The notes under the pieces: generated by a model | What the model was told of the DNA's origin: nothing | The model's database searches: none | The model's input: only the letters and a program-made list of their open reading frames with translations | Shown: positions 1 through 64,000 of the stretch, piece by piece | Layout: each line of letters starts with the position of its first letter | How positions within the stretch are numbered: position 1 is the first letter of the stretch | Assembly (NCBI GenBank): GCA_045652745.1 | Contig: JAZRUW010000004.1 | Coordinates: forward strand, 24,277-88,276 | Direction of reading: 5' to 3' | Origin: Clostridia bacterium | Lineage (GTDB): Bacteria > Bacillota > Clostridia > UBA1381 > UMGS1253 | Length of the DNA: 64,000 bases | Translations under genes and position numbers: made by a program

Positions 1-631
1 AATAGTGCTGCGCCGCCGCGCGCGAAATGACCCCCTGCGCATCCGGCACCGGAAGTGTTTCATCATAATTTAAGTAGTACGACTCAATGGCATCTACCGC
101 CGCGTTGACGCGCACAGAGCCACTCTGTCCGTAAAACGGAATGCCGTTTTCCGTACGTTGCAATGTAAATGTATACCCCGTATCGTACAGACTTTCCGCA
201 TAACCCGTGCTTGAGAGCACAAGCGTTTCACTCAGTTGCGGATTGAGTTTGTCTGCAAGCGCCTTTGCTTTTACCATCGCTTCCGCCGCAGGCATTTTGT
301 GTACCGTAGGCTTGTGTTCCTTTCTCGTGGCCGCCCCGTCGTGCCTATAATAATCCGTAATCACGCCGCCGGCTGTGCAAGATACCGAAAGTGAACTGTA
401 TCCGTCCTCGGTTTGCACGCTCCACTCAAAGCGATACACCGTTTGTCCGTTCGTAACACTTCTTTGCGAAGAATCAAACTCCGTGTACTTTTCCGTGTCC
501 CCGATTCTTTCGCGCACCAAGGCCAGCACGCGCGCCTGCTCGTCTTTTTGCGCGCTGACAACGCTCACTTGCAGCGCCCCCAAAAGCATCACCAGTGCAA
601 GCAACATGCAACCTGTTTTTTTCATACGCAT
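1..631 (-). CDS. hypothetical secreted protein, N-terminal part only (gene runs off the left edge)
   Basis: Minus-strand frame is open from ATG 629-631 (GGGAG 8 nt upstream) to position 2. The N-terminus MRMKKTGCMLLALVMLLGALQVSVVSA looks like a signal peptide. It is absent from the ORF track because there is no in-window stop. Confidence 0.55.
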   Translation of the reverse strand, partial: MRMKKTGCMLLALVMLLGALQVSVVSAQKDEQARVLALVRERIGDTEKYTEFDSSQRSVTNGQTVYRFEWSVQTEDGYSSLSVSCTAGGVITDYYRHDGAATRKEHKPTVHKMPAAEAMVKAKALADKLNPQLSETLVLSSTGYAESLYDTGYTFTLQRTENGIPFYGQSGSVRVNAAVDAIESYYLNYDETLPVPDAQGVISRAAAQHY

Positions 632-747
632 AATCAAAACTCCCTTCCGAATATCTTTCTATGGATACAAACGCAGGAATTTTCCAAAAGTTCCCTTGTA
701 GCAAAACATCTTTATTAAAATAAATTCGATAAAATATTTAAATTCCC

Positions 748-776
748 TTGCAAGTTTTGTATAAGTTTGTTAAAAT
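748..776 (+). promoter_or_regulatory. sigma-A type promoter of the two-component operon
   Basis: TTGCAA (748-753), 17-nt spacer, TAAAAT (771-776), about 35 nt upstream of the GGGAGG RBS of the response regulator. Confidence 0.5.
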
Positions 777-811
777 AGAAGTGAAAATGTAACTGCGGGA
801 GGCGTAAAGAA

Positions 812-1525
812 ATGGATAAGCGCATTTTAATCGTAGATGACGAAATTCCGATTGCGGAAATTTTGAAAATCAATTTAGAAAAAGAAGGCTATACTACCTT
901 AGTTGCCCATGACGGACAGACCGCGCTCGATCTGGCACTTTCGGAAAACCCAGATGCCATTTTGCTTGATGTAATGCTGCCGAAGATGGACGGCTTTGAA
1001 GTGTGCCGCAAAATCCGCGAAAACAAGATGTCTACGCCGATTCTGATGCTGACCGCACGCGATGAAGAAGTAGACAAGGTGCTCGGCTTAGAGCTCGGTG
1101 CGGATGACTATATCACCAAGCCGTTTTCCGTGCGTGAATTGATGGCGCGCGTTAAGGCAAACCTGCGCCGCACGGTGGCAGAGCCCGCAGAAGATAAGAG
1201 CGCAAATGACGGCAGTACCATTAACGCAGGTCGTATCGTATTAAACTTAGACCGCTACGAAGTGCGCCGTGACGATGCTCCGGTGGATTTGACACTGCGC
1301 GAATTTGAATTGTTGAAGTTTCTTGCGCTTCAACCGGATAAGGTGTTTACGCGCGAAATGCTTTTGGAAAAAGTTTGGGGTTACGAATACTACGGCGACG
1401 TACGTACGGTTGACGTAACCATCCGCCGGTTGCGCGAAAAAATCGAGGATGACCCGAGTATGCCGTGTTTCGTTTTGACCAAGCGCGGTGTAGGTTACTG
1501 CTTTAATAAAGACAATATTAAATAA
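812..1525 (+). CDS. OmpR-family response regulator (WalR/YycF-like)
   Basis: Receiver domain (ILIVDDE...LLDVMLPKMDG...TARD...KPF) plus a winged-helix output (LTLREFELLKFL...VWGYEYYGDVRTVDVTIRRLREKIE). GGGAGG RBS. Confidence 0.93.
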   Translation: MDKRILIVDDEIPIAEILKINLEKEGYTTLVAHDGQTALDLALSENPDAILLDVMLPKMDGFEVCRKIRENKMSTPILMLTARDEEVDKVLGLELGADDYITKPFSVRELMARVKANLRRTVAEPAEDKSANDGSTINAGRIVLNLDRYEVRRDDAPVDLTLREFELLKFLALQPDKVFTREMLLEKVWGYEYYGDVRTVDVTIRRLREKIEDDPSMPCFVLTKRGVGYCFNKDNIK

Positions 1526-1576
1526 ATTAAGTATTTTACCGGGTGCGATACACCATCGCGCCCGATTTTCTTTTAG

Positions 1577-3424
1577 GTGGTGAGTCGGTTGTTTAAAAGT
1601 CTGCGATGGAAAATTATAGCCATGTTTGTGTTGTTGGTGCTCTCCGTTATGATTATTACGGGTACGGTATCCGTATCTTCCCTCGGCACATTCTATGCAC
1701 AACGTTTTGCCGACAATATGGATGCGGTATTTGCAGATGCGATGGTGGCGAAAGATTTGTCTGATGCCGCTGCAGCAGAAAATGCACCTGAGCGTATTTC
1801 TGATATCATCGAAGCCTATGCCGATGCAGGCCGCCTCGGTATCAACCAAAACAGAAACTACTTTATCTTCGATGCCGCAACCGGTATATGCTTAGACGGC
1901 TCGGCCGACTACACAGTTGACACCGTGTTAAAAACGGAAAATCTTCTGTCTGCCATGAACGGCAAAGTCGGCAACAAAGTCGGTAGCCACAGTTCCATCA
2001 TGGACTATGCCTATCCCATACACTTTGAAAACACCGTGCGCTACGTTGTATATATCACCGACAACAAAGACGAAGTCACCGATGTATCACAAAGTATCAT
2101 CGCCGTTGTATTTCAGGCATTGTTGTGGGGCGTGGTTATCTCGCTCGGCCTCGGCATTTTTATATCGAGAACCATTACACAGCCGATTGTGGATTTGACC
2201 CGCCGCGCAGAAAAACTCGCCTCCGGAGAAGAAAATGCCATAGTGATGAATTCGGGCACCAAAAAACCGGATGACGAAATCGGTATTTTGGCCGATACAT
2301 TTTCTTATATGTCGGGCGAGCTGATGAAAACCATCCGCGAAATGGACGGCGAAAAAACAAAACTCGCCGCCATTTTGGAAAACTTAACCGACGGCGTTAT
2401 CGCCTTTGATACCGACGGTAAAATTTTGCACATCAATCCGGTTGCCGCCAAAATGCTCTCCATTGCAGAGCCGTCATTGGTAGATTTCGATACACTGATG
2501 AACGATGTAGGCATCAACTTAAAACTCGGTGATATTTTATATGTAAAAAGAAAACAAACCCTTGAACATACCGTCACATTGCAAAGTCAGGTCATCAAAG
2601 CCTTTTTTGCCACCTTTACGCAAACCGTGGAAAAGACGACCAAAAAAGTCGGCGGTATCGTGGTCGCCTTGCAGGATATTACCAAACTCCAGCGCCTCGA
2701 TGATGCGCGCCGCGAATTCGTTGCGAATGTGTCACACGAATTGCGCACACCAATCACCACCATTAAAACCTACGCCGAAACGATGCTCGACAGCAAGGAA
2801 GAAGGCGATATGGATGCGCATTTCCTGTCCACCATCAATTCCGAGGCCGACCGCATGACCCGCATTATCAAAGACCTTTTGACGCTCTCCAAACTCGACC
2901 ACAGTAAAGATACCGGCAAAAAAACGCGCATAGATATGCGCGAAATGCTTGAAAATGTTGTGGAAAAAATGGCGATGAGTGCCCAAAAACAGGGGCACAA
3001 ACTCACCTTTGTGGCTACAACGGAGTTGCCGCCGGTCACCGGTGACCGCGACCAGCTGGAGCGCGTGCTCACCAACCTGATTTCCAACGCCATTAAATAC
3101 ACGCCGGACGGCGGCGTAATTGAGGTGTTTGCAGGTCATTTGTATAACGAATTATACGTCAAAGTCAAAGATAATGGTATCGGTATTCCGAAAAAGGATA
3201 TCGCCCGCATTTTCGAGCGTTTTTACCGCGTGGACAAAGCGCGCACCCGCGCCGCAGGCGGTACGGGGTTAGGCCTTGCTATTGCTAAGGAAATTGTGGA
3301 GGCGCACGGCGGTAAAATCCAGATTACCTCCGAATTAAACGAGGGCACGGAGGTTATGCTCACCTTGCCGGCCAAGCGCAGAGCCTCCAGAAAGAAAAAG
3401 GAAGCAGAGGAAGAACAGGCTTGA
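1577..3424 (+). CDS. sensor histidine kinase (WalK/VicK-like architecture: 2 TM, HAMP, PAS, HisKA, HATPase)
   Basis: H-box FVANVSHELRTP, N-box LISNAIKYTP, G-boxes DNGIGI and GGTGLGLAI. The start is uncertain: GTG 1577, or TTG 1589 which lies 8 nt after AGGTGG. Confidence 0.92.
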   Translation: MVSRLFKSLRWKIIAMFVLLVLSVMIITGTVSVSSLGTFYAQRFADNMDAVFADAMVAKDLSDAAAAENAPERISDIIEAYADAGRLGINQNRNYFIFDAATGICLDGSADYTVDTVLKTENLLSAMNGKVGNKVGSHSSIMDYAYPIHFENTVRYVVYITDNKDEVTDVSQSIIAVVFQALLWGVVISLGLGIFISRTITQPIVDLTRRAEKLASGEENAIVMNSGTKKPDDEIGILADTFSYMSGELMKTIREMDGEKTKLAAILENLTDGVIAFDTDGKILHINPVAAKMLSIAEPSLVDFDTLMNDVGINLKLGDILYVKRKQTLEHTVTLQSQVIKAFFATFTQTVEKTTKKVGGIVVALQDITKLQRLDDARREFVANVSHELRTPITTIKTYAETMLDSKEEGDMDAHFLSTINSEADRMTRIIKDLLTLSKLDHSKDTGKKTRIDMREMLENVVEKMAMSAQKQGHKLTFVATTELPPVTGDRDQLERVLTNLISNAIKYTPDGGVIEVFAGHLYNELYVKVKDNGIGIPKKDIARIFERFYRVDKARTRAAGGTGLGLAIAKEIVEAHGGKIQITSELNEGTEVMLTLPAKRRASRKKKEAEEEQA

Positions 3425-4029
3425 TTAAAATAAAGGAAACCATCGTGGTGGAGGGCATCTATGATAAAATCCGTTTAGAAAGTGTCGTAGATGCAGTCAT
3501 TGTGGCCACCAACGGCTTTACGATTTTTAAAGATAAAGAAAAACTTGCCTTTTTGCGCAAGATGGCCGACACAACCGGCCTTGTGGTGCTCACCGATTCC
3601 GATGCGGCAGGCTTTGCCATCCGCAATTTTGTAAAACAGGGCATTGCCAAAGACAAAATCCGTCACGCCTATATCCCCGATATCTTCGGCAAGGAACGGC
3701 GCAAAACCGCACCCTCCAAAGAGGGCAAACTCGGTGTGGAGGGCATCGACGGCGCACTTTTGTGCGAAGCGTTGCGCAAAGCCGGCGCGACCATCCTCGG
3801 TGCAGACGAGCCAAAATATGAAATCACTGACCCGATTACGCGCATGGATTTGTATAACGACGGCTATATGGGCGGTGCAGACAGCGCCGAAAAACGCAGA
3901 AAATTGTTTGCAGCCCTCGGTCTGCCGCAAAGAATGTCTACCAACCTTTTGTGCGAGGTTATCAATCAGATTACGGACAGAGAAACCTATATCCAAATTG
4001 CACAAATGATAAAAGAGGGAAAACTTTGA
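3421..4029 (+). CDS. Toprim-domain protein (DUF4093 / RNase M5-like)
   Basis: N-terminus IKETIVVEGIYDKIRLE...LTDSDAAG resembles the RNase M5 Toprim fold. The TTG start overlaps the kinase stop (GCTTGA). Confidence 0.75.
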   Translation: MIKIKETIVVEGIYDKIRLESVVDAVIVATNGFTIFKDKEKLAFLRKMADTTGLVVLTDSDAAGFAIRNFVKQGIAKDKIRHAYIPDIFGKERRKTAPSKEGKLGVEGIDGALLCEALRKAGATILGADEPKYEITDPITRMDLYNDGYMGGADSAEKRRKLFAALGLPQRMSTNLLCEVINQITDRETYIQIAQMIKEGKL

Positions 4030-4056
4030 AAATAAAAGTTTTCCCTCTTCTTTTTC
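4015..4056. terminator. bidirectional intrinsic terminator
   Basis: 12-bp stem GAGGGAAAACTT / AAGTTTTCCCTC followed by TTCTTTTTC. It lies between convergent genes. Confidence 0.6.
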
Positions 4057-4057
4057 T

Positions 4058-4327
4058 TTAATCCTCTGCTTTTAAAAGTTTATATGCATCAATTTCCAGT
4101 GCATCCGCAATTCTAAACAATGTATCCAAAGATACTGCCTTATAAATATTCGGCGCCTCAATCTGCCCTACAAAGGAAATATCACAATTCATTTTTTCCG
4201 CCAACTGTTCTTGTGTTAACGATTTCAATTTCCGATAATAAGATACTTTTAAACCAATTTTAATATAACGTTCTCTGTATTCTGCTTTCATATGCATCAC
4301 CATATATATTTTATCGCATTGACGCAA
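4058..4327 (-). CDS. XRE-family helix-turn-helix transcriptional regulator
   Basis: LKSLTQEQLAEKMNCDISFVGQIE is a classic Cro/C1 HTH. The real start is probably an internal Met (MKAEYRERYIKIG, ATG ending at 4291). Local GC is low. Confidence 0.8.
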   Translation of the reverse strand: MRQCDKIYMVMHMKAEYRERYIKIGLKVSYYRKLKSLTQEQLAEKMNCDISFVGQIEAPNIYKAVSLDTLFRIADALEIDAYKLLKAED

Positions 4328-4402
4328 AATAAATTATATGATAAAATTACAATAATTATTACTTAATGAATAATAATAGTTATTTCTTAAGAGGTGATTT
4401 AT

Positions 4403-4639
4403 ATGAAAGATAACAACACCTTCTATATGCCCGGCAACGAAGGCTCTCTGTGTCCCTTTAACGGAAAAACGAAAGGAACGGAGTGCCGATGTGACAATTG
4501 TGACTTTGCTTTGTGTTGCCTTGCAGACAACGCCGCCTGTTTGACATGCACGTACCCCAATTGCGATTATGTGCAACATCTCTTTTCAGAGAAAAAGTCT
4601 ATATACATGTGTTCTCAAAAGAAAAAACCCACCAAATAA
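4403..4639 (+). CDS. cysteine-rich small protein (78 aa, 10 Cys), hypothetical
   Basis: AGAGGTGA RBS 6 nt before ATG 4403. Contains two CxxC pairs (CDNC, CLTC). Divergent from the XRE gene; its 3' end overlaps the azlD 3' end by 25 nt. Confidence 0.5.
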   Translation: MKDNNTFYMPGNEGSLCPFNGKTKGTECRCDNCDFALCCLADNAACLTCTYPNCDYVQHLFSEKKSIYMCSQKKKPTK

Positions 4640-4926
4640 GCCGCAAGGCACGAAAGCGCCGCCACCGACAAAAGTGACATACCGCGAAAAGCCAGCACCA
4701 TCGCGATGGCAAAGCCGCTGACCGCGGTGTAAATATTGCCCGTTGCATAAAAGATATACGGCACCGTCATCGCACCGAGCACTGCATACGGCACATAGTA
4801 CAAAAAGTCCTGCACGAAGCGGCTTTGGATGCGAAAACGAAACAGTGCAAACGGAATCATGCGAATGAGGTAAGTCGTAGCCGCCATCACAACAAGTAAA
4901 ACCCAGTAATTATTCACCTTGCGCAC
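4615..4926 (-). CDS. azlD: branched-chain amino acid transport protein AzlD
   Basis: 103-aa hydrophobic protein immediately downstream of and overlapping the AzlC-like gene. This pairing is typical of AzlD. Confidence 0.85.
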   Translation of the reverse strand: MRKVNNYWVLLVVMAATTYLIRMIPFALFRFRIQSRFVQDFLYYVPYAVLGAMTVPYIFYATGNIYTAVSGFAIAMVLAFRGMSLLSVAALSCLAAYLVGFFF

Positions 4927-5614
4927 CCTCCTTTCGCGGCATCAGCGCCGCCATCAGTGCAGAGGAAATCACCGCGCAAAGGATGATGGCAAAGCCCTGT
5001 GAAATGTGCGCTTTCAAAAACGGCACATAATACAAAATGCAACTGAGTGCCACCGATACAAGCACTGTCCAGAGCACGCCGCGGTTTTCTTTTGCCGGCG
5101 GTACAACGATGGCCACAAACATCGCATAAATCGCAAGCCCGAGCGCAGCACAAAGTGCCTGCGGCAAAATCTGCCCCGCATACGCGCCGAGCGCCGTGCC
5201 GAGCGTCCAACCTAAGACGGGCAGTACAATCAAACCGTACATATAAGATGGCGTAAGTTTTTCCTTTTCATCTGCCGCCATGACAAACACTTCATCTGTA
5301 ATACCGAACGCGCACAAAAGTCTGTGCATAAATGTAAATTTGTTACCGAGCTTTTGCGTGAGCGCAATCCCCATGAGCGAATAACGTATATTGATGACCA
5401 GCTGCGTCAGCATCATTTCTATCACCGCACCGCCTGCCGCCATCACGGCCACACCGGCCTGCTGTCCCGCCGAGGTCACATTCATCAGCGACACAAGCAC
5501 CGCCTGCCAAGGCGCAAGCCCCATCGCAACCGCAGAGATGCCAAAACCGAACGAAACGGATAAATAGCCGAGCGCAATCGGCAAACCGCGCTTTAACCCG
5601 TATGTAAAATTCAT
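4910..5614 (-). CDS. azlC: AzlC-family branched-chain amino acid permease component
   Basis: 234-aa polytopic membrane protein with AzlC-like sequence (GYLSVSFGFG...LVSLMNVTSAGQ), paired with azlD. Confidence 0.9.
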   Translation of the reverse strand: MNFTYGLKRGLPIALGYLSVSFGFGISAVAMGLAPWQAVLVSLMNVTSAGQQAGVAVMAAGGAVIEMMLTQLVINIRYSLMGIALTQKLGNKFTFMHRLLCAFGITDEVFVMAADEKEKLTPSYMYGLIVLPVLGWTLGTALGAYAGQILPQALCAALGLAIYAMFVAIVVPPAKENRGVLWTVLVSVALSCILYYVPFLKAHISQGFAIILCAVISSALMAALMPRKEGAQGE

Positions 5615-5735
5615 CGTAATATCTCCATTTCTTCAAACTGCGCCTCGCTTACGACGCCTTTCTTCGTCCAAAGTATAGCATAGATACGCGCAAAATTCAA
5701 CAAATACGAGGAATAAAAAAATTTTCAAAAAGTGC

Positions 5736-5764
5736 TTGACATCAAAAAACATATATGCTATAAT
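5736..5764 (+). promoter_or_regulatory. consensus sigma-A promoter of the tRNA pair
   Basis: TTGACA (5736-5741), 17 nt, TATAAT (5759-5764), 55 nt upstream of tRNA-Thr. Confidence 0.7.
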
Positions 5765-5818
5765 CTAAAAGTCGCATTTGAGGACAGGCCCGTAAAATGC
5801 AAACGCAATTGAAAATAT

Positions 5819-5894
5819 GCTGGTGTAGCTCAATTGGCAGAGCAGCTGATTTGTAATCAGCAGGTTGCGGGTTCGAGTCCCATCACCAGCTCCA
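5819..5894 (+). tRNA. tRNA-Thr (anticodon TGT)
   Basis: Manual cloverleaf: acceptor GCTGGTG/CACCAGC, D arm GCTC..GAGC, anticodon arm GCTGA-TTTGTAA-TCAGC, T loop TTCGAGT, encoded CCA. There is one C-A mismatch in the T stem. Confidence 0.88.
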
Positions 5895-5897
5895 TAC

Positions 5898-5982
5898 GGA
5901 AGAGTTCCCGAGTGGCCAAAGGGGGCAGACTGTAAATCTGTTGCTTTCAGCTTCGATGGTTCGAATCCATCCTCTTCCACCA
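5898..5982 (+). tRNA. tRNA-Tyr (anticodon GTA), long variable arm
   Basis: Acceptor GGAAGAG/CTCTTCC, anticodon loop CTGTAAA, long variable arm, T arm GATGG-TTCGAAT-CCATC, encoded CCA. Confidence 0.92.
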
Positions 5983-5983
5983 G

Positions 5984-6015
5984 AAAAAAGCATCGACTTT
6001 GTCGGTGCTTTTTTC
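5984..6015 (+). terminator. intrinsic terminator after the tRNAs
   Basis: GCATCGAC-tttg-GTCGGTGC stem followed by TTTTTT. Confidence 0.7.
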
Positions 6016-6017
6016 AA

Positions 6018-6179
6018 TGAAATTTGCCTACGGCAAGTGAAATAGCTCCGCTATGAAATACACTTCGCGTATGAAATATTGCTTCGCAATATGAAAGGCA
6101 AATTTTATTTCACATTTTGCGTTAGCAAATTATTTCATAATCCGCAGGATTATTTCATATCAACGAAGTTGATATTTCA
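6018..6179. repeat. array of seven distinct mini-hairpins separated by TGAAAT (x5, forward) and ATTTCA (x4, inverted) linkers
   Basis: Linkers start at 6018, 6038, 6054, 6072, 6092 (forward) and 6107, 6132, 6152, 6174 (inverted). Each spacer is a different 5-8 bp palindromic stem with a 3-4 nt loop. See findings. Confidence 0.6.
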
Positions 6180-6186
6180 TTAAATA

Positions 6187-6215
6187 TTTACATCATTTAT
6201 AGGATGTGTTATAAT
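6187..6215 (+). promoter_or_regulatory. sigma-A promoter (extended -10) of the four-helix-bundle gene
   Basis: TTTACA (6187-6192), 17 nt, TGtTATAAT (-10 at 6210-6215). Confidence 0.6.
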
Positions 6216-6234
6216 ATCTGTAGAGGTGTTACAA

Positions 6235-6582
6235 ATGAAAGAAAATAAACTTGTTGATTTATCTACAGAATTTGCTGTTAAAGTTATTAAATTATGCGAA
6301 ACTATAAAAGGACATTATTCACTCGTAAATCAGTTGGAAAGGAGTTCTACATCAATTGGTGCAAATATTCATGAAGCAAACTATGCTCATGGTAAAAATG
6401 ATTTTATTGCAAAGTTACAAATAGCTTTAAAAGAATGCTATGAAACAGAATATTGGCTTGAACTTTTCGTTAAGTCCGATATTTTGAATAGAGATGTTGC
6501 AAAAGAGTTATATAACCAATGTGGTACAATTCGTAAAATATTGATTTCTTCAATCAACACCGCAAAGAAAAACAATAATTAG
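6235..6582 (+). CDS. four-helix-bundle protein (23S rRNA intervening-sequence protein / Avd-like family)
   Basis: The sequence LERSSTSIGANIHEANYAHGKNDFIAKLQIALKECYETEYWLEL is the hallmark of this family. AGAGGTG RBS precedes ATG 6235. Low GC. Confidence 0.8.
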   Translation: MKENKLVDLSTEFAVKVIKLCETIKGHYSLVNQLERSSTSIGANIHEANYAHGKNDFIAKLQIALKECYETEYWLELFVKSDILNRDVAKELYNQCGTIRKILISSINTAKKNNN

Positions 6583-6609
6583 ATTGCATCTATTATGTAC
6601 ACGAAAGCC

Positions 6610-6641
6610 AAAAATCCTCGTACGGTAGTACGGGGATTTTT
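6610..6641 (+). terminator. intrinsic terminator
   Basis: ATCCTCGTAC-ggta-GTACGGGGAT stem followed by TTTTTG. Confidence 0.6.
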
Positions 6642-6684
6642 GTTGAAACTTGTCAAGTTTCTAGTTTTGCTACGCAAAATAAAG

Positions 6685-6729
6685 GAATAGCACCTGATTA
6701 TTTTGATAAATCAGGTGCTATTCTTTTTC
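6685..6729. terminator. bidirectional intrinsic terminator
   Basis: 15-bp stem GAATAGCACCTGATT / AATCAGGTGCTATTC flanked by A and T runs. Confidence 0.6.
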
Positions 6730-6929
6730 AAATTTAATTATATCGCTAACCTCACAGTCAAGCGCATAACAAAAGCATCAAGGGTTTTGGTGTTTATGGC
6801 TTCACCTTTTTTCATTCGATGTAATGTATTTGCTGAAAAGCCTTGTTTAAAAATAAGATTATATTCAGTTATTCCCTTTTTGAAAAGCGTTTCATAAAAC
6901 GGCGCATAACTAATCACTTTCATCACCAT
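6718..6929 (-). pseudogene. HTH_26-type (XRE-like) small regulator with a 1-nt frameshift in a homopolymer run
   Basis: The annotated frame ends ...KTLDAFVMRLTVRLAI* at 6738. Adding one T to the run at 6771-6774 gives ...LDAFCYALDCEVSDIIKFEKE* (stop at 6718), which matches the C-terminus of the paralog at 7452-7655 (LDRICSALDCTASEIIEYVKE). Confidence 0.6.
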
Positions 6930-6953
6930 TTTAATATTATCATACTTAATCTC

Positions 6954-6982
6954 TTGACTATACTTAAAATATTGAGTATAAT
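6954..6982 (+). promoter_or_regulatory. near-consensus sigma-A promoter driving the small + strand ORF
   Basis: TTGACT (6954-6959), 17 nt, TATAAT (6977-6982), followed by AAGGAG. Confidence 0.6.
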
Positions 6983-7004
6983 TGGCATAAAGGAGATGAT
7001 TAAG

Positions 7005-7172
7005 ATGTTGAAAAAAGAGTTGGATAAAAAAACACATTTACAAAAGCATCTGTTTGAAAAAGGTTTTTTAATCACTAATACAAAAATAGGAAACACTGAA
7101 AAGTTTCCGTTTTATAATAATTTCAAAAAAACAACTATAGATTCCTTTGATTTTTGGATCACTTGGATTTAA
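7005..7172 (+). CDS. small hypothetical protein (55 aa), possibly the N-terminal remnant of a larger gene
   Basis: Promoter and AAGGAG RBS lie 9 nt before ATG 7005. Sequence is MLKKELDKKTHLQKHLFEKGFLITNTKIGNTEKFPFYNNFKKTTIDSFDFWITWI. No family recognised. Confidence 0.45.
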   Translation: MLKKELDKKTHLQKHLFEKGFLITNTKIGNTEKFPFYNNFKKTTIDSFDFWITWI

Positions 7173-7363
7173 AGTGCCGCATGAACAAAGAACTCTATGA
7201 TATGAATATTAGAGTTCAAAATGCTAATCAATCATCTAAGAGAGCAAAAGCGCTTGGACTATATTATTCAATAAATTCTCATTTGCCATTTTGAAACCGA
7301 CAATTACAAAGCGTTTTCTTGAAATTGGCAACTTCTAAACGGTTCGTAACAGCCAAACAACAA

Positions 7364-7405
7364 GGATGGATTCGCCTTGCCGCAGCAAGGCGAATCCATC
7401 CTCTT
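7364..7405. repeat. 17-bp-stem hairpin containing a 15-nt copy of the tRNA-Tyr 3' end (att-like repeat)
   Basis: CGAATCCATCCTCTT at 7391-7405 is identical to 5962-5976 inside tRNA-Tyr. The hairpin is GGATGGATTCGCCTTGC-cgca-GCAAGGCGAATCCATCC. Confidence 0.6.
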
Positions 7406-7415
7406 TCTATATCCA

Positions 7416-7454
7416 TTAAAAATAGTGCTTGATTTCTTTTAAAACCAAGCACTA
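7416..7454 (-). terminator. intrinsic terminator of the HTH gene
   Basis: On the minus strand, TAGTGCTTG...CAAGCACTA is followed by TTTTT. It overlaps the stop codon. Confidence 0.6.
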
Positions 7455-7655
7455 CTCTTTTACATATTCTATAATTTCACTTGCTGTACAATCCAATGCC
7501 GAACATATTCTATCTAATACAAAACTGTCATATCTCTTCACTTTATTTTTATAATAATTATCAATCACCTGATACTGTATGCCTGTACGCTTAGACAACT
7601 CATATCGACTTACACTGTATTTTTCAAGCGCTTTATCTAATTGAATTCTTATCAT
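7452..7655 (-). CDS. HTH_26-type (XRE-like) small transcriptional regulator
   Basis: MIRIQLDKALEKYSVSRYELSKRTGIQYQVIDNYYKNKVKRYDSFVLDRICSALDCTASEIIEYVKE. A GGGGGTGAG RBS lies just upstream of ATG 7653-7655; the longer ORF-track start is unlikely. Confidence 0.8.
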   Translation of the reverse strand: MIRIQLDKALEKYSVSRYELSKRTGIQYQVIDNYYKNKVKRYDSFVLDRICSALDCTASEIIEYVKE

Positions 7656-7825
7656 ATGCTCACCCCCTGAATACATTTTAATAAATATATATTCTCTTGA
7701 CAATTTCTTTAATTAGATATATGCTTATATAGATATATATTGGAAGGTGTTTTTATGCGGAAATTATAAATCTCTTTAAAACCATTAAAGATGATAGAAA
7801 AAATGGAAACTTAATAAAAGAGGTC

Positions 7826-7957
7826 ATGTCGGCTTACAATGATTACTATGAATTTGTTGTACATGTCAGCGGCTCATTTTATTCATTCTCCGCCAATCTG
7901 GATGTGCTAAAAAAACAACTTGCAAAGCAGCTTAAAACGTTGTCATACGAATTATAA
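7826..7957 (+). CDS. small hypothetical ORF (43 aa), possibly the in-frame tail of a frameshifted 68-aa gene
   Basis: The frame is open from 7733. The well-placed ATG 7755 (GGAAGGTG RBS) is one nt out of frame and stops after 4 codons. An internal ATG at 7826 has an AAGAGG RBS. Confidence 0.3.
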   Translation: MSAYNDYYEFVVHVSGSFYSFSANLDVLKKQLAKQLKTLSYEL

Positions 7958-8059
7958 AAATAGAAGAACGCCACTTTTTTCAAAACACAATTTTCTGTTG
8001 TGCCTTATTCATTTTTATGCTATACTGAACTCAACACTTCCCGAAAAGGAGTTCTTCGT

Positions 8060-9127
8060 ATGGCAGACAACCGAAATTACGGTATTGATTTATTAAGAAT
8101 AATTTCGATGTTTATGGTATGTGTCCTGCACGTGCTCGGCGCGGGCGGTGTGCTTAGTGCAACCGAGCCGTTTCGCACGCAATACAACGTTTCCTGGTTT
8201 TTGGAGGCACTTTCGTTTTGCGCCGTCAACTGCTATGCCATTATCTCCGGCTATGTCGGTGTATATGCAAAACACAAGTATTCCGGCATTGTCAATTTGT
8301 GGCTACAGGTGTTTTTCTACTCCCTGCTCATCACGGTGCTTTTTTATAATTGGCAACCCGGGCTGGTAAGTGAAGAAGTGCAACTCAAAGCGGTTTTCCC
8401 TGTTTCTATGGGACAGTACTGGTATTTTACCGCATACTTCTTACTCTATTTCTTCGCACCGATTTTAAATGCCGGCATTTCGGTTTTGCCGAAAGAGAAG
8501 CTGCGCGGTCTGCTTGCGGTCCTGTTTGTATCGCTGACCGTACTGCCGCTGCTGTTTAAAAAAGACATTTTCTCCACCATGCAGGGTTACAGCGCACTCT
8601 GGCTGTTGTACTTATACTGCATCGGCGCATACATCAAGGTGCACGGCATCGAAACAAAGGTGAAAACCGGGTGGTGTCTGCTTGCATTTGTTCTCTGTAC
8701 ACTTTTGTCCTGGGCAGCAAAGCTCGGCATAGATTATAAACTGATGCAAATCCCCTACAATCCCGATTGGGAATATCTGATTTTGACCTACCCGGCACCG
8801 TTTGTAGCGGGCGCAGCTATTGCGCTGTTTTTAATCTTTGCAAAACTGAACGTGCGCTTTGGCAAGGGACTCATCCGTTTCTTTGCCCCGCTGTCCTTTT
8901 CCGTATTTTTAATTCACACGCATCCGCTGATTTTTGGCAACTATCTGTGGAATTCCTGCGCATTTTTGGCACAACTGTCGCCTGCAAAAATGGTCGGCGG
9001 CGCGTGCCTGATTGCGCTGGCCATTCACATAGGATGCAGTATAATTGACCTGCCGCGTCATTACCTGTTTAAATACGGTGTAAACAAAGCAACGGCATGG
9101 ATAGAAAACAAACTGACGAAGAAATGA
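8060..9127 (+). CDS. acyltransferase family 3 membrane protein (O-acyltransferase)
   Basis: NYGIDLLRIISMFMVCVLHVLGAGG is the Acyl_transf_3 N-terminal motif. About 10 TM segments. AAAAGGAG RBS precedes ATG 8060. Confidence 0.85.
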   Translation: MADNRNYGIDLLRIISMFMVCVLHVLGAGGVLSATEPFRTQYNVSWFLEALSFCAVNCYAIISGYVGVYAKHKYSGIVNLWLQVFFYSLLITVLFYNWQPGLVSEEVQLKAVFPVSMGQYWYFTAYFLLYFFAPILNAGISVLPKEKLRGLLAVLFVSLTVLPLLFKKDIFSTMQGYSALWLLYLYCIGAYIKVHGIETKVKTGWCLLAFVLCTLLSWAAKLGIDYKLMQIPYNPDWEYLILTYPAPFVAGAAIALFLIFAKLNVRFGKGLIRFFAPLSFSVFLIHTHPLIFGNYLWNSCAFLAQLSPAKMVGGACLIALAIHIGCSIIDLPRHYLFKYGVNKATAWIENKLTKK

Positions 9128-9133
9128 ACCTAG

Positions 9134-9169
9134 TAAAAAGAACGAAGGCATTTAAACCTTCGTTCTTTT
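9134..9169. terminator. bidirectional intrinsic terminator
   Basis: AAGAACGAAGG-catttaaa-CCTTCGTTCTT flanked by A and T runs, between convergent genes. Confidence 0.65.
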
Positions 9170-9194
9170 TATGGTCTGAACTTTTTAGCATTCC

Positions 9195-9725
9195 CTATAT
9201 AATTTCAAATTGCATACTACGCATTACATCAATCGCCTTTTCGTGCATCGCTTCATCATTGGATGCGCAAAGCTCTGCGTTAATCTTTATCGTCGCATTT
9301 TTAAAATGGTTTTGCAAGATGACTGCATTAGAGAGCACACACAGATTGGTCACCACGCCGCAAAGCTCGATTTCATCGACCATGCCGCAATGTTCTTTAA
9401 TCACAATCGGCAAATCTCTCGAACCAAAGCTCGTCTTGCTCACGGTGTGCACCTGCGGCAATTTTAAATAGTCGTTCATCATGCCGGAAATCTTTGCGCC
9501 CTCACTGCCTTTGCGGCAATGCATCACGGGCAGATGCTTGCCCTCGCGCGTATTTAAATAAGCATCATCGTGAATATCCAGGGTGAAAAATATCTCATAG
9601 CCGTCGCGAAGCGCCTCAGCAATACGGTTATAAATCGGGCGCTCCAGTTGCTTTGCTTTTAAAAAGCCAAGTGCGCCGGTAATAAAATCGTTTTGATAAT
9701 CCACAACCACCAATACCTTTTTCAT
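9195..9725 (-). CDS. isochorismatase-family cysteine hydrolase (nicotinamidase-like)
   Basis: VVVDYQNDF (Asp), and the catalytic Cys context ELCGVVTNLCV. Confidence 0.85.
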   Translation of the reverse strand: MKKVLVVVDYQNDFITGALGFLKAKQLERPIYNRIAEALRDGYEIFFTLDIHDDAYLNTREGKHLPVMHCRKGSEGAKISGMMNDYLKLPQVHTVSKTSFGSRDLPIVIKEHCGMVDEIELCGVVTNLCVLSNAVILQNHFKNATIKINAELCASNDEAMHEKAIDVMRSMQFEII

Positions 9726-9744
9726 CTGCGTTCACCTCAATTAC

Positions 9745-9773
9745 ATTTTACACAATTTTACAAGTTTTGTCAA
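9745..9773 (-). promoter_or_regulatory. sigma-A promoter of the hydrolase gene
   Basis: Minus strand: TTGACA (9768-9773), 17 nt, TAAAAT (9745-9750). Confidence 0.55.
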
Positions 9774-9856
9774 CCAACCTGCTTAGTTATCACCTCTTTG
9801 TCATTTTCCGCACCCGTACACTTTTGCAACCAAATATGTCATTTTCCCCAAAGCCA

Positions 9857-9908
9857 ACAAATTTCTACACGCAATAAAAAAGCACTCCGTCGGAGTGCTT
9901 TTTTATTA
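9857..9908. repeat. 52-bp direct repeat copy 1 (contains a terminator hairpin)
   Basis: ACAAATTTCTACACGCAATAAAAAAGCACTCCGtCGGAGTGCTTTTTTATT. Identical to 10685-10736 except for the loop base. Confidence 0.9.
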
Positions 9909-10217
9909 TTCCCTTATTGCTTTTATAATGTAAAAAACCAAAGCGATCGGGTAAGAAATCCAACCCAGTAAAAGTGACCCAATAAGTCTTATCATAAATG
10001 CTATTACCAAAACCGCCAACTCGCCACCAATTATCCACCCACCAAGGATTTTTCCAAACAACTCCCAACCATATGGCAAGCCAGCAAAACAAATACCGAC
10101 CGTGCAACCGCCCCAGAATTCAAACGTCGTCTCAAAACTAAAATATGCGAATGCAAAACCAATTATAAATCCAATGACACCTTTAATAATCATTGACTGA
10201 AGTTTTTCTTTGTACAT
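9906..10217 (-). CDS. small integral membrane protein (103 aa, about 3 TM), hypothetical
   Basis: AAGGGAGAG RBS precedes ATG ending at 10217. Sequence begins MYKEKLQSMIIKGVIGFIIGFAFAYF. The N-terminal extension in the ORF track (to 10331) runs through GC-rich hairpins and is rejected. Confidence 0.65.
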   Translation of the reverse strand: MYKEKLQSMIIKGVIGFIIGFAFAYFSFETTFEFWGGCTVGICFAGLPYGWELFGKILGGWIIGGELAVLVIAFMIRLIGSLLLGWISYPIALVFYIIKAIRE

Positions 10218-10342
10218 ATTACTCTCCCTTTCTTTGTGCTGTACTTTTGTGACCAAAAGTACCAAAAGTCCCGGGGGTTCCGATTCCCCCGGACCCCTAA
10301 AACGGCTTGGGCGGGTTTGCACCCCTCCCAAGACCCACCCCG

Positions 10343-10453
10343 CTACTCGCCGGTGGCGATATAGTTTTCCTCCATTTCGATTTGCAATTGCTTTAACTCT
10401 TCAATTATATCTGTGATTTTGTTAAAGACTTTAAAATACATCTCTTCCTGCAT
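10343..10453 (-). CDS. 36-aa acidic helical mini-ORF, hypothetical
   Basis: GGGGTGAGGA RBS 4 nt before ATG (10451-10453). Sequence is MQEEMYFKVFNKITDIIEELKQLQIEMEENYIATGE. It is below the ORF-track size cut-off. Confidence 0.35.
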   Translation of the reverse strand: MQEEMYFKVFNKITDIIEELKQLQIEMEENYIATGE

Positions 10454-10471
10454 CTGTCCTCACCCCGCTAA

Positions 10472-10627
10472 TAAAAAAATGCGCAGCCGAAGCCACGCAT
10501 GAAAAACGCATGTCTCCGGTTTGACGAACAAATCTACAAATCCAAAGGAAGTATGCAGAACAGAGCATGCATTTTTACCAAAATGTAAAAACACATACTT
10601 CCATTTGGAATATTCGATTTGTTCGTC
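10472..10627 (-). ncRNA. candidate small RNA or cis-regulatory leader: long imperfect hairpin plus UUCG-loop terminator
   Basis: The predicted TSS is about 10627, just downstream of the promoter. The 105-nt hairpin (10523-10627) has helices of 12, 6 and 9 bp. It is followed by UGCGUGGC-UUCG-GCUGCGCA and U7 (10472-10499). Confidence 0.4.
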
Positions 10628-10633
10628 GACATT

Positions 10634-10662
10634 ATTCTATCATAATCCTCGAAATCTGTCCA
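10634..10662 (-). promoter_or_regulatory. sigma-A promoter with extended -10
   Basis: Minus strand: TGGACA (10657-10662), 17 nt, TGaTAGAAT (-10 at 10634-10639). Confidence 0.5.
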
Positions 10663-10684
10663 GTTTTTTATTTCGCAAAAAAAG

Positions 10685-10736
10685 ACAAATTTCTACACGC
10701 AATAAAAAAGCACTCCGACGGAGTGCTTTTTTATTC
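10685..10736. repeat. 52-bp direct repeat copy 2 (nrdD terminator)
   Basis: Same sequence as 9857-9908 with one loop difference. The hairpin is AGCACTCCG-a-CGGAGTGCT with flanking A6/T6. Confidence 0.9.
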
Positions 10737-10740
10737 TATC

Positions 10741-13101
10741 TTAGTTGTTCTGCAAAAACTTGGTGATGTCACCGATACCGCTGTAGATTTTCTGGCTGTC
10801 GCCTTCTCTTACAACGAGGGTCGGTGCCTGTGTGATGCCGAGCGATTTTGTAAGGTCGGCCACTTCTTCTGCATCTACCTTGGTATAGTCGATGCCTGCG
10901 CTACCCAGCATGGTTGCCGCAATCTTACAGTTCGGGCAGGTCTTTGTCGTAAACAGCAAGGTCTTTTCTACCGCCGGTGCGCTCACCGGAGCATCCTCAA
11001 CGCGAATCGGGGTTGCCGGTGCACGCAAATCGGATTTTTCCAAATCATAAACCTTTCTGTCCTTAAATTCCTGACTCTTACCGTCGTTCCAGTTCTGTAC
11101 CGGACGGTAGTAACCGGTGATACGGCTGTAAACCTCGGTCTTTTCACCGCACTGCGGACAGGTATAAACCTCACCGCTCAAGTAGCCATGATTTTTGCAT
11201 ACGGAGTAAGTCGGCGAAAGCGTGTAGTACGGCAGACGGTGGTTTTCCGCAATCTTGCGTACCAGTGTAGCCGCCGCTTTCCAATCCGGCAATTTCTCGC
11301 CGAGGAAGGCGTGGAATACCGTACCCGATGTATAGAGTGTCTGCAAATCATCCTGAATGGAAAGTGCTTCAAAAATATCATCGGTGTAACCAACCGGCAA
11401 GTGCGAAGAGTTGGTGTAGTACGGTGTGCCGTTTTCGTTTGCGGTGATGATGTCACCAAACTGATCTACGTCGTGCTTTGCAAGACGGTAGGATGTCGAC
11501 TCGGCCGGTGTTGCCTCGAGGTTGTAGAGGTCGCCGTACTTTTCCTGATAATCGGAAAGTCTTTCACGCATATGATTTAAAACGTCCTGCGTAAATTTCT
11601 GTGTCTTTTCATTGGTCATATCCGCTTTGAGCCACTTTGCGTTCAAGCCCGCTTCGTTCATACCCACCAGACCGATGGTCGAGAAATGGTTTTCAAACGT
11701 ACCGAGGTAACGCTTGGTGTACGGATACAAGCCTTCGTTTAAGAGCTTGGTAATAACCGTTCTCTTAATCTTCAAGGAACGTGCGGAAATATCCATCAAA
11801 TTATCCAAACGTGCATAGAACTCCTGCTCGTTTTCGGACATATATGCAATACGCGGCATATTGATGGTTACAACGCCGACGCTACCGGTGCTTTCACCGC
11901 TGCCGAAGAAACCGCCGGACTTTTTACGCAGCTCGCGCAAGTCCAGACGCAGACGGCAGCACATACTGCGCACGTCGCTCGGCTCCATATCGCTGTTGAT
12001 GTAGTTGGAAAAATACGGTGTACCGTATTTGGATGTCATCTCAAAGAGAAGCTTGTTGTTTTCGGTTTCGGACCAGTCAAAGTCACGTGTGATGGAGTAG
12101 GTCGGAATCGGATACTGGAAGCCGCGGCCGTTCGCGTCACCCTCAATCATGATTTCGATGAAGGCTTTGTTAATCATATCCATTTCAGCCTTACAGTCTT
12201 TGTACTTAAAGTCTACTTCCTTACCGCCGATGATACAGTTCTGTTCTGCAAGATCGGCCGGTACGGTCCAGTCGAGCGTGATGTTGGAGAACGGCGCCTG
12301 TGTACCCCAACGGCTCGGGATATTTACACCGAATACGAAGGATTCGATGCACTTTTTCACTTCATAGTAAGAAAGGTTGTCCACCTTTACAAACGGTGCA
12401 AGGTAGGTATCGAACGAAGAAAACGCTTGCGCGCCTGCCCACTCGTTCTGCATGATACCAAGGAAGTTTACCATCTGGTTGCACAGCGTGGACAGATGAC
12501 TTGCCGGCTTGGAGGTAATCTTACCGTTTACGCCGCCAAGACCCTCTTGAATGAGCTGCTTTAACGACCAGCCTGCACAGTAACCTGTCAGCATCGAAAG
12601 GTCGTGAATGTGAATATCCGCGCGACGGTGTGCATTTGCAATATCGTCATCGTAGATTTCGGACAGCCAGTAGTTTGCGGTAATTGCACCGGAGTTGGAC
12701 AAAATAAGACCGCCGACGGAATAGGTCACCGTAGAGTTTTCCTTTACACGCCAGTCCGTAACCTTAACATAACTGTTTACGAGGTCTTTATAGTTTAATA
12801 AGGTTGCTTTGGTTGCACGCACCTTTTCGCGCTGACGGCGATAAAGGATGTATGCCTTTGCAACATCGGCGTAGCCGCCCAAAATAAGCACGGACTCTAC
12901 GCTGTCCTGAATGTCCTCCACCTTAATAATGTCATTTTTAATTTTCGGCTCAAATTCCGCCGTAACCTTGAGTGCAAGCAAATCAATTACGCTCGGATGA
13001 TACTGCTTGCCCTGTGCATCAAAGGCTTTTGTGATGGCCGCGCTGATTTTCGAAATATCGAACTCCACAAGCGCGCCGTCGCGTTTCATTACCTGATACA
13101 T
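10741..13101 (-). CDS. nrdD: anaerobic ribonucleoside-triphosphate reductase NrdD with a C-terminal glutaredoxin/NrdH-like domain
   Basis: ATP-cone N-terminus (VMKRDGALVEFDISKI), thiyl loop SMCCRLRL, Zn ribbon CPQCG, glycyl-radical motif SRITGYYRPV. An extra roughly 100 aa ends in TLLFTTKTCPNCK...APTLVV. ATG 13101 lies 8 nt after GTGGGGA. Confidence 0.95.
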   Translation of the reverse strand: MYQVMKRDGALVEFDISKISAAITKAFDAQGKQYHPSVIDLLALKVTAEFEPKIKNDIIKVEDIQDSVESVLILGGYADVAKAYILYRRQREKVRATKATLLNYKDLVNSYVKVTDWRVKENSTVTYSVGGLILSNSGAITANYWLSEIYDDDIANAHRRADIHIHDLSMLTGYCAGWSLKQLIQEGLGGVNGKITSKPASHLSTLCNQMVNFLGIMQNEWAGAQAFSSFDTYLAPFVKVDNLSYYEVKKCIESFVFGVNIPSRWGTQAPFSNITLDWTVPADLAEQNCIIGGKEVDFKYKDCKAEMDMINKAFIEIMIEGDANGRGFQYPIPTYSITRDFDWSETENNKLLFEMTSKYGTPYFSNYINSDMEPSDVRSMCCRLRLDLRELRKKSGGFFGSGESTGSVGVVTINMPRIAYMSENEQEFYARLDNLMDISARSLKIKRTVITKLLNEGLYPYTKRYLGTFENHFSTIGLVGMNEAGLNAKWLKADMTNEKTQKFTQDVLNHMRERLSDYQEKYGDLYNLEATPAESTSYRLAKHDVDQFGDIITANENGTPYYTNSSHLPVGYTDDIFEALSIQDDLQTLYTSGTVFHAFLGEKLPDWKAAATLVRKIAENHRLPYYTLSPTYSVCKNHGYLSGEVYTCPQCGEKTEVYSRITGYYRPVQNWNDGKSQEFKDRKVYDLEKSDLRAPATPIRVEDAPVSAPAVEKTLLFTTKTCPNCKIAATMLGSAGIDYTKVDAEEVADLTKSLGITQAPTLVVREGDSQKIYSGIGDITKFLQNN

Positions 13102-13218
13102 CTTGTATATCCCCACTTTCTCAAAATTTTCGGATTTTCGCTCCGTTTGGCGATAATTATGTAAACATTAAAAAGCACAACCCCACTCGCCCTTGCCGGA
13201 AAAAGCGGGATTGTACCC

Positions 13219-13247
13219 ATTATAACACTACTATATTTTGTTGTCAA
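13219..13247 (-). promoter_or_regulatory. perfect consensus sigma-A promoter of nrdD
   Basis: Minus strand: TTGACA (13242-13247), 17 nt, TATAAT (13219-13224). Confidence 0.65.
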
Positions 13248-13289
13248 TATATTGTGTTAATTTTTTTCAAAAACCACAATATTTTGTTA
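13242..13289. promoter_or_regulatory. two NrdR-box-like palindromes, centres 32 bp apart
   Basis: TGTCAATATATTGTGT (13242-13257) matches the acaCwAtATaTwGtgt consensus at 13 of 16 positions. CCACAATATTTTGTTA (13274-13289) matches at 12 of 16. The first overlaps the -35. Confidence 0.45.
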
Positions 13290-13976
13290 TATGCCGCGCA
13301 AATGCACCTCTCCCACAAAAGGCGCCGCAGCCGCCGCAAATGCCTGCAAATCCGCACTTTCCGGCGCATGCAAGCCGCTTTGTATCACCGTTTCTCCGTC
13401 ACGGAACACTGCCATGTAGTAGTGTTTTGCGCCCGAAATCCACTTGCCTATATCCACAATATCTTGTGGTGTGTGAAATTCCGCTACAAGCGTAGTGCGA
13501 AACTCATAATCGACTTTTCCCGAGAGCAGATAATCCACACTTTTTTCGACTTTGGCAGTATCAAAATTTTCGATACCCACGGTCAAACCGTACTTTTCCT
13601 TGCTGTTTTTGATGTCCATTGCCACATAATCTATAAGCCCCTGCTCGCAAAGCGCAATAAGTTTATCGGGCAGCGTACCGTTGGTGTCGAGCTTTACGCT
13701 GTACCCGAGGTCTTTGATGTTTCGGATAAACGCTTCGATGTCCGGTTGTAAAAGCGGCTCTCCGCCGCTGATACACACGCCGTCCAAAATCCCTTTGCGT
13801 TTATGTAAAAATGCAAAAAATTCCTCTTCCGACACTTCCGGTGCAGGCGCATCGAGCACCAGCGGTCCGTTATGACAAAACGGGCAACGCAAATTGCACC
13901 CGCCGGTAAACAGCGTGCATGCCATCTTCCCCGGATAATCGTTTAAAGACAATTTTATTAAACTGCAAATCTGCAT
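13287..13976 (-). CDS. nrdG: anaerobic ribonucleotide reductase activating protein (radical SAM)
   Basis: CNLRCPFCHN cluster motif, about 230 aa, adjacent to nrdD. AAGGGAG RBS precedes ATG 13974-13976. Confidence 0.93.
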   Translation of the reverse strand: MQICSLIKLSLNDYPGKMACTLFTGGCNLRCPFCHNGPLVLDAPAPEVSEEEFFAFLHKRKGILDGVCISGGEPLLQPDIEAFIRNIKDLGYSVKLDTNGTLPDKLIALCEQGLIDYVAMDIKNSKEKYGLTVGIENFDTAKVEKSVDYLLSGKVDYEFRTTLVAEFHTPQDIVDIGKWISGAKHYYMAVFRDGETVIQSGLHAPESADLQAFAAAAAPFVGEVHLRGI

Positions 13977-14031
13977 GGTATTCACTCCCTTGTTTTCTAT
14001 TGTACCTTATGGCTTTTGTGCTGTCAAGCGA

Positions 14032-14060
14032 TTGACACGCAAACCAAAAACCACTATAAT
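14032..14060 (+). promoter_or_regulatory. perfect consensus sigma-A promoter
   Basis: TTGACA (14032-14037), 17 nt, TATAAT (14055-14060). Confidence 0.6.
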
Positions 14061-14075
14061 TATAGGAAAGGAGAG

Positions 14076-14762
14076 ATGCAGATGAAAAAGAAAAAACTTT
14101 GCATATGCCTCGCAATAATTGTTTGTACCCTTGCGTTTTTATGTGCCTCCGGCATTTGGATTACAAATCTGGCCGTTACAAAAACGGCGCAAAAATACTT
14201 TTTGACCCAAGCTCAGGCTGCACAGGCGGAAAACTTTGACTGCATTCTGGTTCTGGGTGCCGGCGTATACGCCAACGGCAAGCCGACATGGATGCTGCGT
14301 GACAGAATTAACACAGGTATTGCGTTATACAACGATGGGGCCGCCGAAAAAATCATCATGAGCGGCGATCATGGACGCAAAAATTATGACGAAGTAAATG
14401 CAATGAAGGACTTTGCCATAGCAGCCGGCGTGCCATCCGAACACATTTTTATGGACCATGCCGGTTTTTCCACCTACGAAAGCATGTACCGCGCACGCGA
14501 AATTTTTCAGGCAAACCGCATATTGATTGTCACACAAGAATATCATCTCTACCGCGCCGTCTATCTGGCGCGCGCCCTCGGTTTAGATGCCTGCGGCGTG
14601 GCAACACCGCCGCAAACCTACGGTGGTGAGTTTATGCGTGATGTGCGTGAAATTGCGGCGCGTACCAAAGATTTCTTTACCGCAATTTTTAAACCGCTGC
14701 CTACATTTTTAGGGGAAAGCATACCCGTAAGCGGCAACGGTAATCTGACGAACGACAAATAA
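14076..14762 (+). CDS. SanA/YdcF (DUF218) family membrane-anchored protein
   Basis: ILVLGAGVYANGKPTWMLRDRINTGIALY...IIMSGDHGRKNYDEVNAM is the typical SanA core. N-terminal TM segment. AGGAAAGGAGAG RBS. Confidence 0.85.
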   Translation: MQMKKKKLCICLAIIVCTLAFLCASGIWITNLAVTKTAQKYFLTQAQAAQAENFDCILVLGAGVYANGKPTWMLRDRINTGIALYNDGAAEKIIMSGDHGRKNYDEVNAMKDFAIAAGVPSEHIFMDHAGFSTYESMYRAREIFQANRILIVTQEYHLYRAVYLARALGLDACGVATPPQTYGGEFMRDVREIAARTKDFFTAIFKPLPTFLGESIPVSGNGNLTNDK

Positions 14763-14774
14763 GGAGAAACACAA

Positions 14775-15722
14775 ATGAGAATCAAAATTTTAGATGCTTC
14801 CACTCTGGGCGAAGGCGTAGATTTAACACAATTTGAAACTTTCGGAGATGTAGAAATTTATCAGACCTCCACCGCACAGGAGGCCGCATTGCGCGCTGCC
14901 GATGCAGATGTTCTGATTTTAAACAAGGTGAAAATCAGCGAAGATGTGCTTAAAAATGCGAGCGCACTCAAGCTTGTCTGCGTGGCCGCAACGGGTTACG
15001 ACAACATCGACCTTGTCGCCTGTAAAGCGCGCGGCATCGCCGTTTGCAACGTCAGCGGTTATTCAACGCACTCGGTTGCACAGGTAACGCTCTCGCTCGT
15101 ATTGGCGCTAAGCATTCATTTAAAGGAATACAACCGCTTTGTCACAAGCGGCAATTACTCCGAAAGCGGCGTTGCTAACCGCCTTACGCCCGTCTACCAT
15201 GAGCTTTGCGGCAAGACCTGGGGCATTGTAGGCCTCGGCAACATCGGCAAGCAGGTGGCACGCGTGGCGGAAGCGATGGGGTGCAAGGTGCTTGCGCATA
15301 AGCGCACACCCGAAGACGGCTACGAATGCGTAGATTTACATACCCTTCTTTCACAGTCGGATATTGTTACGCTGCACACACCGCTTAATGAGCAAACCAA
15401 AGGACTTATCGGCAAAGATGAACTGGCGCTTTTAAAGCCAAATGCCATTTTGGTCAATGCGGCGCGTGGTGCCGTGACCGACGAAGCCGCCGTTGCCGAA
15501 GCTATTTCAAACGGCACTCTCGGCGCATTCGCCACAGACGTATATTCCACAGAACCGTTTGGAAAAGACCATCCGTTTTATACCATCAAAGATGCAGACA
15601 ATGTGCTTTTAACGCCGCACATGGCTTGGGGCGCACTTCAGGCGCGTCAGCGTTGTCTTGGTGAAATTCACAAAAACATTGCCGCCTTCCTTGCAGGCGA
15701 AAAGCGCAGCCGTATTGTATAA
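14775..15722 (+). CDS. D-isomer-specific 2-hydroxyacid dehydrogenase (glycerate/hydroxypyruvate reductase-like)
   Basis: NAD fold GIVGLGNIGKQVA, catalytic region LVNAARG...D, and HMAWG. Confidence 0.9.
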   Translation: MRIKILDASTLGEGVDLTQFETFGDVEIYQTSTAQEAALRAADADVLILNKVKISEDVLKNASALKLVCVAATGYDNIDLVACKARGIAVCNVSGYSTHSVAQVTLSLVLALSIHLKEYNRFVTSGNYSESGVANRLTPVYHELCGKTWGIVGLGNIGKQVARVAEAMGCKVLAHKRTPEDGYECVDLHTLLSQSDIVTLHTPLNEQTKGLIGKDELALLKPNAILVNAARGAVTDEAAVAEAISNGTLGAFATDVYSTEPFGKDHPFYTIKDADNVLLTPHMAWGALQARQRCLGEIHKNIAAFLAGEKRSRIV

Positions 15723-15820
15723 TGTCACTTTTTCGCAAGTTATACCACATGCTCAGTTATTTGAAACTGCCGAATATCGAATCGTAGCCGTTGCGAAGAA
15801 AAAATTTAAATCAATACTGT

Positions 15821-16657
15821 TTATTGCTTAAATCCCTCACCCATCACCTGATGTGCATCCATAATGATGATAAAGGCGGTTTGGTCGATTTGTTTTACAC
15901 CGTGCACCAAAACGGGAAGTTGTTTGGGACTGACCGCACACAAAAGCATCAGGCGGTCCTTTTTTGCATACATACCGCGGCTGTGAACTCCCGTTACGCC
16001 GCGGTCTATTTTTTCATGGATGTACCTTGCAATTTCGTCTGTTTTTTCGGACAGAATAAATACAGATTTTGCCATGTCTCCCATCGTCAGAATTACATCC
16101 GCCGTTTTGGCGGCAACTGCAAGTGCCAACATGGAATACAGCATTACCGATACGCTTTCAAATATGAGTCCGCTGACAAACACAACCGCTAAATCCAACA
16201 AAAGCAACAGCATCGGTACAGACATATGCGCAAAGATGCGGTTCAATATCACCGCCGCAAAGTCGCTGCCGCCCGTCGAGCCCTCAAAGCGCACGACTAC
16301 GCCGACACCCACACCGCACAAAAGTCCGCCAAACAGCGCCGCCAGTAAAATATCATCCGTACATGCAGGCAGGTTTTCCGTAAGTGATAAAAATAAGGAC
16401 AAAAACAAGATGCCTGCAACCGTTTTTACAAGCGCCGCTTTGCCTAAATATTTATAGCCGACAATAAACAAGATTGCATTGATGACCAGATTTGTCACCG
16501 AAAGCGGAATATCAATCAGATATAACAAAACGGTACCAATCGAGCCAACACCGCCGACCGACAGACGTAATGGCACTAAAAAAACGTTCAGCCCCAATGC
16601 TAAAATCAACGCGCCGAGCGCAATAAATGTATAATCTGTCAAAGTGCGTTTCAGCAT
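15821..16657 (-). CDS. YitT-family membrane protein (DUF2179 C-terminal domain)
   Basis: YitT-like N-terminus MLKRTLTDYTFIALGALILALGLNVFLVPLRLSVGGVGSIG. The C-terminal soluble domain contains TGVHSRGMY. The start could alternatively be ATG 16690. Confidence 0.85.
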   Translation of the reverse strand: MLKRTLTDYTFIALGALILALGLNVFLVPLRLSVGGVGSIGTVLLYLIDIPLSVTNLVINAILFIVGYKYLGKAALVKTVAGILFLSLFLSLTENLPACTDDILLAALFGGLLCGVGVGVVVRFEGSTGGSDFAAVILNRIFAHMSVPMLLLLLDLAVVFVSGLIFESVSVMLYSMLALAVAAKTADVILTMGDMAKSVFILSEKTDEIARYIHEKIDRGVTGVHSRGMYAKKDRLMLLCAVSPKQLPVLVHGVKQIDQTAFIIIMDAHQVMGEGFKQ

Positions 16658-16710
16658 AAAATCACCCGGCTTATTTTGCGCACATTCCATCTTTCTTATG
16701 CGAGAAACTA

Positions 16711-16747
16711 AAAATACATCCTACGAAATTCGTAGGATGTATTTTTA
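16711..16747. terminator. bidirectional intrinsic terminator
   Basis: ATACATCCTACG / CGTAGGATGTAT stem flanked by AAAA and TTTTT. Confidence 0.65.
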
Positions 16748-16757
16748 ACTTTCATTC

Positions 16758-19541
16758 TTATTGTTCGACTCCTGCACTGTCTGTCAGTAGCTTATCCAGC
16801 TCTGCCATCACTTTTCCGGCATTTTCAAAATCGCCGGCGGCATTGTATTGCTTGTAGGTTGCGTACAACTGTCGCACCTGCTCGAGCACCTCTTCCCCCG
16901 CAATCGGCGGCACTTGCTGCTGATTTTCCTCCGGCAAAAGCACCTCGGTTTGAGTTTGCGGCGGCGTCTGCACTTGAGCCATGCCGCCCTCACCAAAGAG
17001 CTTTGCAAGACACGCCTGCAAAGACACATCCATCACAATGTTTTCCTTGTAGCCGACAATCACACGCTTGAGTTCCGGAAACGATGCTGTGTTGTTGGTG
17101 GTGATATACACCGGCTCAACATACAAAAGCGAGTCTTTGACGGGCACAATAATCATATTGCCGCGCACGACATTGGAGCCACCCTGACCCCACAGCGTCA
17201 TCTGACCGGAAATCTCCGGATCGTTGTCAATGCGGTTTTCCATCTGCATGGTGCCGTAGGCATTCTTTTCTGCATTGATAAACCGGTAGCTTACAAGCTG
17301 ACCGTAACTGTCGCCGTCCGAACCGGCCACAAAATAACTGCTGATATAGTCTTTATTTAAAATCGTAAACGGCATCGTCAGATACAAACTTACACCGTTT
17401 TGCTCCAAACCGTAAAGCTGCATCATATTATAGTACGGCAGAATGTACTGTGCATCCTTATCGCCGGCCTTTTCCTGCGCAATATCCCAGATATCACTGC
17501 TGTTGTAGAATACGTGCGGATCCGTGATATGATATTTTTTATACATCTGTGCCTGCACATTAAACAGATATTCCGGATAACGCACATGTGCGCGAATGTC
17601 CTCCGGCATTGCACCGGCTTCAAACAAAGTCGGATAAATTTTTTGATAGGTCAGCGCAATCGGGTCGGTTGTATCGGTAATATAAAACTGCACCGTACCG
17701 TCATAAGCATCCACAACTACCTTGATAGAGTTTCGGATATAGTTAAATCCCGTCTGATACACCTGCGCGTACGGGAACTGATCCGATACGGTGTAGGCAT
17801 CTAAAATCCACTTGAGTTTTCCGTCCGCGGTAACCACCATATACGGGTTGTCGTCATAGGCAAAAAACGGTGCTACACTGCGCACACGCTCGCGCACATT
17901 GCGGTTGGCTAAAATGCGCGACTGATTGGTCACCTGTCCGGAAATCAGCATCTTATAGTCGCCTTCCAGAAAAGCAAACAACAATCTGTTAAATCCTTTC
18001 AGTTCAATACCGCCCGTGCCGTCATAGGAAAACTCCACATTGGTCTGTCCCTCGGAATAGTCAATTTCTTTGAATTTCGTGTTGACAATCACATGGTTGT
18101 TGGTATACTCACCGTAATAGATACGCGGCTGGGTTACGCTCGGGAAACCTTCTATCGTTTCCTGCGGAATGTCTTTTGCCACAAAATCCGGCTGCCCCTC
18201 CGCCGTTGCACGGTGCATCGGGCTGGCCGCCACACCGTAGCCGTGCGTATATTTGTAGGTTCTATTCACATAACTGTCATTTGCATCCGTGGCCAGTTTT
18301 TCATAATCCAGTTCGCGCGCACCGATGGCAACTGTTGTCTTTTTGCCGCCGAGGTTATAGGCCGACACATCCGTATTTTTAAATGTGTAATACGGTTTAA
18401 TGCCCTGTAGTTTGTTAAACGCCGTCACCGTCGAATTATAGTCGAGCACACGGATATTCTCAATAGTTTCTTTGTTTGCATCCAAATCGCTTTGCGTGAG
18501 CGTATTGTTAATCGGAAGCGCAATCTCTTTGATTTTATCCAAACCATAGGCGCTGCGCGTCATCAAAATATTGTTGCAGATGTTGTCCGCCTCAATGGCA
18601 ATATCGTTGGGCGCAACCACAAGGGTTTGTACGCCGAGCGAAATCACCGCCGTCAAAATCCACGCTGCCGGAAACAGCAAAACACCGCCGATAGCGCCCT
18701 TGATTTTACCGCGCACCAGCATAAGCACCGTTACGGCAACCGAAAGCAAAAGCACAATCGGCGCACACTTAAAGTATGCCTGCCAAACATAGGTGTCCGT
18801 ATAGCCCGCGCCGTTTAGGTTGTTGCCAAACGTGCCGTAGAGCAGATTTTCCGAATTAAACTTAAACGTAAGAGCAATGCAAAGGAAAATCAGAAAAATA
18901 TCTACAAAACAATGCACAAGCACCGGACGGCTCTTGAATATATCTCCAAAACTGTCTACGCCCATGCGCGCATATAAAATGCAGTATGCAATGACCGTAT
19001 AAACCGCTTGAATAATCAAAACCACTTTGGCGCTGTCCACTACTGACATAATAAACGGCCGTTGGAACATATAATAACCGATATCTTGCCCCAAAAGCGG
19101 GTCTGTCAGGCCAAAACTCGTTGCATTGGCAAATTCCAGAAAACGTGTGTAAACACTTTCGCTGATAAAGCGGCTGGCAATAAATGCAATCACCGCCGTC
19201 ACCAAAAGCATCGGCAGCAGGCCCGAAATCACCTTTAAATCGTTATGCTCCCGCCACGCAATCTTTCGAATCACAAGGTTGTTGACCGTAAAGAGCGCAA
19301 ACACAACCAAAAAACTTGCCACCTGTGCAATAATGCTCGTGCGCAAGTTGGTCCAGTACACCTCGGTAAACTGTGCCCCGACCTCGTAAATGCGGATATA
19401 ACGTACATACATCGCCAAAGCCGTAGCCGCAAACACGACAAGCAAACCGAGCACAACCCAAAGCGCCAAAAAGCGCTTTGCTTTCGGATGCACAGTATTC
19501 ACCGTCTTCGCATTTTGAAAATCCTTCTCATTAAAAGCCAC
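16758..19541 (-). CDS. UPF0182-family large membrane protein
   Basis: 927 aa, with about 7 N-terminal TM segments plus a large soluble region. Size and organisation match UPF0182. GTG start. Confidence 0.8.
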   Translation of the reverse strand: MAFNEKDFQNAKTVNTVHPKAKRFLALWVVLGLLVVFAATALAMYVRYIRIYEVGAQFTEVYWTNLRTSIIAQVASFLVVFALFTVNNLVIRKIAWREHNDLKVISGLLPMLLVTAVIAFIASRFISESVYTRFLEFANATSFGLTDPLLGQDIGYYMFQRPFIMSVVDSAKVVLIIQAVYTVIAYCILYARMGVDSFGDIFKSRPVLVHCFVDIFLIFLCIALTFKFNSENLLYGTFGNNLNGAGYTDTYVWQAYFKCAPIVLLLSVAVTVLMLVRGKIKGAIGGVLLFPAAWILTAVISLGVQTLVVAPNDIAIEADNICNNILMTRSAYGLDKIKEIALPINNTLTQSDLDANKETIENIRVLDYNSTVTAFNKLQGIKPYYTFKNTDVSAYNLGGKKTTVAIGARELDYEKLATDANDSYVNRTYKYTHGYGVAASPMHRATAEGQPDFVAKDIPQETIEGFPSVTQPRIYYGEYTNNHVIVNTKFKEIDYSEGQTNVEFSYDGTGGIELKGFNRLLFAFLEGDYKMLISGQVTNQSRILANRNVRERVRSVAPFFAYDDNPYMVVTADGKLKWILDAYTVSDQFPYAQVYQTGFNYIRNSIKVVVDAYDGTVQFYITDTTDPIALTYQKIYPTLFEAGAMPEDIRAHVRYPEYLFNVQAQMYKKYHITDPHVFYNSSDIWDIAQEKAGDKDAQYILPYYNMMQLYGLEQNGVSLYLTMPFTILNKDYISSYFVAGSDGDSYGQLVSYRFINAEKNAYGTMQMENRIDNDPEISGQMTLWGQGGSNVVRGNMIIVPVKDSLLYVEPVYITTNNTASFPELKRVIVGYKENIVMDVSLQACLAKLFGEGGMAQVQTPPQTQTEVLLPEENQQQVPPIAGEEVLEQVRQLYATYKQYNAAGDFENAGKVMAELDKLLTDSAGVEQ

Positions 19542-19559
19542 AGTTTCACGTCCTTTCGG

Positions 19560-20468
19560 TTAATCCATCAATGCTTTTGCAAAATCCGCCGCATCAAACG
19601 GCTGCAAGTCGTTTACGCCTTCTCCCACGCCGACAAACCGTACCGGTATGCTCTGCTCGCGGCAAATGCCGATGACAACGCCGCCCTTTGCCGTACCGTC
19701 CAGCTTGGTTAAAATGATGCCGTCAATGCCGGCACTTTCCGAGAAAAGCTTCGCCTGGCTGATGGCATTTTGTCCCGTGGTCGCATCCAAAACCAGCAGA
19801 ACCTGCTTTTGAAAATTCGGCGCTTCGCGGTCAATGATGCGCGAAATTTTGCCGAGTTCATCCATTAAGTTCTTCTTATTGTGCAATCGGCCTGCGGTGT
19901 CACATATCAAAAGGTCACAGCCTCTCGCCTTTGCCGCCGCAAGCGCATCAAACACCACGGCGCCGGGGTCTGCCCCTTCTGCATGCTTGATAATTTCACA
20001 GTTCGTGCGCTGCGCCCATATGTCAAGCTGGTCAATTGCCGCCGCGCGGAACGTATCCGCCGCCGCAAGCATCACCTTTTTGCCCTCGCTTTTAAAATGC
20101 GATGCCAATTTGCCGATGCTCGTGGTTTTGCCCACGCCGTTGACACCGATGATAAGCAGTACCGCCGGCTTACCCGGCTCCAAAAACGGCGTTTGTGTTT
20201 CCGTAAGCATCTCGGCAATCACCTCGCCGAGCATCGTGCGCACCTCTTCCGGATTCTCCACACGACCGCGCTTTACGCGTTCGCGCAGATTTTCAATAAT
20301 TTCCATGGACGTTTCAAAACCAACGTCCGCCGTAATCAGCGCCTCTTCCAGTTCCTCAAACAAATCCTCATCTACGCGCGTAAATGCGGAAAAGATTGTG
20401 TTGACCTTTTCGGAAAAGGCATCTCTTGTCTTTGTAAGTCCGCTTTTCAGTTTATCAAAAAATCCCAT
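19560..20468 (-). CDS. ftsY: signal recognition particle receptor FtsY
   Basis: SRP GTPase motifs [14 protein letters not shown] and [10 protein letters not shown]. Confidence 0.95.
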
Positions 20469-20480
20469 GTTTCTTCATTC

Positions 20481-23400
20481 CTATTCTAAATTCTGTGCCT
20501 CGTCCAAGCGGAGTGCCAACAATTTGGACACGCCCTTTTCCTGCATGGTTACACCATAGAGCAAATCTGCCGCTTCCATCGTACCGCGACGGTGCGTAAC
20601 CAAAATAAACTGTGTCTTTTTGCTGTAATCACGCACATAGTCTGCAAAACGGTATACGTTTGATTCATCGAGTGCCGCCTCGATTTCGTCGAGTACGCAA
20701 AACGGTGTCGGGCGTACTTTTAAAATGGCAAACAACAGCGCAATCGCCGTAAACGCCATCTCGCCGCCCGAAAGCAGACTGAGGTTTTGCAGTTTCTTGC
20801 CCGGCGGCTGTGCTTCAATTTCGATGCCGCTTTCAAGCACGTTATCCGGGTCTACCAGTTTCAGCTCCGCACGGCCGCCGCCGAACAGCGCCGTAAACGT
20901 TTCCGAAAAATGCCGGTTGATGACCGCAAACTGCTCCTTAAACTGCTCCTTCATCTTCTCTTGAATAGAGGCAATCAATTTTTCCAAGTCCGCTTTGGCT
21001 TCGGTAAGGTCCGTAAGCTGACCCGACAAAAAGTCGAATCTTTCCTTAACTGCCTTATATTCTTCGATGGCATCGACATTGACATTGCCGAGCGCACGAA
21101 TCTGACCGCGCAGGGAAGCAAGTTCCTTTTGCGCCTCCGTCACCGTGCCGATTTCCGTTTTATACTCCAGCGCAGCGGTATACGTCAGTTCGTATTCCTC
21201 CCAAATACGCTCGGAAAGGCTTTCAAGTTCCTCGGAAATCTTTATGCGACGGCTGTTGATTCTGTTTTGCTCTTCACGCAGGGCAAAAATCTTTTCACGC
21301 GCTTCCTTGCTGTCTTCCATCAGCTGCGCCGCAGCGGCCTTTGCCGCCGCACGCGCCTTGTTGGCCGTATCAATGTCTGCATAAATCTGCTCGGACTTCT
21401 TTTTCGTTTCTTCCACAAGCGCTTGTTTTTGCTCAATTTCACCAAGCATTTCTACAGCCGCATCGTCGTTTGCACGGATATCCGCCTCGCGGCTTTCGAT
21501 GTCGCGTGCAACCTCGCCGATTTGTACCAACACATCCGCCGCACGCTGTCTGAGTGCAAATGCGTCACGGCTGATGCCCGTAATTTCAATTTGTTTATCA
21601 GCCACAGCCTCTCCTGCGCGCACACGCGCCGCCTCACAATCCGCAAGGCTTGCCTCCAATTCGGCAATGGTTTTATTAGCTGCTTCTACCGCAAACTCAT
21701 TGGTTGTAATCTCGTTAATCACCACAGCAATGCTGTCGTTGGTCTGCTTCACCTGAAGCTCGATTTGTTCCTTTTCAAGTTCTGCCGCCGCAACCGCATT
21801 TTCGCCGGCATCCAGTTCCTGCGCCGCATAACCTGCATCCGCCGTCAGGCGAACGCTTTCCTGTCGTGCAAGATTTAAATTCTGTGCCTTAGCCGTTTTG
21901 CTTTCCTCCAAGGCACCAATCTTTTCTTTAACGGCCAGCATCTTTTCATCCGCCGCATCCACTTTCTTTTGCAGTTCGGCAGTTTCCTGTTCCAAAGCCT
22001 TAATTTCACCTGCGCGGCTCAAAAGACCGGTATGTTTATTTACGCTACCGCCGGTAATCGCACCGCCGGCATTGAGCACTTCGCCCTCCAGCGTAACCAC
22101 ACGGAAACGGTAACCGAATTTACGGCTGATGGCAATCGCATTGTCCATCGTATCTACCACAACGGTTTTGCCGAGCAGGTGAGAAATAATCTGTGTATAA
22201 CGCGCATCGGTTGTGACCAAGGCATCCGCCATCGCTACAAAACCGCGCATGGATTTTACTTCTTTTTCTTCCTCGAGCCGCATTCCCTTCACCGAGGACA
22301 CCGGCAAAAACGTTACTCTGCCGAGTTTGTTTTGCTTCAAATAAGCAATCGCCGCTTTGGCATCTTCTTCGGTTTCCACAACGATATTTTGCGCGGCCGC
22401 ACCCAGTACGGTTTCAATCGCAACCACCGCTTTTTTCTCTACCTCAATTAAAGCGGAAAGTGCACCGTGCAGCGTTGCCTGCTTTAATTCACCGCGGCTA
22501 TGCGCTTCCAGCACACCCTTGACGCTGCGGCTAAAACCTTCAAAATCCTTCTCCATTTCGCGAAGCATCGAAAGTCGGGATGCCTTTTTGCCAAGCGCCT
22601 CCGCTGCTTCTATGCGCGCAAGCTCTGCTGCCGCATATTCGCCGTCACGAATCAGAATATCTCTCTCCAAATCGGCAATTTCCTTTTCCATTGCCGCAAT
22701 TTCGTCTTGCTTTTTGTGCAAAAGCGTCTCCGCCTGCGTCTTCTTATCCCGAAGCGCCGCAATCGTCTGCTCGCCGACGGACTGCGTCTGCGAAAGCGCC
22801 TCCATACGCTCCGCAAACCCCGTCTTAAATGCCTCATAAGAACTCAATTTTGCCTTAAGTTCGGCAATCGCATTTAACTTTTCAATAATATCACTCTTGG
22901 CATCGTTGATGGAGCGCACATGCGCTTCATACTGCTCTGCCGCCGCCACGCTTGCCTGCTCTAAAGCAGCAAGTTCTTTTTTCTTTGCATCCATCTGGTC
23001 TTCAAGCGCACGACGGTCACCTTCAATGCCGCTGTGCGTTTCCTGCGCCGTCTGCAAACGTGCCTTTAAATTCTGCACATCCGCCGCGCTTCTGCCCGAA
23101 GCCGTTTTGCCCGATTCAATCTTCTGACGCAGAACTTCAATTTCACCTTGGTATTCACGGATAACAACCTCGGTATCCGTGCTTTGTGTATGCAGCTGCA
23201 AGGCGAGCTGCTCCTGTGCATCCGCCTTTGCATTTTCTTCTTCAATTTTTTTCTCGGTTTCCGAATAAGCGCTCTGCGCCTGCGTGAGCTGTTCGGTCAC
23301 AATGATAAAGTTTTTGTCCGTCTCGTCGCCGTCCTTTTTAAGGCGGTCCGTCGAGCGAATAAACAAGTTTAAGTCAATTTTCTTAAGCGACTCGCGCAAA

Positions 23401-24050
23401 TTCAGATATTTTTTCGCCTTTTCGCTCTGCTTAAACAACGGCTCTACCTGCGTTTCCAATTCCGTAACAATATCACGGATACGCACAAGATTTTCCTCGG
23501 TATGCCCCAATTTGCGCTGTGCCTCTTCCTTGCGGTGACGGAATTTCGAAATACCGGAGGCCTCGTCTAAAATGTTTCTGCGCTCCTCGTTTTTGCCCGA
23601 CACAATCTCGCTGACCTTGCCCTGCCCGATGATGGAATAACCGTCACGACCGAGACCGGTATCCATAAACAGTTCGTGAATGTCTTTTAACCGGCATTGC
23701 GCACCGTTAATATAGTATTCGCTTTCTCCGGAGCGGTATACGCGTCTGGAAACGCAAACCTCGTCAAAATCCACATGAAACGCGCGACTTGCGTTATCCA
23801 GCGTCAGGCTCACTTGCGCATAACCGAGCGGTTTGCGCTTTTCTGTGCCGTTAAAGATGACGTCCTGCATATTGCCGCCGCGCAATGCTTTCGCGCTCAT
23901 TTCACCCATAACCCATCGAATCGCATCGGAAATATTACTTTTGCCGCTGCCATTCGGGCCGACAACGCCCGTTACGCCCGGCTCAAAGTTTAAAATTGTC
24001 TTGTCCGCGAAGGACTTAAACCCCACAAGTTCTATGCTTTTTAAATACAA
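20481..24050 (-). CDS. smc: chromosome segregation protein SMC
   Basis: 1189 aa. Walker [10 protein letters not shown], long coiled coils, hinge, signature LSGGE, and Walker [16 protein letters not shown] start after AAGGGGAG. Confidence 0.95.
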
Positions 24051-24070
24051 AGCCGTTCTCCCCTTACCAA

Positions 24071-24107
24071 TAAAAAATGGTAGATTATCCTAAGGATATT
24101 CTACCAT
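24071..24107 (-). terminator. intrinsic terminator-like hairpin between the radical SAM gene and smc
   Basis: Minus strand: ATGGTAGAaTATCC-tta-GGATAaTCTACCAT followed by TTTTTTA. It overlaps the upstream stop codon. Confidence 0.5.
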
Positions 24108-25105
24108 AAAATCTCGCCGGATTCAACTGTTTCATTCTCTTTTATATGAATGTTTACACCTTGTTCACCGAAAATGCGTATTTTATTTTCCTTTTTGTTG
24201 CCGAGCGCCTTGGACACCTCACCCGGATGCACATAAAAAGTGACATCTCCACCATTTTTCCCCGCAAGCGCTTTTTGCATTTTCCACAAATACAGCCTCG
24301 AAAAAACCAGCTCGCCGAATGCCGGATGTATGATACCTGCCACCGCACTTTCCGACAGCGAATCCGAAGCCATCAAACCCATGCGAAGCACACGCACCCC
24401 GTTTTGTCTGAAAACCGAATAGGCCTGCGCCGCACGGTTCACGGCATCCTCCAAGTCCAGCGGTCTGTACGCACCGCCGGTATACCAGTCAAAAAGCATA
24501 CTGCCATGCAATACAACCGTCGGATAAATCCGTGTCGTATCCGGTTTGAGCGCCGCCAAATCCCGCGCCGTCTGCAAATCCGTCCATGCATCCGCACCGG
24601 GCAAACCCAGCATCATCTGTAACCCCACTTCAAAGCCGGCATTACGAAGCATCGCCGCCGCTGCGCGCACATGCGCAAAAGTATGTCCGCGCTTATTTTT
24701 CAAAAGCACTGCATCGGAAGAAGACTGCGCTCCAAGCTCCACGCTGGTTACGCCGTAGCGCAAAAGGCGCGCTATCACCTCTGCATCTATGCAGTCCGGC
24801 CGCGTAGATAAACGGATGCCGTCGATCTGCCCTGCCGCTAAAAACGGTGCCGCCGCGCCGAGCAGTTCTTCTTGCACACATGCCTCTATCGCCGTAAAGC
24901 TGCCGCCGAAAAATGCAACCTCTACCTGCGTATTTTCCCTGTCGATACTTCCAAGCGCCGCCGTAATACTTTCATGCACCGTCTGCGCCGTAACGCATTG
25001 CGCCGCACCCGTAATTGCCTTTTGATTACAAAAGCTGCATTGGTGCGGACACCCCTGATGCGGCACAAAAATCGGAATATTTACTTTTCTTTTGCCCTTA
25101 CTCAT
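24101..25105 (-). CDS. radical SAM protein (ELP3-like family)
   Basis: IFVPHQGCPHQCSFCNQ carries the CxxxCxxC cluster motif. It occupies the rnc-smc position seen in Clostridia. Confidence 0.85.
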   Translation of the reverse strand: MSKGKRKVNIPIFVPHQGCPHQCSFCNQKAITGAAQCVTAQTVHESITAALGSIDRENTQVEVAFFGGSFTAIEACVQEELLGAAAPFLAAGQIDGIRLSTRPDCIDAEVIARLLRYGVTSVELGAQSSSDAVLLKNKRGHTFAHVRAAAAMLRNAGFEVGLQMMLGLPGADAWTDLQTARDLAALKPDTTRIYPTVVLHGSMLFDWYTGGAYRPLDLEDAVNRAAQAYSVFRQNGVRVLRMGLMASDSLSESAVAGIIHPAFGELVFSRLYLWKMQKALAGKNGGDVTFYVHPGEVSKALGNKKENKIRIFGEQGVNIHIKENETVESGEILW

Positions 25106-25790
25106 ACAGCTTCAATGCCGCCGCGGCCGCCGCCTGCTCGGCATCTTTTTTGCTTGTGCCCTTGCCCTCGGCCATACAGCGGTCATCTACACACACCTGC
25201 ACCGTAAAGACTTTTGCGTGGTCCGGCCCCTGTTCATCTACCAAGCGATAGGTCACGCGACCGCGCTTGCCCTTTTGCGTAGTTTCCTGCAAAAGCGTTT
25301 TAAAATCTTTTCCGGCCCTACCTTCACTTGCCAAAGTCAGCATCGGCTCCAGTCTGGCCTTTGCCCATGCAAATGCCGTTTCCATTCCGCCATCTAAATA
25401 AATCGCCGCAACCACAGCCTCAAAACAGTCTGCCAGCACCGAAGCACGCTCGCGGCCGCCGCTCGCCTTCTCACCGCGGCCGAGCAAAATATAATCACCA
25501 AAGTGCATCTCACTTGCCAGCTTGGCAAAAGATGCCTCACAAACCACGCGGGCACGTGTTTTGGTCAGCACGCCCTCCATGCTGTCCGGCATTTTACGAA
25601 ACAGGCAATCGCTTGCCACCATATCCGCAATGGCATCGCCCAAAAACTCCAGTCGCTCGTTACAGCGAGTTTTATCAAGTCCCTGCTCATTGGCATACGA
25701 CGAATGCGTCAGCGCCAACACAAGCAAGCTTTCGTCTTTAAAGGTATAGCCGATTTCTTTTTCACAAGCCGCAATCTTTGCTCTATCCAT
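25098..25790 (-). CDS. rnc: ribonuclease III
   Basis: Signature NERLEFLGDA and a C-terminal dsRBD (GPDHAKVFTV...GKGTSKKDAEQAAA). GGAGGA RBS precedes ATG 25788-25790. Confidence 0.93.
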   Translation of the reverse strand: MDRAKIAACEKEIGYTFKDESLLVLALTHSSYANEQGLDKTRCNERLEFLGDAIADMVASDCLFRKMPDSMEGVLTKTRARVVCEASFAKLASEMHFGDYILLGRGEKASGGRERASVLADCFEAVVAAIYLDGGMETAFAWAKARLEPMLTLASEGRAGKDFKTLLQETTQKGKRGRVTYRLVDEQGPDHAKVFTVQVCVDDRCMAEGKGTSKKDAEQAAAAAALKLYE

Positions 25791-25848
25791 TTTTTCTATC
25801 CTCCGCAAAGTAAAAAAGCAAAGGATTTTCCTTTGCTTTCAAACCAAC

Positions 25849-26070
25849 TTAATCAGCAATGTAGTTCACTGCGTCGCCTACTGTTCTGATTTTATCCGTA
25901 TCTTCCTCGGCAAATTCGATGCCGAACTCCTCTTCCATGGCCATAATCAGGCTGACAATATCGAGCGAGTCTGCACCCAGGTCATCCACGAAAGAAGATT
26001 CCATCGTAATGGTTTCTGCATCTATGCCAAGTTGTTCAGCAATAATTTCTCTGATTTTTTCAAAAGTCAT
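25849..26070 (-). CDS. acpP: acyl carrier protein
   Basis: 73 aa with the phosphopantetheine site DLGADSLD. Confidence 0.93.
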
Positions 26071-26184
26071 TCAGTTTTCGCCTCCATTTTCCTGCTGAAT
26101 CGGTACACAAATAGAGTACCTTATTTAATGTATATACCAAATATGGAGCTTTTTGTCAAGTTTTTTTAAGATTTTTATGCAAAA

Positions 26185-27192
26185 TTACGCCTCGGGCGTA
26201 GCCATTTTTTCAATGTCAGCGGCAATTTTGCGCACTACATCCGCCTCCACAATACGTGCCGCCTGGCGAATGGCAGAAAAGACCGCCTTGCCGTCCGATG
26301 CGCCGTGTCCCTTGACAATCGGATACTTTGTGCCCAATAGCAGCGCGCCGCCGTGTTCGGAATAATCCATCTTTTTCTTCAAACTCTTAAAAGCATCCTT
26401 GGCCAAAAGCGCACCGATTTTCGTCTTGATTGTGCTCATCATCGCACTTTTAACGTTCTTTAAAAGTGTAGAAGATACGCCCTCAATGACCTTCAAAACG
26501 ACATTGCCCGTAAAGCCGTCACACACCAAAACATCCGCATCGCCGCTCATTACATCACGGCCTTCCATATTGCCGATAAAATGGATCGGTGCCTGCTTTA
26601 AAAGCGCGTGCGCTTCTTTGTAAAGCGTACTGCCCTTGTGCTCCTCCGTGCCGTTGTTAATGAGCGCCACCTTCGCATCCGTTTTGCCCAAAACCGCCGC
26701 GGCATAAATACTGCCCATCACACCGAATTGCGCCAAATACTGCGGTTTGCAGTCCGCATTTGCGCCGCAGTCGATGAGCACACCGTAGCCGCGCTCCGTC
26801 GGATATACCGGTGCAAGCGCCGGACGCTGTACACCCGGAATTCTGCCGACGATTAAAAGACCTGCGCAAAGCACGCCTCCGGTAGAACCGGTCGAAACCA
26901 GCGCATCACCTTCGCCGTTTTTGAGCATATTTGCCGCCACTACAATGGATGCATCCTTTTTTCTTCGAAGCGCAAACGCCGGGTCTTCATCGTTGGTAAT
27001 CTCCTCGGAAGCATGCACCAAGGTAAGCCCTTCCGGTTTTTCTTCTCCCATCGCTGTCATATAGCCGTCAATTAAATCGCTGTCCCCTACCAAAGCTACC
27101 TCTAATCCGAGTTCACGCACGGCGCGAAGCGCGCCCTCCAGTTGTGCTTTCGGCGATGCGTCACCGCCCATAGCATCTACAATAATTCTCAT
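26185..27192 (-). CDS. plsX: phosphate acyltransferase PlsX
   Basis: MRIIVDAMGGD...GNVVLK are typical PlsX motifs. It lies upstream of acpP. Confidence 0.95.
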   Translation of the reverse strand: MRIIVDAMGGDASPKAQLEGALRAVRELGLEVALVGDSDLIDGYMTAMGEEKPEGLTLVHASEEITNDEDPAFALRRKKDASIVVAANMLKNGEGDALVSTGSTGGVLCAGLLIVGRIPGVQRPALAPVYPTERGYGVLIDCGANADCKPQYLAQFGVMGSIYAAAVLGKTDAKVALINNGTEEHKGSTLYKEAHALLKQAPIHFIGNMEGRDVMSGDADVLVCDGFTGNVVLKVIEGVSSTLLKNVKSAMMSTIKTKIGALLAKDAFKSLKKKMDYSEHGGALLLGTKYPIVKGHGASDGKAVFSAIRQAARIVEADVVRKIAADIEKMATPEA

Positions 27193-27230
27193 ATCTTTTC
27201 CCCCTTCGGCTATAATAACAATATAGTCGG

Positions 27231-27821
27231 TTACTGCGTTCTGCCCTTTAAAACCGGCGAAAGCGGCTTATAAATCGCAAAAGCAATCAAGGCACAACAC
27301 AGGCCTTTTACAAACGTAAACGGCAAATTAAAAATCAAAAGTGCCTGCCACATGCTGCTCACCTGCGGCAAAATCAACTGATACATCCCCAAAATTTTAT
27401 CCGCGCCAAAGCCAATCAAACCAAAAAGCGGATAAATCAAATAATAATTTGAAAAAACACACACAACTGCCGAGACCGCCGAGCCCAAAAGTGCACTGAG
27501 CATCGCACCGCCACGGGTCTTTTTATGCTTGTAAATCATTCCTGCAGTAAAAACAAAAGCACTGCTTATAATAAAATTTGAAAGTTCGCCGACACCGCCC
27601 GTGCTCGAAGAAAATGCATGCAAAACATTTTTAAGCAGGCATACAGCAACTCCGTATACCGGACCGAGTGCAAAACTTGCCAGAAGCGGCGGCAAATCCG
27701 ACACGTCAAATGAGATAAACGACGGCATAAACGGCAGTTTAATCTGCAAAAGCATGATGACCGCCGCCACTGCAGACAGCATCGCTGTAACCGTCAAATT
27801 CCGAACTGTGATTTTTTTCAT
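27231..27821 (-). CDS. ribU: ECF transporter S component, riboflavin-specific (RibU) by riboswitch context
   Basis: 196-aa protein with 5-6 TM segments and an ECF-S-like sequence. An FMN riboswitch lies directly upstream. Confidence 0.8.
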   Translation of the reverse strand: MKKITVRNLTVTAMLSAVAAVIMLLQIKLPFMPSFISFDVSDLPPLLASFALGPVYGVAVCLLKNVLHAFSSSTGGVGELSNFIISSAFVFTAGMIYKHKKTRGGAMLSALLGSAVSAVVCVFSNYYLIYPLFGLIGFGADKILGMYQLILPQVSSMWQALLIFNLPFTFVKGLCCALIAFAIYKPLSPVLKGRTQ

Positions 27822-27864
27822 TGTTTTTAATCTCCCTTCGCCTCTCTGTATTTATACAGAAATT

Positions 27865-27889
27865 AAAAAACCCTGAAAAATCACAGGGT
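27865..27889 (-). terminator. riboswitch expression-platform terminator
   Basis: Minus strand: ACCCTG-tgattttt-CAGGGT followed by TTTTTT. Confidence 0.7.
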
Positions 27890-27899
27890 ACGCGAAAAA

Positions 27900-28040
27900 A
27901 GACTCATCCTCTTTCATCCGGACTTTAACCGTCGGCTTCGGAATCACACCGAATCAGTCTTGCGACTCGCGGGCTGTATATCTGACTTTAAAGGCCAAAT
28001 TATCCGCCGGTAGGGAATCACACCCAACCCTGAAGATTTC
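27900..28040 (-). promoter_or_regulatory. FMN riboswitch (RFN element)
   Basis: The minus strand reads ...CAGGGTTGGGTGTGATTCCCTACCGGCGGATAA...CAGCCCGCGAGTC...GATTCGGTGTGATTCCGAAGCCGACGGTTAAAGTCCGGATGAAAGAGGATGA. This matches the conserved RFN core blocks. Confidence 0.88.
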
Positions 28041-28049
28041 TCTTTAATT

Positions 28050-28078
28050 ATTATATACAAATTTCAAAATTTTGTCAA
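28050..28078 (-). promoter_or_regulatory. perfect consensus sigma-A promoter of the riboswitch-ribU transcript
   Basis: Minus strand: TTGACA (28073-28078), 17 nt, TATAAT (28050-28055). Confidence 0.65.
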
Positions 28079-28117
28079 GCAACACAACGCCGATATGCTT
28101 TCCAAATTTTCGGTAAT

Positions 28118-29446
28118 TTGTATGGTTTTATAACACATAAACACACGTCCGTCGGTTACATTAAAAACGAAGCCTGTTGCTTCAAATTTTCTGTTCGGGA
28201 TGTGATAACCTTGCGCGTTCGACGCCTTTTGGCCTGTCTGTGCGCATTGGCTCTGCTCGCATCGCCGTTTGCCCTCGGCGCACTTTGTGTGTATCGCACG
28301 CTGCCCGACAGAATTTACGTTTCCAAAGACACACGTGTGGCATTGCCGCTTGCGACAAATGCACCGCAGGACAAGACCTCTGCCGTATACAATCCGTTGT
28401 CTGCGCCGCAAAACAAGGGAACCGTTCTGGATACAAGCACCGTCGGCGAATACGAAGTTGATGTAAAGCTGTTCGGTTTTCTGCCCTTAAAAAAAGTTGC
28501 GGTCAGCGTATGCGAAACCGGTGCGGTCATTCCGGGCGGCGAAAGTCTGGGCATCCGCATTTATACCGACGGCGTTTTGGTGGTTGCGCTTACCGATATT
28601 ACGGACACAAACGGCAAAAGCGCTTCTCCTGCCAAAGCTGCCGGTCTGCAAACCGGAGATGTACTTTTGAGTATAAACGGTCAAAAAATTGTGGATGCGG
28701 ACCATTTTTCCGAACTGCTCGGGCAAATGGGTACCACAGAGATTTCCATTGAGTACGTGCGCGCAGGCGAAAAACAAAGTCTGAATATCGTCCCCGTGCA
28801 CACACAGGGCGGCATCAAAATCGGAGCTTGGGTACGTGACAGCACCGCAGGTCTCGGCACGCTCACTTTCGTCCGGCCGGATAAGGGCGTATACGCCGCA
28901 CTCGGGCACGGCATTGCCGATATCGATACCGCACAGCTGATGAGTGTGCTCGACGGCTCGGTTTCCCCCTGCGAAGTCACCGCCGTCACCCGGGGTCAAA
29001 AAGGCGCACCCGGACAACTGTGCGGCACATTTTTGCCGGGCAATTACGGTAGTGTGCTTTCCAATTCCGCCGCAGGTATTTACGGTATCTGGAATGCCAA
29101 AACATTGCCGGGCGCAGAGCCCGTAACCGTCGCAAGCCGCTTTGAAATCCGCGAAGGCGAAGCAAAGCTGAGGTTTGCACCGGACGGGAAAAACGCAAGA
29201 GATTTTGACGTATGCATCGAGCGCGTGCTCACCGCCGCAAGTGACGAAAAAGGGATGGTGCTGCGCGTCACCGACCCCGAACTGTTACAGCTTACGGGCG
29301 GCATTGTGCAGGGCATGAGCGGCTCGCCCATCCTGCAAAACGGCAAGCTCATCGGCGCAGTCACCCACGTCTTTGTAAACGACCCCACCCGAGGCTACGG
29401 CATCTTTGCAGAGCTGATGATGGACAAAACAGAAAAAATTAAGTAG
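28118..29446 (+). CDS. spoIVB: SpoIVB peptidase (S55), stage IV sporulation signalling protease
   Basis: PDZ region (AAGLQTGDVLLSINGQKI), and protease core GTLTFV...ALGHGI...QGMSGSPILQNGKLIGAVTHVFVNDPTRGYGIF. The start is uncertain. GTG 28202 would give an N-terminal signal anchor directly. Confidence 0.9.
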   Translation: MYGFITHKHTSVGYIKNEACCFKFSVRDVITLRVRRLLACLCALALLASPFALGALCVYRTLPDRIYVSKDTRVALPLATNAPQDKTSAVYNPLSAPQNKGTVLDTSTVGEYEVDVKLFGFLPLKKVAVSVCETGAVIPGGESLGIRIYTDGVLVVALTDITDTNGKSASPAKAAGLQTGDVLLSINGQKIVDADHFSELLGQMGTTEISIEYVRAGEKQSLNIVPVHTQGGIKIGAWVRDSTAGLGTLTFVRPDKGVYAALGHGIADIDTAQLMSVLDGSVSPCEVTAVTRGQKGAPGQLCGTFLPGNYGSVLSNSAAGIYGIWNAKTLPGAEPVTVASRFEIREGEAKLRFAPDGKNARDFDVCIERVLTAASDEKGMVLRVTDPELLQLTGGIVQGMSGSPILQNGKLIGAVTHVFVNDPTRGYGIFAELMMDKTEKIK

Positions 29447-29448
29447 CG

Positions 29449-29486
29449 AAATACCCGACCATTTATAAATAGTCGGGTATTTTCTG
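29449..29486 (+). terminator. intrinsic terminator
   Basis: AATACCCGAC...GTCGGGTATT followed by a T-rich tail (TTCTGC). Confidence 0.65.
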
Positions 29487-29545
29487 CTATTCCCCTTGCA
29501 TAAACTACCACGGTTTTGCTATACTAAACAAAACGAGGCGATATT

Positions 29546-29860
29546 ATGCAAAAACAAAACACATTTGAAAAAATATACAATGTTGTGCGGCACATACCGC
29601 AAGGCAAGGTAGCAACCTACGGGCAGATTGCCCGCCTTGCAGGCAATCCGCACTGGTCGCAGGTAGTAGGTTATGCCCTGCACGTAAATCCCGACCCGAA
29701 AAACATCAAGTGCTATCGGGTGGTCAACCGCTTTGGTGCGGTATCCTCCGCCTTTGCCTTTGGCGGCGAAAACGAGCAAATCCGCCTTTTGCAAAACGAG
29801 GGCATTGAAGTTATCGACGGGTGCGTGGATTTAGATAAATATTTATGGGACGGAAAATAA
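29546..29860 (+). CDS. MGMT-family (methylated-DNA-protein-cysteine methyltransferase DNA-binding domain) protein, stand-alone
   Basis: VRHIPQGKVATYGQIA HTH and an active-site region IKCYRVVNRFG (canonical form is IPCHRVV). Confidence 0.85.
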   Translation: MQKQNTFEKIYNVVRHIPQGKVATYGQIARLAGNPHWSQVVGYALHVNPDPKNIKCYRVVNRFGAVSSAFAFGGENEQIRLLQNEGIEVIDGCVDLDKYLWDGK

Positions 29861-29865
29861 ACACT

Positions 29866-29896
29866 AAAAAAGGACTTTCATGCGAAAGTCCTTTTT
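29866..29896. terminator. bidirectional intrinsic terminator
   Basis: AAAGGACTTTC-atgc-GAAAGTCCTTT flanked by A and T runs. Confidence 0.65.
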
Positions 29897-29898
29897 AG

Positions 29899-30678
29899 TT
29901 AAATAATTATTTTTCTCGGACACTTTTCCTTACAAATACCGCAACCAATACATTTATCGTAATCCATCACCGCACTTGCACCGTTGACCGTAATCGCCCC
30001 TGCGGGACAGTTCTTTTCGCAAAGTTTGCAACGGATACAACCTGCCGAGCAAAATTTATTAATCATAACACCCTTAACATTGTTATTGCATACCACTTTT
30101 GCCGGTGCATCCGCCGCAACAATTTCAATCACACCCTTCGGGCATGTCTTTACACATTTGCCGCAAGCCGTACATTTCATTTCATCTACTACGGCAACGC
30201 CGTTTTGGATATGAATGGCATCAAACGGGCAAGCCTTTACACAGCTGCCCAAGCCGAGACAAGCCGCGGAGCACACCTTCATGCCGCCGCCCAATCTTGC
30301 CGCCACCAGGCAGTCTTCCACGCCGCTGTAAATGTATTTTTCCGCGGCGGTATCCTTTGTGCCGCTGCACTTTACAAACGCAACCATTCGCTTTTTGTCT
30401 ACCGCACTTCTACCCATAATTTCAGCGATTTTTGCCGTATTTTCTCCACTGCAGCCCGGACAGGCCGTAACCGGCGCTTCGCCATTGGCAATGGCTGCCG
30501 CAAGATTTGCGCAACCCGCATAACCGCAACCGCCGCAGTTTGCACCGGGCAAAAGCTCGGTAATCTGCGCTACGCGCGGGTCTTCTTTTACATAAAACAA
30601 AAGAGCTGCTACGCCCAAAAGCGCCCCGAAAAGAATACCGAGGCCGCCAAGAACGCCAACTGCTGTTAAAATCTGCAT
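29899..30678 (-). CDS. rnfB: Rnf electron transport complex subunit B
   Basis: N-terminal TM segment, a CxxCxxxC region (CGGCGYAGC), and several 4Fe-4S ferredoxin motifs (CTACGKC, CIGCGIC). It is the last gene of the rnf cluster. Confidence 0.9.
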   Translation of the reverse strand: MQILTAVGVLGGLGILFGALLGVAALLFYVKEDPRVAQITELLPGANCGGCGYAGCANLAAAIANGEAPVTACPGCSGENTAKIAEIMGRSAVDKKRMVAFVKCSGTKDTAAEKYIYSGVEDCLVAARLGGGMKVCSAACLGLGSCVKACPFDAIHIQNGVAVVDEMKCTACGKCVKTCPKGVIEIVAADAPAKVVCNNNVKGVMINKFCSAGCIRCKLCEKNCPAGAITVNGASAVMDYDKCIGCGICKEKCPRKIII

Positions 30679-30700
30679 AACCTATGTACCCCTTTCTTGA

Positions 30701-31285
30701 TCAGATAGAAAAACCGGAAAATCCGCCGAAGGCCAGAGCCATCAAACCGGCGGACACCAATGCAATCGGAAAGCCTTCCATGCACTTGGGCGGTTTGGAA
30801 AACTGTGTGCGCTCACGCACACCGGCAAACAGAACAATTGCCAGCGTAAAACCGAGCGCCGAGCAAAGTCCGAACAAAACAGACTCGATAAAGTTATAAC
30901 CGTTTTGTACATTCAAAATCGCCGCACCGAGCACCGCACAGTTGGTCGTAATCAGCGGCAGATAAATGCCAAGCGCGTTATAAAGCGCAGGCAAAAGTTT
31001 TTTAAGCACCATTTCCACAAACTGCACCAGTACAGCAATAATCAAAATAAATGCAATTGTCTGCAAATACTCCAGACCGAGCGGTATGAGGATATAGGTC
31101 CATGCAAGATACGTCAGCGCGCTCGAAAGCGTCATAACAAACGCAACGGCGCCGCCCATACCGGCAGCGGTGTCTACTTTTTTGGAAACGCCCAAAAACG
31201 GACAGATGCCCAAAAACTTCACCAATACAAAGTTTTCAATCAAAATGGCAGTCAGTACAATATTGATAAATCCGGAAAAATCCAT
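30701..31285 (-). CDS. rnfA: Rnf complex subunit A
   Basis: 194-aa polytopic protein with an RnfA/NqrE-like sequence (ENFVLVKFLGICPFLGVS). Confidence 0.93.
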   Translation of the reverse strand: MDFSGFINIVLTAILIENFVLVKFLGICPFLGVSKKVDTAAGMGGAVAFVMTLSSALTYLAWTYILIPLGLEYLQTIAFILIIAVLVQFVEMVLKKLLPALYNALGIYLPLITTNCAVLGAAILNVQNGYNFIESVLFGLCSALGFTLAIVLFAGVRERTQFSKPPKCMEGFPIALVSAGLMALAFGGFSGFSI

Positions 31286-31905
31286 TATGCTGCACCGCCT
31301 TTCTTTGCGTTTTTATTGCGAATCATCTGAATGATTGCAATCAGCAGACCGAGGACAATAAAACCGCCCGGTGCTAAAATAAACACAAGCATCGGCTCAT
31401 ACGGCGCACTAAGAATTTGTATGCCCCAAATTGAACCTGCGCCCAAAAGTTCACGCACGGTTGAAATCAACGACAGCGCCAGCGTAAAACCGAAACCCAT
31501 ACCCAAACCGTCGAGTGCCGAAAGCCCTATGCTGTTTTTCGATGCAAAGGCTTCTGCACGTGCTAAAATGATACAGTTTACAACAATGAGCGGAATAAAA
31601 ATGCCCAAACTTTCTGCCAAAGCTGGCATAAATGCATTCAAAAGCATTTCAATCATGGTTACAAATCCCGCAATCACAACGACATAAGCCGCAATACGGA
31701 TTTTTTCCGGAATGCATTTGCGCAAAAGCGAAATTACCACATTGGACGCCGTTAAAACCGCCGTGGCGGCAAGACCCATCATAAAACCGTTTTGCAGGGA
31801 AGTCGTGGTTGCCAGCGTCGGACACATACCGATAAGCTGTACAAAGGTCGGGTTATTTTCCACAAGGCCGGCGGTAAATGTATTTATTGCTTTATTTGCT
31901 TTCAT
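31285..31905 (-). CDS. rnfE: Rnf complex subunit E
   Basis: RnfE/NqrD-like sequence (NPTFVQLIGMCPTLATT). ATGA overlap with rnfA. Confidence 0.93.
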   Translation of the reverse strand: MKANKAINTFTAGLVENNPTFVQLIGMCPTLATTTSLQNGFMMGLAATAVLTASNVVISLLRKCIPEKIRIAAYVVVIAGFVTMIEMLLNAFMPALAESLGIFIPLIVVNCIILARAEAFASKNSIGLSALDGLGMGFGFTLALSLISTVRELLGAGSIWGIQILSAPYEPMLVFILAPGGFIVLGLLIAIIQMIRNKNAKKGGAA

Positions 31906-32501
31906 TTTGCCGCCTCCTTTTCAAAATTAAGTCCCGGGGTATGCGCTAAAAAGTTTGCCGCATCCAACGCCGTCTGTGCGCCGCGCGCTACGGCCTTGGA
32001 AGAAATCGTTGCGCCGGACAACGCCTGAATTTCATCATCCTTTGCACCGGATTTCACCACGCCGGCAATCGCCTTTTTGCCTGCAAACTGGCTGCGAAAT
32101 TCCGGCTTGGTCATGTTTGCACCAAGACCTGCGGTTTCACCGTGCGAAAGTACGCTGACACCGGTGATGGTCAAAGTCTTATCCACACCGAAAATCAATT
32201 CCATCTCGCCACCGTAGCCGGACGGTGCTACCTTAAAGCACCAACCCACCGGCACGCCGCCCTTTTGTGCAACATAGGCCGCCGTAATCGGCTCTGCCGT
32301 TTCCAAAAGTGCCAAATCCTGTGTCGGCACAAAATCGTCAGCCAAAATGACCTCGGCAAGCGCCTTTTGCTCTGCCAGACGGCTGTTTTCGGCAATCTTA
32401 TCTTTCGTTAAAAGATTTGCTCCGGCCAAAAGCGCCGCTACCACCGCCGTAATTAAAAACAGTATAACGGCATTTTTTAAAATTTCCTTTACATTAGCCA
32501 C
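31902..32501 (-). CDS. rnfG: Rnf complex subunit G (FMN-binding)
   Basis: N-terminal anchor and the FMN attachment context SGATISS. Confidence 0.88.
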   Translation of the reverse strand: MANVKEILKNAVILFLITAVVAALLAGANLLTKDKIAENSRLAEQKALAEVILADDFVPTQDLALLETAEPITAAYVAQKGGVPVGWCFKVAPSGYGGEMELIFGVDKTLTITGVSVLSHGETAGLGANMTKPEFRSQFAGKKAIAGVVKSGAKDDEIQALSGATISSKAVARGAQTALDAANFLAHTPGLNFEKEAAK

Positions 32502-33525
32502 GCTTTTTCACCTCCCCGAATACTCGCGGATGCACCAGCTTGTCGATGAGCGGCGAAGCGATATTCATTAACAGAATTGCATAGGTCACACCTTCCGGAT
32601 AACCGCCGAAACGACGTATTGCAAAGGTGATGATGCCGCAACCGATACCGAAAATCAGATGTCCGCCTTTCGTGACCGGTGTAGTGACATAATCCGTTGC
32701 CATAAACCATGCACCGAGCATCACACCGCCGGAGCAAAGGCTCAAAAGCACGAACTGCAAATCATATTTATATGTACCAAACAGGAATGTCAGCACCGCA
32801 AGCGTGCCTAAAAAGGTCAGCGGAATACGCAAATCAATTACGCCGCGCAGCAAAAGGTAAATCGCACCGATTAAAATTGCAAGTGTGCACACCTCACCGA
32901 CACAACCGCCGATGTTACCGAAAAACGCATCCTGCAGTGTTACGGAAATATCCCCCGTCTGCTTGAGCGCAGAAAGCGGCGTTGCACTTGATGCCGCATC
33001 CACGCTGAATTTTGCAAAGCTGCCGACCGGATTGGAAAACGCAGTCATCTGCACCGGCCATGCCGAAAGCATAAAAGCTCTTGCTGCCAATGCCGGATTG
33101 ACAAAGTTATGGCCAAGACCGCCGAAGAGCTGTTTTGCAATCACGATTGCAAATACGCAACCAATCATCACCATCCACAAAGGCATACTCGGCGGCATAT
33201 TAAATGCCAGCAAAAGACCGGTCACCGCTGCAGACAAATCCCCGATGGCCGTTTTCTCACTCGCCATCGAAAGCGCCTGTCCAAAACCGATGCCCTGCGC
33301 ATTTTTAATTAGCATACCAAAGTAAAGCCACTGATACACAAACTCTGCTACTACGCTTGTACATACACAAACAACAGCCAAAATCAGCACACGCAAACCG
33401 AAGTAGTACCAACCGGCAAGCAAGGCAGGCATCAGCGCTATAATTACATCCAGCATTGCGCGCTGTGTCGTATTTTCACTGACAATATGCGGCGATGCCG
33501 AAACTACAAATTTTTCGTTTGCCAT
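32494..33525 (-). CDS. rnfD: Rnf complex subunit D
   Basis: RnfD/NqrB-like polytopic protein (SASPHI...; ...SATPL). ATG 33523-33525 is preferred over the upstream extension. Confidence 0.92.
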   Translation of the reverse strand: MANEKFVVSASPHIVSENTTQRAMLDVIIALMPALLAGWYYFGLRVLILAVVCVCTSVVAEFVYQWLYFGMLIKNAQGIGFGQALSMASEKTAIGDLSAAVTGLLLAFNMPPSMPLWMVMIGCVFAIVIAKQLFGGLGHNFVNPALAARAFMLSAWPVQMTAFSNPVGSFAKFSVDAASSATPLSALKQTGDISVTLQDAFFGNIGGCVGEVCTLAILIGAIYLLLRGVIDLRIPLTFLGTLAVLTFLFGTYKYDLQFVLLSLCSGGVMLGAWFMATDYVTTPVTKGGHLIFGIGCGIITFAIRRFGGYPEGVTYAILLMNIASPLIDKLVHPRVFGEVKKRG

Positions 33526-33539
33526 ACGATTCATTCTCC

Positions 33540-34865
33540 TTATTTTTTCGCTGCAGCCGCTCTGCGCTTTGCGAGCACGGCCTGTTTTGCAACGCGAATG
33601 TTCGATACAAGATGTTTTCTTGCGGGACAGATATATGCACAACTGCCGCATTCAATGCAATCTGCAACATGCAGTTTTTCGCACATTTCCAAGTCGTTTT
33701 CCTTTGCATAAGTATTGAGCATCATCGGTACCAGATGCATCGGGCACGCTTTTACGCAACGGCCGCAACGGATGCAGTCCTGCGTGTCATCATATACAGT
33801 TTCACTGCGCACAAGCGCCAGAAGCGCCGATGTGCCCTTGGTCACCGGTACATCCAGACTCGACTGAGCAATACCCATCATCGGACCGCCCTGCAAAATT
33901 TTTGCAGGCTCGCTTGCAAAGCCGCCTGCCTCTGCAAATACGTGACGAAACGGTGTCCCCGTGCGTACTTCAAAGTTTGCGGTTTTCTTCATGGCATCGC
34001 CCGACACCGTTACGATTCTGCGAATGGCCGGCATACCGGTCATAAGTGCAATACCGATGCTCGTCACCGTATCGACGTTGAGTACAACCACGCCGACATC
34101 TGCCGGCAGACCGCCTGACGGCACTTCACGTCCGGTCACCGCATAAATGATATGCTTTTCCGAGCCTTGCGGATACTTTTTCTTTAACACCTTTACCTCA
34201 ATGCCGTCCCCAGCCGCCGCACGCATTGCACGGATGGCATCCGGCTTGTTGTTTTCAATCGCCACATAACCGGTTTTCAATCCGAAAATATGCATCACTG
34301 CACGCAAACCATAAATAATCTGGTCCGGCCGCTCCAGCATCGCACGATGGTCACTCGTCAGATACGGCTCACACTCAGCACCGTTGACAATCACGTGCGT
34401 AATCTTTTTATCCGGTGGCGGAGAAAGTTTCACATGCGTCGGAAAACCCGCACCGCCCATACCGACAATACCGGCTTCACGTACGATTTCTATAATCTCC
34501 TTTGCCGACAAATCCTCTATCTCGCCCTTCGGCGTAACATTTTCATCGATTTCATAGACAAAATCATTTTCTATGACAATACTCATCACCATATTGCCGT
34601 TTGCGTGCAATCTCGGCTCAATCGCCTTCACCGTGCCCGAAACGGAGCTGTGAATCGGCGCAGAAACAAAGCTTTCCGCATCCGCAATTTTTTGTCCGAC
34701 ATATACCCGGTCTCCCACGGCCACCGTCGGCGTCAGCGGTGCACCGATGTGCTGCTGAACCGGAAAGACATGTTCCGCACAGCCGCCGATATTACGAATC
34801 GGAATTTTATTGGTATACGCCTTGCTGTCCGCCGGATGCACGCCGCCTTTAAAGGTCAGTGCCAT
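33540..34865 (-). CDS. rnfC: Rnf complex subunit C
   Basis: GMGGAGFPTHVK NADH/FMN region and 2x4Fe-4S motifs (CIRCGRCVKACP, CIECGSCAYICP). AAAGGGGG RBS precedes ATG 34863-34865. Confidence 0.92.
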   Translation of the reverse strand: MALTFKGGVHPADSKAYTNKIPIRNIGGCAEHVFPVQQHIGAPLTPTVAVGDRVYVGQKIADAESFVSAPIHSSVSGTVKAIEPRLHANGNMVMSIVIENDFVYEIDENVTPKGEIEDLSAKEIIEIVREAGIVGMGGAGFPTHVKLSPPPDKKITHVIVNGAECEPYLTSDHRAMLERPDQIIYGLRAVMHIFGLKTGYVAIENNKPDAIRAMRAAAGDGIEVKVLKKKYPQGSEKHIIYAVTGREVPSGGLPADVGVVVLNVDTVTSIGIALMTGMPAIRRIVTVSGDAMKKTANFEVRTGTPFRHVFAEAGGFASEPAKILQGGPMMGIAQSSLDVPVTKGTSALLALVRSETVYDDTQDCIRCGRCVKACPMHLVPMMLNTYAKENDLEMCEKLHVADCIECGSCAYICPARKHLVSNIRVAKQAVLAKRRAAAAKK

Positions 34866-35013
34866 ATTGTATGCCCCCTTTACATTTCTTTTAGCATATT
34901 GTATCATAAACTTTTCTCCTGCACAACCATAGTTATTATTTTAACAACCCCGGGGATATTCTTATGCGAAATCCCATATAGTTTAGTACTATGATGCAAA
35001 GGAGTACACCAAT

Positions 35014-36531
35014 ATGCAAAAAAGAACCTTTATCAAAAACGCTGCTATTTTAACCCTGACCTCCCTGCTTTTGCGTGCGGCCGGTATGGGGATGCGTATA
35101 TATATTGCAGGGCAAATCGGCGCCGAGGGCATGGGTTTGCACGCGCTGATTTTTACCGTCTATACTTTTGCAAGCGCCCTTGCCACCGACGGACTGAGCC
35201 TCGCCGTAACACGGCTGATGGCGCAAGATGCGCCCGCGGGCGGCAAAACGGCAATTCAAATCATATTAAAAAAGGCACTTCCGCTCGCGCTCACGCTTGG
35301 TTGCGGTGCAATGCTGTGCCTGTACATATTCGCCGATGTCCTCGCACTGTACTGGCTCTCGGACAGCCGCGCAGCGTTGTCCTTGCGGATTTTGTCGCTC
35401 GGTTTACCGTTTATGTCCGTCAGCGCATGCTTTAAAGGCTATTTTATGGCACGGCGCAACGCCAAAACGCCGTCGGATTCCCAGTTACTCGAACAAATCA
35501 TCCGCATTCTCGCCGTATGCCTTTTACTGCGTCCGATGGCTATGCGCGGCCTTGGTTATGCCTGTGCCGCCATTGTGCTCGGCAACGCGGTCAGCGAGAT
35601 TGCCGCCTGCATCTATTTGGCGGTCGGCTATAAAAAAGACGAAAAAAATCTTACGGCGTACACGCACAAAACCGCTTCCGTTTTTCCGCGCCTGCTTGCC
35701 GTATTTTTGCCCGTTGCCGTTACGGGACACATCAACACCGCGCTGCACACGGCGGAAAATCTGCTTGTACCGCAGGCGCTGACAAAATTTTCCCGCGACA
35801 ATACGCTCGCCGTTTCCCAATTCGGAATGCTCAAGGGCATGGCGATTCCCGCTCTGTTTTTTCCTGCATCCTTTTTAAACGCTCTGTCGGCACTTTTAGT
35901 CCCAGAATTATCGGAGTATGATGCAAAAAAACAAAAAAGCGGCATCGCCCGCGCTACGTTTCTGTCCCTGCGCATCACCTTTATCTCTGCGCTATTAATT
36001 GCAGGTGTATTTATGACTTACCCAAGCGAAATCGCCAACCTGCTCTACAAAGACGCGCGTGTCGGTTATCTGCTTGTGTTCCTTGCGCCGGTGCTTCCCT
36101 TTATGTATTTGGAAAGCATTGCCACCGGACTTTTACACGGTCTGGGACAACAGATGTCCACCCTGCGCTACAATCTGGCAAACTCTGCTCTGCGCATCTG
36201 CGCCGTACTGTTCTTTGTACCGCGCTACGGACTCGACGGTTTTTTATGGATTATGATTGCAAGCAATCTATATACCTCACTTGCGTGTCTGCGCCGCCTC
36301 ATACGCGTCAGCGGCATCCGCATCCACGCGCGGCAAATCGCTCTGCCGGTTTTGTGCTGTGCGCTTGCAATTCTGACCCTGCAAGTCTATAAACAATTCT
36401 GCACGGGCCTGTATGCAATACTCGGCGGCATCGCTCTGTTTTGCGGCATCTTTATGCTGTTTGCCGTCCTCAGCGGCACCGTTACACCGGCTGATTTTGC
36501 ACAACTTAAGCAAATCAGAAAGAAGCGGTGA
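35014..36531 (+). CDS. MOP-superfamily flippase (SpoVB / polysaccharide biosynthesis protein-like)
   Basis: 505 aa, about 14 TM segments. The N-terminus FIKNAAILTLTSLLLRAAGMGMRIYIAGQIGAEGMG is typical of SpoVB/MurJ-like proteins. Confidence 0.8.
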   Translation: MQKRTFIKNAAILTLTSLLLRAAGMGMRIYIAGQIGAEGMGLHALIFTVYTFASALATDGLSLAVTRLMAQDAPAGGKTAIQIILKKALPLALTLGCGAMLCLYIFADVLALYWLSDSRAALSLRILSLGLPFMSVSACFKGYFMARRNAKTPSDSQLLEQIIRILAVCLLLRPMAMRGLGYACAAIVLGNAVSEIAACIYLAVGYKKDEKNLTAYTHKTASVFPRLLAVFLPVAVTGHINTALHTAENLLVPQALTKFSRDNTLAVSQFGMLKGMAIPALFFPASFLNALSALLVPELSEYDAKKQKSGIARATFLSLRITFISALLIAGVFMTYPSEIANLLYKDARVGYLLVFLAPVLPFMYLESIATGLLHGLGQQMSTLRYNLANSALRICAVLFFVPRYGLDGFLWIMIASNLYTSLACLRRLIRVSGIRIHARQIALPVLCCALAILTLQVYKQFCTGLYAILGGIALFCGIFMLFAVLSGTVTPADFAQLKQIRKKR

Positions 36532-36558
36532 ATTTCAACAATTCACCGCTTCTTTTTA
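36522..36558. terminator. bidirectional intrinsic terminator
   Basis: 13-bp stem GAAGCGGTGAATT / AATTCACCGCTTC followed by TTTTTAT. Confidence 0.65.
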
Positions 36559-36720
36559 TAAAATACTGTATTCAAAATTTTCATATTTCAAGCGCACGCC
36601 CAAATCCGTCCCGAACGGCAAAAGCGCAAGCGCAATAAACAACTCGCTGCCGTCTGCCTCATTTTTTAAAACGGCATATTCGCCTTCGATTCTGGCGACC
36701 GTATAAATTTTCTCTTCCAC
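36556..36720 (-). CDS. DUF3006-like small protein (54 aa)
   Basis: GTG start 7 nt after GAGGAGAG. VEEKIYTVARIEGEYAVLKNEADGSELFIALALLPFGTDLGVRLKYENFEYSIL resembles DUF3006. It is below the ORF-track cut-off. Confidence 0.55.
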   Translation of the reverse strand: MEEKIYTVARIEGEYAVLKNEADGSELFIALALLPFGTDLGVRLKYENFEYSIL

Positions 36721-36738
36721 GCTGTCATCTCTCCTCAG

Positions 36739-37650
36739 CTAAAATGATTTGCGAATATACTCACAGGCCGCAAGCGCCGCCACCGCGCCGTCGGCCGCCG
36801 CAGTTACGAGCTGACGAATTTGCTTTGTGCGGCAGTCGCCTGCCGCAAAAATCCCGTCCGCACTCGTCTTACAATCCTCACCGGCTACAATATAGCCGTA
36901 ATCGTCGAGTTCCGCTAAACCTTCGGCAATCTGAGTTGCCGGAACTTGCCCTACCGCAACAAACACGCCGTCAAGCACAAGGTTTGTCACCTCTCCGGTT
37001 ACCTTGTTTTTCACCGTAACCCCCGTCAGCTTGTCCGTACCCTCCACCGTTTCCACCACGCTGTCAAGCACAAATTCTATATTTGTCTTTTCACGCAAAA
37101 TCGCCAGTTTCGCCTCTTCTGCGCGAAAACCCTGTCTGCGGTGAATTAAATATACCTTATTACAGTAGTCCGTCAAAAACAGCGCATCGTCAATGGCAGT
37201 ATTGCCGCCGCCGACCACCGCAACATCCTTACCGCGGAAAAATGCACCGTCACACGTTGCGCAGTACGAAATACCGCGTCCCGTAAACTTTTCTTCGCCA
37301 TCCACCCCGAGCGGACGGTTCTTCGCGCCGACCGCCAAAATTAAAGATTTCGCTTCAATCGTCTTACCGCGTCTGGTCTGCACGGTAAAAATATCCGTCT
37401 TTTCCACGGACACAGGCGCATCAAACATCACTTCAGCACCGAGATTTGTCGCCTGCTCAAAAAGACCGGTCGCATAATCCACGCCGGAAACCTTGGCAAT
37501 GCCCGGATAGTTTTCAATCTCCAAAGTGTTTACAATCTGTCCGCCGTACACACCCTCTTCGAGCACCGCTACACTTCTGCCGGCGCGCACACCGTAGATA
37601 GCCGCCGTAAGGCCCGCCGTACCGGCACCGAATATCAAAATATCATACAT
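36739..37650 (-). CDS. trxB: thioredoxin-disulfide reductase
   Basis: FAD motif ILIFGAGTAG, redox-active CATCDG, and NADPH motif VVGGGNTA. Confidence 0.93.
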   Translation of the reverse strand: MYDILIFGAGTAGLTAAIYGVRAGRSVAVLEEGVYGGQIVNTLEIENYPGIAKVSGVDYATGLFEQATNLGAEVMFDAPVSVEKTDIFTVQTRRGKTIEAKSLILAVGAKNRPLGVDGEEKFTGRGISYCATCDGAFFRGKDVAVVGGGNTAIDDALFLTDYCNKVYLIHRRQGFRAEEAKLAILREKTNIEFVLDSVVETVEGTDKLTGVTVKNKVTGEVTNLVLDGVFVAVGQVPATQIAEGLAELDDYGYIVAGEDCKTSADGIFAAGDCRTKQIRQLVTAAADGAVAALAACEYIRKSF

Positions 37651-37846
37651 ACTTCTTCCTCTTTTCAAGTTTACTTTCCTTTTATTATACCCAATTTTAA
37701 TGCAAATTTCAATCCGTTTTATTGACTTTTCCGAAAACGAATATTTAATTTCTAAAAACAGATGACATCCTAATGGGGGCGTGACTCCTCCGGACTTATG
37801 AATACGGCAGAATTTTTCTGCGATATTTTTTCGCTAAATTTGTCGA

Positions 37847-37862
37847 AAATTGTCGACAATTT
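37847..37862. promoter_or_regulatory. perfect 16-bp palindrome overlapping the -35 of the downstream gene (candidate operator)
   Basis: AAATTGTCGACAATTT. The -10 TATAAT lies at 37876-37881. A half-site-like TTTGTCGAAAA lies immediately upstream. Confidence 0.35.
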
Positions 37863-37914
37863 TCCTTTTCTCCTTTATAATGAAATTATACTACAAACAC
37901 AAAGGAGAAACACC

Positions 37915-39198
37915 ATGAACAATACACTTGAAATCTCCAGAGAGGATTTGCTTGAGTCCATCGGCGCGGTGCGCCCGCCAAAACCGCCCAAAAGGCGAAA
38001 AAGACACTTCCCTTGGCACCTTGTTTTACTCGCACTCGGTGTGCTTGTTGTAATTGCGGCCATTATTTTCGGCATCCACAGCTACACGCAAAACGGAGGA
38101 CAGTCTGCCGCCGACAAGTTGCAGGCAACGCTTCAAGAAGCACAAACGCTCGCCAACGGTTATTTTTACGATGAAGCGCTGACGCTGCTTTCCGACTCCA
38201 AGTACGCCGAAAAAGAAGCCGCACTTGCCTTAAAGCAAGAAATCGAAGCAGCAAAAGCGGCGCTTGTCCCCTATGACGGACAGTATTATCACGTCTTTTT
38301 CCACAGCCTGATTATCTATCCCGAGCTTGCCTTTGACGGGGATTACAAACACGAGGGTTACGATATGTGGATGACAACGGTTTCCGAATTTAAGGCGATG
38401 CTGCCCCAGCTCTACGAACGCGGCTTTATCCTCTATCCGCTCGACCAAGTCAAAGCAGACGGCGAAATACTGCTGCCGCCGGGCAAAAAGCCGCTCATCG
38501 TTTCCATCGATGATGTAAACTACTACGAATATATGAAGGGCGACGGATTTGCCGACAGGCTCGTCATCAACGACGAGGGCAACCTCGCATGTGAAGTCAC
38601 CACGCCGACCGGCGAAGTTATCACCACCTACGACGGCGATGTAATGCCGATTTTAGATGAATTTGTGCGCGAGCATCCGGACTTTTCCTGGCGCGGTGCC
38701 AAGGGCGTTGTCGCCGTAACCGGCTATGAGGGCGTATTCGGCTACCGCACCGTAAAACTCGAAGGCGAAGCGCAAGAAAAAGCAAAGTCCGATGCGCTCA
38801 TCATTTCGCAAAAACTGCTCGATACCGGTTGGCTTCTGGCCTGCCACAGTTACACGCACAACGACTATTTCCGCGACGGCGGTGTGGAAATGGAAGATTT
38901 GACTTATGACACCAACCGCTTTAAAGAACGTATTGCGGATTTGATTTTCAATACAAACATCTATATTAGTCCGTTCGGCTATTTCCTGTCGGAGGGCGAC
39001 GAGCGTCTGGCGTATATGAAGAACATGGGCTATACCGTCTTCTGTCCGGTCAGTCCGGCAATGCGCACCTACGAAACGGACGAGGGCGTGCTCTTCTCCG
39101 AACGCTTTAACCTCGACCGCTACAATATGCGTGCAAAAAAGGAGTATATCAACGAAACTTTCTTTGATGTAGACAGCGTATACTACCAAATGCCGTAA
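37915..39198 (+). CDS. membrane-anchored polysaccharide deacetylase-like protein
   Basis: N-terminal TM segment. SIDDVNYYEY and LACHSYTHNDYF resemble NodB-type deacetylase motifs. AAAGGAGAAA RBS precedes ATG 37915. Confidence 0.6.
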   Translation: MNNTLEISREDLLESIGAVRPPKPPKRRKRHFPWHLVLLALGVLVVIAAIIFGIHSYTQNGGQSAADKLQATLQEAQTLANGYFYDEALTLLSDSKYAEKEAALALKQEIEAAKAALVPYDGQYYHVFFHSLIIYPELAFDGDYKHEGYDMWMTTVSEFKAMLPQLYERGFILYPLDQVKADGEILLPPGKKPLIVSIDDVNYYEYMKGDGFADRLVINDEGNLACEVTTPTGEVITTYDGDVMPILDEFVREHPDFSWRGAKGVVAVTGYEGVFGYRTVKLEGEAQEKAKSDALIISQKLLDTGWLLACHSYTHNDYFRDGGVEMEDLTYDTNRFKERIADLIFNTNIYISPFGYFLSEGDERLAYMKNMGYTVFCPVSPAMRTYETDEGVLFSERFNLDRYNMRAKKEYINETFFDVDSVYYQMP

Positions 39199-39297
39199 CT
39201 TAACGAAGCATTCAGACCACAAGGCAATCTATTGACATCATTAGAAAAAATATTTATAATTAGTTTGCGTTATTCATGCATAAGGAGGTATTTTAAA

Positions 39298-40557
39298 ATG
39301 GCAATTCCTACACCCGCAAAATATATTGCGGATTTTGAAAAAATGGGTCTCGGTATGTTCGTGCACTGGGGTCTTTATTCCCAAATCGGTAAAGGCGAAT
39401 GGATCTGGGCACACCGCGATGATTATAAAGACGTACCGCAAACAATGGAAGAGTACAAAAAACTCGCCGACACCTTTACGGCAGAGGATTTTGATGCAGA
39501 AGCACTTGTGTTGACCGCAAAAAAAGCCGGTTGTAAATACATCACGCTGACAACGCGCCACCACGAGGGCTTTTCACTCTACGACACCTGTGGTCTTTGC
39601 GATTTTGATGCACCGCATTCCGCGGCAAAGCGCGACCTTATCCGTGAATTTGTAGACGCCTGCAACAAACACGGCATTATGCCGATGTTTTACCACACAA
39701 CGCTCGACTGGTATCAACCGGATTTTGAAGAAAACTTCGATGCCTATCTGGAATATTTAAGAAAAAGCGTTGAAGTGCTTTGCACCAACTACGGAAAAAT
39801 CGGCGGTCTTTGGTTCGATGGCAACTGGTCGAAGCGCGACGCGGACTGGAAAGAAAGCGAACTTTACGCAACCATCCGCAAACATCAACCGGAAGCGCTC
39901 ATTATTAACAACACCGGTTTGGGCAACTTGGGTAAAACCGGCCATCCGGAAATCGACTCCGTAACCTATGAACAAGGTGCGGCAACTCCGTTAAATCGTG
40001 AGGGCATGGAAAAATACGTTGCAGCAGAAACCTGTATGACCATCAACAACCACTGGGGCATCGGTGCTATGGACTTTAACTACAAATCGCCGAAAGAGTT
40101 AATTGAAACTCTTTGTGCATGCAGAAAAGTTGGCGCAAACTACCTTTTAAATATTGGGCCGACGGCGCAGGGCGGCGTTGATACTTACCAGCGCGAACTT
40201 TTGGGCGTGCTCGGCAAATGGATGGATATTTATGGCGAAGCCATCTACGAGGGCAAGCCGTATCCGGCACGCAGCATGGGTAAAAACTTTGTCTTAAAAG
40301 GCGAGGATTGTCTGTATTTCTTCTTCCACGACCTCGCCCGCGGCGGCAACGCAAATGTTGTTGCATACCGAAACGGTTCCTACTTTGGTCCAACTGCCTT
40401 CGATAATGTGACAGATGAAATCGCATCCGTTGAATGGATGGACAACGGGGAAAAATTAAGTTTTGCGCAATGCGACAAGATGCTTACTATAAACGCAACC
40501 GGCTTCCCTTATGGTATGTCCACCTGCGTTCGCGTAGCAAAGGCAAAATTAAAATAA
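39298..40557 (+). CDS. alpha-L-fucosidase (GH29)
   Basis: GLGMFVHWGLYS, TTRHHEGFSLYDT and LWFDGNW are GH29 motifs. AAGGAGG RBS. Confidence 0.9.
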   Translation: MAIPTPAKYIADFEKMGLGMFVHWGLYSQIGKGEWIWAHRDDYKDVPQTMEEYKKLADTFTAEDFDAEALVLTAKKAGCKYITLTTRHHEGFSLYDTCGLCDFDAPHSAAKRDLIREFVDACNKHGIMPMFYHTTLDWYQPDFEENFDAYLEYLRKSVEVLCTNYGKIGGLWFDGNWSKRDADWKESELYATIRKHQPEALIINNTGLGNLGKTGHPEIDSVTYEQGAATPLNREGMEKYVAAETCMTINNHWGIGAMDFNYKSPKELIETLCACRKVGANYLLNIGPTAQGGVDTYQRELLGVLGKWMDIYGEAIYEGKPYPARSMGKNFVLKGEDCLYFFFHDLARGGNANVVAYRNGSYFGPTAFDNVTDEIASVEWMDNGEKLSFAQCDKMLTINATGFPYGMSTCVRVAKAKLK

Positions 40558-40570
40558 TTAAAAACTCAAT

Positions 40571-40607
40571 AAAAAAAGCGTTTTCTCTACGGAGAAAACG
40601 CTTTTTT
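40571..40607. terminator. bidirectional intrinsic terminator
   Basis: AGCGTTTTCTC-tacg-GAGAAAACGCT flanked by A7 and T6. Confidence 0.7.
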
Positions 40608-40619
40608 GCTTTAATGAAA

Positions 40620-41567
40620 TTATTTCTTTGCAATAAGAGCCTTTGCCGCTTTTTCAATGTGCGGTGCGCTCATCTCAAATTCATTAAGCAACTGCATCGG
40701 CTCACCGGAGCAACCAAAGGTGTCCTTTACGCCGATAATGTCCATAATCGTCGGGCAATTCTTGGAAAGTGTTTCTGCAACCGCGCCGCCGAGACCGCCG
40801 AGTACGTTATGCTCTTCGCATACCAATACTGCGCCGCACTTCTTTGCAGACTCAATCACCAGTTCTTCGTCAAGCGGTTTAATTGTAGCAATGTCTACCA
40901 ATCTTACGCTAATGCCCTGCGCTTCCAAAGCATCTGCCGCTTTTACTGCCTCATGGAGCAAAAGACCGGAACCGATAATTGCGATGTCACTGCCTTCACG
41001 CAAAACTCTGCCCTTACCGATTTCAAATGTGCCGTACTCATCCGGATCAAACAAAATCGGCATAGCCAGACGGCAAACACGCAGATACACCGGACCATCG
41101 TAGTCCGCGATTGCACGCAACGCTGCTTTGGTTTCCGTGCCGTCTGCCGGAGAAATTACAGTCATATTCGGCATTGCACGCATCAGCGCAACGTCTTCAA
41201 CACATTGATGCGAAGCACCGTCCTCACCAACGGTGAGACCTGCATGCGAACCAACCACGCAAACACCCAGGTTCGGGTATGCGATAGAGTTTCTAATCTG
41301 CTCATAGGCTCTGCCGGAAGAAAACATTGCAAAGGAAGCCGCAAATACTTTTTTACCGGCGGAAGCAAGACCTGCCGCCGTTGTCATCATGTTGCCCTCT
41401 GCAATACCGCAGTTTACAAAACGTTCCGGATATTTTTCTTTAAATATGTAGGTCATGGTGGACTTGCTGAGGTCTGCATCCAAAACCACAATATCTTCTC
41501 TGCCGCCAATCTCGGCAAGCTCTTCACCAAACGCAAGTCTGGTTGCAATCGGTTTTAATTCTGCCAT
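40620..41567 (-). CDS. transketolase, C-terminal (pyrimidine-binding) subunit
   Basis: Split-transketolase C-terminal half (FVNCGIAEGNMM...). Adjacent to the N-terminal subunit. Confidence 0.93.
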   Translation of the reverse strand: MAELKPIATRLAFGEELAEIGGREDIVVLDADLSKSTMTYIFKEKYPERFVNCGIAEGNMMTTAAGLASAGKKVFAASFAMFSSGRAYEQIRNSIAYPNLGVCVVGSHAGLTVGEDGASHQCVEDVALMRAMPNMTVISPADGTETKAALRAIADYDGPVYLRVCRLAMPILFDPDEYGTFEIGKGRVLREGSDIAIIGSGLLLHEAVKAADALEAQGISVRLVDIATIKPLDEELVIESAKKCGAVLVCEEHNVLGGLGGAVAETLSKNCPTIMDIIGVKDTFGCSGEPMQLLNEFEMSAPHIEKAAKALIAKK

Positions 41568-41569
41568 AA

Positions 41570-42415
41570 TTAAAGCGCCTCCAATTCTTTATCGATGGCT
41601 TCCAAATCAGCCATAGCCTTATTGTATTCGTCTTCGCTCGGTGCCTTACCGTGCCAGCCGTAGTTGTTTTCCATGAAGGAAACGCCCTTACCCTTAATTG
41701 TAGAGCAGATAACCGCTGTCGGCTTGCCCTTTACGGTCTTAGCCTCTGCAATTGCATTAGAAATTGCCTCGAGATCGTGACCGTCGATGCAAATTACATG
41801 GAAACCGAATGCCTTATACTTTTCATCAATCGGATGCGGATTCATTACGGTGCGGATATCACCGTCAATCTGCAGATTGTTGTTGTCGATAAAAATTGTA
41901 AGATTATCGAGCTTGTGATGTGCCGCAAACATTGCTGCTTCCCAAACTTCGCCTTCCTCAATTTCACCGTCACCGAGCGCCGCATATACACGGTAATCGG
42001 AGCCGTCAATCTTTGCAGCCTTTGCCATACCGCCTGCAGCCGCAACGCCCTGACCGAGCGAGCCTGTAGACATATCTACGCCCGGCACACCCTTCATATC
42101 CGGGTGACCCTGCAGGAAATGACCGAATTTACGCAAGTTTACGATCTCTGCCGGATCAAAAAATCCACGCTCTGCCAGTACGCCGTACAGCGCCGGTGCA
42201 CAATGACCCTTCGAAAGCACGAAACGGTCACGCTTCGGATCCTTCGGGTTGGTCGGGTCCACATTCATTTCATCAAAATACAATACGGTCAGCACGTCTG
42301 CAATCGACAGCGAGCCGCCCGGATGGCCGCATTTCGCACTGTAAACACCTGTTAAGATGCTTTTACGAACGCGGTTGGCAACCTGTGCCAGTTCTTTTAC
42401 TCTTTCCGGTTTCAT
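41570..42415 (-). CDS. transketolase, N-terminal (TPP-binding) subunit
   Basis: GHPGGSLS, SKGHCAPALY and GDGEIEEG are TPP-binding motifs. Confidence 0.93.
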   Translation of the reverse strand: MKPERVKELAQVANRVRKSILTGVYSAKCGHPGGSLSIADVLTVLYFDEMNVDPTNPKDPKRDRFVLSKGHCAPALYGVLAERGFFDPAEIVNLRKFGHFLQGHPDMKGVPGVDMSTGSLGQGVAAAGGMAKAAKIDGSDYRVYAALGDGEIEEGEVWEAAMFAAHHKLDNLTIFIDNNNLQIDGDIRTVMNPHPIDEKYKAFGFHVICIDGHDLEAISNAIAEAKTVKGKPTAVICSTIKGKGVSFMENNYGWHGKAPSEDEYNKAMADLEAIDKELEAL

Positions 42416-42451
42416 ACCAGATTCCTCCTCAGTTTAGTATATATTTGAAAA

Positions 42452-42868
42452 CTAAATTGTTTCCTGTGTTTGTGCCGCCTCGAAAGCCAAACTCAAAATT
42501 TCACTAAGCCGCTCGGGCGTATCCTTTAAATATAAATATCCTAAAAGTGCTTCAAAGCCCGTTGCCGCACGGTAATCGGACACGCGCGCATTTTTCGGCA
42601 CCGTTGCACTGTGTGCATTGCGTCCGCGCTTGAAGACCGCAACTTCGTCTTCCGAAAGCACATCCATAATGGCATAAACGCTTTTTGCCTGCGCCGCCGC
42701 CTTGACATAGGACGTCGCCGTTTTATGTATGGTGTTGGTCGGAAGCGACCCACCCGCACTCAAACGTGTACGCACATATAAATCATATACGCTGTCGCCG
42801 ATAATCGCAAGCGTCAGCGGTGCATAAAGCTGCGGATTTTCAATCCCCAGTTCTGAAATCAGTTTCAT
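42452..42868 (-). CDS. mrnC: Mini-ribonuclease 3
   Basis: LAIIGDSVYDLYVR is an RNase III-like signature without a dsRBD. 138 aa, downstream of cysS as in Bacillus yazC. Confidence 0.88.
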   Translation of the reverse strand: MKLISELGIENPQLYAPLTLAIIGDSVYDLYVRTRLSAGGSLPTNTIHKTATSYVKAAAQAKSVYAIMDVLSEDEVAVFKRGRNAHSATVPKNARVSDYRAATGFEALLGYLYLKDTPERLSEILSLAFEAAQTQETI

Positions 42869-42930
42869 AATCAGGTTCCTTTGCTATTAAAACAGACGTT
42901 CGGGGGCAGTGAAGCAGTGCGCTATCCAAA

Positions 42931-43131
42931 TCTTTCTGTCTAAAAACAGAATTTCGGATGCAGTGCTAGGCGCAGACGATGGCACAGTACGTTGGTACGG
43001 GCCATCGGTTGCAACGACGCAATTCGCAAAAATCTCGTTCTTTCTGTCTAAGAATGGAAATTTGGATGCAGTGCAAGGCGCAGACGATGGCACAGTACGT
43101 TGGTACGGGCCATCGGTTGCAACGACGCAAT
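42931..43131. repeat. tandem duplication (period 108 bp) of a 93-nt structured element between cysS and mrnC
   Basis: 42931-43023 and 43039-43131 align without gaps. The 66-nt core GGATGCAGTGC(t/a)AGGCGCAGACGATGGCACAGTACGTTGGTACGGGCCATCGGTTGCAACGACGCAAT has a single difference. Confidence 0.85.
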
Positions 43132-43140
43132 GCGCCAAAT

Positions 43141-44532
43141 TTACTTCTTAGACCATTTTACGCCTTCGCGAGTATCTTCTAAGATAATGCCCATATCCAA
43201 AAGTTTTGCACGGATGGCATCGGCGGTGGCAAAATCTTTTGCCTTTTTCGCGGCGGTGCGCTGTGCAATCAAATCCTCAATTTCAGCATCGAGGGTTTCT
43301 TCTTCCTGTGCCGTTTCCACACCGAGTACGGCGCAGAGTTCGGTTAATGTATCGAGAAGCAGGGACAGCGTTTGCTTGGTTACGTTTTCGCTTGCAGCGG
43401 TGGTGTTGGCGGTTTTGGCCAGTTCAAAAATCGAACCGATGGCTGCGGCGGTGTTGAGGTCATCATCCATCGCTTCTTTAAAGCTTGTCACGTGCTGCTC
43501 TACGAGCGTTGCCGTTTCAGCATCGAGTTCACCGTCGGCGGCATGCTCGAGTTTAAAGCGCAGGCTGGAAGCACAATTCATAAGGCGCTCAAGGCCTGCT
43601 TTTGCCTGCTGCAAAAGTGCATCGGCAAAGTTAATCGGGCTTCTGTAATGCGCAGAAAGCATGAAGAAACGAATTACGGAATAATCAAAATGCTTTACAA
43701 TATCACGAACGGTAAAGAAGTTACCGAGCGATTTACTCATTTTCACACCGTCTACATTGATGTAGCCGTTGTGGAGCCAGTAGTGCGCCAGCGGTTGGCC
43801 ATTGGCCGCTTCGCTTTGCGCGATTTCATTTTCGTGGTGCGGGAAAATCAAATCCTTACCGCCGGCATGGATGTCAATCGTTTTACCGAGATACTTGGTA
43901 GACATCGCGGAGCATTCAATGTGCCAGCCCGGTCTGCCCATGCCCCACGGACTTTCCCATGCAGGCTCGCCCGGCTTCTGCGCCTTCCAGAGCGCAAAAT
44001 CCATCGGGTCACGCTTGCGCTCGTCTACGCTGATGCGCGCGCCGGATTCCAAATCTTCGAGCGGCTGATGCGACAGTTTACCGTAGTCTTTGAATTTCTT
44101 GGTCGCATAGTACACATCGCCGTCTACCTCGTAGGCATAGCCTTCGGCAATGAGCTTTTCCACAATCTCAATAATTTCCGCAATGTGCTCGGTTGCGCGC
44201 GGATGCACGCTTGCCTCGCGGATGTTCAAGCCTTGTGCGTCTACGCGGTATTCCGCAATAAAACGGTCCGCCAGTTCACGCACGGTGATGCCTTCTTTGT
44301 TGGCACGGTTAATCATCTTGTCATCAATATCCGTAAAATTCTGCACGAAGGTTACTTTGTAACCGCTGTACTCAAAGTAGCGGCGCAGCGTATCAAACAC
44401 GATAAACGGACGCGCGTTGCCGATATGGAAAAAGTCATACACAGTCGGGCCGCAGGCATACATTTTCACCTCGCCCGGTGTAATCGGGATAAATTCTTCT
44501 TTTGCTTTGGTTAATGAGTTATATAATTTCAT
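43141..44532 (-). CDS. cysS: cysteine--tRNA ligase
   Basis: Class I motifs HIGNARP (HIGH) and KMSKS, Zn-binding cysteines, 463 aa. Confidence 0.96.
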   Translation of the reverse strand: MKLYNSLTKAKEEFIPITPGEVKMYACGPTVYDFFHIGNARPFIVFDTLRRYFEYSGYKVTFVQNFTDIDDKMINRANKEGITVRELADRFIAEYRVDAQGLNIREASVHPRATEHIAEIIEIVEKLIAEGYAYEVDGDVYYATKKFKDYGKLSHQPLEDLESGARISVDERKRDPMDFALWKAQKPGEPAWESPWGMGRPGWHIECSAMSTKYLGKTIDIHAGGKDLIFPHHENEIAQSEAANGQPLAHYWLHNGYINVDGVKMSKSLGNFFTVRDIVKHFDYSVIRFFMLSAHYRSPINFADALLQQAKAGLERLMNCASSLRFKLEHAADGELDAETATLVEQHVTSFKEAMDDDLNTAAAIGSIFELAKTANTTAASENVTKQTLSLLLDTLTELCAVLGVETAQEEETLDAEIEDLIAQRTAAKKAKDFATADAIRAKLLDMGIILEDTREGVKWSKK

Positions 44533-45173
44533 TGTTTGCCCTCCTCTGCCTCGGCAAGTTTCTTTTCCAGCTTTTCTACGCGCATAAGCACTTTACAAAG
44601 TTCCATGCTGACAGGGTCCGGAATGTGAATCTGGTCAAGGTCCGCGCAAACACGCTGCCCTGCGCGCTTGACCATTCTGCCCGGCACACCCACGCAGGTA
44701 GAATTTTCTTCGACCTCGGATAAAACCACCGCATTTGCGGCAATCTTGGCATTGTCGCCCACTTTAAACGGGCCAAGCACCTTTGCGCCGGCACCAATCA
44801 TAACATTATTGCCGAGTGTCGGGTGTCTTTTACCGACATCCTTACCCGTACCGCCGAGCGTCACGCCCTGATAGATGGTACAGTTGTCGCCGATTTCTGC
44901 AGTTTCACCAATCACCACGCCAGCACCGTGGTCAATTAACAGTCCGCGGCCGATGGTTGCGCCCGGATGAATTTCAATCCCCGTCCAGAATTTACACGTC
45001 TGCGATACCCAACGCGCCGTAAATTTCATATGGTGTTTATAAAACCAATGCGCCACGCGGTGATACAAAAGCGCATGAAAGCCGGGATAAAGCAAAAAAA
45101 CTTCCAAGCCGTTTCTCGCCGCCGGATCGCGCTCCAGTATAGCTTTTATATCATATCGAATGTTTTTGAACAT
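44529..45173 (-). CDS. cysE: serine O-acetyltransferase
   Basis: SATase N-terminal domain (DIKAILERDPAA) plus hexapeptide repeats. AAAGGAGAA RBS precedes ATG 45171-45173. Overlaps cysS. Confidence 0.93.
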   Translation of the reverse strand: MFKNIRYDIKAILERDPAARNGLEVFLLYPGFHALLYHRVAHWFYKHHMKFTARWVSQTCKFWTGIEIHPGATIGRGLLIDHGAGVVIGETAEIGDNCTIYQGVTLGGTGKDVGKRHPTLGNNVMIGAGAKVLGPFKVGDNAKIAANAVVLSEVEENSTCVGVPGRMVKRAGQRVCADLDQIHIPDPVSMELCKVLMRVEKLEKKLAEAEEGKQ

Positions 45174-45357
45174 ACCATTCTCCTTTTCAAGGCACACTTA
45201 TACCTATGCCACATTATATTATATAATTTTTTTGCGCTTTCGTCAATATGCCAAATGCACATTCTTTTGCCTTTTTGTCCGAAAATTTTCTCAAAAATTT
45301 GCAATTCTTCCGTATACTTGGTATAATAAGGACACTACATTTTGCGGAGTGAGAACT

Positions 45358-45858
45358 ATGCACAAAAATATAATTTTAATCGGCATGCCCGGCAGCGGCA
45401 AATCTACGCTCGGCGTGGTGTTGGCAAAAGTGCTCGGCATGGGTTTTTCCGATATGGATTTATTGATACAACAACGCGGCGGTAAAAAGCTGCAAGACAT
45501 TTTAAACACAGACGGTTTGGATGCCTTTTTAAAAACGGAAGAGGAAACGATTTTGTCCGTTACGGGCGAAAATATGGTACTCGCCACGGGCGGCAGCGCG
45601 GTTCTAAGCGAAAAGGCCATGGTGCATTTAAAAAAGCTCGGCACCGTCGTCTACCTGAAAGTGCCCTACAAAATTCTTTTGCGCCGCATCCGCAACATGG
45701 CCACGCGCGGCATCGCGTGCCTGCCGGGACAAACGCTTCTGGATATTTATCAATACCGCACGCCGCTCTATGAAAAATACGCAGACATCACCGTAGAAAC
45801 CAAAAACAAAAGATTTGAACAAAGCGTAGACGAAATTATAAAATCCCTCGGTGCATAA
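45358..45858 (+). CDS. aroK: shikimate kinase
   Basis: IILIGMPGSGKSTLG P-loop, about 166 aa. Promoter is TTGCAA-17-TGgTATAAT at 45298-45326. Confidence 0.9.
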   Translation: MHKNIILIGMPGSGKSTLGVVLAKVLGMGFSDMDLLIQQRGGKKLQDILNTDGLDAFLKTEEETILSVTGENMVLATGGSAVLSEKAMVHLKKLGTVVYLKVPYKILLRRIRNMATRGIACLPGQTLLDIYQYRTPLYEKYADITVETKNKRFEQSVDEIIKSLGA

Positions 45859-45904
45859 AATCACACCTCCCTGTAAATACTACTGTTACAAGGAGGTGTT
45901 TTTT

Positions 45905-46054
45905 ATGGATAAAAAGCAAGCACAGAAAAAGGCAATGGACGTTGTAAACGCCTACTGCGACAAAAAGGACAAAAAATCCGACCCGAACGGCAGCTATACC
46001 GGTCAGCCGGAAAACCGAAATGAAGTGCCCGTCCAAGACGCAGACGATTTATAA
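45905..46054 (+). CDS. small hypothetical protein (49 aa)
   Basis: GGAGGTG RBS precedes ATG 45905. Sequence is MDKKQAQKKAMDVVNAYCDKKDKKSDPNGSYTGQPENRNEVPVQDADDL. No family assigned. Confidence 0.5.
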   Translation: MDKKQAQKKAMDVVNAYCDKKDKKSDPNGSYTGQPENRNEVPVQDADDL

Positions 46055-46061
46055 GATACGC

Positions 46062-46096
46062 AAAAAAATTACGGGCGACCCCTTCGGGCCGCCCGT
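46062..46096 (-). terminator. intrinsic terminator of the 46163-46795 gene
   Basis: Minus strand: ACGGGCGGCCC-gaag-GGGTCGCCCGT followed by AATTTTTTTG. Confidence 0.6.
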
Positions 46097-46162
46097 TCGT
46101 GTTGGGTGTAATCCGGGCGTTTTGTAGCCAAAAACTGCCCCGTCTAATCTGTTTTAAACTGT

Positions 46163-46795
46163 TCAATCCATAGTCGCACTGCCAAGCGGGATGATTTCCT
46201 TTTCCAACTTCTGTGCATTTGTGCTGCAATACATAATTTCAAGATCGCCATTCTCCAAAATTTTCACTGCTTCCAATGCCATACTCGGCACCGCAAATGG
46301 TGCAAAATCTCTGTGCACTTCCCGATAATATTTTTCCTTGTCAAAAATATCCTGTATGATTAAAACGGTTTTGTTTTTTTCGTCTAAGGACATATAAATA
46401 ACTTTTCCATCCTCGCAGACGAGCGAACGATTCCAAAAAGATTCTCCGGAAAACAGGTCTTTATTTATATCATAATATCTGTACAATTGTGCATTACTCC
46501 CATGGCTTGTCTGAATTTCCAGCAAGCCGCCCGGCAGTAACTCAATGCAAGGTTGTCTGCCAACCTCTTCTTTGCAAGCTACCCTGCCGTCCTTGGTATA
46601 AATGACATATTCGTACAACTGTGCTCCGGCAGTAGATTTATCGGTAATCTCAAAATATTTAGTTTCTTCAATGAGATTGTTTTGTTGATCTTTTTGTCGC
46701 TCTGCTACATTGTTTCTCCATCCGCATTCTGCACAAACCAGCAATGCACACAGCAAGCCTAAGATGAAAAATACCCGTCTTTTGAGCATCTTCAT
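46163..46795 (-). CDS. hypothetical secreted protein
   Basis: Signal peptide MKMLKRRVFFILGLLCALLVCAEC. Low-GC gene. No family recognised. Confidence 0.65.
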   Translation of the reverse strand: MKMLKRRVFFILGLLCALLVCAECGWRNNVAERQKDQQNNLIEETKYFEITDKSTAGAQLYEYVIYTKDGRVACKEEVGRQPCIELLPGGLLEIQTSHGSNAQLYRYYDINKDLFSGESFWNRSLVCEDGKVIYMSLDEKNKTVLIIQDIFDKEKYYREVHRDFAPFAVPSMALEAVKILENGDLEIMYCSTNAQKLEKEIIPLGSATMD

Positions 46796-46804
46796 GTCCC
46801 TTTC

Positions 46805-47044
46805 TTACTTGTATTTGTAAAACCTAAATGCATTTTTATCAATGTTGGGGCTAACATATACTTCTTGTAACTCCGAAAAATTCCACAATGGTTTGCTCCC
46901 AACGGGCGCCATACTTTGCGGACTATAAAACAATGTGCTGCCATGAGTAATATCGTACTCATAACCACAATACACATCCATTACTTGTTCAATAAGTTTT
47001 TCATATGTGTTGTTTGTATAATCTCTGTTATTCATATAATTCAT
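46805..47044 (-). CDS. C-terminal fragment of a SleB-type cell wall hydrolase (Hydrolase_2-like), probably a gene remnant
   Basis: THGSTLFYSPQSM...AFRFYKYK resembles the end of the Hydrolase_2 domain. The N-terminal half of the domain and a signal peptide are missing. Confidence 0.45.
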   Translation of the reverse strand: MNYMNNRDYTNNTYEKLIEQVMDVYCGYEYDITHGSTLFYSPQSMAPVGSKPLWNFSELQEVYVSPNIDKNAFRFYKYK

Positions 47045-47393
47045 AGCCTTGTTGTATTCATAAATGTACCGAGTCCATCACCCGGATAATAGTCTTTCGT
47101 AATTCCGTTAATGGTTATTGTTGCTTTTTTAGCGGAAGCATTCCACTTGATAGTTCCCCCGTGTGCAAGCACCGCATGTTGCGCTTGTACGTACTTCGAA
47201 CTACTCTTCTTTGCATCAGCTACTCTCTTTTGATATTCACGCTCGCCTTCTTTGTCGCCGAGCCTGCAACCTCGTCACCATCGAAAGCCGATAAATTAAG
47301 CTGTGTTCTTGTGCTTTCAGTATACCTCTTTTTGCTTTCTTTGTCCAGCGGAAATGTCGTGGACCAATTGATGTTTATAGTGTTATACATCAT
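47045..47393 (-). pseudogene. frame-disrupted upstream part of the same locus (stalk-like domain fragment)
   Basis: A 57-aa ORF (47220-47393, MMYNTININW...) stops. A different frame then continues ...SSSKYVQAQHAVLAHGGTIKWNASAKKATITINGITKDYYPGDG, which resembles a copper-amine-oxidase-N-like stalk motif. That frame ends in an ATGA overlap with 46805-47044. Confidence 0.35.
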
Positions 47394-47559
47394 TATTTTT
47401 TCCTTTTTAAATTTGTGTTCGTAGGGGCGATTCACGAATCGCCCGCGAATATCGCATAAATGCACGGCATGAGCAAGCCCCTGCCCTACGGTGTTGGGTT
47501 AAATTTGTGGGACAAAGTATCATCACATCAAAAAAGGAACGCATATGCGTTCCTTTTCA

Positions 47560-48477
47560 TCATTGAATTTCTTCGATATTATACGGTGTAATCTGGTACA
47601 CAAAATAGTTAAGCCAGTTAGCGTAAATCAAACTGGCATGCGAGCGCCAGCGCATCATCGGCGGCTTGGTCGGGTCGTCGTCCGGATAATAGTTTTTCGG
47701 AACATCAATCGGCAAACCCTTATCTACATCTCGCATATATTCTTTGTGGAGGGTATCTGCATCGTATTCGCTATGGCCGGTCACGAAAATCTGCTTGCCG
47801 GCCTTGGTAAATACGATATACACACCCGCCTCCGGCGATTCGGACAAAATCTCCAGTTCCGGTACTTTTTCAATATCTTCGCGCAAAACCGTCGTATGGC
47901 GCGAATGCGGCACATAAAACGAGGAGTCAAAACCGCGCATCAGTTTTGCCGTCGGGCGGTTCACGCCGTGCTCAAACACGCCGAACATTTTTTTGTCGAG
48001 CGGCTGCTTTTGGATTCCGTAATGGTAGTAAAGTCCCGCCTGCGCGCCCCAACAGATATGGAAGGTAGACGTTACATTGGTTTTCGACCACTCCATAATC
48101 TCACAAAGCTCTTCCCAGTAATCCACCTCTTCAAATGCCATGTTCTCTACCGGCGCGCCGGTGATAATCATACCGTCGAATTTGCGGTCGCGAATCTGGT
48201 CAAAGGTTTTATAAAATGTCAAAAGATGCTCCTGCGCCGTATGTGTGGAATGGTGCGTGCTCATGTGCACAAACTCCACGTCCACCTGCAAAGGCGAGTT
48301 ACTTAAATAACGCAAAATCTGCGTTTCGGTTACGACTTTCGTCGGCATCAGATTGACAAATACCAATTGCAACGGACGGATGTCCTGGTGCATGGCAACG
48401 GTCTCCGTCATTACAAATATGTTTTCACTTTCCAACTGAGCGACTGCCGGCAGCCCATCCTGAATCTTGATTGGCAT
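47560..48477 (-). CDS. metA: homoserine O-acyltransferase MetA
   Basis: [11 protein letters not shown]...NLMPTK...ITGAP...CWGAQA are MetA motifs. AAGGAGG RBS precedes ATG 48475-48477. Confidence 0.93.
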
Positions 48478-48576
48478 AGCACCAAGACCTCCTTTTTTAT
48501 GGAATAAAAATAACAATACAGCCATCTTACCACAGACGCCTTTTTCTGTCAAGTCAAACACATTTCAGGCTTAAGC

Positions 48577-48608
48577 AAAATCCTGAGTCAATTTGACTCA
48601 GGATTTTC
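48577..48608. terminator. intrinsic terminator after htpG
   Basis: AAAATCCTGAGTCAA / TTGACTCAGGATTTT palindrome. Confidence 0.7.
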
Positions 48609-48611
48609 AGA

Positions 48612-50483
48612 TTACTGCATTAAGTCGCACATATCATTGGTAAATGCAACCGGGTCCTCCGGGGCGATACCTTCGATGAGCTGGGCGGCGGTGTAGAGCA
48701 CACCGGCAACCTTGGCAAGCTTGTCTTTGTCGGATGTAAACAATGCCTGCAGTTTTGCAAACACCGGATGGTTTACGTTGATTTCCAGTACGCGCTGTGC
48801 CTTGACCTTCTGGTCATTCGGCATCTGGCTGAGTACCTTTTCCATTTCAATGGAAATATCGCCGATGCTGGAAATGCACACCGGATGGCTCTTGAGGCGG
48901 GTAGTTGCTTTGACATCTTCCACTTTGCCGTCAAGCGCCGTCTTGATTTCGGCAAGCAAATCCTTATTTTCTTCGTTGGCCTTGCCGAGTTCTTCTTCGT
49001 TTTCGAGTTTTAAGTCCGCATCGGATACCGACTTAAACGGCTTTTCCTTGTAAGCGGTCATAATCTTCATAAGGAATTCGTCCACGTCTTCGGTCAGATA
49101 CAAAATCTCAAACCCGCGCTCACGCACTGCTTCCACCTGCGGCATTTTGTCAATCTTGTCTACGCTCTCACCCGATGCATAGTAGATACAATCCTGACCC
49201 TCGGCGAGTCGCTCGATGTACTCATCCAGGCTGACGAGTTTTTTCTCTTTGGAACTCGCAAACAAAATCAAATCCTGCAAAAATTCCTTTTCCATGCCGT
49301 AGTTGTCATAGATGCCGAATTTAATCGGACGGGCAAATGCGGTATAGAACTGCTCATATGCCTCACGGTCGTTTTTGAGCATCGACAAAAGTTCGGATTT
49401 AATCTTTTTCTTTAAGTTTGCGGCAATTGCCTTGAGCTGACGGTCATGCTGAAGCATTTCGCGGGAGATGTTTAATGACAAATCTGCCGAATCCACCAAG
49501 CCGCGTACAAAACCGAAGCAATCCGGCAAGAGGTCTTCGCACTTATCCATAATCAGTACGCCGTTGGAGTACAGTTCCAGACCCTTTTTAAATTCCTTGG
49601 TGTAGTAATCAAACGGTGCGTGCTTGGGAATAAACAACAGCGCCGTATAACTCACAAGGCCGTCTGCGCTTGTGTGCACAATCTTGGCCGGTGCATCAAA
49701 ATCAAAGAACTTGTCTTTGTAAAAGCCCTGATATTCCTCATCGGTAATTTCGCTTTTGCTCTTTTTCCAAAGCGGCACACGGCTGTTTAATACTTCCAGT
49801 TCCTTATAAGTTTCGTATTCGTCCTCGCTGCCTTCTTTTTTGCGCGACTTTTCCACTTCCATCTGAATCGGATGCTTGATGTAGTCAGAATACTTTTTTA
49901 CCAGACTGCGCAGCGTATAAGCTTCCAGATAACGGCTGTACTTTTCATCCTCGGTATCTTCTTTTAAAGACAGCGTAATCTGCGTGCCGCACTCCGCCTT
50001 TTCGCACGGCTTGATTTCATAGCCGTCCGCACCGGTGGACTGCCACATATAGGCTTGGTCACTGCCATACTTTTTCGTCACAACGCTTACGCAATCCGCC
50101 ACCATAAAGGCAGAATAAAAGCCGACACCGAACTGACCGATAATGTCCACATTTTCCTCAGCTTCATTTTCCTTTTTAAATGCAAGCGAGCCGCTCTTGG
50201 CAATCGTGCCGAGGTTTTCTTCGAGCTCCTTTTCATCCATACCGATACCGGTATCCGTGATGATTAAGAGCTTCTTTTCCTTGTCCGCATCAATGCGGAT
50301 ATAGAAATTCTCGCGGTTAAATTCAATATTTTCATCCTTTAAGGACAAATAATACAGCTTGTCAATCGCATCGTTTGCATTGGAAATCAATTCGCGCAGG
50401 AAAATTTCCTTGTGCGTATAAATCGAGTTAATCATCATATCCAAAAGCCGTTTCGACTCGGATTTGAACTGTTTTTTTGCCAT
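48612..50483 (-). CDS. htpG: molecular chaperone HtpG (Hsp90)
   Basis: [13 protein letters not shown]...GQFGVGFYS are GHKL ATPase motifs. ATG 50481-50483 lies 9 nt after GAGGAG. The 90-aa extension in the ORF track is rejected. Confidence 0.95.
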
Positions 50484-50503
50484 ACTTTTCATCTCCTCTG
50501 TTT

Positions 50504-50530
50504 TTAGCACTCTCGCACGCGGAGTGCTAA
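50504..50530. promoter_or_regulatory. CIRCE element (HrcA operator)
   Basis: TTAGCACTC-tcgcacgcg-GAGTGCTAA is a perfect match to the TTAGCACTC-N9-GAGTGCTAA consensus. It lies between the htpG promoter and RBS. Confidence 0.88.
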
Positions 50531-50535
50531 AAAGT

Positions 50536-50563
50536 ATTATACACCTTTTCGCAAAAAAGTCAA
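50536..50563 (-). promoter_or_regulatory. sigma-A promoter of htpG
   Basis: Minus strand: TTGACT (50558-50563), 16 nt, TATAAT (50536-50541). Confidence 0.55.
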
Positions 50564-50667
50564 CTGTTTGGAGAAATGTTAAAAATTTCTTAAAAAGTAA
50601 TTTTTCTGTTTTCTTTTGGACAAATTTATTGTATGATATATTGTAGAATGATTTTGGAGGAGAGATC

Positions 50668-51381
50668 TTGAAAAAGACGAGTCTGATACTTTTACTTTGC
50701 GCGGCGCTTGCGCTGTTCGGCTGTGCAAAGCCGCAGGAAGCACCGGTGAGCACACCGAAGACCGATATAGAAAAAGCACCCGACTACGGCAGTGTGTTTG
50801 CGCGCGCCGAAGCCGGTGATTTTTACAGCCGCACGGACGGCGAAAAAACCTATATTACTTGCCAAAACGGCCAAGCGGCAGACGAGGTCGCCGTTTTAGA
50901 CGGCAGTTGGCGGTTTTCGCTCTGCAAACCGACACAAAGCTATGATTTCCTGCTTTTTGACGGCTATAAAGAAACCGCGCATGGCTATCGTGGCAGTGTG
51001 TTTATGTATGTAAAAGAAACCAGCAACTTTGCGGCGCTCTTTGATGTGCCGACAAGCAACACCGTACTTCTGCCGTCAGAGGATGAAAATTATGCAGACT
51101 TGGCGTGGGTTCTGTTGCCGGACGAAAATACGCCGCGCCTTGTCCCCATAAACTTACGCGACGGCAGTACGGAAACGGGACAGATTGTATCGCTTGCCGA
51201 AACCGAATATGTCACCGAAGGCGAAAGCGTGCTCCCGACCTTAAAGGTTTCGGATGAAACACCCCTGCAAATCCGGATAGAGAATAAAACCTACGAAGGC
51301 AGTAGTGTTCTGTCCACCGTTTCGTATATCTATGATTTTGAAAAAAACAAGCTGACAAAACTTGTTGAGGAGGAAAAATAA
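50668..51381 (+). CDS. hypothetical lipoprotein
   Basis: Lipobox LALFGC after a signal peptide. TTG start 3 nt after GGAGGAGAG. Confidence 0.7.
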
Positions 51382-52026
51382 ATGCAACTGAACAAAACCA
51401 TTGACCATACCATTCTCAAGGCGGACGCAACCACCGCAGACGTACTGCGTCTGTGCGCAGAGGCAAAAGAGTACAACTTCGCCTCCGTTTGCGTAAATAC
51501 GTGCCACGCAAAAACCGTGGCCGAAGCACTTGCCGGCAGTGACGTAAAAACCTGCTGCGTTGTGGGCTTTCCGCTCGGCGCTATGACAAGTGCGGCAAAG
51601 GCCTTTGAGGCAAAAGAGGCTGTCGAAAACGGCGCACAGGAAATCGATATGGTCATCAACATCGGCGCGCTTAAAGAAGGCAACGATGCCTTTGTGGAAG
51701 CCGATATCCGCGCGGTAGTGGAAGCATCCAAACCGGCGATTGTCAAAGTCATTATCGAAACCTGCTATCTGACGGACGAAGAAAAAAAGCGTGCCTGCGC
51801 ACTCGGCGTGCAGGCAGGTGCAGCATTTGTAAAAACCTCCACGGGGTTTGGCACGGGCGGTGCGACGCCCGAAGACGTCGCTTTAATGAAAGATAGCGTA
51901 GACGGCAAGGCACTTGTCAAGGCATCGGGCGGCATCCGCACCAAAGCAGATGCACTCGCGATGATTGGCGCCGGCGCAGACCGCATCGGCGCAAGCGCGG
52001 GCATTCAAATTGTAACGGAAGAATAA
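51382..52026 (+). CDS. deoC: deoxyribose-phosphate aldolase
   Basis: [11 protein letters not shown]...VKVIIET...FVKTSTGF (Schiff-base Lys context). Confidence 0.93.
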
Positions 52027-52040
52027 ACGGAGGGCTACAT

Positions 52041-52685
52041 ATGAAAACCAGAGTTTATGTTGTGCGCCACGGCGAAAGTCAGGGCAATGTAGAAGACAAA
52101 TTTAACGGACACATCAATTATGATTTAACCGTACGCGGCCATGCGCAGGCGGAATGTACAGCAAAGTTTTTAGACGATTATCCGATTGATGTAATTTATG
52201 CAAGCGATTTAAACCGCGCCTTTCACACTGCCGAGCATACGGCAAAGCACAAGGGGCTGGAGGTCATCCCAAGCAAGGCGCTTCGTGAAATCAACGGCGG
52301 CGCCTACGAGGGCATGCTGTATAAAAGCATCATTGACCACTATCCCAAAGAGTTTTATACATGGATAAACGATATCGGCAACAGTTATTGCCCCGGCGGC
52401 GAAAGCATCGCCGAGCTTGCCGAGCGCATCACCGCCGAGGTAAAACGCATCGTAGATGAAAACCGCGGCAAAAATATTTTAATTGCCACCCATGCTACAC
52501 CGGTGCGTGTACTCACCTGCAACTGGATGGGTATTCCGATTCGTGAAATGGGCAAAACGGATTGGGTCAATAACGCCTCGGTCTGCATCGTTGACTATGA
52601 CGAAAATGACAATACGGAAATCGTGGCTTACAACCTGCATGAACACATTGGTGAATTAAACACGTTCTTACCGAAGGACATATAA
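52041..52685 (+). CDS. histidine phosphatase family protein (phosphoglycerate mutase-like)
   Basis: VVRHGESQGN carries the RHG motif. Distal His is in ATHATP. Confidence 0.88.
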   Translation: MKTRVYVVRHGESQGNVEDKFNGHINYDLTVRGHAQAECTAKFLDDYPIDVIYASDLNRAFHTAEHTAKHKGLEVIPSKALREINGGAYEGMLYKSIIDHYPKEFYTWINDIGNSYCPGGESIAELAERITAEVKRIVDENRGKNILIATHATPVRVLTCNWMGIPIREMGKTDWVNNASVCIVDYDENDNTEIVAYNLHEHIGELNTFLPKDI

Positions 52686-52719
52686 AAACAGCGAGGAATG
52701 AAAGATTCCTCGCTGTTTT
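52685..52719. terminator. bidirectional intrinsic terminator
   Basis: ACAGCGAGGAAT-gaaag-ATTCCTCGCTGT flanked by AAAA and TTTT. Confidence 0.7.
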
Positions 52720-52722
52720 ACT

Positions 52723-54192
52723 TTACAGTATAATACAAATCAGACCGCCGCTGCCTTCGTTGATGATGCGTGACAGCGTTTCCTGCAATTTAATTTGCGC
52801 ATCGTCCGGCATACGGCCGAGTTTGGTGCGCAATCCTTCGTTTACAAGCTCGTGCAAAGACTTGCCGAAGATATTCGACTCCCAGATTTTCTTCGGGTCG
52901 GTATCAAATTCGCTGAGCAGATACGACACAAGCTCCTCGGATTGCTTTTCCGAGCCGACAATCGGACTAACCTCGGTTTCGATGTCGGCGCGAATCATAT
53001 GAATTGACGGTGCGCTTGCACGCAGTTTGACACCGAAGCGGTTGCCCTGACGCACAATTTCCGGCTCTTCTAAGGTGAGTTCATCAATCGTCGGCGTAAC
53101 AATGCCGTAGCCTTTTTGACTGACCTCCTGCATCGCGGCCGCAACACGGTCATAATTTCGCTTCGCCTCGGCCAAGGCGCAAACCGTCGAAATCAGCGCC
53201 GCTTCGCCCTCAATCTTAAGACCGGATAACTCGCCGAGCACCTCGTAAAGTAAATTTTCGGGCGTTGTGAGCGAAAGCACGGCGCTGCCATCGCCAAGCT
53301 CAATTTTACTTACATGCGCATCGCTGACAAAATCATAGTCTTCGAGCTTTTGCGCTGTTCCGGCTATGTCACCGACGAAACGAATATCCTGCGTTGTCGC
53401 AAGCGCGGCATCAAACATCTGCTTTTTGAGCGGATGCTCCGCATCCAGACCGTCGAGCCAGCGCGGTGTTTCAATTAAAATTTCACTGATAGGGAACCGA
53501 TAAAGTACCTGTTCCAAAATGCGCGCAATATCCGCCTTATCCAGTTGCGAACAGTTGACAGGCATCACCGTTTCCCCGTATTTCTCACTAAGAGATGCTG
53601 CAAGTGCAAGTGCCGCCGCAGAGGTCGGGTCGGCACAGTTTAATAGCACCGCAAATGGCTTTCCGATTTGCTGAAGCTCACGGATAACCCTTTCCTCAGC
53701 ATCAACGTAAGCCATGCGGTCCAACTCGGAAAAACTGGCATCCGTTGTCACCACCAAACCAATGGTCGCGTGCTCAAATATTACCTTTTGCGTGCCGATT
53801 TCCGCCGCACGGTCAAACGGAATTTCATAATCATACCACGGGGTCTGCACCATGCGTGCCTGCCCGTCCTCCGTATGTCCGGCCGCTCCGTCCACCATAT
53901 AGCCGACGCAGTCAATCATGCGCACGCGCATGCGCACACCATCTGGATTTGTAATCTCCACTGCCTCGTTCGGCACGAATTTCGGCTCCGTGGTCATAAT
54001 GGTTTTACCTGCCGCACTCTGCGGCAACTCGTCACGGGCACGCGCCGCCGCAAATGTATCGTCCATTTCCGGCAGTACCAACGTATCCATAAACTTTTTA
54101 ATGAGTGTCGATTTTCCCGTGCGCACGGGACCGACCACGCCGATGTAAATGTCGCCCTGCGTACGCTGTGCAATATCCTGATAAATGTTCAT
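52723..54192 (-). CDS. spoIVA: stage IV sporulation protein A
   Basis: MNIYQDIAQRTQGDIYIGVVGPVRTGKSTLIKKFM carries the Walker A motif. 489 aa. The C-terminus ends in GGLICIIL. Confidence 0.95.
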   Translation of the reverse strand: MNIYQDIAQRTQGDIYIGVVGPVRTGKSTLIKKFMDTLVLPEMDDTFAAARARDELPQSAAGKTIMTTEPKFVPNEAVEITNPDGVRMRVRMIDCVGYMVDGAAGHTEDGQARMVQTPWYDYEIPFDRAAEIGTQKVIFEHATIGLVVTTDASFSELDRMAYVDAEERVIRELQQIGKPFAVLLNCADPTSAAALALAASLSEKYGETVMPVNCSQLDKADIARILEQVLYRFPISEILIETPRWLDGLDAEHPLKKQMFDAALATTQDIRFVGDIAGTAQKLEDYDFVSDAHVSKIELGDGSAVLSLTTPENLLYEVLGELSGLKIEGEAALISTVCALAEAKRNYDRVAAAMQEVSQKGYGIVTPTIDELTLEEPEIVRQGNRFGVKLRASAPSIHMIRADIETEVSPIVGSEKQSEELVSYLLSEFDTDPKKIWESNIFGKSLHELVNEGLRTKLGRMPDDAQIKLQETLSRIINEGSGGLICIIL

Positions 54193-54320
54193 AACCCTCC
54201 GTACCTTTCCTTTCGCAAATCTAAGCGCCTTAAGCCGATGCGTTAGTATCTGCTTAAGCCCTGCGTTTGTACATATATATTTTGCCTGTCCTCGGATTAT
54301 GACTTTTTTCCTATCTCTAC

Positions 54321-54348
54321 AAAAAAAGAGTGCTCACGCACTCTTTTT
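54321..54348 (-). terminator. intrinsic terminator overlapping the pgsA stop
   Basis: AGAGTGC-gtga-GCACTCT followed by a T run on the minus strand. Confidence 0.6.
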
Positions 54349-54882
54349 AAGTTCTTTCTGATAGTTTATGTAAGCGGCGATGTAGGAAACAAACGCCATA
54401 TAATTTGCACCGACAATCGAAACGGCCACCCATAAGGCCTGCACTTCATTTAACGGAACCACACGCGGGAACAGCAAAATCAGCGTACAGGCAAAGCTGA
54501 CAAAGCACGCAATTTTACCAAACCAGTTCGCCTGCGTGATGATGCCGCTTTTGTAAAGCACCAGCGCACCGATGCCCAGCAAAAGTTCCTTGATGCCGAC
54601 CAAAATCACGACCCAAACCAGAGAGTAATGCGTATGAAATGCAAGGCAAATCAGCGCCGTCAGCTGCATTGCCTTATCCGCAATCGGGTCAAGTGCCTTG
54701 CCCAGATTTGTGACCATATTAAACTTTCGTGCAATAAACCCATCGAGCACATCCGTAATAAATGCAATAACCAAAACCGCCATTGCATAATACTGCGCAC
54801 CCTCCACCGGCATCATATACACCAGTAAAAATACGGGCATCAGACAAAGCCTGATACAGGTCAGTATATTTGGTATACTCAT
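54334..54882 (-). CDS. pgsA: CDP-diacylglycerol--glycerol-3-phosphate 3-phosphatidyltransferase
   Basis: CDP-alcohol phosphotransferase motif DVLDGFIARK...GKALDPIADK. Confidence 0.92.
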   Translation of the reverse strand: MSIPNILTCIRLCLMPVFLLVYMMPVEGAQYYAMAVLVIAFITDVLDGFIARKFNMVTNLGKALDPIADKAMQLTALICLAFHTHYSLVWVVILVGIKELLLGIGALVLYKSGIITQANWFGKIACFVSFACTLILLFPRVVPLNEVQALWVAVSIVGANYMAFVSYIAAYINYQKELKKSA

Positions 54883-54909
54883 ACCCTTTTCCTCCCCCGA
54901 TTTTAAACC

Positions 54910-55881
54910 TTACCAGCTCATTACCTTGCAAAGGCGAATCAAATCCGGATTCATCTCCTTCTTCATTGCAAGACCTTCATCAATATCTACATCACAGGTT
55001 CTGTGATTTTTTACAACAATCAAGCGATTGGATTTACCCTCCATGAGTGCCTCCACCGCTTTTAAGCCCATCTCACTTGCACGCACGCGGTCTTCCACCG
55101 TCGGCGAGCCGCCGCGCTGCATGTGTCCAAGTATAGTTGCGGTGGTTTTAATGCCTGTGCGATTTTCAATTTCCGCCGCCATTCCCATCGCGCCGCCGAC
55201 ACCCTCGGCCACAATGACAAGATAGTGTGTCTTGCCACGGTTTTTACCTTCAATAATCGGACGGAGCACATCTTCATCAAAATCAAGTTTCTTTTCCGGA
55301 ATAATTACGGCTTCCGCACCGCAAGCAATACCTGCATGTACGGCAATGTAGCCTGCATCACGGCCCATCACTTCAATGACGGAACTGCGTTCATGGCTCG
55401 ATGCCGTATCACGGATTTTGTCAATCGCATCCTTAGCCGTATTGAGCGCCGTATCATAACCGATGCAATACTCCGTACAACCGATGTCGTTGTCAATCGT
55501 TGCCGGAATACCAATGGTTTTTACGCCGGCCTTTGCCAAATCACGCGCACCGCGAAAAGACCCGTCTCCGCCGATGACCACAAGTCCGTCCAAGCCGAAA
55601 ATTTTCGCAATCTCCGCACCGCGCTGTACACCCTCTGGTGTGGAAAATTCCGGACATCTTGCCGTTTGCAGAATTGTACCGCCACGCTGGAGCGTTTCCG
55701 ATACGCTTCTGGCATTCATTTCAAATATATCTCCGTTAATCAATCCTTTATAGCCTTTACGGATACCCATCACCTGGATACCGTTATACACTGCGGTACG
55801 TACAACACTTCGTACAGCCGCATTCATCCCCGGCGCATCGCCGCCGCTGGTCAGCACACCGATTTTCTTTACTGCACTCAT
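54910..55881 (-). CDS. pfkA: ATP-dependent 6-phosphofructokinase
   Basis: IGVLTSGGDAPGMNA, GGDGS, PATIDND and MGR motifs. Confidence 0.95.
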   Translation of the reverse strand: MSAVKKIGVLTSGGDAPGMNAAVRSVVRTAVYNGIQVMGIRKGYKGLINGDIFEMNARSVSETLQRGGTILQTARCPEFSTPEGVQRGAEIAKIFGLDGLVVIGGDGSFRGARDLAKAGVKTIGIPATIDNDIGCTEYCIGYDTALNTAKDAIDKIRDTASSHERSSVIEVMGRDAGYIAVHAGIACGAEAVIIPEKKLDFDEDVLRPIIEGKNRGKTHYLVIVAEGVGGAMGMAAEIENRTGIKTTATILGHMQRGGSPTVEDRVRASEMGLKAVEALMEGKSNRLIVVKNHRTCDVDIDEGLAMKKEMNPDLIRLCKVMSW

Positions 55882-55908
55882 TTGAGTCGCCTCCTTAAGT
55901 CTCAGCCG

Positions 55909-56106
55909 CTACACCGTTTCGTCAATAATCACTTCATGCGCCTGCGCAACTTCCGCCTCCGGCACGAGCACCTCAATACTGCCGTCATCCGCGGTTGCCG
56001 CATCGTAGAGCGGGCGCAAACGTGCGATAATACCTTTATCTTCCAAAAGTTCCTTTAATCGTTTTGCAACCGATTTGCTTTTGGCAATATAAATCACTGT
56101 CCACAT
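55909..56106 (-). CDS. small hypothetical protein (65 aa) between dnaE and pfkA
   Basis: Intact ORF in operon context. Sequence begins MWTVIYIAKSKSVAKRLKELLEDKGIIARLRPL. No family assigned with confidence. Confidence 0.6.
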   Translation of the reverse strand: MWTVIYIAKSKSVAKRLKELLEDKGIIARLRPLYDAATADDGSIEVLVPEAEVAQAHEVIIDETV

Positions 56107-56183
56107 GGATAAACTCTCCTTTAAGAGAAAATTTTCACGCTCTTGTCATTTTACACCAAATTGCGGCAAAATGCAACTTTTTC

Positions 56184-59100
56184 TTATTTATACTTAACGC
56201 AGTCTTCGCCTAAAAGCGCAGAAAGTTCCTGTGTCAGCGCATCGGATGCATCGCACCAAAGTTCACGGCTCGTACACTTAATTTCGCTGGTTTTTTCAAA
56301 AAATATACATACAGGTGTTTCGCCGCTATGCGCCGCAATCACCTTTTTTACCGCACTCCATGCCGATTCGTTGCCTGTTTTTAATTTGATGAAAAGTTTT
56401 TGCGCATTCTGCGCGCCGAGCACCTGCTCCATCGGCGTGATGCTTTCCAAAATCAGCTTCGGTGCTTCATCTTCACGCAGACTGACACGCGCTTTGATAA
56501 ACACGATTTCGTCTTCATTCATCATCGCGGCGCATGCCTCATATTTTTTCGGAAATACGATAACATCCAGACTGCCGTACAAATCCTCAAAGCGCAGAAA
56601 TGCCATCATGGTTGCGCTCTTTGTGGTCTTATTACGCCGCGCCGTAATGATGCCGCCGACCGTTACAAAATCCCCGTCTTTAAAACGCCCGTCCTGCGCA
56701 ATCACATAATCGCCGCTCTCATCCTGCGTCGCTAAAGCGTTGATTTCGCCTAAGTTTGCATTGGAAAAACGCAAAATGGTATCCTTATAATCATCGAGCG
56801 GATGCCCCGACAGATACAGGCCTATCGTTTCCTTTTCCATCGCCAAAAGGTCGCGCTTTTCATATTCCGGCAAACGCGCAAAAGCATCGTCTGCTTTTGC
56901 CTGTGCCGGCTCATCGTCAAAGAGCGAAAGCTGGCCTTCAAGCACATCTTTGTTGCCTGCGCTGATCGTGCCCACAAGATGCTCATACGTCCCCATCAGC
57001 GTGGCGCGGGTATGTCCGAGCGAGTCAAACGCACCGCAACGGATTAAATTTTCCAGCGAGCGTTTGTTTAAGTCGCTTTGCGCCATACGCTCGGCAAAAT
57101 CCGTAAATCCCTTAAATTCGCCGCGTGCCTCACGCTCTTCGGCAATCTGCACCAAAAGTCTGTGCCCGACATTTTTTACTGCCTCCAGACCGAAGCGGAG
57201 GTTACCGTCTTCGACGGTAAACCCATAAAAACTTTTATTGATATCCGGCGGCAGAATGCGAATACCCATACGCTCACATTCAAAAATATACCCCACCGTC
57301 TTGTCCGTATCACTCATGGTCGAGCTAATCAGCGCCGCCATGTACTCTGCCGGATAAAACGCCTTTAAATACGCCGTCTGATATGCAACAACTGCATAAG
57401 CCGCCGCATGCGACTTGTTAAATGCGTAGCTTGCAAAGTCCATAATTTCATCAAAGATGCTCTTGGCCACTTCTTCCGAAATGCCGCGCGCGATTGCACC
57501 TTCAATAATTATATTCCCGTTTTCATCCTTTAAGCCGTAAATAAAATTTTGTCGCTCGATTTCCATAACATCGTGCTTTTTCTTACTCATCGCACGGCGC
57601 AAAAGGTCAGCCTTGCCGAGCGAATATCCTGCAAGTTTCTGCACAATCTGCAATACCTGCTCCTGATAAATAATACAGCCGTAGGTCACATCCAAAATGG
57701 ATTCAAGCATCGGATGCTTATAGGTAATTTTGTCCGGATGGTTTTTGTTTTTGATGTAGCGCGGAATCTGCTCCATCGGACCCGGACGGTACAAGGAAAT
57801 ACCGGCAATAATATCTTCGAGCGAAGACGGCCGAAGTTCTTTCATAAAGTCACGCATGCCGGCACTTTCGAGCTGGAAAATACCCGAGGTTTCGCCCGAA
57901 GAAATCAAGTCGAACACCTCTTTGTCCCTATAATCCAGCTTCGCCAAATCCGGTGCATCCCCACGCGTTTTTTTAATGTTTTCGAGCGCATTGGCAATCA
58001 CCGTTAAGTTGCGCAGACCCAAAAAGTCCATTTTTAAAAGACCGAGGTCACTTAAATTGTCCATATGATACTGCGTGGTGGTAACATCCTTTGCGAATTG
58101 AAGCGGTACCTGATGCGATACCGGCTCACCGGCAATGACGACACCCGCCGCATGCACACCGCTGTGGCGCGGCAACCCCTCGATGGCCTTTGCCGTATCG
58201 AGCAATTCTCGGATGCTGTCCTCCTGCGCATACAGCTCATGCAGTTCCGGATTGATGTCAATCGCCTTTTCAATCGTCATTTTCAAATCAAAAGGCACCA
58301 GTTTTGCTACGCGGTCTACCGTGGCCAGCGGCACATTTAAGGCTCTGCCCACGTCGCGGATGGCGGCGCGCGCCTTGAGTGTACCGAAGGTGATAATTTG
58401 CGCCACACGATCTGCACCGTACTTGCGGTTGACATAGTCAATCACTTCGCCGCGGCGTTCAATACAAAAGTCCGTATCAATATCCGGCATGCTCACGCGC
58501 TCCGGATTTAAGAAACGCTCAAAAAGCAGATTATAGCGAAGCGGGTCAATCGTGGTGATATCCAGCGTGTATGCTACAATACTGCCCGCGCCCGAGCCTC
58601 GGCCCGGACCAACCGCAATGCCGTTATCCTTGGCATACTTGATAAAGTCCCACACAATCAAAAAGTAATCGACATACCCCATCGAAGAAATGACACCGAG
58701 TTCATACTCTAATCGGTCGGTATGCACCTTGGTTACTTCGCTGTACCGCTTAGACAGTCCCTCGCGGCACAGTTTTTCCAGATACGACTGCGAGGTATAC
58801 CCTTCCGGTACATCAAACTTCGGCAAATGCACCTGCGAAAAGTCAAAATCATAATTACACCGTTCGGCAATTTTATTCGTATTTTCCACCGCTTCGGGAA
58901 TCCACGAAAACAACTCTGCCATTTCCACGCCGCTCTTCAAATAAAATTCGTCCGACCCGAAGCGCATGCGGTCCGGATCTTCCACGGTTTTGCCCATCTG
59001 GATACACATAAGTACATCCTGATACTTAGCATCCTCCCTGCGGATATAGTGCAGGTCATTTGTGCATACGAGCGGCGCACCGATTTCGCGCGCCAGACGC

Positions 59101-59681
59101 ACGAGTGCCGGATTTGTTTTCTTTTGCTCCTCCAAGCCGTGGTCCTGCAACTCTATATAATAGTTTTCCTTGCCGAATACGCGCTGATAGTAAAGTGCTG
59201 TCTGTTTTGCGCCCTCGTAATCGCCGTCTAACAGCAGGCTCGGCAGTTCGCCTGCCAGACAGGCAGACAAGCAAATAAGGCCCTCGCTGTGGCGCTCTAA
59301 AAGCTCTTTATCCACGCGCGGCTTATAGTAAAAGCCTTCCGTAAAGGCATCGGAAACCATTTCAATCAGATTGCGGTAACCGACCTCATCTTTACACAAC
59401 AAAACAAGATGGTGATTGCGCGCGTCCATCTCGTGCGCTTTATCAAAGCGCGTACGCGGACAAACATAGACCTCACAGCCGATAATCGGCTTGATACCTG
59501 CCGCCTTTGCCGCCTTGTAAAAATCGACAGCGCCGTACATCACACCGTGGTCGGTGATGGCAATGGCATCCATGTTCATCTGTTTGGCGGTTTCCACCAG
59601 TTTTTTCACCGGTGCGGCACCGTCTAACAGCGAATACTCCGTATGTACATGTAAGTGTGTAAATTTTACGGTTTCAATCAT
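56184..59681 (-). CDS. dnaE: DNA polymerase III subunit alpha (DnaE type)
   Basis: N-terminal PHP domain (FTHLHVHTEYSLLDGA), polymerase core (PDIDTDF), C-terminal OB fold, 1165 aa. Confidence 0.96.
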   Translation of the reverse strand: MIETVKFTHLHVHTEYSLLDGAAPVKKLVETAKQMNMDAIAITDHGVMYGAVDFYKAAKAAGIKPIIGCEVYVCPRTRFDKAHEMDARNHHLVLLCKDEVGYRNLIEMVSDAFTEGFYYKPRVDKELLERHSEGLICLSACLAGELPSLLLDGDYEGAKQTALYYQRVFGKENYYIELQDHGLEEQKKTNPALVRLAREIGAPLVCTNDLHYIRREDAKYQDVLMCIQMGKTVEDPDRMRFGSDEFYLKSGVEMAELFSWIPEAVENTNKIAERCNYDFDFSQVHLPKFDVPEGYTSQSYLEKLCREGLSKRYSEVTKVHTDRLEYELGVISSMGYVDYFLIVWDFIKYAKDNGIAVGPGRGSGAGSIVAYTLDITTIDPLRYNLLFERFLNPERVSMPDIDTDFCIERRGEVIDYVNRKYGADRVAQIITFGTLKARAAIRDVGRALNVPLATVDRVAKLVPFDLKMTIEKAIDINPELHELYAQEDSIRELLDTAKAIEGLPRHSGVHAAGVVIAGEPVSHQVPLQFAKDVTTTQYHMDNLSDLGLLKMDFLGLRNLTVIANALENIKKTRGDAPDLAKLDYRDKEVFDLISSGETSGIFQLESAGMRDFMKELRPSSLEDIIAGISLYRPGPMEQIPRYIKNKNHPDKITYKHPMLESILDVTYGCIIYQEQVLQIVQKLAGYSLGKADLLRRAMSKKKHDVMEIERQNFIYGLKDENGNIIIEGAIARGISEEVAKSIFDEIMDFASYAFNKSHAAAYAVVAYQTAYLKAFYPAEYMAALISSTMSDTDKTVGYIFECERMGIRILPPDINKSFYGFTVEDGNLRFGLEAVKNVGHRLLVQIAEEREARGEFKGFTDFAERMAQSDLNKRSLENLIRCGAFDSLGHTRATLMGTYEHLVGTISAGNKDVLEGQLSLFDDEPAQAKADDAFARLPEYEKRDLLAMEKETIGLYLSGHPLDDYKDTILRFSNANLGEINALATQDESGDYVIAQDGRFKDGDFVTVGGIITARRNKTTKSATMMAFLRFEDLYGSLDVIVFPKKYEACAAMMNEDEIVFIKARVSLREDEAPKLILESITPMEQVLGAQNAQKLFIKLKTGNESAWSAVKKVIAAHSGETPVCIFFEKTSEIKCTSRELWCDASDALTQELSALLGEDCVKYK

Positions 59682-59695
59682 AATATTATCCTCAA

Positions 59696-60583
59696 TTACA
59701 AACTTTCCCCGATTTCAATCAGTTTGGCCAAGCGGTGATTCGCGCCTGATTTTCCAATCGGCGGCGACAAAAGCCCCGCCAATTCTGACAGCGGCAGTTC
59801 CGGATTTTCCATACGTACCTGTGCCATCTCGAAAAGCTGCGGCGGCAAAGCCTCCAATCCGATGATACGCTCAATTTTTGCAATCGCCGCCAGTTGTCGC
59901 TGCGCCGCATTCATCGTTTTGGCAATGTTTGCGCTGTCGCAGTTGAGTTGACGGTTTACGCGATTTCGCACCTCGCGCTCAATTTTGATGTTATAGTAAT
60001 CCATCATTGTGCGGCCCGCACCAATCCATCCTAAAAGCTCGGCAATTGCTTCGCTGTCTTTTATGTACACCACAAAATGGTTTTTGCGGACGGTCATGCC
60101 TGCAATATAACCCTGCGTAGCCAAAAGCTGTGTCAAGCCTTCGGCCAATTTCGGGTTTACGGTCGTAAACTCCAAATGATAATTCTTTTCCGGATCAGCC
60201 ACCGAACCGCCACCTAAAAAAGCGCCGCGCAAAAACGATGCCACACAGCAATCCGTTTGCCCGCCCGTTTTCTCCGGTTCTAAGCTGTCGCTGATGCCTA
60301 CCGTGCGCAAAAACGATGCGGCAGTCTCTTCTTCCACCACTACACCGAACAAGCCGCCTGCTTTTTTGGGCGGCTCCATGGTAACCACCTTTGTTAAGGT
60401 CACCTCGCGGATGAGCGCACAAATTCTGTCTGCTATATTTTTATTTTCAATGGCGAGGCGGATGCGTCCTTTGCGCTTCGCGCCTGCAAAGCAAACAAGG
60501 GCCGCAAGCTCACTTTGCTTGCAGCACCATGTTTCTGCCTCTACCTTGCACAATGCATTTTTCGTTTCAGCCGAAAAGGTCAT
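59696..60583 (-). CDS. whiA: DNA-binding protein WhiA
   Basis: MTFSAETKNALCKV N-terminus, LAGLIDADG-like middle region, and a C-terminal HTH (SELAGLLSPPIGKSGANHRLAKL). Confidence 0.93.
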   Translation of the reverse strand: MTFSAETKNALCKVEAETWCCKQSELAALVCFAGAKRKGRIRLAIENKNIADRICALIREVTLTKVVTMEPPKKAGGLFGVVVEEETAASFLRTVGISDSLEPEKTGGQTDCCVASFLRGAFLGGGSVADPEKNYHLEFTTVNPKLAEGLTQLLATQGYIAGMTVRKNHFVVYIKDSEAIAELLGWIGAGRTMMDYYNIKIEREVRNRVNRQLNCDSANIAKTMNAAQRQLAAIAKIERIIGLEALPPQLFEMAQVRMENPELPLSELAGLLSPPIGKSGANHRLAKLIEIGESL

Positions 60584-60586
60584 CGT

Positions 60587-61447
60587 TTAAACCTCTCTTT
60601 GAATATCGCGGTGTGTCACCACCGCATTGTAGCCGTTTTCCTTCAAATACTTGTATAACTCCGTTGCCAGGGTCACGCTTCTGTGATGTCCGCCCGTACA
60701 ACCGATGCCGATCACAAGTTGGCTCTTGCCTTCCTCAATATAGTACGGTATCAGATACGTTACCATATCCTTTAATTTTTCCAAAAAGGTCTGTGTCTGT
60801 TCAAATTTTAAAACATACGAAGACACATTTTCCTCCAAACCCGTATGGTGCTTTAACTCATCCTTGTAGTAAGGATTCGGCAAAAAGCGCACGTCAAACA
60901 CCAAATCACCGTCAATGATAATGCCGTACTTGTATCCGAAAGATGTAACGTTAATGACAATCGAACGCGAATCTCCATCCTCGGAAACAATTTCTCGAAT
61001 GGTTTCTTTCAGTTGCGTTGTACTCAGGTTGGATGTGTCCACAATGTGATTTGCCTTGTTTTTAACATACTCTAAAATTTCGCGCTCTTTGTGAATGGCA
61101 TCAATGAGTCTGCCGTCACGCGCAAGCGGATGCATTCTGCGGCTTTCTTTGTAGCGCTTCACAAGCACATCGTCTTTGGCATCCAAAAACAAAACATCGT
61201 AAGAATATCCCGATGCTTTTAAGTTGTTGAGTTCATTAAACAGTTCGGCAAACATATCGCCGCCACGGATGTCAATCACCATGGCAACCTTGTCAATTTT
61301 ACCATTCGAGGCATAGAAAATTTCCGCCAGTTTCGGAATCAGCGCCGGCGGCATATTGTCGATGCAATAATAATCCATATCCTCCAGACAACGGATAACC
61401 TGCGTTTTGCCCGCGCCGGATAAGCCTGTAATAATGATAAATCGCAT
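60587..61447 (-). CDS. rapZ: RNase adapter protein RapZ (YvcJ)
   Basis: MRFIIITGLSGAGKT carries the P-loop. The C-terminal region contains IGCTGGHHRSV. Confidence 0.93.
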   Translation of the reverse strand: MRFIIITGLSGAGKTQVIRCLEDMDYYCIDNMPPALIPKLAEIFYASNGKIDKVAMVIDIRGGDMFAELFNELNNLKASGYSYDVLFLDAKDDVLVKRYKESRRMHPLARDGRLIDAIHKEREILEYVKNKANHIVDTSNLSTTQLKETIREIVSEDGDSRSIVINVTSFGYKYGIIIDGDLVFDVRFLPNPYYKDELKHHTGLEENVSSYVLKFEQTQTFLEKLKDMVTYLIPYYIEEGKSQLVIGIGCTGGHHRSVTLATELYKYLKENGYNAVVTHRDIQREV

Positions 61448-61476
61448 ATGCTACTCCTCCTTGGTTTTTTTCCAGT

Positions 61477-62388
61477 CTAAAAACCTAATTTCCGAACTTC
61501 ACATTCCAATTCCACTCCGAAATTATCTTTAACCGTTTTTTGAATGTGTGCAATCACTGCACAGACATCTGCCGCCGTTGCACCGCCCTTGTTTACAATA
61601 AAGCCTGCATGTTTTTCCGACACGCACGCACCGCCGACCGTGTAACCTTTTAAGCCCGATTGCTCAATGAGCGCACCGGCAAAATGCCCCTCCGGTCTTT
61701 TAAATACCGAGCCGCAGCTCGGATATTCCAGCGGCTGTTTGTCGTTTCTTTTCTTCGCATAGGCCGCCATCGCTTCGCGAATGGCCGCCTTGTCGCCCGA
61801 CGTTAAACGAAATACAGCTTCCAGCACGATATAACCGCGCTTTAAATAGATGCTGCTTCTATAACCGTACTCGCTTTCCTGCGGCGTTAAGCACAGCACG
61901 CTGTCCGTTTGCGGGTCATAACAGGTCACGCGCTCGAGCACATCGGCAATCTCACCGCCGTAAGCGCCCGCGTTCATTGCTACCGCACCGCCGACATTGC
62001 CGAAAATACCCGAAATCGGCTCCATGCCGCCAAGTGCATTTTCCGCCGCAAAAGCCGCCGCGCGCGACAGCGCCACGCCTGCCCCTGCAATAATGCGATT
62101 GCCCTCTACACGAAGCGAACGCATATTTTTTCCGCAAATGAGCACTACACCGCGGATGCCGTCATCGCTGACAAGCAGATTGCTGCCGCCGCCGATTACC
62201 GTATACGCAATATTTTCACGTTTGCACGCCGCCAGCACCGTCCGGATTTGCTCTGCCCCGTCCGGAAATACCACGCAATCCGCATTGCCGCCGATTTGAT
62301 AGGCGGTATGCAGACGCATCGGTTCATCATAGCATACTTCAATATTTTCTTTTGCAAGTACGTCTTTGAATGCCTGACTAAAAGACAT
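61477..62388 (-). CDS. murB: UDP-N-acetylmuramate dehydrogenase
   Basis: FAD-binding domain (TVIGGGSNLLVSD) and catalytic region (PSCGSVFKRP). Confidence 0.94.
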   Translation of the reverse strand: MSFSQAFKDVLAKENIEVCYDEPMRLHTAYQIGGNADCVVFPDGAEQIRTVLAACKRENIAYTVIGGGSNLLVSDDGIRGVVLICGKNMRSLRVEGNRIIAGAGVALSRAAAFAAENALGGMEPISGIFGNVGGAVAMNAGAYGGEIADVLERVTCYDPQTDSVLCLTPQESEYGYRSSIYLKRGYIVLEAVFRLTSGDKAAIREAMAAYAKKRNDKQPLEYPSCGSVFKRPEGHFAGALIEQSGLKGYTVGGACVSEKHAGFIVNKGGATAADVCAVIAHIQKTVKDNFGVELECEVRKLGF

Positions 62389-62408
62389 AACTGCCTCCTC
62401 AAAAAAAA

Positions 62409-63350
62409 TTATTCACCCAAAAGCGCCGCGCCAATAATACCGGCATCATTGCCGAGCTGTGCCGCAACAATGCGTGTATGTACGCCGTTGTGCTTATACG
62501 TTTCCGTTTCGCAGAGTTTGCGAATCGGGTCAAGCAGATAGTCGCCCTCTTTGCTGATGGCGCCGCCAATGAACAGCACCTCCGGCTGGAAGATGTTAAT
62601 CATGGAAGCCACACCCTCGCCGACAGCGCGGATGTATGTATCCACAACCGCCTGCGCAACCGGATCGCCTGCTTTCGCCGCATCAAACGAAGTACGGCCG
62701 TTGACGCGTTCAAGGTCGCCCTCTACTGCCTTTGCCATTGCGCAATCCGGATTTGCCTTAATTGCCTTTTTCGTTTCACGAATCAGCGCGGACACGGAGG
62801 CCTCGGTCTCCCAGCAGCCGTATCTGCCGCAACCGCACTTGTTTTTGCTGTTTTTATCTACTTGAATGTGGCCGATTTCCGCACCGACACCGTTAAAACC
62901 CTCGTAAATTTTACCGTTTAAGATGATACCGCCGCCCACGCCGGTGCCGAGCGTTACAAAGAGCATACTCTCCATCTCTTTACCGATGACTTTGTATTCA
63001 CCAAACGCCGCCACATTGGCGTCGTTACCCAAGTACGCCGGCACGCCGGTTTCCTTTGTAATGATTTCACAAATGTGCGTTTCTTTAAAATTTATATTTG
63101 CGGAAAATGCGCAAATACCTGTTTTGGAGTTACAAGCACCCGGACAGCCGACACCGATACCCTTGATGTCCTTGATGCCAAGCCCGTTTTCCTCGGCGAG
63201 TTCAATCGCAAGTTTTGCCATAGATTTGGCAATTTCATCGCCCGGGCGTTGTGCCCCCGTCGGCGCAGTCTTGGTTGCCACAATTTTATAGCTTTCATCT
63301 ACAAGGCCCGCTTTAATCGACATGCCGCCCAAATCAATACCAATATACAT
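62409..63350 (-). CDS. glcK: ROK-family glucokinase
   Basis: IGIDLGGMSIK, ROK signature and Zn motif HIQVD...CGCGRYGCWE. Confidence 0.9.
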   Translation of the reverse strand: MYIGIDLGGMSIKAGLVDESYKIVATKTAPTGAQRPGDEIAKSMAKLAIELAEENGLGIKDIKGIGVGCPGACNSKTGICAFSANINFKETHICEIITKETGVPAYLGNDANVAAFGEYKVIGKEMESMLFVTLGTGVGGGIILNGKIYEGFNGVGAEIGHIQVDKNSKNKCGCGRYGCWETEASVSALIRETKKAIKANPDCAMAKAVEGDLERVNGRTSFDAAKAGDPVAQAVVDTYIRAVGEGVASMINIFQPEVLFIGGAISKEGDYLLDPIRKLCETETYKHNGVHTRIVAAQLGNDAGIIGAALLGE

Positions 63351-63370
63351 TGTACTGTCTACCTGACTTT

Positions 63371-64000
63371 CTATTCCTCCTGCGGCTGATTTTTTTCCAG
63401 CTGCGCCATCAGTCGGTCATCCATTTCCTTGGCTGCATTGTAGCCCATCTTCTTTTGACGGTTGTTCATCGCCGCCACCTCCACAATCACCGCAAGATTT
63501 CTGCCCGGACGTACCGGCACGGTGAGCGAAGGCACATTGATGCCCAAAATATTCGTGTATTCATCCACTAAACCGAGGCGGTCGTACTGTTTTGCATCCT
63601 CCCAAGGCTCCAAATGAATCACCAAGTCAATTTTTTCCGATACCTTAACCGCACCCATACCATACAGGCGACGGATATCTACGATACCGATACCGCGAAG
63701 CTCAATAAAATAGCGGATAATATCCGGCGCAGAGCCGACCAACGTTTTATCGGATACGCGCTTGATTTCCACAGCGTCATCTGCCACAAAGCGGTGACCG
63801 CGCTTGACAAGCTCTACGGCACATTCGCTTTTACCGACGCCGCTTTCGCCTAAAATCAGCACGCCTTCGCCGTGCACTTCCACCAATACACCATGGCGCG
63901 TGATACGCGGCGCAAGATTTAAATTCAGATAACTAATCAGTGCCGCCGTAAAGCCCGATGTACTCATCCCCGTCCGGCATACCGTCACATCGTGCGTTCG
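63371..64000 (-). CDS. hprK: HPr kinase/phosphorylase, C-terminal about 210 aa (gene continues beyond the right edge)
   Basis: P-loop GESGVGKSE, and the signature [16 protein letters not shown]. The frame stays open upstream of 63988 to the window end. Confidence 0.9.

Follow-up and report, generated by a model that had tools for sequence, protein, structure and literature searches.

An inverted pair of Gut-1 (RF01706) motifs between a tRNA terminator and a PF05635 gene in a genome of the Clostridia

The hairpin array behind tRNA-Tyr

The window analysed here, 64,000 nucleotides of contig JAZRUW010000004.1 from a Clostridia bacterium, carries on its plus strand the genes for tRNA-Thr (5819–5894) and tRNA-Tyr (5898–5982), both recognized by ARAGORN and by Rfam tRNA matches, with a perfect sigma-70 promoter ahead of them at 5736–5764 (promoter scan). 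A module of several elements begins directly after the CCA of tRNA-Tyr. It is opened by a bidirectional intrinsic terminator, GAAAAAAGCATCGAC-ttt-GTCGGTGCTTTTTTC, at 5983–6015 (inverted repeat I6), and continues with an array of mini-hairpins at 6018–6179. The promoter of the following gene, TTTACA-17 nt-TATAAT with a TG (6187–6215, plus strand; 11 of 12 matches in the promoter scan), has its -35 element at 6187–6192, beginning 7 nt past the end of the last linker of the array (6179), and TATAAT at 6210–6215. The gene itself (6235–6582, plus strand) encodes a four-helix-bundle protein of 115 aa belonging to PF05635 / TIGR02436, the Avd / 23S-rRNA-IVS protein family (Pfam 5.9e-26; TIGR02436 3.4e-29; PDB 2RLD 7e-24). 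With a pI of 8.4, against a family mean of 7.8, this protein is not strongly basic. A terminator-like hairpin with flanking A and T tracts is located 3′ of the gene at 6610–6641 (sequence reading; terminator scan, minus strand 6632–6619), and the window copy lacks a coupled cargo gene after PF05635. Further downstream there are a degenerate HTH_26 gene (6738–7037) and an HTH_26 gene at 7452–7703. The array marks the start of an AT-rich stretch, with a GC content of 0.305 over 6001–8000 versus about 0.48 in the flanks. PADLOC gave no match to a defence system.

Among the possible roles named in the earlier note on this DNA were a site of a decayed mobile element and an arm-site region beside an att site, and a direct repeat of the tRNA-Tyr 3′ end is in line with this. 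The att-like left copy of the 15-nt repeat CGAATCCATCCTCTT is situated in the 3′ part of tRNA-Tyr (5962–5976, plus strand; repeat family D2) and matches exactly the right copy at 7391–7405 (plus strand), which is found inside the perfect 18-bp inverted repeat I2 (7363–7402), such that the two copies bracket 5977–7390. By our estimate, an exact match of 15 nt is expected about 0.003 times by chance in this 2.6-kb region, and 7391–7405 is the probable far border of an islet. No integrase is encoded in 5977–7390. Exact-protein look-ups yielded no empty site; AzlC was encountered on a single 1.6-kb contig, and the PF05635 protein of the window has no match on record.

The coordinates given previously for nine linkers and seven mini-hairpins were all reproduced by sequence reading and k-mer scan. 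The 6-nt linkers are TGAAAT at 6018, 6038, 6054 and 6072, TGAAAG at 6092, and ATTTCA at 6107, 6132, 6152 and 6174; they are spaced irregularly at 15–25 nt (20, 16, 18, 20, 15, 25, 20 and 22 nt), and the k-mer scan finds no second cluster of this kind within the 64 kb. Six of the hairpins between linkers are perfect (TTGCC/GGCAA, (T)AGC/GCT(A), ATATTGC/GCAATAT, TTTGC/GCAAA, TAATCC/GGATTA and ATATCAAC/GTTGATAT). The seventh, ATACAC-TTC-GCGTAT, has a single A.C mismatch on the plus strand, which corresponds to G.U on the minus strand. Chance in AT-rich DNA, which the earlier note had named as an explanation to be excluded by shuffling, was assessed with 5000 dinucleotide-preserving shuffles of 6018–6179. 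Eight copies of a 6-mer plus its complement were attained in 1 of the 5000, whereas no shuffle contained six perfect hairpins that do not overlap and have 5 bp or more per stem, the shuffle maximum being 4; no other 162-nt window across the 64 kb attains either the linker count or the hairpin count of the array. Both counts are confirmed to lie far above chance, and either strand of the array folds much more stably than shuffled sequences (z = -5.4).

The two-fold symmetry around 6100 described before is borne out by a dyad centred at about that position, which divides the array into two halves. The proximal half (6016–6109, plus strand), delimited on the basis of the RF01706 match described below and inverted repeat I8, comprises a linker 0 (ATGAAAT), four hairpins with R-TGAAAT linkers, TGAAAG as a degenerate final linker, and a centre segment whose pairing partner is 6016–6029. 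This pairing is a long-range complementarity of 14 nt between 6016–6029 and 6096–6109 (I8), which had been overlooked, as had the membership of the terminator 5983–6015 in a conserved module with the array. The distal half (6107–6179, minus strand) displays four ATTTCA linkers and three longer hairpins when read on the plus strand; read on the minus strand, it is a second, weaker copy of the same motif.

Gut-1 identity and conserved setting

An Rfam search identifies 6015–6082 (plus strand) as Gut-1 (RF01706) with 51.3 bits and E = 1.6e-9, at a gathering score of 50 bits, and this is the only Gut-1 match at the gathering threshold in the whole window. On the minus strand, 6127–6203 scores slightly under the cut-off (46.2 bits, E = 3e-8). 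The consensus of the model consists of hairpins linked by GUGAAAU, as in the array, and three consecutive hairpins align to it. The array, which the earlier note could assign to no repeat or RNA family, is thus an inverted pair of a known one, the Gut-1 motif. The model matches the proximal half at or above the cut-off in 20 of 20 related loci tested (53–89 bits), and recognizes the distal halves of other loci weakly, at 50–59 bits or under the cut-off.

Gut-1 was described from 43 human-gut metagenome sequences and was rated a certain RNA by its discoverers on account of covariation; the description named neither an organism nor a context or function (Weinberg et al., 2010, Genome Biol 11:R31; PMC2864571). 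We found no paper mentioning the motif besides this survey (PMC2864571). In the flanks of the discoverers' Stockholm alignment, a terminator or tRNA upstream and the inverted half downstream are already visible. One of the aligned sequences is locus L248, and some others carry a co-varying linker, GUGAUAU followed by AUAUCAC. The motif is thus catalogued but functionally unexplained, and its context of tRNA, terminator, dyad, PF05635 gene and cargo, the closing helix and the strand argument presented below appear to be undescribed.

The linker and variable-hairpin architecture recurs in other genomes, as was seen when about 140 related loci were compared. A genome scan for three copies of GTGAAAT yielded at least 120 loci; among the 120 matches listed there are 59 true hairpin arrays, almost all of them in MAGs of gut Clostridia and a few in Akkermansia. 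About 25 of the 59, among the matches listed, are located within 300 nt 3′ of a tRNA gene. Clustering of neighbouring ORFs in 139 loci revealed PF05635 as the only specifically recurrent protein family next to the arrays, and a PF05635 gene adjoins 8 of the 59 arrays among the matches listed. For the reverse test, we used 80 metagenome loci encoding proteins 73–88% identical to the PF05635 protein of the window, from 465 relatives found. The dyad is situated directly upstream of the gene in 61–62 of the 64 loci with enough upstream sequence (95–97%), a tight tie between the array and this Avd-family four-helix-bundle gene, and a tRNA gene on the same strand occurs within 700 nt in 46 of the PF05635 loci. 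At least 16 tRNA identities precede the module.

The order of elements in these loci is invariant. The tRNA-CCA is followed by GAAAAAAG, a hairpin and CTTTTTTCA, which together form the bidirectional terminator, and then by linker 0 and the proximal half, which starts 0–3 nt after the terminator and consists of hairpin hp1, three to four GTGAAAT-hairpin units and the centre segment. The distal half consists of three to four ATTTCAC-hairpin units with longer stems and ends at the plus-strand promoter, followed by the -35 and -10 elements, a ribosome-binding site and the PF05635 start codon. The distance from its end to the -35 is 0–8 nt, and in many homologous loci the promoter is found at the equivalent place with its -35 abutting the last linker, e.g. 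ATTTCAC-TTGAAA. An A-tract, hairpin and T-tract equivalent to those of the window precede the array in nearly all related loci, and the terminators of L264 and L275 are about 90% identical though they stand behind different tRNAs. In the window, the block 6054–6571 has about 72% DNA identity to L129, L161 and L178, and homology to other loci ends at 6571. The seven hairpins are less singular than they had seemed when described as all different; they belong to a common stock of hairpins, members of which are seen again in other arrays. In some lineages the linkers differ between the two halves (CATCAT in L128, ATATCATC in L123), and pairing of proximal with distal linkers was rejected as a universal structure on the ground that the linkers of the two halves are non-complementary in L128 and L123. 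Hypervariability of the proximal half relative to its flanks was likewise rejected, the pattern being mosaic and not a uniform excess.

Taken together, the comparison shows Gut-1 to be the proximal half of a conserved border module and not a free-standing gene, as far as sequence can tell. The likeness to the Rfam family is evident in the three or four short co-varying hairpins with (G)UGAAAU linkers and in the gut metagenome habitat. However, Rfam models only about 77 nt, corresponding to the proximal half, as a free-standing sRNA devoid of context, whereas in the window the element makes up one of the two halves of a dyad, has a closing helix, and keeps a constant place after a terminator and before the promoter of PF05635. 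The anatomy, with a terminator 0–3 nt upstream and no apparent promoter in the Rfam sense, argues against the Rfam type (Gene; sRNA).

Covariation and the strand that folds

Selection on structure, which the earlier note had suggested, is supported by stems that co-vary both between loci and between paralogues. In 213 distinct hairpins, about 98% of stem pairs are Watson–Crick despite differing sequences (1129 of 1148, plus 5 G.T and 14 A.C in the Rfam, i.e. GUGAAAU, sense; G.U = 0.4%). Hairpin hp1 is paired to 97.7%, with changes on both sides in 5 of its 6 pairs. The centre segment repeats the right arm of hp1 together with the complement of linker 0, and the proximal half is closed by the long-range helix of 11–14 bp that this segment forms; two partners therefore co-evolve with the left arm of hp1. 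This closing helix is 100% paired in 44 loci, with 6 of 11 pairs changed on both sides, and pairing collapses if the 3′ partner is slid by a few columns as a control.

The loops are strongly biased with respect to strand. If the ATTTCAC strand is considered, c-GNA-g accounts for about 74% of the triloops, and the majority of tetraloops read GNNA or GNRA. In DNA, mini-hairpins of exceptional stability result from GNA triloops with a C-G closing pair; in RNA, it is loops of the GNRA type that are stable. Since these loops are read on the ATTTCAC strand, the strand that folds is probably the opposite of that chosen by Rfam, namely the minus strand for the proximal half and the plus strand for the distal half. 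The lack of G.U pairs does not by itself favour DNA, because the neighbouring bidirectional terminators are equally poor in wobble pairs; for the same reason, these terminators are uninformative as an RNA control for wobble frequency.

With regard to transcription, promoter scans of the window and related loci found no promoter in place for either Rfam-sense RNA, which leaves the sponge RNA proposed in the earlier note without positive support. A promoter-like site on the minus strand was found at a fixed place within PF05635 codons ~20–30 in 17 of 42 loci (in the window TTTACG-17-TATAGT, 6329–6301). This site is weak (9–11 of 12 matches) and lies in conserved codons.

Islets at tRNA 3′ ends and possible functions

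Of 80 loci, about 50 have a cargo gene downstream of PF05635 whose start codon shares bases with the stop codon of PF05635 (ATGA), and the two genes are translationally coupled. The cargo varies by locus and includes P-loop kinases, NUDIX, MazG, GNAT, APH, ASCH and histidine phosphatase proteins, DUFs and unknowns. L264, behind tRNA-Arg, and L275, behind tRNA-Pro, share with 92% identity a module composed of terminator, dyad, PF05635 and MazG, while their DNA is otherwise unrelated. The homology extends from directly after the CCA to about 65 nt past the cargo, and a classical crossover inside the tRNA is excluded for this pair because the shared block begins after the CCA. The terminator and proximal half are repeated after the cassette in L285 (exactly, over 105 bp), L268, L270 and most of L246–L256; ordinary homologous recombination could produce exact duplications such as that of L285. 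L301 holds three consecutive cassettes, and L248 four further tandem dyads that are absent from L247. Among about 55 loci with sufficient flanking sequence, the module is enclosed by direct repeats of the tRNA 3′ end in 3, namely in the window (15 nt), in L276 (15 nt including CCA, directly after the cargo gene) and in L209 (23 nt); in about 50 others, such repeats are absent or out of range. Reassortment between loci involves halves and even single hairpins: L264 agrees with L276 in its proximal half (97% identity) and with L275 in its distal half and gene (95%). Neighbour-ORF clustering detected no recombinase, transposase or HUH gene recurring within about 4 kb of the 139 loci.

By this comparison, the units are seen to behave as small islets (~0.6–1.4 kb) at tRNA 3′ ends, apparently integrase-less because no recombinase family recurs nearby, and the dyad forms both their tRNA-proximal border and the junction between cassettes. 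Several strain differences were considered as cassette swaps and discarded: the indel in L312 is a microhomology duplication, that in L409 an internal gene deletion, and those of L277/L281 sit in downstream genes. In viral contigs, a scan for TGAAAT..RTGAAAT..RTGAAAT returned at least 120 matches; those listed were all due to chance in AT-rich viruses and had no real hairpins. A stricter scan for three copies of GTGAAAT returned a handful of true arrays, all beside tRNA genes, which are probably host flanks of prophage calls. When array plus gene were compared with phages and plasmids by BLAST, the gene was matched weakly and the array not at all.

Several known systems resemble the module in part. 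Integron attC sites and cassettes share with it the recombination-site-like structured elements between small diverse accessory genes, a fold that is kept while the sequence varies, and stacked cassettes, as in L301. The integron boxes have the consensus GTTRRRY and RYYYAAC, and the 7-nt core of the array agrees with each at 6 of 7 positions (GTGAAAT/GTTRRRY, ATTTCAC/RYYYAAC), position 3 of GTGAAAT being the one that differs. Nevertheless, identity with attC was rejected in view of this core mismatch, of the absence of IntI or another recombinase within about 4 kb of 139 arrays, and of the multi-hairpin dyad, in contrast to the single bulged imperfect hairpin with R''/L''-L'/R' boxes of attC. 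Moreover, each cassette here has its own promoter and leader gene, and the site is the 3′ end of tRNA genes rather than attI. The array may nevertheless work like an attC or an att-arm site. Integrase-less tRNA islets of the CIME kind and arm sites of tyrosine integrases are likewise similar in their location at tRNA 3′ ends, tandem accretion, tRNA 3′-end direct repeats (three loci here) and short oriented repeats beside an att core. They differ from the present case in that at least 16 tRNA identities carry nearly the same module, that the L264/L275 block starts after the CCA, and that no cognate integrase is found in 5977–7390 or near the other loci. We know of no precedent for hairpins between the repeats of integrase arm regions.

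The 23S rRNA intervening sequences and the diversity-generating retroelements (DGR) with Avd are comparable insofar as a PF05635-family gene stands in a stable-RNA locus between inverted structured repeats. In DGR targets, a DNA hairpin is used whose loop is of the GNRA type. The intervening sequence of Coxiella 23S rRNA has been described as a selfish element excised by RNase III (PMC4990558), and PF05635 resembles Avd by structure (PMC10053308). In a PDB search with the PF05635 protein, sequence matches were restricted to 2RLD and 2GSC, and Avd was not among them. The module described here is located 3′ of tRNA genes and not inside rRNA. A DGR was rejected, as about 140 loci show neither reverse transcriptase nor template/variable repeat, the downstream genes are diverse cargo, and no RT-like family recurs among the array neighbours. 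CRISPR arrays consist of repeats of at least ~23 nt and unique non-palindromic spacers, with cas genes. Here, the constant part measures 6–9 nt, the variable part is palindromic and 9–17 nt long, and no cas-like family recurs among the neighbours, so that a CRISPR array was rejected. Iterons and plasmid centromeres are direct repeats of 10–22 bp in regular phasing next to rep/par genes. Such a role, suggested in the earlier note, finds no positive support and was rejected: linker spacing is irregular at 15–25 nt, the neighbours are tRNA and PF05635 genes, without rep/par genes, and BLAST gave no plasmid match beyond the PF05635 gene. A type III toxin-antitoxin system was rejected on its defining features, and none of the parS, cre, Rex, CRP and ECF -35 motifs with which the linker was compared fits the spacing.

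We tentatively favour an explanation at the level of DNA, plausible although we would not call it probable, by which the dyad would serve tRNA islets without an integrase as a border or attachment architecture to which protein binds. What is observed are the junctions, situated at the CCA, the tRNA core and the centre of the dyad; binding and recombination we infer. Each arm carries four to five oriented 7-mers, T-GTGAAAT-A, pointing to the centre, and these are putative binding sites for a factor made in trans, possibly a recombinase, its accessory protein or the co-resident PF05635 protein. It counts against this explanation that no recombinase, transposase or HUH gene which might read the linkers recurs in the 139 loci, and a single protein binding both arms cannot be universal, because the halves of L128 and L123 carry different linkers. 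Also adverse are the scarcity of bounding tRNA 3′-end repeats, the start of the shared L264/L275 block after the CCA, the ordinary recombination that could account for exact duplications, and a PF05635 protein that is not strongly basic. The mini-palindromes would fold in single-stranded or extruded DNA, with c-GNA-g and GNRA loops on the ATTTCAC strand, and such folding would expose the linkers and put a bend into the arm. New cassettes would join at the dyad centre or at the tRNA 3′-end core, leaving a copy of terminator plus proximal half on the far side, and the built-in terminator could stand in for one from which the tRNA was separated.

A function of the array as transcribed RNA, as filed by Rfam, is a serious rival, if somewhat less probable. 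Besides Rfam membership and the rating as a certain RNA (PMC2864571), the strong covariation of the hairpins and of the closing helix speaks for it, as do the strand-asymmetric loop sequences, which require a single-stranded reader. Two convergent Gut-1 RNAs in GUGAAAU sense are the less plausible version, considering that the Rfam-sense proximal half directly follows a strong terminator without a promoter, that its loops are UNC, which have no known stability, and that G.U pairs are so rare. More plausible is a single minus-strand transcript that would start near or inside the 5′ end of PF05635, pass through the distal and proximal halves and end at the bidirectional terminator, whose conserved A-tract looks as if made to stop minus-strand transcripts. 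The promoter-like site at its fixed PF05635 place agrees with this, but the match is weak, lies in conserved codons and is present in a minority of loci, and any single transcript spanning the dyad has GNA loops in one half only. The single-stranded linkers could possibly bind protein, e.g. a PF05635 pentamer with 4–5 linkers per half (the closest solved homologue, PDB 2RLD, contains five chains), yet arrays far outnumber adjacent PF05635 genes. Alternatively, the transcript might act as antisense or insulator for the PF05635-cargo operon.

We consider it unlikely that the arrays are selfish or domesticated modular palindromic repeats in the manner of REP/BIME or BOX elements, spreading to sites past terminators and beneficial there through back-up termination, insulation of the cassette promoter from the highly expressed tRNA, RNase entry or blocking, or relief of supercoiling; the link to PF05635 would then reflect a shared preference for the same safe sites. 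Both kinds of element are clusters of small palindromes just 3′ of genes or terminators, in multiple copies and opposed orientations. As for dispersed repeats, many arrays are found at contig ends and several per MAG. Arrays also follow the terminators of protein-coding genes or lie between convergent genes, some copies without PF05635 consist of the proximal half only or of the dyad only, hairpin modules have been reshuffled among arrays, other linker families exist, and the tandem arrays of L247 and L248 differ in copy number. On the other hand, different families of Clostridia, and Akkermansia too, have kept the linker and the order and orientation of the halves, which asks for a specific reader, and the association is one-way and near-obligatory, with an array at 95–97% of close PF05635 homologues. 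REP/BIME proper was rejected, since the array lacks a single imperfect palindrome of ~35 nt in alternating orientation with a RAYT nearby. Instead, it has palindromes of 12–20 nt that differ within one array, unlike REP copies, a constant 7-nt linker as its conserved part and two opposed blocks, and the neighbours in 139 loci include no RAYT or Y1 transposase.

It appears very improbable that the array controls the PF05635-cargo promoter from upstream or as its operator, with a regulator, possibly PF05635 itself or a nearby HTH protein, bound to duplex 7-mers and the palindromes being incidental. The close approach of the distal half to the -35 and the HTH_26 genes of the window would fit. Dyads and proximal halves occur, however, without PF05635 gene or promoter, the HTH genes are not conserved neighbours and lie beyond the end of homology at 6571, and duplex binding leaves the co-varying palindromes, the strand-biased loops and the closing helix unexplained.

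The attachment-site reading may be extended to the more daring, and at present improbable, proposition that gut Clostridia, from which to our knowledge no classical integrons have been reported, possess an integron-like system of gene cassettes that is as yet undescribed and recombines at Gut-1 dyads. The unit would comprise distal half, promoter, Avd-family leader gene, coupled cargo, terminator and proximal half, and a trans-acting enzyme would capture such units serially behind tRNA genes via multi-hairpin sites of folded DNA, with the Avd-family protein as a possible nucleic-acid-handling accessory. If such cassette capture were true, accessory genes would be exchanged in the gut microbiome by a route that is new, with a cargo that includes GNAT, APH, NUDIX and MazG proteins. 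Gut-1, an orphan since 2010, is now placed in named MAGs of gut Clostridia and in Akkermansia, and its tie to a fixed place between tRNA terminators and PF05635-led cassettes provides testable hypotheses on its partner, its strand, and its role in recombination or insulation. The large stand-alone PF05635 family ('23S rRNA IVS protein' / Avd-like) thereby gains a second recurrent setting in stable-RNA loci.

tRNA genes and the borders of the islet

The hairpin array of the window (an inverted pair of the Gut-1 motif, Rfam RF01706, at 6018–6179) follows a tRNA-Thr/tRNA-Tyr pair, the sigma-70 promoter of which (5736–5764) shows 12 of 12 matches and an extended −10 TG. This promoter is perfect, and the array is therefore located directly behind a tRNA unit that is presumably very strongly transcribed. 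The 3′ part of tRNA-Tyr is present as an exact 15-nt direct repeat, with copies at 5962–5976 and 7391–7405, and the approximately 1.4 kb between these copies contain the array and the PF05635 gene, which belongs to the Avd family of four-helix-bundle proteins. A perfect 18-bp inverted repeat (7363–7402) encloses the right copy, and AT-rich DNA extends past it, to about 8000. Judged by sequence, the repeat pair looks like the attL and attR sites of a decayed islet without an integrase.

Three related loci (L263, L293 and L320) display an additional arrangement, in which an intact tRNA with its own terminator is followed by an insert of 130–190 nt and then by a 3′-end remnant of the same tRNA, immediately upstream of the Gut-1 module (at about 3570–3760, 3560–3790 and 2940–3030, respectively). 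This suggests that later integrations at the same tRNA may have displaced the module downstream.

In the window, on the other side of the array, the terminator of the PF05635 gene is followed by a near-perfect 19-nt inverted repeat (6681–6727), a weak and probably degenerate Cro/C1-type HTH ORF (6738–7037, minus strand) and an intact HTH_26 gene (7452–7703, minus strand), none of which is kept beside the array in the other loci. The window also contains an FMN riboswitch (RF00050; 27902–28041, minus strand; 103.9 bits), which has no relation to the array.

The PF05635 gene and its coupled cargo

In about 50 of the 80 loci with PF05635 homologues (L242–L321), the stop codon of this gene is overlapped by the ATG of a second, so-called cargo gene (ATGA; for example at 4345 in both L245 and L264, and at 864 in L301). 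Cargo genes vary widely and include AAA_18 kinases, NUDIX, MazG, GNAT, APH, ASCH, His_Phos_1, DUF4275, DUF2691 and unknowns. A linker-like sequence is frequent at the 3′ end of the PF05635 gene (for example GTGAAATGA in L283 and GCGAAATGA in L276).

A conserved segment lies 3′ of each cargo gene in L301, L309, L315 and L247. L301 holds three copies of approximately 190 nt (1310–1540, 2525–2735 and 3440–3640). In L309 (about 2505–2590), L315 and L247 (about 4845–4905) the stretch includes GAGAGTTCGAATC, the sequence of which resembles a tRNA T-loop. The segment terminates in (C)CA, directly 5′ of the next terminator and array.

Within the PF05635 coding region, 17 of 42 loci carry a sigma-70-like promoter on the minus strand (window 6301–6329; TTGACA-like and TATAGT-like elements, 17 nt apart), located at the same codons in L258, L262, L272, L285, L293, L304, L313 and others. 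Such a site would yield an antisense transcript across the array, ending at the bidirectional terminator.

Two further differences are ordinary structural variation. Compared with L311, L312 (3555–3974) has a 257-nt tandem duplication that covers the dyad, the promoter and 60 nt at the 5′ end of the PF05635 gene, with its junction at CTTTTTT microhomology; in L409, the gene has a 221-nt internal deletion (about 13300).

Alternative linkers

Arrays in L128 (about 3500–3850), L123 (about 4740–5000), L230 and Weinberg's BAAZ loci use alternative linkers, namely CATCAT, ATATCATC, AATTCAC and GTGATAT. The proximal half carries a linker unrelated to that of the distal half in both L128 and L123. Because such alternatives exist, constant-linker mini-hairpin arrays are a wider class than Rfam's Gut-1 model covers.

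Follow-up and report, generated by a model that had tools for sequence, protein, structure and literature searches.

Downstream of nrdD (10741-13116, minus strand) in the window, by which we mean the whole stretch of 64,000 nucleotides analysed here, lies a compact element made of a promoter, a long hairpin and an intrinsic terminator, and the question it raises is whether it is the gene of an independent small RNA or the regulatory leader of the genes behind it. A preliminary description of this DNA had left both options open. We consider it likely that the element is a cis-acting transcription attenuator which forms the 5' leader of a small transcription unit. The nrdD gene has a terminator of its own, and its product carries NRDD and ATP-cone domains and a C-terminal glutaredoxin-like region.

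The element consists of the following parts (positions in the window, in the order of transcription):

10657-10662, minus strand: -35 hexamer TGGACA (consensus scan)
10634-10642, minus strand: extended -10 element TGaTAGAAT (consensus scan)
10627-10523, minus strand: long hairpin (RNA folding and inverted-repeat scan)
10616-10627, minus strand: P1 5' arm GACGAACAAAUC, beginning at the putative transcript start (folding)
10610-10615, minus strand: internal loop GAAUAU, which holds the family-conserved AUA (91-98%; folding and family alignment)
10596-10609, minus strand: 5' strands UCCAAA-U-GGAAGUA of P2, the variable middle helix (folding)
10585-10595, minus strand: segment (1) UGUGUUUUUAC, 5' strand of the apical hairpin P3, resembling segment (3) (folding)
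10566-10578, minus strand: segment (2) GUAAAAAUGCA plus UG, 3' strand of P3 (folding and family conservation)
10554-10567, minus strand: three-way junction UGCUCUGUUCUGCA, family consensus UGCUCUaUUU, overlapping the last two bases of the extension of segment (2) (folding and conservation)
10541-10553, minus strand: 3' strands UACUUCC-UUUGGA of P2 (folding)
10523-10534, minus strand: P1 3' arm GAUUUGUUCGUC (folding, inverted repeat and covariation)
10511-10522, minus strand: linker AAACCGGAGACA (folding)
10501-10510, minus strand: segment (3) UGCGUUUUUC (folding and covariation)
10473-10500, minus strand: intrinsic terminator AUGCGUGGC-UUCG-GCUGCGCAU plus U tract (consensus scan)

The promoter that had been read by eye at 10662-10634 was recovered in a consensus scan, with a spacer of 17 nt, 10 of 12 consensus positions and the TG of an extended -10 element, and would start the transcript at G10627. 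The long imperfect inverted repeat described for 10523-10627 was borne out by folding and, independently of it, by repeat detection (10523-10546 with 10604-10627), and an RNA of 168 nt (10632 to 10465) folds at -63.5 kcal/mol compared with -36.5 ± 3.8 kcal/mol in 200 shuffles (z = -7.1). Both the 12-bp basal helix (P1, GACGAACAAAUC/GAUUUGUUCGUC) and the 6-bp helix UCCAAA/UUUGGA of the preliminary description are part of the computed fold, the latter forming P2 together with GGAAGUA/UACUUCC. This last stretch is what stands of a helix given as 9 bp, which at that length overlaps the apical hairpin by 2 nt, and the apical hairpin itself (P3, UGUGUUUUUAC/GUAAAAAUGCA) is present with 11 bp rather than the 7 bp claimed. 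Within it, segment (2) is the most conserved apical sequence of the element and is complementary to both segments (1) and (3). The UUCG-loop terminator was likewise found by consensus scan, with its stem-loop at 10500-10479 (DNA ATGCGTGGC-TTCG-GCTGCGCAT plus a T run), after which come six more U and then AUU; segment (3), here given as UGCGUUUUU, adjoins it on the upstream side. The ribosome-binding site said to follow shortly after the U tract is indeed there, the SD sequence GGUGAGG and the ATG of a 36-aa ORF following by about 8 nt.

Three features go beyond the preliminary description, namely an antiterminator that competes with the terminator, a complementarity between the apex of the hairpin and the segment preceding the terminator, and a large homologous family. 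The antiterminator, an alternative fold of the kind that the description had named as something to look for, was found at 10519-10487 and is the minimum-energy fold of the window element, from which the terminator is absent. It has the form CCGGAG.CAUGCGU-UUUUC-AUGCGUG.CUUCGG and takes up the 5' arm and the loop of the terminator: its outer helix joins CCGGAG of the linker (10519-10514) to CUUCGG (10492-10487), and its inner helix pairs segment (3) with AUGCG of the terminator 5' arm. The second complementarity lies between GUAAAAAUGCAUG of the apical hairpin (10578-10566) and CAUGCGUUUUUC (10512-10501). Computed energies for the window are:

P3: -8.3 kcal/mol
(2):(3) duplex: -12.1 kcal/mol
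antiterminator: -16.1 kcal/mol
terminator: -12.5 kcal/mol
full leader, antiterminated: -61.2 kcal/mol
full leader, terminated: -59.5 kcal/mol

The two full-leader folds differ by just 1.7 kcal/mol in favour of the antiterminated one, and P3 plus antiterminator (-24.4) is about equal to the (2):(3) duplex plus terminator (-24.6, pseudoknot penalty excluded). This near-equality of two helix sets is the balance that a switch requires. As to geometry, segment (2) sits at the far end of a rod measuring about 25 bp, with segment (3) 12 nt past its base, so that a (2):(3) helix in cis would need the rod to bend or to open partially.

Behind the terminator the unit continues with three further features:

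10343-10466, minus strand: SD GGUGAGG (10464-10458) and 36-aa ORF MQEEMYFKVFNKITDIIEELKQLQIEMEENYIATGE (ATG at 10453, ORF 10453-10343; sequence and ORF list)
10262-10340, minus strand: G+C-rich block of three hairpins, including a terminator-like one at 10293-10270, between the 36-aa ORF and the membrane-protein gene (consensus scan)
9906-10217, minus strand: gene for a 103-aa membrane protein MYKEKLQSMIIKG..., the last of the unit (ORF list)

The 36-aa product is predicted to form a single helix (pLDDT 94), and searches with it of Pfam, NCBIfam, PHROGs and PDB sequences gave no match; the three-hairpin block occurs once in the window. A copy of the nrdD terminator, extended by 16 bases, stands at either end of the whole 828-bp unit (9843-9907 and 10671-10735; 52 nt with one mismatch), which gives the unit the look of an insertion or of a duplication-mediated acquisition. 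Among 5.8 billion proteins the membrane protein has one homologue (locus L001/L002, 65% identity), whose gene follows directly on another leader of this family. There, too, a promoter, a long hairpin and a terminator come in the order seen in the window, the hairpin being unrelated in sequence and the region of linker and terminator almost identical.

A first DNA pattern was derived from this common linker/terminator region. In IMG/VR it matched a single phage lineage (L003, L006, L007), and in species-representative genomes at least 119 loci, with about 91 true elements among the matches listed. Almost all of these true elements sit in Clostridia MAGs of gut or rumen origin, and the carriers belong to Oscillospiraceae, Acutalibacteraceae, Ruminococcaceae, Monoglobus and Christensenellaceae. 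A second pattern, which permitted a variant of segment (3), gave 103 metagenome loci, about 50 of them non-redundant and passing the element check. Two unannotated fecal phage contigs in GenBank match as well, and the pattern search of plasmids gave no match. Loci L004 and L005 and the pattern matches outside Clostridia were discarded as chance occurrences in coding sequence. A covariance model (R1) built from 42 relatives, with 164 positions and 30 pairs, scores the window element at 123.8 bits (E about 5e-23) and found 106 matches in a first set of 99 sources, made up of genome loci plus some viral and gene-context ones; a second, mixed set, to which metagenome loci had been added, gave 107. 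Several of the matches are copies that the DNA patterns had missed. Another R1 match in the window (40531-40658, 34 bits) falls between two convergent genes, where it represents a bidirectional terminator, and was rejected as a non-member. In all, more than 150 copies were gathered from genomes of Clostridia/Oscillospirales, from gut and rumen metagenomes and from a few phage contigs.

The preliminary description recognised no riboswitch core, and Rfam 15 is in agreement: a scan of the whole window returned an FMN riboswitch, two tRNAs and Gut-1, all away from the element, and a permissive scan of 10150-10800 just sub-threshold matches of generic hairpin or terminator type. No Rfam 15 family was matched at the element in 18 canonical relatives, nor in a permissive scan of L018. 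A limited literature search, which included 200 of the 408 supplementary files of PMC8040213, did not turn up a description of the motif. The family is not represented in Rfam 15 and, as far as checked, it is new, as are its five-segment design and its regulon; the mechanism class, transcription attenuation, is already known.

Members share a common order of parts, with a sigma-A promoter, a hairpin of 100-175 nt that begins at the transcript start, a short linker and an intrinsic terminator, the ribosome-binding site usually lying 10-30 nt past the latter. In 123 of 130 copies a -10 element (at least 5/6) is found directly upstream, always at the position fixed for the family, 76 having the TG as well, and the 5' arm of P1 begins at the transcript start (consensus UGCCAAACAA, window GACGAACAAA). 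The hairpin interior is variable and falls into two size classes of about 100-130 nt and 135-175 nt; interior sequences differ among members, yet every member folds as a rod. Segment (2), GAUAAAAAYGCA, is strongly conserved and present in both classes: in the short class, to which the window belongs, it is the 3' strand of P3 with (1) as the 5' strand, and in the long class it lies in the loop of GAAUUUG-AUAAAAAUG-CAAAUUC. The linker has the consensus ACAAUCGGAGUU and segment (3) the consensus UGCGUUUUUY; the basal 5 bp of the terminator, AUGCG...CGCAU, are invariant, and its upper stem covaries. The apparent invariance of (3) and of the terminator arms T5 and T3 is inflated, since both collecting patterns fixed parts of them. 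Conserved unpaired nucleotides are few, comprising just the AUA bulge, one junction U and the ACAA of the linker, and the two size classes, where (2) belongs to a stem (short class) or to a loop (long class), have no junction motif in common. An SD-preceded start codon follows the terminator by 15-35 nt in 49 of the 91 copies listed, and in about 17 of the 91 there is no nearby ORF, some of these being tandem stand-alone units. Family averages are -14.7 kcal/mol for the terminator and -13.1 kcal/mol for the antiterminator segment, and the terminator is the minimum-energy choice in just 38% of copies.

The homology and covariation check that the preliminary description had called for shows that homologous loci retain the helices through compensatory changes. 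RNAalifold on 42 short-class members recovered P1 and the terminator with abundant compensatory change. In the model-based alignment, 10 of 10 P1 pairs are changed on both sides (96.8% of cells paired), as are 10 of 11 P3 pairs (76% paired, the long-class rows fitting poorly) and 6 of 9 terminator pairs (99.8% paired); none of 500 shuffles reached the observed values for these three helices, and slid controls were 35-52% paired. The (2):(3) helix of 12 pairs is 92.9% paired in the mixed alignment (slid controls 39-73%), and 103 of its cells are changed on both sides, compared with 42 ± 11 in shuffles (0/500). Examples are the pairs 177/273 (GC 53, AU 33, GU 16) and 169/280 (GC 50, AU 35). This covariation was not imposed by the search, because neither scan constrained segment (2). 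Two elements found without constraint on (2) or (3) carry joint changes, L128 pairing AAAAACACA with UGUGUUUUU and L119:257-427 pairing AAAAAUACA with UGUAUUUUU. The outer antiterminator helix was approached by pairing each linker with its own terminator 5' arm and loop, which gave -7.43 kcal/mol for cognate and -5.53 kcal/mol for non-cognate combinations (permutation p < 1/5000); linker/loop pairs include AAAAUCA/UGAUUUU, ACAAAGCG/CGCUUUGU and AGAGCC/GGCUCU. The inner antiterminator helix, GCGU/AUGC, is nearly invariant and therefore uninformative for covariation. With that exception, all four competing helices of the leader (P3, (2):(3), antiterminator and terminator) covary. The most telling single case, likewise found without constraint on (2) or (3), is L094:4254-4419, in which (1), (2), (3), T5 and T3 are all off consensus and all four helices are preserved. 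The near-invariance of (2), (3) and the terminator base would follow from a chain of four competing helices, as one change demands up to four compensations. A mutual-information scan also brought out a small hairpin, P1' (UUGU[UUGGCG]ACAA), formed by the P1 3' strand and the first linker bases, which is 94.7% paired in the register set by the slid control and weak in the window (UUU/AAA). The GGA of the linker was considered as a CsrA site and rejected, as the linker covaries with the terminator loop and is often without GGA.

Two observations speak for attenuation: an intrinsic terminator lies between promoter and ORF at a position conserved across the family, and a mutually exclusive antiterminator, the minimum-energy fold in the window and cognate in its outer helix, has been maintained in evolution. 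The attenuator option of the preliminary description has thereby gained ground, the homologues keeping the positions of promoter, hairpin and terminator and showing compensatory changes in P1, P3, the terminator and two alternative pairings. In the model that we read from the sequence, which extends to the start site, to termination and read-through and to the direction of the switch, a strong sigma-A promoter would start the RNA at the base of the P1-P2 hairpin capped by P3. Four competing helices would then form a chain, in which (1):(2) is P3, (2) may alternatively pair with (3), the linker and (3) may pair with T5 and the loop as antiterminator, and T5 may pair with T3 as terminator. As long as P3 holds (2), segment (3) and the linker would be free to form the antiterminator with the emerging T5 and loop, and RNA polymerase would read into the 36-aa ORF and the membrane-protein gene. 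If (2) pairs with (3) instead, the antiterminator would be blocked, the terminator would form and an RNA of about 155 nt would be released. This terminated RNA may also have a function of its own, as some units are in tandem or lack an ORF.

As to what might set the switch, we rank a protein or RNA that recognises P1, the AUA bulge or segment (2), all conserved in sequence, first, a kinetic, pause-dependent choice at the U run of (3) next and a small-molecule ligand third, because there is no leader peptide or antisense promoter, conserved unpaired nucleotides are few and the genes behind the leader are of many kinds. We take the T run of (3) to resemble NusG-dependent pause motifs.

Of the 91 elements listed, 74 have a detected downstream ORF, and in 13 of these, the one in the window included, the ORF directly behind the leader encodes a homologue of the 36-aa protein. 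These proteins belong to a family with the motif Y..LFN.ITD.IE.L...Q...EE.YI that comprises at least 1753 clusters at 90% identity, all of them 'hypothetical' and without Pfam domains, whose genes stand mostly alone between housekeeping genes; one copy, L134, is without a leader. A scan of 36 downstream genes brought out other kinds as well: five encode BspA-type LRR surface proteins and four zinc-ribbon membrane proteins, and there are genes for copper-amine-oxidase-N proteins, for an S8 protease, for a glycosyltransferase, for an AbrB/MazE-like protein and, in the phage lineage, for a HIRAN-domain protein. Surface and envelope proteins are overrepresented among the products, and in the elements scanned this diverse set revealed no single metabolite or signal that would link them.

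Several known systems resemble the family in part. Like the trp-type leaders with their 1:2/2:3/3:4 pairings and the platforms of riboswitches and T-boxes, it has an intrinsic terminator between promoter and ORF, and it shares with them an exclusive antiterminator that uses the terminator 5' arm, near-equal fold energies and a further upstream segment able to capture the antiterminator strand. It differs from them in that it has five chained segments rather than four and no leader peptide, the sole ORF in the window hairpin not being conserved, and it lacks T-box features and, according to the Rfam scans, those of known aptamers. Leader-peptide attenuation was accordingly discarded, as this 32-aa ORF (10632-10534) begins upstream of the putative transcript start and its counterparts in relatives stop after 3-8 codons. 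In the Gram-positive plasmid systems pT181, pIP501/pAMbeta1 and Anti-Q/prgQ of pCF10 the nascent leader also picks antiterminator or terminator, and there, as proposed for the family, the choice is set by the capture of a short conserved segment by a complementary RNA loop and the leader occurs in several copies per genome. In our family, however, the capturing sequence (2) is part of the same transcript, with (2)/(3) variants matching in cis, and the elements are chromosomal, with no plasmid matches. Countertranscript attenuation was rejected because a consensus scan, restricted to the window, found no promoter-like site on the plus strand in 10470-10662. Orphan riboswitch candidates of Firmicutes (such as the raiA motif) and clostridial c-di-GMP riboswitches are likewise widespread structured 5' RNAs with a terminator and an association with surface or envelope genes, whereas the present family matches no Rfam family and has few conserved unpaired nucleotides. 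ToxIN-like type III toxin-antitoxin loci, finally, have the same order of promoter, structured RNA, leaky terminator and protein gene and, like the family, occur in phage contigs, but tandem RNA repeats are absent here and the downstream proteins are diverse and not endoribonucleases, which led us to reject this assignment too.

That the element is an independent sRNA gene, whose terminated RNA of about 155 nt would act in trans through base pairing of an exposed conserved segment or as a protein sponge, with downstream expression as terminator leak, is unlikely in our view, and it is compatible with attenuation. In its favour, every copy is complete in itself, having a strong promoter and a terminator; tandem units that no ORF follows are present in L119 and L087; a further terminator comes shortly behind the first one in L063, L087, L090 and L098; and about 17 of the 91 listed copies have no nearby ORF. 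The sequence conservation of (2) and (3) is also unusual for a purely cis structure. A plain sRNA, however, has no need of a covarying antiterminator and anti-antiterminator, nor does the near-equal stability of terminator and antiterminator favour it, and most copies have an SD sequence and a start codon at a fixed short distance. Moreover, (2)/(3) variants match within a unit and not between units of one genome, the tandem units of L119 and L133 being different from each other. A small-molecule riboswitch, in which the P1-P2-P3 junction would be the aptamer and a ligand would decide whether (2) stays in P3 or is released to (3), we judge to be quite unlikely. The layout of aptamer and expression platform, the three-way junction and the balanced switch would suit it, and tandem arrangements are known among riboswitches. 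Surface and envelope genes, for which the downstream set is enriched, are under the control of c-di-GMP riboswitches in other Clostridia. Yet the conserved unpaired nucleotides come down to the AUA bulge, one junction U and the linker ACAA, conservation resides mostly in the strands of alternative helices, the size classes present (2) differently, in a stem or in a loop, without a common junction motif, and the downstream genes form no coherent metabolic set.

A static element, consisting of a stabilising 5' hairpin and a leaky terminator that would fix the ratio of short RNA to mRNA without any switch, is highly improbable. A 5'-terminal hairpin at the transcript start, as seen here, is a classic mRNA stabiliser, and our search yielded no effector; two alternative pairings kept by compensatory change in more than 100 copies are nevertheless hard to explain without a switch. 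It is barely credible that the hairpin is a MITE- or REP-like mobile palindromic repeat with the P1 arms as terminal inverted repeats and an incidental RNA structure. Several copies per genome, two size classes and the direct repeats of 52-65 nt around the whole window unit would be in line with such a repeat, but copies with unrelated interior sequences keep their pairs through compensatory change, promoter and terminator are attached at fixed positions, the direct repeats flank the 828-bp cassette rather than the hairpin, and there is neither a transposase nor a target-site duplication at the hairpin ends.

Returning to the attenuator, we may speculate further that the family is a new class of signal-responsive attenuators, either a riboswitch that senses a ligand or second messenger not yet recognised or a switch that a protein or pausing controls by way of a loop-to-tail pseudoknot, and that it coordinates a scattered regulon, made up of small helical proteins together with genes of the cell surface or envelope, in uncultured gut and rumen Oscillospirales and in some of their phages. 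This wider proposal is rather unlikely. If the attenuator reading holds, the leader would be a common, so far uncatalogued regulatory RNA of dominant but poorly studied gut and rumen bacteria, and it would mark dispersed genes, which encode the unannotated small-protein family, surface proteins of BspA type and small proteins of the membrane, as being under one control logic. The leader offers a compact and heavily covarying system for studying how a chain of four helices may take a decision during transcription; the model would let annotators recognise hundreds of leaders that are now 'intergenic', and would provide experimenters with clear compensatory mutants.

The leader, the 36-aa ORF, the G+C-rich hairpins and the membrane-protein gene together make up a unit of 828 bp, which is flanked in its entirety by direct repeats at 9843-9907 and 10671-10735 of the window. 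The repeats share 52 nt with one mismatch (89% identity over 65 nt), and each consists of a copy of the terminator of the neighboring nrdD plus 16 further bases. This arrangement suggests that the unit represents a cassette that was either inserted or gained through recombination at the nrdD terminator. The features concerned are:

10741-13116, minus strand: nrdD, anaerobic ribonucleotide reductase
10343-10453, minus strand: 36-aa ORF, member of a large unannotated small-protein family (proteins P0003-P0122)
10262-10340, minus strand: G+C-rich block of 80 nt (about 70% G+C) within A+T-rich surroundings

Residues 720-783 of NrdD form a C-terminal glutaredoxin/thioredoxin-like extension.

The family to which the 36-aa ORF belongs comprises at least 1753 clusters, and its members are acidic and predicted to fold into a single long helix. 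Several of them can be encoded in one genome, as exemplified by P0033 and P0035, which are located on the same contig. Between the ORF and the membrane-protein gene lies the G+C-rich block, with three hairpins, one of which is terminator-like. It occurs only once within the window and is absent from the related loci L001 and L017.

In L001, the locus of the sole homologue of the membrane protein, the homologous leader and membrane gene have as their neighbor a tRNA gene that is encoded on the other strand (3890-4550). About 80 nt including the tRNA 3′ end are duplicated here (3890-3975 and 4108-4185), and a second copy of the tRNA 5′ end is found about 300 nt away; these partial duplications resemble the attachment-site scars that integrated elements leave behind. 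A gene for a four-helix-bundle protein (23S_rRNA_IVP) adjoins the leader unit both in L001 (5571-5930) and in the unrelated locus L131 (2332-2682). The leader is also carried by a phage contig (L003, features at 4931-6052 and 9092-9433), which additionally encodes a reverse transcriptase upstream of the holin and endolysin genes. The gene behind the leader, located after these lysis genes, encodes a HIRAN-domain protein and is predicted to be driven by the leader.

Elsewhere in the window, the covariance model of the leader family (R1) gave a weak match of 34 bits at 40531-40658, which we rejected as a family member: the genes on either side of it converge, and it is a long bidirectional terminator with A/T flanks. 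Further RNA features of the window are:

27902-28041, minus strand: FMN riboswitch (103.9 bits)
5819-5979 and 6015-6082, plus strand: Gut-1 RNA and two tRNA genes

The Gut-1 RNA follows directly after the two tRNA genes and scores barely over its threshold (51.3 bits).

In some loci of the leader family (L063, L087, L090 and L098), the motif GUCGC(C/U/G)AAAC occurs within about 30 nt after the terminator and is itself followed by another terminator. In L087 (1193-1300 and 1514-1600), a complete unit of roughly 330 bp is repeated in tandem. The motif is the perfect complement of a 3′ arm of the basal helix P1 together with the GAC of the linker. The P1 3′ strand and the first linker bases also build a small conserved hairpin, UUGU[UUGGCG]ACAA, which covaries in the alignments of family members (columns 253-255 with 264-266 in A4, 242-245 with 252-255 in A6) and competes with P1.

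Follow-up and report, generated by a model that had tools for sequence, protein, structure and literature searches.

An undescribed tandem hairpin repeat at the cysS-mrnC junction of uncultured gut-type Clostridia, its helices kept by compensating mutations

Hairpins placed between the cistrons of bacterial operons are known in several forms. REP and BIME sequences, for example in the malEFG operon of Escherichia coli, are intercistronic hairpins that often occur in tandem clusters and shield the upstream mRNA from 3' exonucleases, an effect reportedly traced to Stern et al. in 1988. Irregular hairpins of 20-30 bp with internal loops act as RNase III signals in the early mRNA of phage T7 and in the rnc leader of E. 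coli, where RNase III controls its own mRNA. Co-transcribed MITE-like repeats at gene 3' ends show compensatory changes and affect mRNA stability, and both ERIC sequences and the bcr1 elements of the Bacillus cereus group are imperfect palindromes of ~100-155 nt that are intergenic, co-transcribed and often located just after the 3' end of a gene, with compensatory changes keeping the RNA-level duplex (PMC3184786). The Correia elements of Neisseria (CREE/NEMIS) form a long hairpin from their inverted ends within mRNAs and can be bound or cleaved by RNase III, which alters the expression of adjacent genes (PMC2649163). Mini-III enzymes cut long dsRNA on their own and prefer WSSW tetranucleotides within it, ACCU in the case of the B. 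subtilis enzyme; the RNase III box has been described as well (PMC5141509). Here we describe an intergenic hairpin repeat, so far undescribed, whose helices are kept by compensating mutations.

The repeat lies in a stretch of 64,000 nucleotides of a Clostridia bacterium, hereafter the window, within a string of minus-strand genes that runs from cysE (serine O-acetyltransferase, 44529-45197; TIGR01172, 245.8 bits) through cysS (cysteine--tRNA ligase, 463 aa, 43141-44532; TIGR00435, 613 bits, together with the ORF list) and mrnC (Mini-RNase III, 138 aa, 42452-42868; PF00636, E=2.5e-21) to split transketolase genes at 40620-42415 (N-terminal part 41570-42415, C-terminal part 40620-41567). The MrnC of the window consists of a single RNase III domain (PF00636) without a dsRBD, and named homologues of this 138-aa protein are called 'Mini-ribonuclease 3', the closest of them, at 61% identity, coming from 'Candidatus Aphodoplasma'. 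Between cysS and mrnC lies a spacer of 272 nt (42869-43140), the fold of which beats 200 of 200 shuffles (z = -3.7), and a Shine-Dalgarno-like AAAGGAA, read from the sequence, precedes mrnC at 42876-42882 on the minus strand. The best promoter-like site is found upstream of cysE (45218-45246, minus strand; TTGACG-17-TATAAT, 11/12), and a scan of the spacer for promoter-like or terminator-like sites gave none on either strand, which makes co-transcription of the repeat with cysE-cysS-mrnC-tkt plausible.

The initial annotation had described two tandem units that fill most of the cysS-mrnC gap with a period of 108 bp. Tandem Repeats Finder and pairwise alignment agree with this description: the former returns one array at 42931-43139 (period 108, 1.9 copies, 92% matches, score 362), and 42931-43031 aligned to 43039-43139 shows 8 mismatches over 101 positions. 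The cores of 66 nt, said to be identical except for one base, do differ only once, in the 68 nt between 42956 and 43023 (T at 42967, A at 43075), and the diverged 5' segments (42944-42955 and 43052-43063) read as they had been quoted. A 34-nt core occurs exactly twice in the window and in none of 100 shuffles. In the sense of the operon, unit 1 (the earlier copy 2) covers 43035-43140 of the minus strand, with a rod at 43060-43140 and an AU-rich tail at 43035-43059; it scores 116.4 bits with our covariance model R1 and 112.8 bits with R2, and is also delimited by Tandem Repeats Finder. Unit 2 (the earlier copy 1) covers 42927-43032 of the same strand, with its rod at 42952-43032 and its tail at 42927-42951, and scores 112.1 bits (R1) and 105.3 bits (R2). 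The UAA stop codon of cysS directly adjoins the first unit. Two ORFs of 83 and 80 aa that run over the repeat gave no significant family match in Pfam and are, as had been supposed, artefacts of the repeat, since relatives that have one unit or lack the spacer leave no room for either. An ORF of 21 codons in unit 1 was likewise rejected as a coding sequence, as inspection of the relatives showed it to be absent from them.

Each unit of ~106 nt consists of a rod-like hairpin 81 nt long, whose 28 pairs stack as five helices, and of the AU-rich tail that follows it. The rod was first suggested by individual minimum-energy folds, in which the whole of the first 81 nt forms one long imperfect hairpin, and was then set out as 28 pairs, which were scored in a model-based alignment; its 11 units come from six lineages and three hairpin types, so that independent compensatory events are limited in number. 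In this alignment 88.6% of the cells are paired, a share that falls to 25-44% if the 3' partners are shifted by 1-3 columns, and double (compensatory) changes occur in 13 of the 28 pairs. The covariation score of the rod is 0.350 against 0.172 in shuffles, a value that none of 500 shuffles reached. The outer helices had been left unpaired in the first model and hence aligned by sequence alone; they are 86.2% paired, and 7 of their 12 pairs carry double changes, among them G5-C77 to C-G, C9-G72 to A-U and U12-A69 to A-U. The central hairpin, described before as CGAUGGC-CC-GUAC-CAAC-GUAC-UGU-GCCAUCG, is present in identical form in both units (43085-43115 in unit 1, 42977-43007 in unit 2, minus strand) and is itself supported by covariation, with compensatory changes in 6 of 12 pairs and an invariant apical UAC/GUA; RNAalifold, run on 8 units, finds it independently, 7 of the 15 pairs that it predicts showing compensatory changes. 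The 11-bp central hairpin of the original fold stands, and the UUGC/GCAA and GGCGCA/UGCGCC helices proposed to flank it have less support than a continuous rod: the outer helix of that three-way fold is 66.7% paired with 1 covarying pair, as against the 86.2% and 7/12 of the rod.

Besides the pairing, several features are kept in all units, namely the three apical pairs (UAC-N4-GUA, the sequence of the tetraloop being free), a one-base bulge 3' of the apical stem, the unpaired UCG of UCGUUG, the pair U19.G62, the 3' strand CGCC-U-N-GCAC and the AU-rich UUUUYAGA of the tail after the rod, although this apparent conservation of the tail may partly reflect duplication of the 3' end of cysS. The central hairpins fall into type A (window, L002 and L003; the handles denote the related contigs introduced below), type B (L005, L011 and a copy beside asnS in L022) and type C (L010 and the cysS units of L022), and between types they are 36-58% identical with the pairing still kept. 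Four-fold sites of mrnC are 42-55% identical between the window and L005, L010 or L011, which is near saturation, and the kept pairing therefore needs more than recent common descent.

Relatives were gathered by way of homologues of MrnC and CysS and then of the contigs that encode them. The gene order cysE-cysS-mrnC-tktN-tktC is common to all of these, and it is the cysS-mrnC junction that varies. One unit in a 164-nt spacer is found in L001, whose MrnC is identical to that of the window; L002 (MAG GCA_045578865.1, MrnC 93% identical) has one unit, and L003 and L004, two samples whose MrnC is that of L002, have two. One diverged unit each is present in L005, L010 and L011 (MrnC 85%, 87% and 84% identical, respectively), and two units are present in L022 (GCA_054295285.1, CysS 89%). 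The sister lineages lack the element: in L006-L009 (MrnC 80%) there is no spacer, cysS and mrnC overlapping by one base (TAATG), L015 (83%) has a different short hairpin at the junction and L016 (65%) a spacer of 27 nt. The MrnC of all carriers starts with MKLIS or MKFIS, and every relative with such an MrnC has 1-2 units at cysS-mrnC, whereas the MrnC of the overlapping type starts with MAFIPE. The possibility raised at the outset, that the unit might be missing from this spacer in all relatives, therefore does not apply, given its presence in six related lineages, counting the window with L001 as one, L002-L004 as another, and L005, L010, L011 and L022 singly. As the carriers also share the new N-terminus of MrnC, the element probably arose once, when an ancestral overlapping cysS/mrnC junction was rebuilt. 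The simplest history thereafter would be vertical descent as one or two units, with concerted evolution. A protein-anchored scan of JGI metagenomes for MrnC relatives returned none, and among the genomes gathered the only carriers are a few uncultured gut-type Clostridia that make up a small clade.

The number of units differs within close pairs, between L001 and the window and between L002 and L003, the latter being strains that are 97-98% identical. Because the assembly of L002 used k=141, its single unit is not a collapsed repeat, and copy number therefore truly varies between one and two. The element is dispensable, as sister lineages manage without it and its copy number is not fixed even among close strains. 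The two cores of the window are identical at 53 of 53 positions and their tails at 32 of 42; in L022 the two cysS units are 97-98% identical over rod and hairpin and their tails 64%. This homogenisation of cores next to differing tails points to gene conversion between units within a genome. For the concerted evolution of tandem hairpin repeats the element is a compact test case. Either the duplication would predate the split of the window and L003, or independent duplications would have been followed by gene conversion; the tail identities that bear on the age of the duplication, 33/42 versus 32/42, support an ancient one weakly. Hypermutation of the hairpin was considered and rejected, as the 8 differences in 121 nt between L002 and L003, set against 56 in ~4,000 nt, match the neutral rate at four-fold sites.

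To look for further copies, the covariance models R1 and R2 were run without filters on the 64-kb window and on ~140 kb of related loci. None was found in the window, where the best unrelated score was 16 bits, and none in the related loci other than one at L022:5017-5120. A 19-mer, ATTGCGTCGTTGCAACCGA, is invariant in five of five type-A units; among the GTDB representative genomes its single occurrence is on the L002 contig, and it is unique in the whole of the MAG GCA_045578865.1, a search that detects type A and that copies of the other hairpin types would escape. Other matches to the 19-mer in genome, metagenome and viral collections have flanks only 15-27% identical to the unit and were set aside as chance. 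Taken over the window, the ~140 kb of loci and, by 19-mer, this one MAG, the unit is not spread over many unrelated intergenic sites. Searches with blastn of the spacer against plasmid and phage collections gave no match. Nor does any Rfam family match the element: in Rfam 15, the region 42000-44000 gave no match up to E=10 save an unrelated weak one outside the spacer, the window gave nothing at gathering scores, and L022 4900-11700, which contains types B and C, gave nothing up to E=1. A likeness of the 3' flank GCCUUGCACU to the 5' region of 23S rRNA, which we take to be GCCUUGGCACU, was put down to chance, since the Rfam LSU models do not match it.

The additional copy in L022 lies 13 nt after the stop codon of asnS, upstream of asnA. 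It starts with TCTAAAAGGTAA, identical to the last four codons of cysS at 11 of 12 bases, and it ends with a tail and the first 21 nt of a next unit. Because sequence from the end of cysS stands at its start, and a tail with a partial next unit at its end, this copy reads as a segmental copy of ~1.3 units of the cysS array and not as a transposition bounded by inverted ends; cysS-derived sequence is found on both sides of it, and the asnS-asnA target is not duplicated. At the cysS locus, the end of cysS (UCUAARAAG) resembles the tail (UUUAGAAAAAG), a likeness that a boundary between tandem units explains as well as a target-site duplication would. No transposase gene adjoins any copy in the loci read. 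The asnS copy is of type B and the cysS units of the same genome are of type C, so that either the copy would be old or the cysS array would have been homogenised since. No unit is found beside asnS in three other lineages, where the neighbours of asnS are different; a conserved second locus after asnS was accordingly discarded, and the copy is specific to its lineage and sits at a rearranged junction. Its existence means that the element is not tied to mrnC.

Compared with the systems described above, the element is closest in form to ERIC and bcr1, sharing their size range, their imperfect palindromy (an 81-nt rod of 28 pairs with the ends AAAUUUGG/CCAAAUUU), their intergenic position just after the 3' end of a gene and the compensatory changes that keep the duplex. 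Each of those families, however, numbers tens to hundreds of copies, dispersed and flanked by direct repeats, whereas the present one is found at one locus per genome (two in L022), in tandem units, with no clear target-site duplication and no sequence similarity to them. The Correia elements offer the closest model for how the rod might work; unlike it, they are high-copy MITEs with a TA duplication, IHF sites and promoter-forming ends, none of which is seen here. With REP and BIME sequences the element has in common that the hairpins are intercistronic and often tandem, but REPs measure 20-40 nt, are GC-rich, reach hundreds of copies and are linked to RAYT transposases, and in BIMEs they alternate in orientation; our units are 106 nt long, have 38-54% G+C, occur in 1-3 copies and are arranged head-to-tail. 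Of the readings put forward earlier, that of a small mobile REP/MITE-like unit comes closest in kind, but the copy number is very low and the one ectopic copy is segmental and not a clean transposition. As in the early mRNA of T7 and the rnc leader, the hairpins are located between cistrons or upstream of a nuclease's own gene. Within this familiar kind, the element stands out in no more than three ways: it has very few copies, its units stand in tandem, and it is restricted to a single operon junction in a narrow clade.

What we tentatively propose, at a confidence a little short of even, is that the element is a co-transcribed palindromic repeat of the ERIC/bcr1/Correia kind that serves as an intercistronic processing or stability module. 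This reading is based on the combination of a long irregular duplex with an AU-rich tail after the stop codon, the sense orientation of the units and the lack of an internal promoter or terminator in the scanned spacer. The mRNA would be cut by an endonuclease, one of RNase III type acting in the long duplex or one of RNase Y type acting in the single-stranded, AU-rich tail. The cysE-cysS fragment would then end in a rod that blocks 3' exonucleases; in arrays of two units the mrnC-tkt fragment would in addition begin with the second rod, which would block a 5' exonuclease. Expression of the synthetase gene would in this way be uncoupled from that of mrnC-tkt, replacing the translational coupling of relatives without the element. 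If the module reading is correct, the locus would show how a structured repeat can turn a junction that is translationally coupled in relatives, with cysS and mrnC overlapping by one base, into one that can be tuned independently. Uncultured gut Clostridia would also gain an RNA motif with covariation support that is listed in no database.

A selfish or neutral origin is unlikely in our estimation, yet it is the alternative that survives best. According to it, the repeat is a low-copy palindrome of no use to the cell, either a MITE-like relic or a local quasi-palindrome, that endures, duplicates and now and then gives rise to a copy at another site, and its pairing is kept by processes at the DNA level, that is, by template switching in quasi-palindromes and by gene conversion between units, and not by selection on the RNA. 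The copy-number differences between close strains, the homogenised cores with their differing tails, the ectopic segmental copy at the rearranged asnS-asnA junction and the sister lineages without the element would all be expected of such a sequence, as would strand evidence that favours neither strand (see below), and the ends of the unit are indeed inverted repeats, AAATTTGG...CCAAATTT. On the other hand, all six carrier lineages keep at least one unit in spite of near-saturated synonymous sites, and repair of a palindrome does not explain why unpaired motifs (UCGUUG and the bulge) and the apical UAC/GUA are conserved; moreover, no clear target-site duplication and no dispersed copies are seen in the loci searched.

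The position of the rod directly upstream of mrnC raises the question of whether the long duplex is a substrate or decoy of Mini-III itself, or of RNase III, through which the enzyme controls its own mRNA, and we judge this improbable. The rod does provide ~28 bp of imperfect dsRNA in stacked helices, which reaches the about two helical turns or more needed of an RNase III or Mini-III substrate, enzymes of this kind cut long dsRNA alone (PMC5141509), and the gain of the element coincides with the uncoupling of mrnC from cysS and with the new N-terminus of MrnC. However, no WSSW or ACCU is conserved at a fixed helical position in the 11 units, a preference that is taken from the enzymes of other organisms; the only recurrent WSSW of the rod is UGCA/AGCA at columns 66-69, in 5 of 11 units. 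In addition, an extra copy resides at asnS-asnA, unrelated to mrnC, the element is missing from related lineages whose MrnC is of the same family, and in the window ~85 nt lie between the nearest rod and the mrnC start codon, with the ribosome-binding site clear of the rod. More doubtful still is the stronger form of the idea, namely that the rod is a dedicated cis-regulatory RNA by which Mini-III or RNase III would monitor its own abundance, or the state of ribosome assembly, and adjust mrnC expression accordingly. A literature search found no natural non-rRNA substrate of Mini-III in bacteria; if autoregulation were true, a bacterial Mini-III would for the first time have a natural mRNA substrate and a circuit of autoregulation, and the tandem duplication would tune the strength of the feedback. 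From the earlier suggestion of a processing or stability determinant or a mimic of a Mini-III substrate we retain the structured repeat within the operon and, as the likelier role, the processing or stability determinant; the specific link to Mini-III, for which adjacency to mrnC is the positive evidence, is unsupported.

In comparison with the module reading, it is very unlikely that the element acts as a partial transcription stop or attenuator that lowers read-through from cysS into mrnC-tkt by means of a rod followed by a U-rich stretch. Each rod (~-19 to -33 kcal/mol) does precede a U-rich UUUCCAUUCUU or UCUGUUUUU, conserved as UUUUYAGA, but an intrinsic terminator has a GC-rich stem with its U run within 0-2 nt, and here the rod has an AU-rich base, with 8-12 nt between the helix and the U run; the spacer gave no hit in the terminator scan, and no alternative anti-terminator fold is evident.

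The least probable of the functional alternatives, and by our reckoning a marginal one, places the function on the other strand or in the DNA, as an antisense small RNA or as a protein-binding or recombination site of the palindrome. Folding energies favour neither strand, the antisense folding as well or better in about half of the units. The sense strand has 20 G.U cells, 11 of which represent the single invariant U19.G62 of the 11 units, and 10 A.C cells, mismatches that would be G.U pairs on the antisense strand; the copy at the rearranged asnS-asnA junction could, for its part, suit a DNA-level role. Against this, all 11 units are oriented alike with respect to the flanking genes, the sense-strand pair U19.G62 does not vary and no promoter-like site is found in the spacer on either strand. 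Given the uniform orientation and the lack of such a site, the sense RNA is, on this reading of the sequence, the one certainly made. An integron attC site is dismissed, as the ends AAAUUUGG/CCAAAUUU or their complement are without the R'' (RYYYAAC) and R' (GTTRRRY) boxes.

A minor observation concerns the downstream end of the array, where the start of a truncated third unit can be read from the sequence at 42914-42931 of the minus strand, AUUUGGAUAGCGCACUGC resembling the unit start AUUUGGCGCAUUGCG. Comparable partial units trail the arrays of L022.

In GCA_054295285.1 (contig JAZSVE010000002.1), an ectopic copy of the element comprising about 1.3 units lies between asnS and asnA (L022:5017-5170) and includes 12 nt from the 3' end of cysS. 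This copy marks a rearranged junction, since asnA follows asnS here but is either absent or located divergently upstream of asnS in three related lineages. A contig from Logan ERR3393553, which encodes a CysS identical to that of the window, stops after 35 nt of the first unit. Breaks within this repeat are common in short-read assemblies and may hide the element in many metagenome assemblies.

The cysS-mrnC spacers of two relatives carry a different hairpin. At L015:1206-1334, GGGACCG-gcgtcctcga-CGGTCC is the sole hairpin and the unit is missing, while at L005:2928-3000 a GGGACG...CGTCCC hairpin is placed after the unit; the cysS-mrnC junction seems to be prone to hairpin acquisition. The second codon of the L015 mrnC reading frame is TAA (ATG TAA TTT), therefore this gene may be damaged or its true start may lie elsewhere. 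Among the CysS homologues, one of 705 aa on an ENA contig (P0130; 61% identity across the full query) exceeds the normal CysS length by about 240 residues and may represent a fusion or a read-through call.

Divergent from cysE, an ORF with a shikimate kinase fold (45160-45858, plus strand) scores 175.6 bits against NF040667 ('homoserine kinase, Desulfo type'), a model whose cut-off of 197 it does not reach. As listed, it overlaps cysE by 38 nt; its true start is probably further downstream, as its counterparts in relatives are a 166-aa version.

Elsewhere in the window, two 65-nt direct repeats on the plus strand (9843-9907 and 10671-10735) share 89% identity at a spacing of 828 nt. Both end in a terminator-like hairpin with a T run (AAAAAAGCACTCCGTCGGAGTGCTTTTTT), and they may have arisen by duplication of a terminator or may bound a small insertion. 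A tRNA-Thr (5819-5894) directly precedes a tRNA-Tyr (5898-5982), which is immediately followed by a Gut-1 RNA (RF01706; 6015-6082, plus strand) at 51.3 bits, where the gathering score is 50 and thus only narrowly exceeded. On the minus strand, 27902-28041 is a full-length FMN riboswitch (RF00050; 103.9 bits).
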